Of a stretch of 18,613 nt of DNA, positions 1 through 18,613 are shown piece by piece (positions within the stretch are counted from its first letter, which is position 1; every line of letters starts with the position of its first letter). The notes below the pieces were generated by a model. It did no database searches and was not told the origin of the DNA. It saw only the letters and a program-made list of their open reading frames with translations. Location of the stretch: assembly GCA_043754515.1 (NCBI GenBank), contig JAYUUO010000023.1, positions 1 through 18,613 on the forward strand, read 5' to 3'. Source of the DNA: Armatimonadota bacterium (GTDB lineage Bacteria > Armatimonadota > Armatimonadia > Armatimonadales > Armatimonadaceae). The position numbers and the translations under genes were made by a program.

Positions 1-33
1 AGCGAACCGCGCCTTCCCAGTGCCCGTGATCGC

Positions 34-1770
34 ATGCTCGGCTACCTCGCGCCGCATAAGGGCGTGTTACTCATCGGCTTGCTCTGTGGCGTGCTGGCAT
101 CCGGCATGGAGACGGGAACGCTACTCGTCCTTGAGAGGTTTATCAAAAGCCTGAGCGATCCTTCGCAGGGCCGCTTCCTGTTGTGGATCTGTCTCGCCAT
201 CGTGCTCCTCTACGCGTTCATGGGAACGTTCCGCTACTTTCAGAATGTCTTTCTGGCGACCGCCGCGCAACGCGTGGGCTTCGGCATCCGCCGCGATATT
301 TACGCGCGCCTGCAACAATTTTCGCTCGGCTACTTCCACAAGCGGCGCACGGGCGCGATCATGTCCGCCCTGCAGAGCGACGCGGCCAAGGTGCAGAACG
401 CGGCGATGCTGGTCAAAGACGCCATCAACGCGCCCATCGCCATGCTCCTGTTCCTCGGCTACCTGTTCCGCACCTCGTGGACGCTGACGTGTTTCCTGCT
501 CCTCGCCGTGCCGCTGATGGCGTTCGCGATCCAGAGTCTGACGCGGCGGCTCCGCGCCCTGTCGGAGGAGACGCAGGACCGGCTCGGTGACCTGTCCGCC
601 GTGATGGAGGAGACGATAGCCGCCCCGCGCATCGTGCGCGCGTTCACCGCCGAGTCGCGGGAGATCGCGCGGTTCGAGGCGGCGAGTATGCGGGCCATGG
701 ACGTCCAGCTCCGTGCCGTTCGCCGCTCCGCGCGTCTGGGACCTATCGTGGATGTCCTCGGGGCGGCGGGGGTCGCGGTGGTACTGTATGTCGGCGGGAT
801 GCTGGTGCTGAACAAAGGTGGCATGGACACGGCGGCCCTGATCACGTACCTCATCGCGGCGTCTAAAATCTCGTCGAGCGTGAACGCCATCGGCGGTATC
901 AAGTCGTCGTACGAGGAGATGATGGGCGCGGCGGACCGGATCTTCAAAGGCGTTTTAGATGTCGAGCCGGAGATCGTGGACGCGCCGGGTGCCGCTGAAC
1001 TGACGACCGTAGCCGGGCGCATCGCGTTCGAGGATGTCTCGTTCGCGTACGACCCCGACAAACCGGTGCTGTCGAACATCAATCTCGTGATCGAGCCGGG
1101 ACAGGTGGTCGCGTTCGTCGGCGAGACCGGCGCGGGCAAGTCCACGCTCGCCGATCTGGTGCCGCGCTTCTATGACCCGACGGCGGGGCGCGTGACGATA
1201 GACGGTCACGACCTGCGCGGCGTGACGATGCGCTCGCTCCGCAAACAGATCGGGATCGTGCCGCAAGAGAGCGTGCTTTTCTCGGGCACGCTCCGGGAGA
1301 ATCTGATCTACGGTCGCCCGGACGCCACCGACGACGAGGTACGCGCCGCCGCCCGCGTGACCAACATCGCGGAGTTCATCGAGTCGCTCCCCGATGGCTA
1401 TGAGACGCGGGTGGGTGAACGCGGCTCGACGCTCTCCGGGGGGCAACGCCAGCGGGTCGCCATCGCCCGCGCCCTGCTCGCCGACCCGCGCATCCTGATC
1501 CTCGACGAAGCGACATCCGCGCTGGACGCGCACACCGAGTCCTCCGTGCAGATCGCCCTCGAAACGCGGCTTGAAGGGCGCACGACGCTGATCATCGCGC
1601 ACCGCCTGTCTACGATTCAGAACGCCGACCGGATCGTGGTGCTAGCGCAAGGGCGGATCGCCGAGATCGGGACGCACACGGAACTGCTGACCCGCGACGG
1701 GATATATGCCCGCCTGTACGCGACTCAGGTCACGCAGGCGTCGCGGAAAGAGACCGGTGCCAGTGCGTGA
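34..1770 (+). CDS. msbA: ABC transporter permease/ATP-binding protein, MsbA-like (probable lipid A flippase); true start may lie upstream of the window
   Basis: N-terminal multi-TM domain plus NBD with Walker A GETGAGKS, Q-loop VPQE, signature LSGGQ, Walker B ILILDE and H-loop AHRL. The frame is open from position 1. It overlaps the DUF374 gene (GTGA). The symbol rests on architecture and context. Confidence 0.85.
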   Translation: MLGYLAPHKGVLLIGLLCGVLASGMETGTLLVLERFIKSLSDPSQGRFLLWICLAIVLLYAFMGTFRYFQNVFLATAAQRVGFGIRRDIYARLQQFSLGYFHKRRTGAIMSALQSDAAKVQNAAMLVKDAINAPIAMLLFLGYLFRTSWTLTCFLLLAVPLMAFAIQSLTRRLRALSEETQDRLGDLSAVMEETIAAPRIVRAFTAESREIARFEAASMRAMDVQLRAVRRSARLGPIVDVLGAAGVAVVLYVGGMLVLNKGGMDTAALITYLIAASKISSSVNAIGGIKSSYEEMMGAADRIFKGVLDVEPEIVDAPGAAELTTVAGRIAFEDVSFAYDPDKPVLSNINLVIEPGQVVAFVGETGAGKSTLADLVPRFYDPTAGRVTIDGHDLRGVTMRSLRKQIGIVPQESVLFSGTLRENLIYGRPDATDDEVRAAARVTNIAEFIESLPDGYETRVGERGSTLSGGQRQRVAIARALLADPRILILDEATSALDAHTESSVQIALETRLEGRTTLIIAHRLSTIQNADRIVVLAQGRIAEIGTHTELLTRDGIYARLYATQVTQASRKETGASA

Positions 1771-2549
1771 GTCTTAAATCGTGGTGGAAGCGCGTCATCC
1801 CGCCCGAAACACGCACGGCTATCGGAGTCAACCTGATCTCCGCGATCCTGCCGCTCCTTCATAAGACGTGGCGGATCACGGACGAAAACCGGGCCGCCGT
1901 GGAGGACTCGCTCGCGGCCAACCGGGGCGTGATTATGGTCACCTGGCACGGACGCTGTCTGGTGCCGTTCACGGTCATGATGCACAGGGGGTGTCACGCG
2001 CTGGTGTCGCTCTCGAACGATGGGGAACTGCTGGCCGGCGTTCTGAAGCGGCTCGGCTGGGGGCTAATCCGAGGCTCTTCGGCGCGCGGAGCGGTTGCCG
2101 CGCTGAAACGGGCAAACACGGTTTTAGCCGAGCCGGGAGCCATGCTCGCATTCACACCTGATGGCCCGCGCGGTCCCTGCGGCGTGGCGCAACTGGGCAT
2201 GATCTTCCTCGCTCGCAAAACTGGCAAGCCACTCTATCCCGTCGGAATCGCCGCGACCCCGCGCGTCCTGCTTCGCTCCTGGGATCGGTTCCTTATTCCG
2301 CTCCCGTTCGCCCGCTGTCATTTCATCTACGGCGACCCGATCCATATCGGCGCGGACGAGGACCTGAACGCGGCGACGTTGCGGGTGCAGACGGCGATCT
2401 CCGCGCTGGAGGCACGCGCCGAAGCGTTTCTCGGCAGCACGCCGCTCCCGGCGTCTTACCGCCCCATGAACGCCGACCTGCTCGCGGGCGAACCCGCCCC
2501 GGACTCCTCCGCCGGGAACGCGGCCCTCTCCGATCGCGGGATCGGCTAG
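1767..2549 (+). CDS. DUF374 lysophospholipid acyltransferase family protein (LpxJ-type lipid A late acyltransferase candidate)
   Basis: Motifs TWHGR, LVSLSNDGE, IRGSSARG, TPDGPRGP and SWDRFLIPLPF are typical of DUF374. The GTG start overlaps the msbA stop. Confidence 0.85.
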   Translation: MSLKSWWKRVIPPETRTAIGVNLISAILPLLHKTWRITDENRAAVEDSLAANRGVIMVTWHGRCLVPFTVMMHRGCHALVSLSNDGELLAGVLKRLGWGLIRGSSARGAVAALKRANTVLAEPGAMLAFTPDGPRGPCGVAQLGMIFLARKTGKPLYPVGIAATPRVLLRSWDRFLIPLPFARCHFIYGDPIHIGADEDLNAATLRVQTAISALEARAEAFLGSTPLPASYRPMNADLLAGEPAPDSSAGNAALSDRGIG

Positions 2550-2599
2550 GTAAGACCGATACCGCGCCCCGCCCTTATAGCCCGGCGACAAACTGCGGA

Positions 2600-3478
2600 T
2601 CAGAAGTCGTAGAACAGCCCCGCCGCTACATGCGCTATCGCGAGCGTGGTCTCGCCGCGCCCGCCGTCCTGACTGCCACGATCCGCGATCACAGAGTGGG
2701 CGGTGCCGCTCTGGTACTTGACCTCCGCGAACAGCCCGAAGCGCGGCGCGAGCAGGTAGCGGGTGCCCGCGAACAGTTGATACCCCCAACCGTCCGGGCG
2801 GTAACCGTCCCGGTTGTGCAATCCCGCTACCTGGTTGATGCTGTACAGCACGAAATATTGCGGCCCCGCTCCGACATATGGCTGTAACCGCCCGTCAGGA
2901 TACCGCGCCCCGATCAGTAGCGGCACGCGGTACGACACGTTCAGCGCGAGCGTGTTGATGCCGTTCGTGATCCGGTATTCCGCGACCCTGTCCGAGATCG
3001 GCTCGACGGTGTTGATAGGCTGGTTCTGCCAGGTGCCGGTGACCCGCTTACTTTCGCCTATCTTCGCGTAGATTTTGACGTGGTTGTACTCGAACTCGAA
3101 GCCGACGTGGGGCGTGTTCCGGGGGTGGTAGCCGATCTTAAAGCCGTAATAGGGCGAGTCTGTCTGCGGCTTGCCCGCCCAGTTGACGCCGTGGTACGTC
3201 ACGTCGGTGCCGAACGCGGGCTGGATCAGGTGCAGGTCGGAGGCGCGGGCGGCACTGCCTCCGGTGTAGAGTGCGAAGTAGTAGGGATGGCGGCGCACCC
3301 TATTCGGCGAGTCTTTGTCACTTTCGGGTTGGGGAAAAGTGGGACGGGTTAATGGCTGGCTCTGCGCGTGCGCGGCGACTGGGGCAGGTAGTAAGGAGCC
3401 GATAACGGCCGATGCGACCGATAACAAACAGTTGGTGAGCGGGGCAGGGAGCCGCCCGCGCCCGCGAAACAATGGCAC
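2600..3478 (-). CDS. Outer-membrane beta-barrel protein, LpxQ (lipid A oxidase)-like
   Basis: Signal peptide ending AHA-Q and C-terminal barrel signature GLFYDF. Blocks WAGKPQTDSPYYG, EYNHVKIYA, ITNGINTLALN, QPYVGAG and FAEVKY parallel Rhizobium LpxQ as I recall it. An RBS-like AGAAGGA lies upstream of the GTG. Confidence 0.7.
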   Translation of the reverse strand: MPLFRGRGRLPAPLTNCLLSVASAVIGSLLPAPVAAHAQSQPLTRPTFPQPESDKDSPNRVRRHPYYFALYTGGSAARASDLHLIQPAFGTDVTYHGVNWAGKPQTDSPYYGFKIGYHPRNTPHVGFEFEYNHVKIYAKIGESKRVTGTWQNQPINTVEPISDRVAEYRITNGINTLALNVSYRVPLLIGARYPDGRLQPYVGAGPQYFVLYSINQVAGLHNRDGYRPDGWGYQLFAGTRYLLAPRFGLFAEVKYQSGTAHSVIADRGSQDGGRGETTLAIAHVAAGLFYDF

Positions 3479-3507
3479 AGTCCGTGGTTTCCTTCTAGCG
3501 AGACGAA

Positions 3508-3554
3508 CGAAAAGCGGAACACGAACTGTCCCAGTCGGTGTTTCCGCTTTTTCG
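3508..3554 (-). terminator. Long hairpin between the E2 gene and the lpxQ-like gene (terminator or leader structure)
   Basis: CGAAAAGCGGAACAC (3508-3522) pairs with GTGTTTCCGCTTTTTCG (3538-3554), with an inner ACTG/CAGT pair. On the minus strand the 3' arm runs into TTTTCGTT. Confidence 0.55.
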
Positions 3555-3589
3555 CTTCGAGTATACCGCCGAACCGGCGCGGTGTCTTT

Positions 3590-5020
3590 TTAGACGAGCA
3601 GGAGCGACGGGGTTTCGAGCACTTCCTTAACCCGCGCTAAAAACGCCGCCGCCGGGGCACCATCCGTCGCGCGGTGATCAAAGGAAAGCGACAGCGCCAT
3701 CATCGGGCGCACCGTTGGGACGCCGCCGCGAGCCACCACGGCATCCGCGATCCCGCCGACGCCGAGTATGCCCACCTGCGGCGGCGCGATGATCGGATTA
3801 AACCCCTCAATCCCGTAGTTGCCCAGGTTCGACACCGAGAATGTCCCGCCGACAATGTCCGCCGACGTGAGCGTGTTCGCGCGGGCGCGTTTCGCGATGT
3901 CGTCCCGATTTCGCGCGATCTCGGCCAGGCCCTTGCGGTGCGCGTCGCGGATCAGCGGCACGATCAGGCCGTCCTCGCCGAGACTGACCGCAAGCCCGAT
4001 GTGTACATCCGCGAAGATCGAGATCGTGTCGCCCTCAATGTGTGCGTTCATGTAGGGATGCTCGGTCAGCGCGACCGCGACCGCCTTGATAATGATGTCG
4101 GTCGGCGAAAGGCGGACGCCGGTCTTTTTTTCGATAGGCGGTAGCAGGGTTTTGCGCAACTCCATCGCCGCGCCCATGTCGGCGGAGAGGTGGAGCGTGA
4201 CGTGCGGGGCGCGCTGTACGGAGCGGACGATATTGTCGGCGACGCGCTTGCGCAGGCCGGAAAGCGTCACGACGCGGACGTTGGTGAGATCCGGCCTGGG
4301 GCCGACCGCTGGTTCGGACGCAGCGGGATTAGGCGCGGTCGGCGACATCGCCGTCGGCGTGGTGGGAGCCGTTGGGGTCGCGGTCGCGCGAACGTCCCCG
4401 GCGACGATGCGTCCCCCAACGCCGGTACCAGAAACGCCCGCGAGGTCCACCCCGGCAGACCGCGCGACAGCGCGGGCGAGCGGCGAAACGCGGCTGGGAT
4501 GCTCTGCTGGTTGCTTCGGCTCAGTGAGAAACGCGAACACGTCTTTTTCTTGAACGCGGCCGTTCGCGCCGGTGCCGCGACCAGCGAGTTCGGCGGTGTC
4601 AACCCCCCGTTCGGCGGCGACGCGGCGGGCGCGGGGCGAGACGGCGACAATGGGTTGTGAGGATGCGGGACCTGATCCAGAGAGGGGAGCGGGTGCTGGG
4701 GAATACCCGTGCGGCGGGGCGGCGTCGGCAGTCGCGGTCATATCCGGGGCGGGTGGCGCGGTCGTGCCCAGCACCTCGTCCGGGGTCGCGGTGACGACCA
4801 GCACGGGTGCCCCGACGGCGATAAAACTATCGGCGGGGGCGAGGATCTCGCGCACGTATCCGGCTTCGGGCGACTCGAAGAACGTCGCGACTTTGTCCGT
4901 TTCGATCTCCGCCAGGTTCTCCCCGACCGCGATTGGATCGCCCACGTTCTTGAGCCACTGGATGATCCGAACCTCCTCGACGCTCTGCCCGAGCACCGGC
5001 ATGTTCAGTGTTTTCGCCAT
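3590..5020 (-). CDS. Dihydrolipoamide acyltransferase (E2) of a 2-oxoacid/acetoin dehydrogenase complex, with one lipoyl domain and two peripheral subunit-binding domains
   Basis: Lipoyl motif ETDKV; two PSBD repeats (SPRARRVA...GTGANGRV and SPLARAVA...GTGVGGRI); Pro/Ala/Thr linkers; catalytic DHRATDG. Confidence 0.93.
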   Translation of the reverse strand: MAKTLNMPVLGQSVEEVRIIQWLKNVGDPIAVGENLAEIETDKVATFFESPEAGYVREILAPADSFIAVGAPVLVVTATPDEVLGTTAPPAPDMTATADAAPPHGYSPAPAPLSGSGPASSQPIVAVSPRARRVAAERGVDTAELAGRGTGANGRVQEKDVFAFLTEPKQPAEHPSRVSPLARAVARSAGVDLAGVSGTGVGGRIVAGDVRATATPTAPTTPTAMSPTAPNPAASEPAVGPRPDLTNVRVVTLSGLRKRVADNIVRSVQRAPHVTLHLSADMGAAMELRKTLLPPIEKKTGVRLSPTDIIIKAVAVALTEHPYMNAHIEGDTISIFADVHIGLAVSLGEDGLIVPLIRDAHRKGLAEIARNRDDIAKRARANTLTSADIVGGTFSVSNLGNYGIEGFNPIIAPPQVGILGVGGIADAVVARGGVPTVRPMMALSLSFDHRATDGAPAAAFLARVKEVLETPSLLLV

Positions 5021-5177
5021 ACTGGTTGCCTTCCCACGAACCTTTCGTTTATCTTTCGTTTACTTTCGATTGGCAATGGTTTCCACGAAGTCGGCGCGAT
5101 CTCCTTCCTATTATTCCGAAAGTGGGAACAAAGCCACAAAATAAATCGCGGTCGGTATGGCCGTTTTTCGGGGTCGG

Positions 5178-5186
5178 TGATAAACT
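5178..5186 (+). promoter_or_regulatory. Extended -10 promoter candidate for the tRNA pair
   Basis: TGaTAAACT about 40 nt upstream of tRNA-Pro, in an AT-richer divergent intergenic region. Confidence 0.45.
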
Positions 5187-5224
5187 GACCGTGCCTTGAG
5201 GCGACTCGGGCGCGGCGATCTTGT

Positions 5225-5297
5225 CGGGGCGTGGCGCAGTTGGTAGCGTGCTTGTTTTGGGAACAAGAAGTCGCAGGTTCGAGTCCTGTCGCCCCGA
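5225..5297 (+). tRNA. tRNA-Pro (anticodon TGG), CCA not encoded
   Basis: Acceptor CGGGGCG/CGCCCCG, D-arm GCGC-AGTTGGTA-GCGT, anticodon stem CTTGT/ACAAG with loop TT-TGG-GA (anticodon 5258-5260), T-arm GCAGG-TTCGAGT-CCTGT, discriminator A. Confidence 0.97.
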
Positions 5298-5320
5298 TGA
5301 TGCGCCGGGGCGGTATGTTC

Positions 5321-5391
5321 GCGGGAGTAGTTCAATGGTAGAACTCCTGCCTTCCAAGCAGATCACGAGGGTTCGATTCCCTTCTCCCGCT
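5321..5391 (+). tRNA. tRNA-Gly (anticodon TCC), CCA not encoded
   Basis: Acceptor GCGGGAG/CTCCCGC, D-arm GTTC-AATGGTA-GAAC, anticodon loop CT-TCC-AA, T-arm GAGGG-TTCGATT-CCCTT, discriminator T. There is one C-A mismatch at the top of the anticodon stem. Confidence 0.96.
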
Positions 5392-5399
5392 TCTGATTC

Positions 5400-5436
5400 C
5401 CCCGCGACTACCAATGGTCGCGGGGATTTGCTTTTC
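5400..5436 (+). terminator. Rho-independent terminator after the tRNA pair
   Basis: Stem CCCCGCGACTA / TGGTCGCGGGG (one G-U pair), loop CCAA, followed by ATTTGCTTTTC. Confidence 0.7.
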
Positions 5437-5651
5437 TAATGAGTGTGGAGCTTGCCGGACCATACGCTTGCGGGTGAGCACCTCCAGCCTCACCGTTCTC
5501 CTCTGCTTCAGGGAATTGCGTGTTGTCGTTACCCCTCTCCCCCCAGCCCCCTTTACTCATGTGCGCACGTTTTTCGCGGCGAAAATACGGACATGGAGAA
5601 AGGGGGCTGGGGGGAGAGGGGTAACGACAATACGCAAGCTCCATCATTAGA
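5435..5651. repeat. Nested inverted-repeat element (REP doublet/MITE-like)
   Basis: Inner 47-bp arms at 5516-5562 and 5591-5637 (TTGCGTRTTGTCGTTACCCCTCTCCCCCCAGCCCCCTTT...CATGT) with an internal TTTTCG/CGAAAA stem. Outer IR is TCTAATGA(GTG)TGGAGCTTGC (5435-5455) vs GCAAGCTCCATCATTAGA (5634-5651). Confidence 0.8.
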
Positions 5652-5655
5652 CCAT

Positions 5656-6752
5656 CTACGCGCCCCCGAGCGTGCCGACGATCAGAGACTCGTACGCTGG
5701 TGCCAACCGGTATGAGCGGTTCTTGCGCGACGGGTCCTGTAGCTCCAGAAACGCATCCTTCACCCAGTCCCGGCAGAGCGCGGCCACCGTGCGCGGACTC
5801 AGAGCGAGGTGTTCCGCGATCTCGCCCGTGCTCGCCGATCCCTGTCGCTCGAAGAGTATCGGGAGCTTCCTCTCGCGCGGGTCGAGTTGGCGGAGCGTGT
5901 GGCTCCGATCCGCGCCACCGCGCGTTGCCGCCTTCGCCGCCTGCGCTCTGACCGCCGCGAACGCTCCCGCCATGCCGAGACAGAAGTAGTCCAGGAACTA
6001 CGAGACGTCGGCTTTTTCGCGCCCCATATAGTAGTTGTGCGATCCGCCGACCGCCAGCGCGTAGTAGTAGCCGTCAAAGTTTCGGGAATAATACTCCTCC
6101 AGGCTGTAGATGCCTTTCAGACCGTAGCCCGCTTTATGTAGAATCAGGGTGGTCAGGAGCCGCGCCGTTCGCCCGTTCCCGTCGTAATACGGGTGTATAG
6201 TCGCGAACTGGTAGTGTGCTAACGCCGCGATGACGGGGACGGGCAACTGGTTGCGTACCAGTTCGCCCGCAATTCATGCGACGAGATCCGCCATCAGTAC
6301 CGGCACGTCACGCGCCTCCGGGGGCATATAGACGGTGCGCCCCGAGCTACTGTCGCTGATGACATTCTGCCCGTCCCGGTACGCGCTCGGGGAAGGGCGT
6401 CCGTTCATCACAAGCCCGTGTATCCGCTGAATGTTTTTCTCGCTTATCGGCGTGGCACTTTCCGATAGTTTCTCGACCTCGAGAGCGGTGTGGTAGTAGT
6501 TCTTGACCTCGGTCTCGTCACGCTCACGTCCCGGGAAACGCGCCCCGGCGATGGCTTCGCGAACCTGCGCCTGTGTCAGTGGGTTGCCCTCAATCTGGGT
6601 GGAGTAGTGGGTCGCGGCGAGTCGGGCCGTCTCCCGTAAAGAGGTAAGCATTTCGACACCAACCGGCAATGCGATCACCGCTTGACGCGCCGCTTCGATG
6701 CTCATGAGTGACTGGGCGAGGGGCGCGGAGATGGTGAATCGCGGGAGAACAT
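5656..6752 (-). pseudogene. Fic family protein with C-terminal winged HTH, disrupted by a 1-nt frameshift near the start and two in-frame stops
   Basis: ORF pieces 6705-6274, 6246-5998 and 5973-5656 share one frame, separated by TGA (DLVA*IAGE) and TAG (ADVS*FLDYF). STQIEGN and the Fic motif HPYYDGNGRTAR are present, plus an HTH (STGEIAEHLALSPRTV). ATG 6752 gives ATG TTC TC- CCG CGA TTC ACC (MF.PRFTI), one base short of frame. Confidence 0.9.
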
Positions 6753-6758
6753 ACGCCC

Positions 6759-6764
6759 ATTATA
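6759..6764 (-). promoter_or_regulatory. -10 box TATAAT 6 nt upstream of the fic ATG (leaderless-type promoter)
   Basis: The minus strand reads TATAAT-GGGCGT-ATG, with no Shine-Dalgarno. Confidence 0.65.
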
Positions 6765-6770
6765 TCGCGT

Positions 6771-6836
6771 GCGCTGTTATCGCGTCGTTAATGCGCTGTT
6801 ATCACGCTGTTATTACGTCGTTAACGTGCTGATAAG
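6771..6836. repeat. Six degenerate 11-bp tandem repeats over the fic promoter
   Basis: Units: GCGCTGTTATC, GCGTCGTTAAT, GCGCTGTTATC, ACGCTGTTATT, ACGTCGTTAAC, GTGCTGATAAG. Confidence 0.85.
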
Positions 6837-6859
6837 TGGGTACTGGGGGCGTGGTTACG

Positions 6860-7378
6860 TCACTCCTCCCCCGCCTTGTTCTTCTTCGGCTCGCCACCGT
6901 CGGGGCCGAGCAGGTGCTGGTAAACGCCGGGCCACGAGTTCGGTATCACAGTCGCCCCGACCGCGTTCTCGTAAAAGGCGACGGGACCCGCCGCGCCGAT
7001 GATCGCGTAGCCGTAGCCGGACTCGCGCAGGGCGTGCAGCGAGACGAGCAGTAGCACGCCGCCGATGCCCTTGCCCCGGAACGCCGGGTCAACGCCGGTC
7101 GGCCCGAAGTAGCCTTTCGCCGTCGCGTCCACCGCCGCGAACCCGATAACGCGCTTCGCGTGGATCGCGAGAAACGTCGAGATCGGTTGCCGGGCGAACC
7201 CTACCTGCGCCTCGTCCGCCCAACTTTCGGCGAAGTAGCGGCTGATGAAGCGGTGCGTGCGCGAAAGATCGAACGGGTGGGCGCGGCGTATTATGATGCC
7301 TTCGTCCGCCTCGAGCGCGGCGAGTTTTTCGGCGGGGTAGGGGGGGAGTCTGTAGAGAGCGACCAGCAGATCCGGCAT
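6860..7378 (-). CDS. GNAT family N-acetyltransferase
   Basis: Acetyl-CoA motif FGPTGVDPAFRGKGIG plus GPVAFYE. Start reassigned to MPDLLV (7378) because AAAGGA precedes it and the longer track start adds an Arg-rich, non-coding-like stretch. Confidence 0.88.
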   Translation of the reverse strand: MPDLLVALYRLPPYPAEKLAALEADEGIIIRRAHPFDLSRTHRFISRYFAESWADEAQVGFARQPISTFLAIHAKRVIGFAAVDATAKGYFGPTGVDPAFRGKGIGGVLLLVSLHALRESGYGYAIIGAAGPVAFYENAVGATVIPNSWPGVYQHLLGPDGGEPKKNKAGEE

Positions 7379-7518
7379 AGGGGCAGTTTCCTTTTTCCCG
7401 GTCATGATTCGCCGTCCGCCGCGCCGTTTCCTGCCCCGCCGCGCGGTCACTCGCTTTGTGGTGTCACTCGGCGGGGTATCGCGCGCCCCGCCCCGCCGCG
7501 CGTTCGTGGCGTCCGGTG

Positions 7519-7538
7519 TTACTCCCGCGCGGGAGTAA
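7519..7538. promoter_or_regulatory. Perfect 20-bp palindrome in the divergent GNAT/trkA intergenic region (operator candidate)
   Basis: TTACTCCCGC-GCGGGAGTAA, followed by an A-run. Confidence 0.45.
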
Positions 7539-7681
7539 AAAAAATGGCCAACCGTCGCGTGCAGGTATTCCGGCGGTATGTCGCCAAACTAGCGCGTGGC
7601 GGACGGCGAAGCCCGCGAATGGTAACGATGAAACCACGGGGCGCGGTAACCCGCCCGGTATATGAAGTAGGCAACGATATT

Positions 7682-8152
7682 ATGAAAGCGATTATTGTTG
7701 GTTGCGGGCGTGTCGGCGCGACGCTCTCGCGGATGCTCGCCGAATCCGGCGCGGATGTCACGATCATTGACCTGACGTCCGACTCGTTCCGGCGACTCGG
7801 CCCAAAGTTTCGGGGCACGCGCCTTGTCGGCACAGGCACGGACATTTCCGTCCTGAAGCGGGCCGGGATCGAGAGTTCCGACGTGTTCGTCTCCGTCACC
7901 GACGGGGATAACCGGAACCTGATGGCGACGCAGATAGCGAAGACCGTGTTCAACGTCCCGCTCGTGATGACACGGGTATATGACCCCGCCCGCGCCGCGG
8001 CGTACCGCGAAATGGGGATACACACGCTGTGTACCACCAGTATCGCCGCGAACCTGATGTTTGACCTCGCCGGGGGCAAGGCGGTCGAGGACATGATTGA
8101 TTCGCTCCAGACGGTTCGCTCCGGACAAAACACCGTGGAAAAGGCGGCATAG
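7682..8152 (+). CDS. trkA: TrkA family K+ uptake regulatory protein, RCK_N domain only (156 aa; CeoB-like)
   Basis: MKAIIVGCGRVG Rossmann motif, VTDGDNRN, TRVYDP. The track ORF from 7160 is a spurious N-terminal extension overlapping the GNAT gene. Confidence 0.88.
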   Translation: MKAIIVGCGRVGATLSRMLAESGADVTIIDLTSDSFRRLGPKFRGTRLVGTGTDISVLKRAGIESSDVFVSVTDGDNRNLMATQIAKTVFNVPLVMTRVYDPARAAAYREMGIHTLCTTSIAANLMFDLAGGKAVEDMIDSLQTVRSGQNTVEKAA

Positions 8153-8161
8153 GAAAACACC

Positions 8162-8824
8162 ATGTACTGTATTATCGTCGGCGGCGGGAACGTCGGCTAC
8201 TACCTGACGAAAGACCTGGCCGCGGCGGGGCATGAAGTCTTATTGCTCGAAAAGAACCGGGCGCGGGCGGCGCAACTGGTGGAAGAACTCGGTGATGCCG
8301 CGCTCCAGGGCGACGGTTGCGAGGTGCGGATCATGGAAGAGGTCGGGTTCGCCCGCGCCGACGTCATCGTCGCCGTCACGGGCGAGGACGAAGATAACCT
8401 GGTGGTCTGCCAGATGGCGAAGCGCAAGTTCAACGCGGCACGCACGATAGCCCGCGTTAACTCGCCCTTGAACGAGCCGCTGTTCGCGAAACTCGGCATT
8501 GACACCACGGTCTCGTCCACGCGGATCATCTTCAATCTGATCGAGCAGGAGATCGAGTCCGACCAGATCGTCCCGCTCGCCGCGCTGTCGAAGGGCAACC
8601 TGGAGATCGTCCAGATTGAGCTTTCGGATCAATCATCCGTTCCGGGGAAGCGGGTGAGCGAGGTACCGATGCCTGCCGGTGCCCATATCATCGCCTTGAT
8701 CCGCGACACTGTCGCCGTGCTCCCGACGCCCGATATGCTGCTGACGAGCGGCGACACGGTGCTGGTGCTGGTGGTCGCGGATAGGGAGGGCGAGTTGCGG
8801 CAGTCGTTCGGGGGGATGGTTTAG
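8162..8824 (+). CDS. trkA: TrkA family K+ uptake regulatory protein, RCK_N + RCK_C (CeoC-like)
   Basis: IIVGGGNVG, VTGEDEDNLV, ARVN, and a C-terminal TrkA-C (GKRVSEV...IIALIR...GDTV). RBS AGGA precedes the ATG. Confidence 0.92.
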   Translation: MYCIIVGGGNVGYYLTKDLAAAGHEVLLLEKNRARAAQLVEELGDAALQGDGCEVRIMEEVGFARADVIVAVTGEDEDNLVVCQMAKRKFNAARTIARVNSPLNEPLFAKLGIDTTVSSTRIIFNLIEQEIESDQIVPLAALSKGNLEIVQIELSDQSSVPGKRVSEVPMPAGAHIIALIRDTVAVLPTPDMLLTSGDTVLVLVVADREGELRQSFGGMV

Positions 8825-8844
8825 GGGATAGTCGTGATGCTCGC

Positions 8845-8880
8845 GGCTGGGGGGAGAGGGGCAGCGACAACCAGGCAAGC
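8845..8880 (+). repeat. Single degenerate copy of the REP-like arm seen at 5604-5639
   Basis: GGCTGGGGGGAGAGGGGCAGCGACAACCAGGCAAGC vs GGCTGGGGGGAGAGGGGTAACGACAATACGCAAGC. Confidence 0.75.
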
Positions 8881-8924
8881 GTAGGAGTTACGTTTCGGCG
8901 GCGGGGCCGCGATATACTAAGCAC

Positions 8925-9231
8925 ATGGAAGAGAACCTGCAAGTCGAAACCGTGGGCGAGGAACCGTATGCGTTTGTCCCACTCGGCGAACACATCGTGC
9001 GCGCGGTCGGCGTATGCGGCGGTCGTCCTACAGTGAAATACACCCGCATCGAAATGTCGCTACTGCTGGATAGGGTGGCACTCGGGGACAGCATGGACGA
9101 AATCGCGGGGGTACTGTAGGCGTGTTTCCCGCGAAGCCGTTGCCGAGGCGATCGTTATCGCTAGCCGGTTTTTCGCGGCGTCGCTGTCACCGCTCCCGAC
9201 TACCACGGCTGTCTTCGTGACTGCTTCGTGA
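8925..9231 (+). pseudogene. DUF433 (VapB45-like antitoxin) gene, frameshifted at the G5 run 9107-9111
   Basis: GVCGGRPTVKYTRI...LLDRVALGDSMDEIA is the DUF433 signature. The frame stops at 9119, but the shifted frame continues YCRRVSREAVAEAIVIA to TGA at 9231. TATACT lies 6 nt before the ATG. Confidence 0.78.
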
Positions 9232-9356
9232 TTGTGTTGATCGAGCCGACTCCGTCGTGGGGCGTCGAGGTCAACACACCGCTTACCCGCGCGAACGGAG
9301 ATACCGTCGAACGTGGTCCCGGTCGTCGCGAAGGTCGCTGTTCGTGGTTCTAGAGA

Positions 9357-10610
9357 ATGTATCCATCGGTGACGCAAGAACAGATTGACAAACTCATCGC
9401 CGACTGGCAACGCAAAGTCGCGGCTGCCACCGAGAATCTGCTCGCGCTTGACGATACCCCGGTGATGCAACGCATTACCGGGGGCGAAGGCATCGCCGCT
9501 CAGCCGCTGACGGGCGTGACCGCCGCGCGCGTCCTGCCCGCGCTCGCCGCGATGCGCGACCTGTTCGGACAACTGGGGACCATCGGCGATGTGGTCGAAC
9601 GGGCGAGTCGCATGCGCCGCGCGGCGAACCGACTCTGGCGGTACGACGAGGCGATGACCGCAATCGAAAAACTGCTCACAGGACCGTCCATCCCGCTCCC
9701 CGATCTCAAAACACCACTCGCCGAGCGGAACCTCCTGTCGTCTTCCGCGAGTGCGCGGGCCGTCACGCCGGAGCGTCTGTTGACGGCGATGACGGACGCG
9801 TTCGCCACCGCCCGCGACGCCGTGCTAGCCGTGGACGCGGCGTGGGAGCGGTGGGAGCCGATCCAGGACGCGTTCCATGAAAAGGAAGTCACGCTCAGCG
9901 AGCAGTGCGAATCGCTCGGTCTGCCCCCGCCGCCGCAACTGATCGCGGCGCGAGGCGGGATCGCTGACCTCGGGCGGCGAGTCAAAAGCGATCCGCTCGG
10001 CATCACCGCGAGCGTCGAGCGGGACCTTTCCCTGTCGCTCACCGCCGCCCGGACCGCCATCGAGTCGGAACGTAGCGAACGCGAAGCGGTTGCCACGGGT
10101 CTGCTCGCGGCGCGACAACTGCTAACAAGTATCGCGGCGGAAGAGGCCGCCGTCGCCGACTCCTGCGCCGCCTGCGCGGCGGCACTGGAGATGGAGGGCG
10201 GCGACGCGGCGGCGCAACCGGGCGCGGGCGTCGCGCGTCTACAGGAATTAGAGGGGTGGCTGGTGTCGCTCGAAGGATCGGCGCGGGAAAAACGGTGGCA
10301 GGCGGTCGCGGTCGGCTTGGGCCGCTGGACGCAAGGCGCGAACGCTCTGCGCGCTTCCCTGGCGTCCGCCCGGAAGACGAACCAGGCGTTAGTCGAGATG
10401 CCCGCCGAGCTACGAGGACGGCATGCGGTTCTGCTCGCCCGGATGCGTGCGCTGGGGACGAGTGACCCGACGCTGACGCGGCTTGCCCTCCAGGCGCGGA
10501 CACTGCTCGACGAGCCGCGCGTGCCGCTCGAGCGGGCGACGAAACTGATCGAAGTGTGTGAGGAGCGGTTGCGCCGCGAGAGCGGCGCGAGAATGGAAAT
10601 GCACCAATGA
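9357..10610 (+). CDS. Uncharacterised all-helical/coiled-coil protein of the kind found before PknG-like kinases
   Basis: 417 aa, Ala/Leu/Arg/Glu-rich with no TM segment. NLLALDD...LTGVT, VKSDPLG and ELRGR motifs recall the hypothetical protein preceding Streptomyces PknG-like kinases. ATGA overlap with the kinase gene. Confidence 0.8.
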   Translation: MYPSVTQEQIDKLIADWQRKVAAATENLLALDDTPVMQRITGGEGIAAQPLTGVTAARVLPALAAMRDLFGQLGTIGDVVERASRMRRAANRLWRYDEAMTAIEKLLTGPSIPLPDLKTPLAERNLLSSSASARAVTPERLLTAMTDAFATARDAVLAVDAAWERWEPIQDAFHEKEVTLSEQCESLGLPPPPQLIAARGGIADLGRRVKSDPLGITASVERDLSLSLTAARTAIESERSEREAVATGLLAARQLLTSIAAEEAAVADSCAACAAALEMEGGDAAAQPGAGVARLQELEGWLVSLEGSAREKRWQAVAVGLGRWTQGANALRASLASARKTNQALVEMPAELRGRHAVLLARMRALGTSDPTLTRLALQARTLLDEPRVPLERATKLIEVCEERLRRESGARMEMHQ

Positions 10611-12781
10611 GCTGCCAGCGGGCCGGATGCGGCGGAACGATTGTGGACGGTTATTGCGACACCTGTGGGCGCGCCCCGGTCGGGGCGGCACCGGCGGCGT
10701 CGGTCACCGCGTCTGTGGTCACTGGCGGGTCGGCCTCCGCCCGCGCTAGCGCGGCACTGTCCGGGCGCGGCAGTGTCGGCACGGCGGGATCCGGGCGAAC
10801 CGGCTCCTCCGGCTCGCGGCGCGGCTCGCGCGGCACGACGCGCCGGTCGCTCGGCGCGGGCCTGATCAACCTCGAACCGCTCCCGACCGTTGACCCGCTC
10901 CAGTCCCTGATGGCGGACCCGGTCGTGCCGGAAGGGAAGCGGTTCTGCCCCAACTGCAACGCGAGACTCAACCTCGTCAAAGGGTTCTGCCCGATGTGCG
11001 GCACCGAGTACTCGTTCGTGCCAACGCTCGCGCCCGGCGACACGCTGGCGGGGCAGTACGAAGTAAAGGGTGCCATCGCGTTCGGCGGCCTCGGCTGGAT
11101 CTACCTCGGCTGGGACACCATGCTGTCGCGCTGGGTCGTGCTGAAGGGCTTGCTCAACTCGAAGGACGCGGCGGGCGCGCAAGCCGCTGTCGCCGAACGG
11201 CAGTTTCTGGCCGCCGTAAAGCACCCGAACATCGTCGGCGTCTACAACTTCGTCACGCAGGGCACGGACGGCTACATCGTGATGGAGTACGTCGGCGGCA
11301 AGACGCTGAAGACGATCCGCAAAGAACGCGGCCCCCTGCCGGTCGCCGAAGCCATCGCTTACACCCACCGCATCCTGCTCGCGTTCGGCTACATGGAGCG
11401 GCTCGGGCTGGTCTACTGCGACTTCAAGCCGGATAACTTCATGGTCGAGGACGACGATGTGAAGTTGATTGACATGGGCGGCGTCCGGCGCGTGGACGAC
11501 ATGGACGGCGACATCTACGGCACGAAAGGCTATTCGGCACCGGAGGCAAAGGACGATCCGTCATTCACCACCGACCTGTACACCGTGGCGCGGACGCTGG
11601 CGGTGCTCGTCTCCGACTTCGCGTTCCAGGGCAGCAAGTACGAGTTCGCCTTGCCGACACCCAAAGAGGAGCCGGTGTTCGCCAGCAACGACGCGCTGTA
11701 CCGTGTACTCCTGAAGGCGACGCGCGCGAATCCCGACGAGCGGTTCCAGACGGCGGACGAGATGGCCGCGCAACTGATCGGGGTGCTCCGCGAAACCGTG
11801 GCGGCGATCGGCACGCCGCGCCCCGTGGAAAGCACTCTCTTTTCGGGCGACAACGCCGAGGCGGTGGACGACCCGGACGCGCTCGATGTACGCGCCCTCC
11901 CCGCGCCTAAGCCCGACCCGCAGGACCCGGCGGCGGGCACTATCATCGCCGCCGCGTCCCTGACCGACCCCGATCAGGTCGCCGCGCAGTTCGAGCAGGC
12001 ACTAGCACGGTTCCCCGAATCGGTCGAGGCGCCGCTCCTGCTCGCCCGCGCACGGATCGGGCAGAAACGCTGGGAGGACGCCGAGAAGTTGCTGAAGGAC
12101 GTCCACGAGAGCGACCCGTTCGATTGGCAGGTGACGTGGTTGCGGGGCCTGTCGGCGTTCGCGCGGGGGCAATACAAGGAGGCGCGTTCCGCGTTCGACG
12201 CCGTGTACAGCGAGGTTCCTGGCGAACTCGCCCCGAAACTCGCGTTGGGGTTCGCCGCCGAAGCGTCGGGTGACATCCCGACTGCCGCCGCGCTGTACGA
12301 CCACGTGTCGCGTACCGACCCATCGTTCACCAGCGCGGTGTTCGGGCTAGCGCGGTGCCGGACGCGGGAGAAGGACCGCGCCGGAGCGGTGGCGGCGTAC
12401 GGTCGCGTGGCCGCCACGTCGCGGCGGTACCTTCCGGCGCAGGTCGCGCTGGCACGGGCACTCGTGCGCTCCGAAATCGCGCCGCCCGGTGCCACCGAAC
12501 TCGCGCGGGCGTCGGCGACGGTGCAAGCCCTCGCGATGGAAGGGAACGCCCTGCACCAGTTGTCCGTGGAGTTGCTCCGCGCGGCGATTCGGCAGGTGGA
12601 GGCGAAGGCGATTCCCGCCGGTGCCGCCGACAATGTGCTCGGACAGCCGTTTGAAGAGAACGCCTTGCGGTTCGCCGTCGAGCGCGAGTTGCGCGCCTGC
12701 GCCCGCTACGCCAAAACGAAGGACGAGCAGATAGCCCTTGTGGACGCAGCGAACCGCGAGCGGCCGCGCACCCTGTTTTAA
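10607..12781 (+). CDS. PknG-like soluble Ser/Thr kinase (N-terminal Zn-ribbon, rubredoxin-like domain, non-RD kinase, TPR)
   Basis: CQRAGC..YCDTC, an S/G/R-rich linker, FCPNC..FCPMC, G-loop AFGGLGWIY, VVLKGL, catalytic YCDFKPDN, DMG, YGTKGYSAPE, TPR region with PGELAPKLALG, and C-terminus VDAANRERPRTLF. Confidence 0.92.
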   Translation: MSCQRAGCGGTIVDGYCDTCGRAPVGAAPAASVTASVVTGGSASARASAALSGRGSVGTAGSGRTGSSGSRRGSRGTTRRSLGAGLINLEPLPTVDPLQSLMADPVVPEGKRFCPNCNARLNLVKGFCPMCGTEYSFVPTLAPGDTLAGQYEVKGAIAFGGLGWIYLGWDTMLSRWVVLKGLLNSKDAAGAQAAVAERQFLAAVKHPNIVGVYNFVTQGTDGYIVMEYVGGKTLKTIRKERGPLPVAEAIAYTHRILLAFGYMERLGLVYCDFKPDNFMVEDDDVKLIDMGGVRRVDDMDGDIYGTKGYSAPEAKDDPSFTTDLYTVARTLAVLVSDFAFQGSKYEFALPTPKEEPVFASNDALYRVLLKATRANPDERFQTADEMAAQLIGVLRETVAAIGTPRPVESTLFSGDNAEAVDDPDALDVRALPAPKPDPQDPAAGTIIAAASLTDPDQVAAQFEQALARFPESVEAPLLLARARIGQKRWEDAEKLLKDVHESDPFDWQVTWLRGLSAFARGQYKEARSAFDAVYSEVPGELAPKLALGFAAEASGDIPTAAALYDHVSRTDPSFTSAVFGLARCRTREKDRAGAVAAYGRVAATSRRYLPAQVALARALVRSEIAPPGATELARASATVQALAMEGNALHQLSVELLRAAIRQVEAKAIPAGAADNVLGQPFEENALRFAVERELRACARYAKTKDEQIALVDAANRERPRTLF

Positions 12782-12790
12782 GAAAAATAT

Positions 12791-13918
12791 ATGCCCACTA
12801 TTTGCTCTACCTGCGGCACGCCCGCGCCGGAAAACGCCGTCTTTTGCGAGCGGGACGGGACCCGCCTCCAGAACACCGTTAGCACCCCGAGTACACCCGA
12901 CAGTCAGCACGCCGCCGCCACTTATGCGCGGACGAATGGTGCCGCGACCGCCGCCGTCGCGGTACCAGCGGGTTGCCGTTGCGGCGCGGAACCCGACCTG
13001 CGGGTGGACGGCTACTGCTCTGCCTGCGGACACAAGTGGGTCGAGCCGCGCAAGCCGCTCCCGCGCGACCACGTCGAGCGGGCGTTATCCCCCGCGTTCG
13101 GCGGCGTGACGGATAGGGGGCAACGGCACACCCGAAACGAGGACGATTTCGCGCTGTCGCTCACCGATGGGGGCGACGCCGTGATGATCGTTTGCGACGG
13201 CGTGTCGTCGTCGGAGGAGGCGGACCGCGCCTCCGCCGTCGCCGCAAAAACCATCAATGACCGTCTTTCGACCGCGAGCGCGGACAGGGAGGCCGCGCTA
13301 CGCGGGGCGATTGCCGCCGCGAATACCGCCGTTTGCGCGCTCTACAGCGCGAAGCCGGGCGCAACCTCCGCCCCGCCCGAGACGACCGTGGTCGCCGCCA
13401 TCGTACGCGGGCGCGCCGCGACCATCGCCTGGGTGGGGGACAGCCGCGCCTACTGGATTGACGGCGCGGATACCACCGCCGCGCGTCAGTTGACACGCGA
13501 CCACTCGTGGATGAACGACGTCGTAGATTCCGGCGAGATGACGATGGACGAGGCACGGGGCAATCGTCTCGCCCATGCAATCACGCGTTGCCTCGGGGCG
13601 GCGGACGACCCCGGCGGGAGCGAGCCGAGCCTGGTCTCGTTCGTGTTCCCGGAGGCGGGCGGCTTTCTGTTACTCTGTTCGGACGGCCTGTGGAACTACG
13701 CGGACTCGCTCGCCCTGATCGCGGGACTCGTCCACACCGCGCCGCGTACCGCCGACGCGGTCACCCTTTCCCGATCCCTGGTCGCGTGGGCGAACACGCA
13801 GGGCGGGCGCGACAACATCACCGCGACGTTGCTGGCGGTCCCCGCCGCGGGGCGATCGCTTCCCGCCGTAGTCGTGCGAGCGGCTCCCGCCGCGGTGCCT
13901 GAGAAAGAAAATTTATGA
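12791..13918 (+). CDS. PP2C-family Ser/Thr phosphatase with two N-terminal Zn-ribbons
   Basis: CSTC..FCERD and CRCG..YCSAC, then RNEDDF, VCDGVS, WVGDSRAY, TRDHS, LCSDGLW and GGRDNIT. Confidence 0.93.
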   Translation: MPTICSTCGTPAPENAVFCERDGTRLQNTVSTPSTPDSQHAAATYARTNGAATAAVAVPAGCRCGAEPDLRVDGYCSACGHKWVEPRKPLPRDHVERALSPAFGGVTDRGQRHTRNEDDFALSLTDGGDAVMIVCDGVSSSEEADRASAVAAKTINDRLSTASADREAALRGAIAAANTAVCALYSAKPGATSAPPETTVVAAIVRGRAATIAWVGDSRAYWIDGADTTAARQLTRDHSWMNDVVDSGEMTMDEARGNRLAHAITRCLGAADDPGGSEPSLVSFVFPEAGGFLLLCSDGLWNYADSLALIAGLVHTAPRTADAVTLSRSLVAWANTQGGRDNITATLLAVPAAGRSLPAVVVRAAPAAVPEKENL

Positions 13919-15204
13919 ATTTCCAGATCGAAGCGTTTCAGAACCCGTACCTGCCCGCCGGTACCACGCGCGTGGACGCCGTACTGACCGTCGCCGCCGC
14001 GAAGGGCGAGGGATCCGTCAGCACTGCGGCGGCGTCGGGCGGCGTGGTCGTCGGTATCATCGTGGACTGTTCCGGCTCCATGCAGGGCGACCGGATCGAG
14101 GCGGTGCGTCACGCGACGCGCCGGGCGATCACGCTCCTTGGTGCGGAGACGTACTTTTTCGTGGTCGGGTTCAGCAACACGGCGGGGGTGGTTCACCCCC
14201 TCGCGCCCGCGAACGAGGCGAACAAGGCGCGGGCGGACGCGGCGGTGCGTGCCATCGAAGCGGGGGGCGGGACCGCCATGTCCGCCGGCCTGGAACTCGC
14301 CCGGCAACAGTTCTCCGGGCTGGCGGGTGCTATCGGGCAGGCGATTTTCCTGACCGACGGCAAGAACGACGTCGGGGATGAAATGCGCCTCAATGGCGTG
14401 CTAAGCCGCTGCGAGGGGGTGTTCCAGTGCGAATGTCGCGGCGTCGGCACCGACTGGCAGGTCAAGCAGTTGCAGAAGATCGCGGCGCGACTACTAGGCA
14501 CAGCCCGCATCATCGCGGAACCGGCGGGCATGGAGGCGGACTTCGCGCAGGCCATCGGTGCGGCATCCGGGCGCGGCATCGGCAACGTCCGGCTGCGGCT
14601 TTGGACGCCGAAGACCGCTCGGGTAGTTGCAGTCAAGCAGATGAGTCCCACCATCGAGGTGCTGACGGAGCGTGGGACGCCGGTTGACGCTCAGTCGTCG
14701 GACTACCCGACCGGGGCGTGGGGCGAGGAGTCGCGCGATTACTACGTCGCCGTCGAGATGAACACGGCGGGCGATATCGGCGACGAGATGCTCGCCGCGC
14801 GCCCGTCGCTCGTTTATGACGAGGGCGGGGCGATTCGGGAGGTGAAGAACCCCGCCGCCCGGATCCTCGCGTCTTGGACGGGCGACGAGGCGTTGTCGGC
14901 GCGTATCAACGCACAGGTCGCGCACTACACGGGACAGGCGGAACTCGCCCAAACCATCCAGGAAGGTCTCGAAGCCCGCGCGAAGGGCGACGTGGACTCG
15001 GCGACGCGACTGCTCGGGCGTGCCGCGAAACTCGCCGCCGAATCGGGCAACGACGAGACTACCTCGCGCCTCAAAAAAGTGGTGGACATCGTGGACGAGC
15101 GCGAAGGCACCGTGCGCTTGAAAGGCACGGTGAAGAAGGCAGACGAGATGGATCTGGATCTCGGCTCGACCCGCACCTCCCGCGCCAAGCGTCCCTCCGC
15201 GTAA
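13915..15204 (+). CDS. von Willebrand factor A (vWA) domain protein
   Basis: MIDAS DCSGS, GGGT and LTDG; N-terminal FQNPYL; C-terminal beta and helical extension. ATGA overlap with the PP2C gene. Confidence 0.92.
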   Translation: MNFQIEAFQNPYLPAGTTRVDAVLTVAAAKGEGSVSTAAASGGVVVGIIVDCSGSMQGDRIEAVRHATRRAITLLGAETYFFVVGFSNTAGVVHPLAPANEANKARADAAVRAIEAGGGTAMSAGLELARQQFSGLAGAIGQAIFLTDGKNDVGDEMRLNGVLSRCEGVFQCECRGVGTDWQVKQLQKIAARLLGTARIIAEPAGMEADFAQAIGAASGRGIGNVRLRLWTPKTARVVAVKQMSPTIEVLTERGTPVDAQSSDYPTGAWGEESRDYYVAVEMNTAGDIGDEMLAARPSLVYDEGGAIREVKNPAARILASWTGDEALSARINAQVAHYTGQAELAQTIQEGLEARAKGDVDSATRLLGRAAKLAAESGNDETTSRLKKVVDIVDEREGTVRLKGTVKKADEMDLDLGSTRTSRAKRPSA

Positions 15205-15248
15205 CGAGCGTCGCGCCGTAAAACCACCGCGCCGCGAGAAAGCACATC

Positions 15249-16004
15249 ATGCCCGAAACCCTCTATCCCTGCCCGAACGGGCACGCCTCGACCGACCCGG
15301 AATACTGCTCCGAGTGCGGCAAGAAACTGTCCGCCGGGTCTGCCGTCGCGAGCGCGGTGGGCATATCGGTAGCCCCACGGTCCGGGGGCGAACTCTGCCC
15401 CGACTGCGCGACGCCCCGCGCGACGCCGTCCGCCGTGTTCTGCGAAGTCTGCCGCTATAACTTCGTGACAAAACAGTCGTGGACGCCGAACGCGCCGCTC
15501 TCACCAGCCGTAATAGCACCCATCGTGCCCCCGTCGGTCATGCCGACCGCGCCGGTTCCCTCCCCGGAAGTCACGCCCGTTGCGGCCCCCGCCCCGACAA
15601 TGGCAACCGCGACCGATGCGCCGCGCCGCTGGGAAGCCGTCGTGGCCGTTGATCCGGCGCTCTACACCGACCCCGACCCGGCGAACCCGCTCCCCGTGGG
15701 CACGCCCGAGCGTGTCTTCCCGCTCGACTTCGCGGAGAATCTGATCGGGCGGCGAAGCGAGCGGCGCGCCATCTACCCCGAAGTGGATCTGTCCGGCGAC
15801 TCTGGCGTTTCGTCGCGCCACGCGATTTTTTACCGGGAGGCGGACGGCTCGCTCGCGCTGCTCGATGTCGGCTCGACGAACGGCACGCAGTTGAATGGGG
15901 CGGAGATCGCACCGGGCGTGCGGGTCCCGCTCAAGGACGGCGACATGGTGACGGTAGGGTGCTGGACGCGGATCACGCTCCGTGGGACGGGAGCCAAGCC
16001 ATGA
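15249..16004 (+). CDS. FHA domain protein with two N-terminal Zn-ribbons and a Pro-rich linker
   Basis: CPNGH..YCSEC and CPDC..FCEVC; FHA motifs IGRR, VSSRHA and DVGSTNGT. Confidence 0.93.
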   Translation: MPETLYPCPNGHASTDPEYCSECGKKLSAGSAVASAVGISVAPRSGGELCPDCATPRATPSAVFCEVCRYNFVTKQSWTPNAPLSPAVIAPIVPPSVMPTAPVPSPEVTPVAAPAPTMATATDAPRRWEAVVAVDPALYTDPDPANPLPVGTPERVFPLDFAENLIGRRSERRAIYPEVDLSGDSGVSSRHAIFYREADGSLALLDVGSTNGTQLNGAEIAPGVRVPLKDGDMVTVGCWTRITLRGTGAKP

Positions 16005-17374
16005 GTATGCCAGCGACTAATTCACACGCTAACCATTGGGTAACTCCTCGCCTATTGCAGGTGGCAATCGCGGCGGTAGTCCTCGCCGCGCTGCTACTTT
16101 ACCTGGCGTCCTACTTCGGAGTTCGCGCGGCGCGAGACCGGATACAGAGCATTGGCAAGGATTCCGTGCCGAGCATTATCGCGGCCGAGAAACTAAAGGT
16201 TAGCCTCGCCGATCTGGACGCGAACGTCGTGAACGAACTGATCGTCGCGAGCGGCCAAAGTCCCGCGTCCATCAAAGGGTATGTGACGGATCGCCAGGAG
16301 ATCACCGACAGCCTGATACACGCCGCCGAGAATATCACCTACGGCGACCTGGAGCGCAAGCCGATTAAGGACCTGACGAACGCCCTTTCGGCGTACGAAC
16401 GGCTGGCGATTAAGGCGCGGACGCTCCACCAGCGCAAGGACGAGCGGGGTGCCATCGCGACCTACCGGGATGCGCTGACGCAGTTGCGCGGGTCGCTTTA
16501 CCCGGCGTGCGACGCGCTTGCGAAGGCGAATAACATCGCGATGCTCCGGAAAGAAGAATCACTTGGTGCCGCGACCGGTGCCACTTCGGCATTAACTCTG
16601 CTCACCGGCGTGCTACTGCTGGTGGTCCTGGCCGGGGCGCAACTGTTCCTTTTCCGCCGCACGAACCGCGTTTTGAACCTCCCGTTGCTCGCGGCGACCG
16701 GGCTTACTGTATTAGTGCTCGCCCTGCTCGCGCGGTCGTTCGCCGTGGCGAATGGGCAGGTGCGCGTCGCCCGCGACGACGCCTTCGCGTCGCTCGCCGC
16801 GCTGTGGCAGGCGCGTGCCGCCGCGTACGACGCCAACTCGGATGAAAGCCGCTGGCTTTATGACCCGGAACGCCGCCCGCAACTGGAGAAATCGTTCCTG
16901 GACAGCACGGCGTCGCTCCTGAAACTTCCTTCCGAGCAGTCCTACGCCACGGTGACGCGGGCGGCGGCAAGCCCGACCGCGCTCCCGTCCGGCACGACCG
17001 GGTTTCTAGCCAAAGAACTGGGCAACATCACCTTCCCCGGCGAGCGTAGCGCGGCGGAAGAGACCGTGCGGGCGTGGGGGGTGTATTACGAGACCGACGG
17101 CAAGATCCGCGCCCTGGAGAATAATGGCAGTCACGCGGAGGCGGTCCAGACCGACATCGGCGTCAAAGAGGGCGATTCTAACTGGGCGTTTTTGCGGTTC
17201 GACGCCGCGCTCGACAAGACCATCGGCATTAACCAGACGGCGTTCGACGCGGCGATAAAAGAGGGGATGGGCGCGGTGAGCGGGTATGACGCGGGGCTAC
17301 CGGTCGCGGCGTTGCTGATCGCCGGGCTAGCGTTCGCGGGCGTCCTGCCGCGACTGCGCGAGTACGACGTTTAG
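16001..17374 (+). CDS. GlnX-like four-TM membrane protein with two extracytoplasmic helical-bundle domains
   Basis: TPRLL before TM1, a helical domain (SLADLDAN), TM2-RRTNRVLNLPL-TM3, a second helical domain (DANSDES), TM4 and a C-terminal PRLREY. Start set at ATG 16001, which overlaps the FHA stop (ATGA). Confidence 0.78.
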   Translation: MSMPATNSHANHWVTPRLLQVAIAAVVLAALLLYLASYFGVRAARDRIQSIGKDSVPSIIAAEKLKVSLADLDANVVNELIVASGQSPASIKGYVTDRQEITDSLIHAAENITYGDLERKPIKDLTNALSAYERLAIKARTLHQRKDERGAIATYRDALTQLRGSLYPACDALAKANNIAMLRKEESLGAATGATSALTLLTGVLLLVVLAGAQLFLFRRTNRVLNLPLLAATGLTVLVLALLARSFAVANGQVRVARDDAFASLAALWQARAAAYDANSDESRWLYDPERRPQLEKSFLDSTASLLKLPSEQSYATVTRAAASPTALPSGTTGFLAKELGNITFPGERSAAEETVRAWGVYYETDGKIRALENNGSHAEAVQTDIGVKEGDSNWAFLRFDAALDKTIGINQTAFDAAIKEGMGAVSGYDAGLPVAALLIAGLAFAGVLPRLREYDV

Positions 17375-17413
17375 TTGGCGCGAACCCCGGCCCGAATAGG
17401 GTAGCATACAGAA

Positions 17414-17791
17414 ATGCCCGCGCCTCCTCAGCCCTCCCTCCGCCGTGAACTCGGCCTCGCGGGGGCGGTTCTGATCGGCGTAGGCGCGATGCTGGGCGCG
17501 GGGCTGTTTTGTGGCACAGTAGCGGCGTTGCTGGCCCGGTTCGGCTCGCTTCCGACGATCACGGCGACGGCGACGCTCGCGATATTGATCTACTACGCCG
17601 TCGCTAACCTGGCCGCACTGCGTCTCGCCCCCGAACAGAAGCGATACCCGCGCTTCGTCGCCTATATGGGCCTCGCGTTCTGTCTGTTACTCGCCGGAGC
17701 GGTGCCGGTACCGGTGATCGCGACCAGCTGTCTGCTACTCGGCGCAGGTCTCGTCGCGCGGGCGGCGTTGCGTCGCTTCCGCCGCCCGTGA
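17414..17791 (+). pseudogene. APC-family amino acid permease with a large in-frame internal deletion (125 aa left)
   Basis: The TM1 signature LRRELGL..AVLIGVGAMLGAGLF is joined near 17509 directly to C-terminal APC helices (TLAILIYYAVANLAALRL...GLAFCLLL). Full APC permeases are over 400 aa. Confidence 0.75.
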
Positions 17792-17797
17792 CTCGCC

Positions 17798-18613
17798 CTA
17801 GAAGTCGCCCCCGCCGCCGAAGTCGCCTCCCCCGAAATCACCGCCTCCCCCGCCGCCGAAGTCCGCGCCGGAATCCGCGAACCCGCCGCCCGCGTCCGAG
17901 CCGAACCCGCCGTCTGCCGACTGCTCGCCATATCCACCCTGGCCGAAGAAGTCGAAGCCGCCGCTGTGATCGGGCGTCGCGTCGAACTGCCCCGCGCCGT
18001 CCCCGCCCCCGAAGCCACCCCCGCCGTATCCGGGGTTGCCTTCTTGAATCACCGGCCCGTCGTACCCGCCGCCCCAGCCGCTGTAACCCGGCCCGTAGCC
18101 CCAGCCGCCCCAGCCGCCGTACCCGCCGAAGAAGCCACCCCCGTTGAACAGGTACGAAAAAAGCATCAGGTCAACGAACGTGCCCATACCGCCGCCCACC
18201 CCGTATCCGCCGTAGTAGTTGCGGTACGGGTCGTAGCCCTGGTACTCGTACCAGGGGATGTATTGGCCGCGCCCGTCGTCGAAGGCGCGCACAGCGGGAG
18301 TCTCGCCGCGCATGATTTGAGCCGCCTCCTCACGCGTCGCCATCACTGACCGCTTCTGTCCAACGATCACGATGCTCACCGGCACCAGCGCGCTCCTCGG
18401 CAGGGGTTGCCCGCTAAAGAACGACACCCCTCGCTCGTTCTGGGGGATGCTCTCGATCTCCGCCTGGAGCCGGTCAGCGTCAGACTTGCTATGAAGCTCC
18501 TCCAGGCGGCGGAACCGCTGTGCGCGGGTCGCCTCCGTAGACAGGTCGGGTATCTCAGGAATCGCCATCGCGACGCCCGTACCGCCTGTCGCGCGGTCAA
18601 TGCTCGCGCGGCA
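17798..18613 (-). CDS. Hypothetical protein with a Tyr/Gly-rich segment and GGDF low-complexity tail; 5'-truncated by the window edge
   Basis: The frame is open from 18613 (CRASIDRATGGTGVAMAI...). It contains PWYEYQGYDPYRNYY, a hydrophobic DLMLFSYLF and a tail GGDFGGGDFGGGGDF. Confidence 0.8.
   Translation of the reverse strand, partial: CRASIDRATGGTGVAMAIPEIPDLSTEATRAQRFRRLEELHSKSDADRLQAEIESIPQNERGVSFFSGQPLPRSALVPVSIVIVGQKRSVMATREEAAQIMRGETPAVRAFDDGRGQYIPWYEYQGYDPYRNYYGGYGVGGGMGTFVDLMLFSYLFNGGGFFGGYGGWGGWGYGPGYSGWGGGYDGPVIQEGNPGYGGGGFGGGDGAGQFDATPDHSGGFDFFGQGGYGEQSADGGFGSDAGGGFADSGADFGGGGGGDFGGGDFGGGGDF

Follow-up and report, generated by a model that had tools for sequence, protein, structure and literature searches.

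PknG signalling has been studied almost solely as a three-gene GlnX-GlnH-PknG operon that acts on GarA/OdhI, in Mycobacterium and Corynebacterium (PMC6069109, PMC8546545, PMC9769921, 10.64898/2026.07.02.735984). PknG has been called mostly restricted to Actinobacteria (PMC8546545), GlnX of M. smegmatis depends for its function on a Glu-Tyr pair in its tail (10.64898/2026.07.02.735984), and the question has been raised whether GlnX senses ligand by itself (PMC9769921). Two further systems have parts in common with the locus described here. In the archaeon Sulfolobus acidocaldarius, the nutrient-linked ArnA-ArnB pair is served by the kinase ArnC and the phosphatase PP2A; ArnB is phosphorylated on C-terminal threonines, which are read by the FHA domain of ArnA (PMC6509490, PMC12852372). 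The TerY-P triad (PMC10542128) brings together a vWA protein, a PP2C phosphatase, a Ser/Thr kinase and zinc ribbons, with the kinase fused C-terminally to a zinc ribbon or an OB fold. We describe here a new subtype of extended PknG operon that has neither GlnH nor GarA/OdhI. A literature search, with most subscription journals and supplements outside it (Fig. S7 of PMC8546545 may list further non-actinobacterial PknGs), returned no description of an extended or GlnH-less operon.

A six-gene PknG operon in a diderm host

The window, the whole 18,613-nt stretch of Armatimonadota DNA that was analysed, carries the following genes:

Gene 1, helical protein: 9357..10610, + strand, 417 aa, soluble and all-helical, built of three-helix bundles
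pknG: 10607..12781, + strand, 724 aa, PknG-family Ser/Thr kinase
PP2C phosphatase gene: 12791..13918, + strand, 375 aa
vWA gene, ArnB-like: 13915..15204, + strand, 429 aa
Zinc-ribbon-FHA gene, ArnA-like: 15249..16004, + strand, 251 aa
glnX: 16001..17374, + strand, 457 aa, GlnX-family transducer

All six reading frames run uninterrupted from an ATG to a stop codon, and their junctions measure, in gene order, -4 (ATGA), +9, -4, +44 and -4 nt. The coordinates thus match exactly the preliminary description of six co-oriented, intact genes with three ATGA overlaps and gaps of 9 and 44 nt. The coupled ATG at 16001 was taken as the glnX start, since homologues align from there, rather than longer GTG starts (15959). 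The identities first proposed (kinase, PP2C, vWA, FHA, helical protein and membrane sensor) agree with the Pfam and NCBIfam domains, namely PknG rubredoxin, kinase and PknG_TPR; PP2C; VWA_3 and VWA_3_C; DZR and FHA; and 4HB_MCP_1. LpxC is present in the host genome (92.7% complete), as expected of the LPS-bearing cell that had been assumed. Both flanking genes had been read as decayed, and this reading holds: the match of the upstream DUF433 gene to an 89-aa paralogue shifts frame near 9105-9110, and downstream lies a 125-aa ORF with weak amino-acid permease matches only. Selection on the operon, also suggested earlier, is purifying, with dN/dS of 0.08-0.20 in all six genes against one relative, values that are rough because dS (1.1-2.6) is near saturation. 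A search of positions 8800-9400 gave no match to a sigma-70 promoter or terminator, and an Rfam scan of the window found two tRNAs and nothing else. Gene content and host placement together support the view, already put forward, that the operon is a self-contained module of writer, eraser and reader, here in a diderm that is not an actinobacterium.

The kinase consists of an extra N-terminal zinc ribbon, a Ser/Thr/Arg-rich linker, a rubredoxin domain (PF16919, 6e-17), a kinase domain (PF00069, 2e-27) and the PknG TPR domain (PF16918, 2e-64), and matches M. tuberculosis PknG (2PZI) with an E-value of 5e-131 over residues 81-724. Its catalytic residues K180, E197, D272, N277 and D289 are invariant in 41 sequences, the catalytic loop is of the non-RD type, and there is no hydrophobic or membrane segment. 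Judged by sequence, architecture and intact catalytic residues both confirm it as a true member of the PknG family. The PP2C protein (PF13672/PF00481; its NF033484 match falls below cut-off) has two N-terminal CxxC pairs, forming zinc ribbons, and intact metal-site motifs TDRG, CDG, SDGL and DNIT.

Against NF058618 (cut-off 250) GlnX reaches 266.5 bits, but it lies far below the cut-off of the narrower equivalog NF041460 (38.8 vs 780). Hydropathy and a structural model (pLDDT 96) give four membrane segments and two periplasmic four-helix bundles, and the fold matches LytS, MCP2201, NasR, PcaY, McpN and TorS. The cytoplasmic tail reads R451-x-x-E454-Y455; R451 and E454 are present in 30/30 GlnH-less and 10/10 GlnH-linked sequences, and Y455 in 28/30 and 10/10.

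Gene 1 encodes a rod of three-helix bundles resembling spectrin or EzrA (model pLDDT 93), with no membrane segment by hydropathy and no Pfam or NCBIfam match; it is probably a scaffold. Its 98 homologues carry names from Armatimonadota, Cyanobacteria and Actinomycetota. The best fold matches of the model are to EzrA (Z 12.4, rmsd 3.0, 170 residues aligned; Z 11.1, rmsd 11.0, 339 aligned), a range possibly generic for helical bundles. Foldseek returned nothing for the model at E 0.001, and the Atlas gave only unnamed clusters plus a weak lead to EzrA by features (0.81).

A subtype of PknG operon without GlnH and GarA/OdhI

The operon shares with the mycobacterial and corynebacterial pathway a PknG with rubredoxin, kinase and TPR domains, a four-pass GlnX with two periplasmic four-helix bundles and a C-terminal Glu-Tyr, and the placement of pknG and glnX in one operon. 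It differs in its host, a diderm outside Actinomycetota, in four extra conserved genes, in the additional N-terminal zinc ribbon of the kinase, in having glnX last instead of first, in subtype-specific periplasmic motifs, and in the absence of glnH and of GarA/OdhI. No glnH, the gene for a family-3 lipoprotein that binds Asp and Glu, occurs in the window or in 13 complete loci of relatives. The host's sole match to PF00497, the family-3 binding protein domain, is a 382-aa channel-type protein, so that no glnH was found in the genome; among 23 genomes that carry glnX, 13 are without a PF00497 match, two of them single-contig genomes of 96% completeness, and ten have the domain only in frames of 400-622 aa. 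OdhI (NF041660) was over cut-off in 0/23 carriers, with C. glutamicum as positive control, and an ETTS-type motif is absent from the five FHA proteins found in the host genome, that of the operon included. The preliminary description was therefore right to leave GarA/OdhI out of the system. Missing GlnH is the main feature of this operon variant, and with neither the customary amino-acid sensor nor the customary target present, input and output appear rewired.

The subtype is coherent across genomes. GlnX is over cut-off in 23 of 401 genomes (three families), and every genome with gene 1 (22) or with a strong PknG_TPR match (20) is among these 23. Locus scans used the vWA alignment because that of gene 1 lacked a sufficiently conserved stretch. 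Of 19 loci of relatives, 13 show the six-gene order in full, five are cut by a contig end but consistent with it and one is broken up; this conservation across relatives is more than chance. Among 47 metagenomic loci of at least 4 kb, 11 also show the full order. One genome (G145) has the operon genes scattered over three places, so co-transcription is not required.

Ten high-GC metagenomic loci carry a seven-gene order, glnX-glnH-helical-pknG-PP2C-vWA-FHA, and bear out the earlier mention of related extended clusters in actinobacteria. This Actinomycetota operon has six of its seven genes, and the core order helical-pknG-PP2C-vWA-FHA, in common with the operon here, which differs in lacking GlnH, in having glnX last, in a separate kinase branch and in other periplasmic residues of GlnX. 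In a kinase tree (quick search, SH-aLRT support, without bootstrap), 34 kinases from Armatimonadota or six-gene-type loci and 13 GlnH-linked kinases fall on separate sides of a branch with SH-aLRT 100; four of the 16 rows labelled six-gene (L106, L120, L122 and L140) end at contig edges, and that label is provisional for them. All 18 kinases from Armatimonadota group together (SH-aLRT 98), a pattern that inheritance with loss would produce. A plasmid collection yielded five kinase records and one vWA record, all actinobacterial, the latter an 11.9-Mb replicon, and 29 pattern matches in viral contigs included no relative.

The GlnX residues N111, T113, E118, N177, N279, N342, E348, D366 and N411 are each present in 26-29 of 30 GlnH-less sequences and in 0 of 10 GlnH-linked ones. 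Several belong to the subtype-specific motifs N111-I-T-Y and N342-I-T-F-x-G-E348. On the helix map of the model the two NIT[YF] motifs sit in membrane-proximal loops, and they could be structural rather than part of a ligand pocket.

Nitrogen uptake is the only conserved gene link found for the operon. In five genomes (G112, G341, G346, G326 and G263), all from one family (f2) and two genera, glnX is directly followed by a gene for an NMT1/SsuA-type binding protein, and each also has a second, transporter-type copy. The protein after glnX is a duplicate from a urea/guanidine-carboxylase transporter, which suggests a swapped sensor in this family; the linkage may have arisen just once, within this lineage, and is possibly a matter of position. 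At the urea-carboxylase loci of f2, Rfam gave no riboswitch over cut-off, for guanidine or otherwise, and the binding protein has no solved relative at E 1e-8. In Nonomuraea the slot after glnX holds a family-3 binding protein and in the host genome nothing; the slot is modular. The guanidine/urea link does not apply to the host itself, as its genome contains no close relative of the f2 binding protein (one unrelated NMT1 protein is present) and no urea carboxylase over cut-off.

The vWA and FHA proteins and the ArnA-ArnB pair

The vWA protein is laid out as beta-sandwich, vWA domain and helical bundle (PF13768 and PF18571), and is homologous over its full length to 4FX5 (residues 3-426, E 7e-89), a structure that shares the architecture of ArnB (PMC6509490). 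Its MIDAS residues (D51-S53-S55, T120, D148) are intact and invariant in the alignment. A C-terminal motif, S418-T419-R420-T421-x-R423, is conserved, and T421 is found in 192/192 sequences with a residue there (197 aligned); other threonines reach 173/192 (T419), 193/194 (T364) and 180/194 (T382). This conservation makes Thr421 a candidate phosphosite and a candidate PknG substrate site. The neighbouring protein has two zinc ribbons, a Pro/Ala linker and an FHA domain (PF12773 and PF00498) with intact phosphothreonine-binding residues G167-R168, S188-x-x-H191 and N211-G212-T213, whose columns are invariant in 15 sequences.

As in the archaeal pair, a vWA gene of this layout, with intact MIDAS and PF18571, adjoins a zinc-finger-linker-FHA gene, conserved threonines stand at the C-terminal end of the vWA protein, and a kinase and a phosphatase are dedicated to the system. 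The operon differs in being bacterial, in using PknG and PP2C, both encoded in the operon and both ribbon-tagged, in the two ribbons of its FHA protein and in the coupling of the module to a membrane transducer. There was no direct match to ArnA among the ten sequence matches listed for the FHA protein, and its putative homology to ArnA rests on architecture.

A proposed switch and its alternatives

The operon is, we think on balance, a GlnH-less, GarA-less PknG transmembrane phospho-switch, most likely one that reports an outside nutrient or nitrogen signal. A ligand would alter the two periplasmic bundles of GlnX, by acting on them itself or by way of a binding protein that is not GlnH. The cytoplasmic tail of GlnX would tether and activate PknG through its TPR domain, by homology to the studied pathway. 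By analogy with ArnA and ArnB, PknG would then phosphorylate threonines in the C-terminal bundle or tail of the vWA protein, Thr421 above all; the zinc-ribbon-FHA protein, already held loosely by its ribbon, would clamp on through FHA-phosphothreonine contacts; and PP2C would reset the switch by erasing the phosphorylation. Similar ribbons on kinase and phosphatase may dock both on the same hub. In the least certain step, the complex of vWA and FHA proteins, scaffolded by the helical rod, would control a cellular target through the MIDAS site.

The strongest alternative, although an unlikely one, is an envelope or membrane-stress switch, in which GlnX senses membrane or periplasmic stress or is a constitutive tether for PknG, and the Sec23/24-like vWA protein and spectrin-like rod act on envelope remodelling or cell shape. 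Most loci have no binding protein adjoining glnX, the gene 1 product resembles EzrA by fold and weakly by features, and in one locus (L160) a helical gene upstream of the operon is presumably TelA-like. Basal PknG activity from GlnX without GlnH has also been proposed (10.64898/2026.07.02.735984). However, GlnX keeps two full sensor-type bundles and many conserved polar residues, beyond the needs of a tether; the partner gene after glnX, where present, encodes a solute-binding protein; and the EzrA match is within the range of generic helical bundles.

We regard as improbable that the operon exerts canonical PknG control of metabolism in trans, which in the studied pathway means regulating 2-oxoglutarate flux according to amino acids, with a diverged, unlinked binding protein feeding GlnX and the operon's or another FHA protein acting as GarA on central-metabolism enzymes. 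PknG and the GlnX tail are conserved, the kinase has a Ser/Thr pair just before RRxLGAG, resembling the autophosphorylation sites at which FHA docks on PknG of mycobacteria and corynebacteria, and the host genome, 92.7% complete and with one unrelated NMT1 protein, leaves some room for this reading. Yet the lack of ETTS motifs, of OdhI and, in 13 carriers, of any PF00497 match counts against it, and it would not explain why the vWA, PP2C and helical genes are so strictly retained.

Least probable of all is the stress, conflict or anti-phage role that the preliminary description had entertained for a TerY-P-like module: the parts list (vWA, PP2C, kinase, zinc ribbon) and patchy distribution recall such systems, and 2 of 13 loci have defence genes beside them, namely a type III methyltransferase and PtuAB, but the vWA protein is long, ArnB-type, a 4FX5 homologue and without PADLOC match, the PADLOC matches of the kinase are generic, and that kinase is a PknG with rubredoxin and a C-terminal TPR domain, not a TerY-P kinase; gene order is reversed, with FHA, GlnX and helical genes added, the operon encodes no effector domain, restriction or tellurite genes are not consistently linked to it, the Armatimonadota kinases form a single group, viral contigs hold no relative, and the conserved gene link is to nitrogen uptake. 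The flanks, for which 92 of 98 ORFs from the 13 loci were scanned (six from L047 left out), are mostly housekeeping genes, and the defence neighbours differ between the two loci, which as a raw count speaks against an association with defence genes. The earlier interpretation thus stands for gene identities, module, missing GarA/OdhI, selection and actinobacterial relatives, and is not supported for defence.

Returning to the nutrient-reporting phospho-switch, a broader and distinctly more speculative proposal is that GlnX-PknG serves bacteria generally as a receptor-kinase module whose input can be exchanged, and is not an amino-acid pathway particular to actinobacteria. Diderm GlnX might bind a small ligand itself between its twin bundles, one lineage might have recruited a guanidine/urea-type binding protein, and the original output might have been a bacterial ArnA/ArnB (Sec23/24-like vWA) switch, of which the mycobacterial GarA pathway would be a reduced, rewired derivative. 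The diderm subtype lets one ask whether GlnX senses autonomously and what PknG targets when GarA is absent, and to these questions our analysis contributes vWA Thr421 as a candidate substrate site, periplasmic residues specific to the subtype and an apparent natural sensor swap. The operon is also a possible bacterial model for the archaeal ArnA/ArnB switch and its downstream mechanism.

The six-gene operon and its distribution

The six-gene operon without GlnH is real and conserved, and apparently undescribed. In the host, an Armatimonadota bacterium, it comprises six open reading frames:

9357-10610, plus strand: gene 1, helical protein, 417 aa
10607-12781, plus strand: gene 2, PknG, 724 aa
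12791-13918, plus strand: gene 3, PP2C, 375 aa
13915-15204, plus strand: gene 4, vWA protein, 429 aa
15249-16004, plus strand: gene 5, FHA protein, 251 aa
16001-17374, plus strand: gene 6, GlnX, 457 aa

These lengths and the junctions between the frames (-4, 9, -4, 44 and -4 nt) agree with the preliminary description, and its proposal of an operon under selection between decayed flanks was borne out: the flanks hold a frameshifted DUF433 gene and a short permease-like remnant, and dN/dS against one relative was 0.08-0.20 for all six genes, values that are rough because dS is high. Every gene is single-copy in the assembly (5.13 Mb, 92.7% complete). We infer that the host is an LPS-bearing member of the Armatimonadota, because the vWA protein has its nearest named relatives among Armatimonadaceae (77-83% identity) and LpxC is present in the genome. 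The DUF433 gene (8925-9170) is frameshifted near 9105-9110; in one public contig 2 bases are inserted at 9111, and strains may therefore differ in this break. Also in the window, a Fic-family gene lies in several pieces (5656-6705, minus strand) ~260 nt downstream of two tRNA genes (5225-5297 and 5321-5391), and a 256-aa frame with a very Gly/Tyr/Phe-rich C-terminal half (17798-18568, minus strand) had no Pfam or NCBIfam match.

Our phylum survey of 401 genomes found GlnX above its cut-off in 23 (the carriers, from three families); gene 1 was present in 22 genomes and a strong PknG_TPR match in 20 (E < 1e-54; next best 1e-10), all of them within these 23. The six genes do co-occur in other genomes: the same order is complete at 13 of the 19 loci examined and, as far as seen, consistent at five cut by contig ends. 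At the last, genome G145, the genes are scattered over three places: pknG (L047:9587-11821), vWA-x-FHA-glnX (L095:8944-13041) and the helical gene (L189:5909-7240). Upstream of this lone pknG (L047:12286-15708) lies a gene for a 1140-aa fusion of helix-hairpin-helix, FtsW/RodA and penicillin-binding transpeptidase domains.

From a metagenome scan with the vWA alignment we took the best 80 of 580 confirmed matches and mapped the 47 loci of at least 4 kb. At 11 of these (GC 0.38-0.60) all six genes stand in this order with glnX last, and at 10 (GC 0.68-0.72) glnX-glnH comes in front, the remainder being partial or rearranged; the counts are not a census, because the query was weighted to cyanobacterial-type sequences. 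No GlnH-like or NMT1-like gene was found in the 11 complete loci, 10 of which extend at least 1 kb beyond glnX. Named homologues of genes 1 and 4 occur in Calothrix, Scytonema, Microcoleus, Hassallia and several actinomycetes. In a quick, unrooted tree of 48 kinases (SH-aLRT support without bootstrap), a long branch (SH-aLRT 100) separated the 34 Armatimonadota and six-gene-type kinases from the rest (four six-gene labels rest on loci cut by contig ends), and the 18 Armatimonadota kinases grouped together (SH-aLRT 98).

Other layouts were seen as well. One locus (L181:3-13097) carries tandem pknG modules, glnX-glnH-pknG and then glnX-helical-pknG-PP2C-vWA-FHA-PP2C, and several high-GC loci have a second PP2C gene after the FHA gene. 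At L160:5633-12331 the GlnH-less order is permuted to vWA-FHA-glnX-helical-pknG, with a 399-aa, apparently TelA-like helical gene in front. Two tandem glnX genes follow the FHA gene at a low-GC locus (L107:11919-14899), and at L091:8642-10021 and L100:2190-3551 (genomes G261 and G374) a second glnX stands alone, adjacent to neither a kinase gene nor one for a binding protein.

The three-gene GlnX-GlnH-PknG pathway is well studied. A literature search limited to main texts and to few subscription journals turned up neither the extended operon nor a GlnH-less form, and the available parts of PMC1262709, PMC11032199 and the WHOOPER preprint do not describe the extended operon; the accessible text of PMC8546545 mentions PknG homologues in Ktedonobacter and Calothrix and gives no gene context.

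Domains and folds of the encoded proteins

Gene 2 is a true PknG: it has rubredoxin, kinase and PknG TPR domains, matches the M. tuberculosis PknG structure (E 5e-131) and shares catalytic residues that are invariant in 41 sequences. An extra N-terminal zinc ribbon was present in all 42 kinases with a locatable anchor motif (48 in total). Gene 3 encodes a PP2C whose metal-site motifs are intact and which carries two CxxC pairs near its N-terminus. The product of gene 6 lies over the GlnX family cut-off and combines four membrane segments with two four-helix bundles, its closest folds including LytS (Z 18.1, rmsd 1.3, 120 aligned), MCP2201 (Z 17.0), NasR (Z 17.0, rmsd 4.3, 277 aligned), TorS, PcaY and McpN. 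We take LytS and TorS to be sensors dependent on a binding protein, and MCP2201, NasR, PcaY and McpN to bind their ligands directly.

Genes 4 and 5 were compared with archaeal ArnB and ArnA in architecture and residues. Along its whole length the vWA protein matches PDB 4FX5 (E 7e-89), a structure that shares the three-part architecture and MIDAS of ArnB (available text of PMC6509490). In the gene 5 product a linker joins two zinc ribbons to an intact FHA domain, which is the layout of ArnA, and the second ribbon aligns to the rubredoxin region of the kinase (hhalign 89%, 27 columns).

A putative phospho-switch and its rivals

Residue conservation indicates that GlnX has kept its output side and changed its input side: cytoplasmic R223, R451 and E454 are kept in 30/30 GlnH-less and 10/10 GlnH-linked proteins, whereas nine polar periplasmic residues occur in 26-29 of the 30 GlnH-less and none of the 10 GlnH-linked ones. 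The equivalent C-terminal Glu-Tyr of GlnX is needed in M. smegmatis (preprint 10.64898/2026.07.02.735984, as available). That GlnX binds ligands itself was raised as a possibility in PMC9769921; the placement of its two NIT[YF] motifs in membrane-proximal loops, read off the helix map, counts against a ligand-pocket reading.

The best reading, which we consider probable, is that GlnX would activate PknG through its TPR, as proposed for actinobacteria (accessible parts of PMC6069109 and PMC8546545), and PknG would phosphorylate the vWA tail, a mark that the FHA protein would read and the PP2C erase. Candidate sites lie in a conserved tail (S418 188/192, T419 173/192, T421 192/192, R423 187/192). 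Tail phosphorylation and FHA reading are proposed because ArnA/ArnB works in this way: the zinc finger of ArnA binds weakly to ArnB in the unphosphorylated state, and the FHA domain binds phosphothreonines of the ArnB C-terminal bundle (PMC12852372, in the part available).

Gene 1 had no Pfam or NCBIfam family; its product is modelled as a soluble rod of three-helix bundles, with best fold matches to EzrA whose scores may be generic. That the operon serves envelope stress or acts as a tether is unlikely, if conceivable. Canonical control with partners encoded in trans appears improbable. The sole family-3 binding domain in the host belongs to a 382-aa protein that also has a ligand-gated channel domain. 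No PF00497 match was found in 13 of the 23 carriers, two single-contig genomes among them, and in the other 10 it occurs only in frames of 400-622 aa; none of the 23 reached the OdhI cut-off (C. glutamicum control positive), and the ETTS motif is absent from all five FHA proteins found in the host. The channel domain splits the binding domain of the 382-aa protein, which is of prokaryotic glutamate-receptor type (L103:4046-5194, host contig C262); a nearby frame presumably encodes an ammonium transporter. A second FHA/vWA locus (host contig C84:7732-13114) encodes three 420-460-aa FHA proteins and one vWA protein. Least credible is the TerY-P-like defence role raised in the preliminary description, which found little support: the vWA protein had no PADLOC match, defence genes flank only 2 of 13 loci and are different and unrelated at the two, no viral copy of the operon genes was found in viral contigs, and the architecture is unlike TerY-P as defined in the available text of PMC10542128.

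The slot after glnX and a possible urea/guanidine link

The slot after glnX is modular. In Nonomuraea a gene for a family-3 binding protein comes after six genes in the same order, and in five genomes of carrier family f2 (G112, G341, G346, G326 and G263) an NMT1/SsuA-type binding protein comes directly after glnX, with a lipobox pattern in four of the five and 4-nt overlaps in two. These glnX-linked copies share 76-93% identity; all five genomes have a second copy (67-79% identity to the linked set) that sits with the ABC transporter genes at the loci examined. The whole cassette of G112 follows that transporter and adjoins urea carboxylase, allophanate hydrolase and UAAP1/2 genes; G326 and G263 have a second glnX within that transporter/carboxylase operon.

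glnX with an NMT1/SsuA-type gene at urea/guanidine-carboxylase loci of family f2
L093:7005-16609
L094:1086-11714
L055:1711-15784
L050:4064-15708
L098:529-3039

A riboswitch was not detected at the f2 urea-carboxylase loci. According to a review, guanidine is the preferred substrate of about 75% of such carboxylases, with ABC importers supplying them (PMC12186494, available part), and the accessible text of PMC12704784 describes a cyanobacterial importer that binds guanidine. Because the host genome (92.7% complete) has neither the f2-type binding protein nor urea carboxylase, this link in one lineage hints at what kind of signal such operons may receive, rather than at the host's own ligand.
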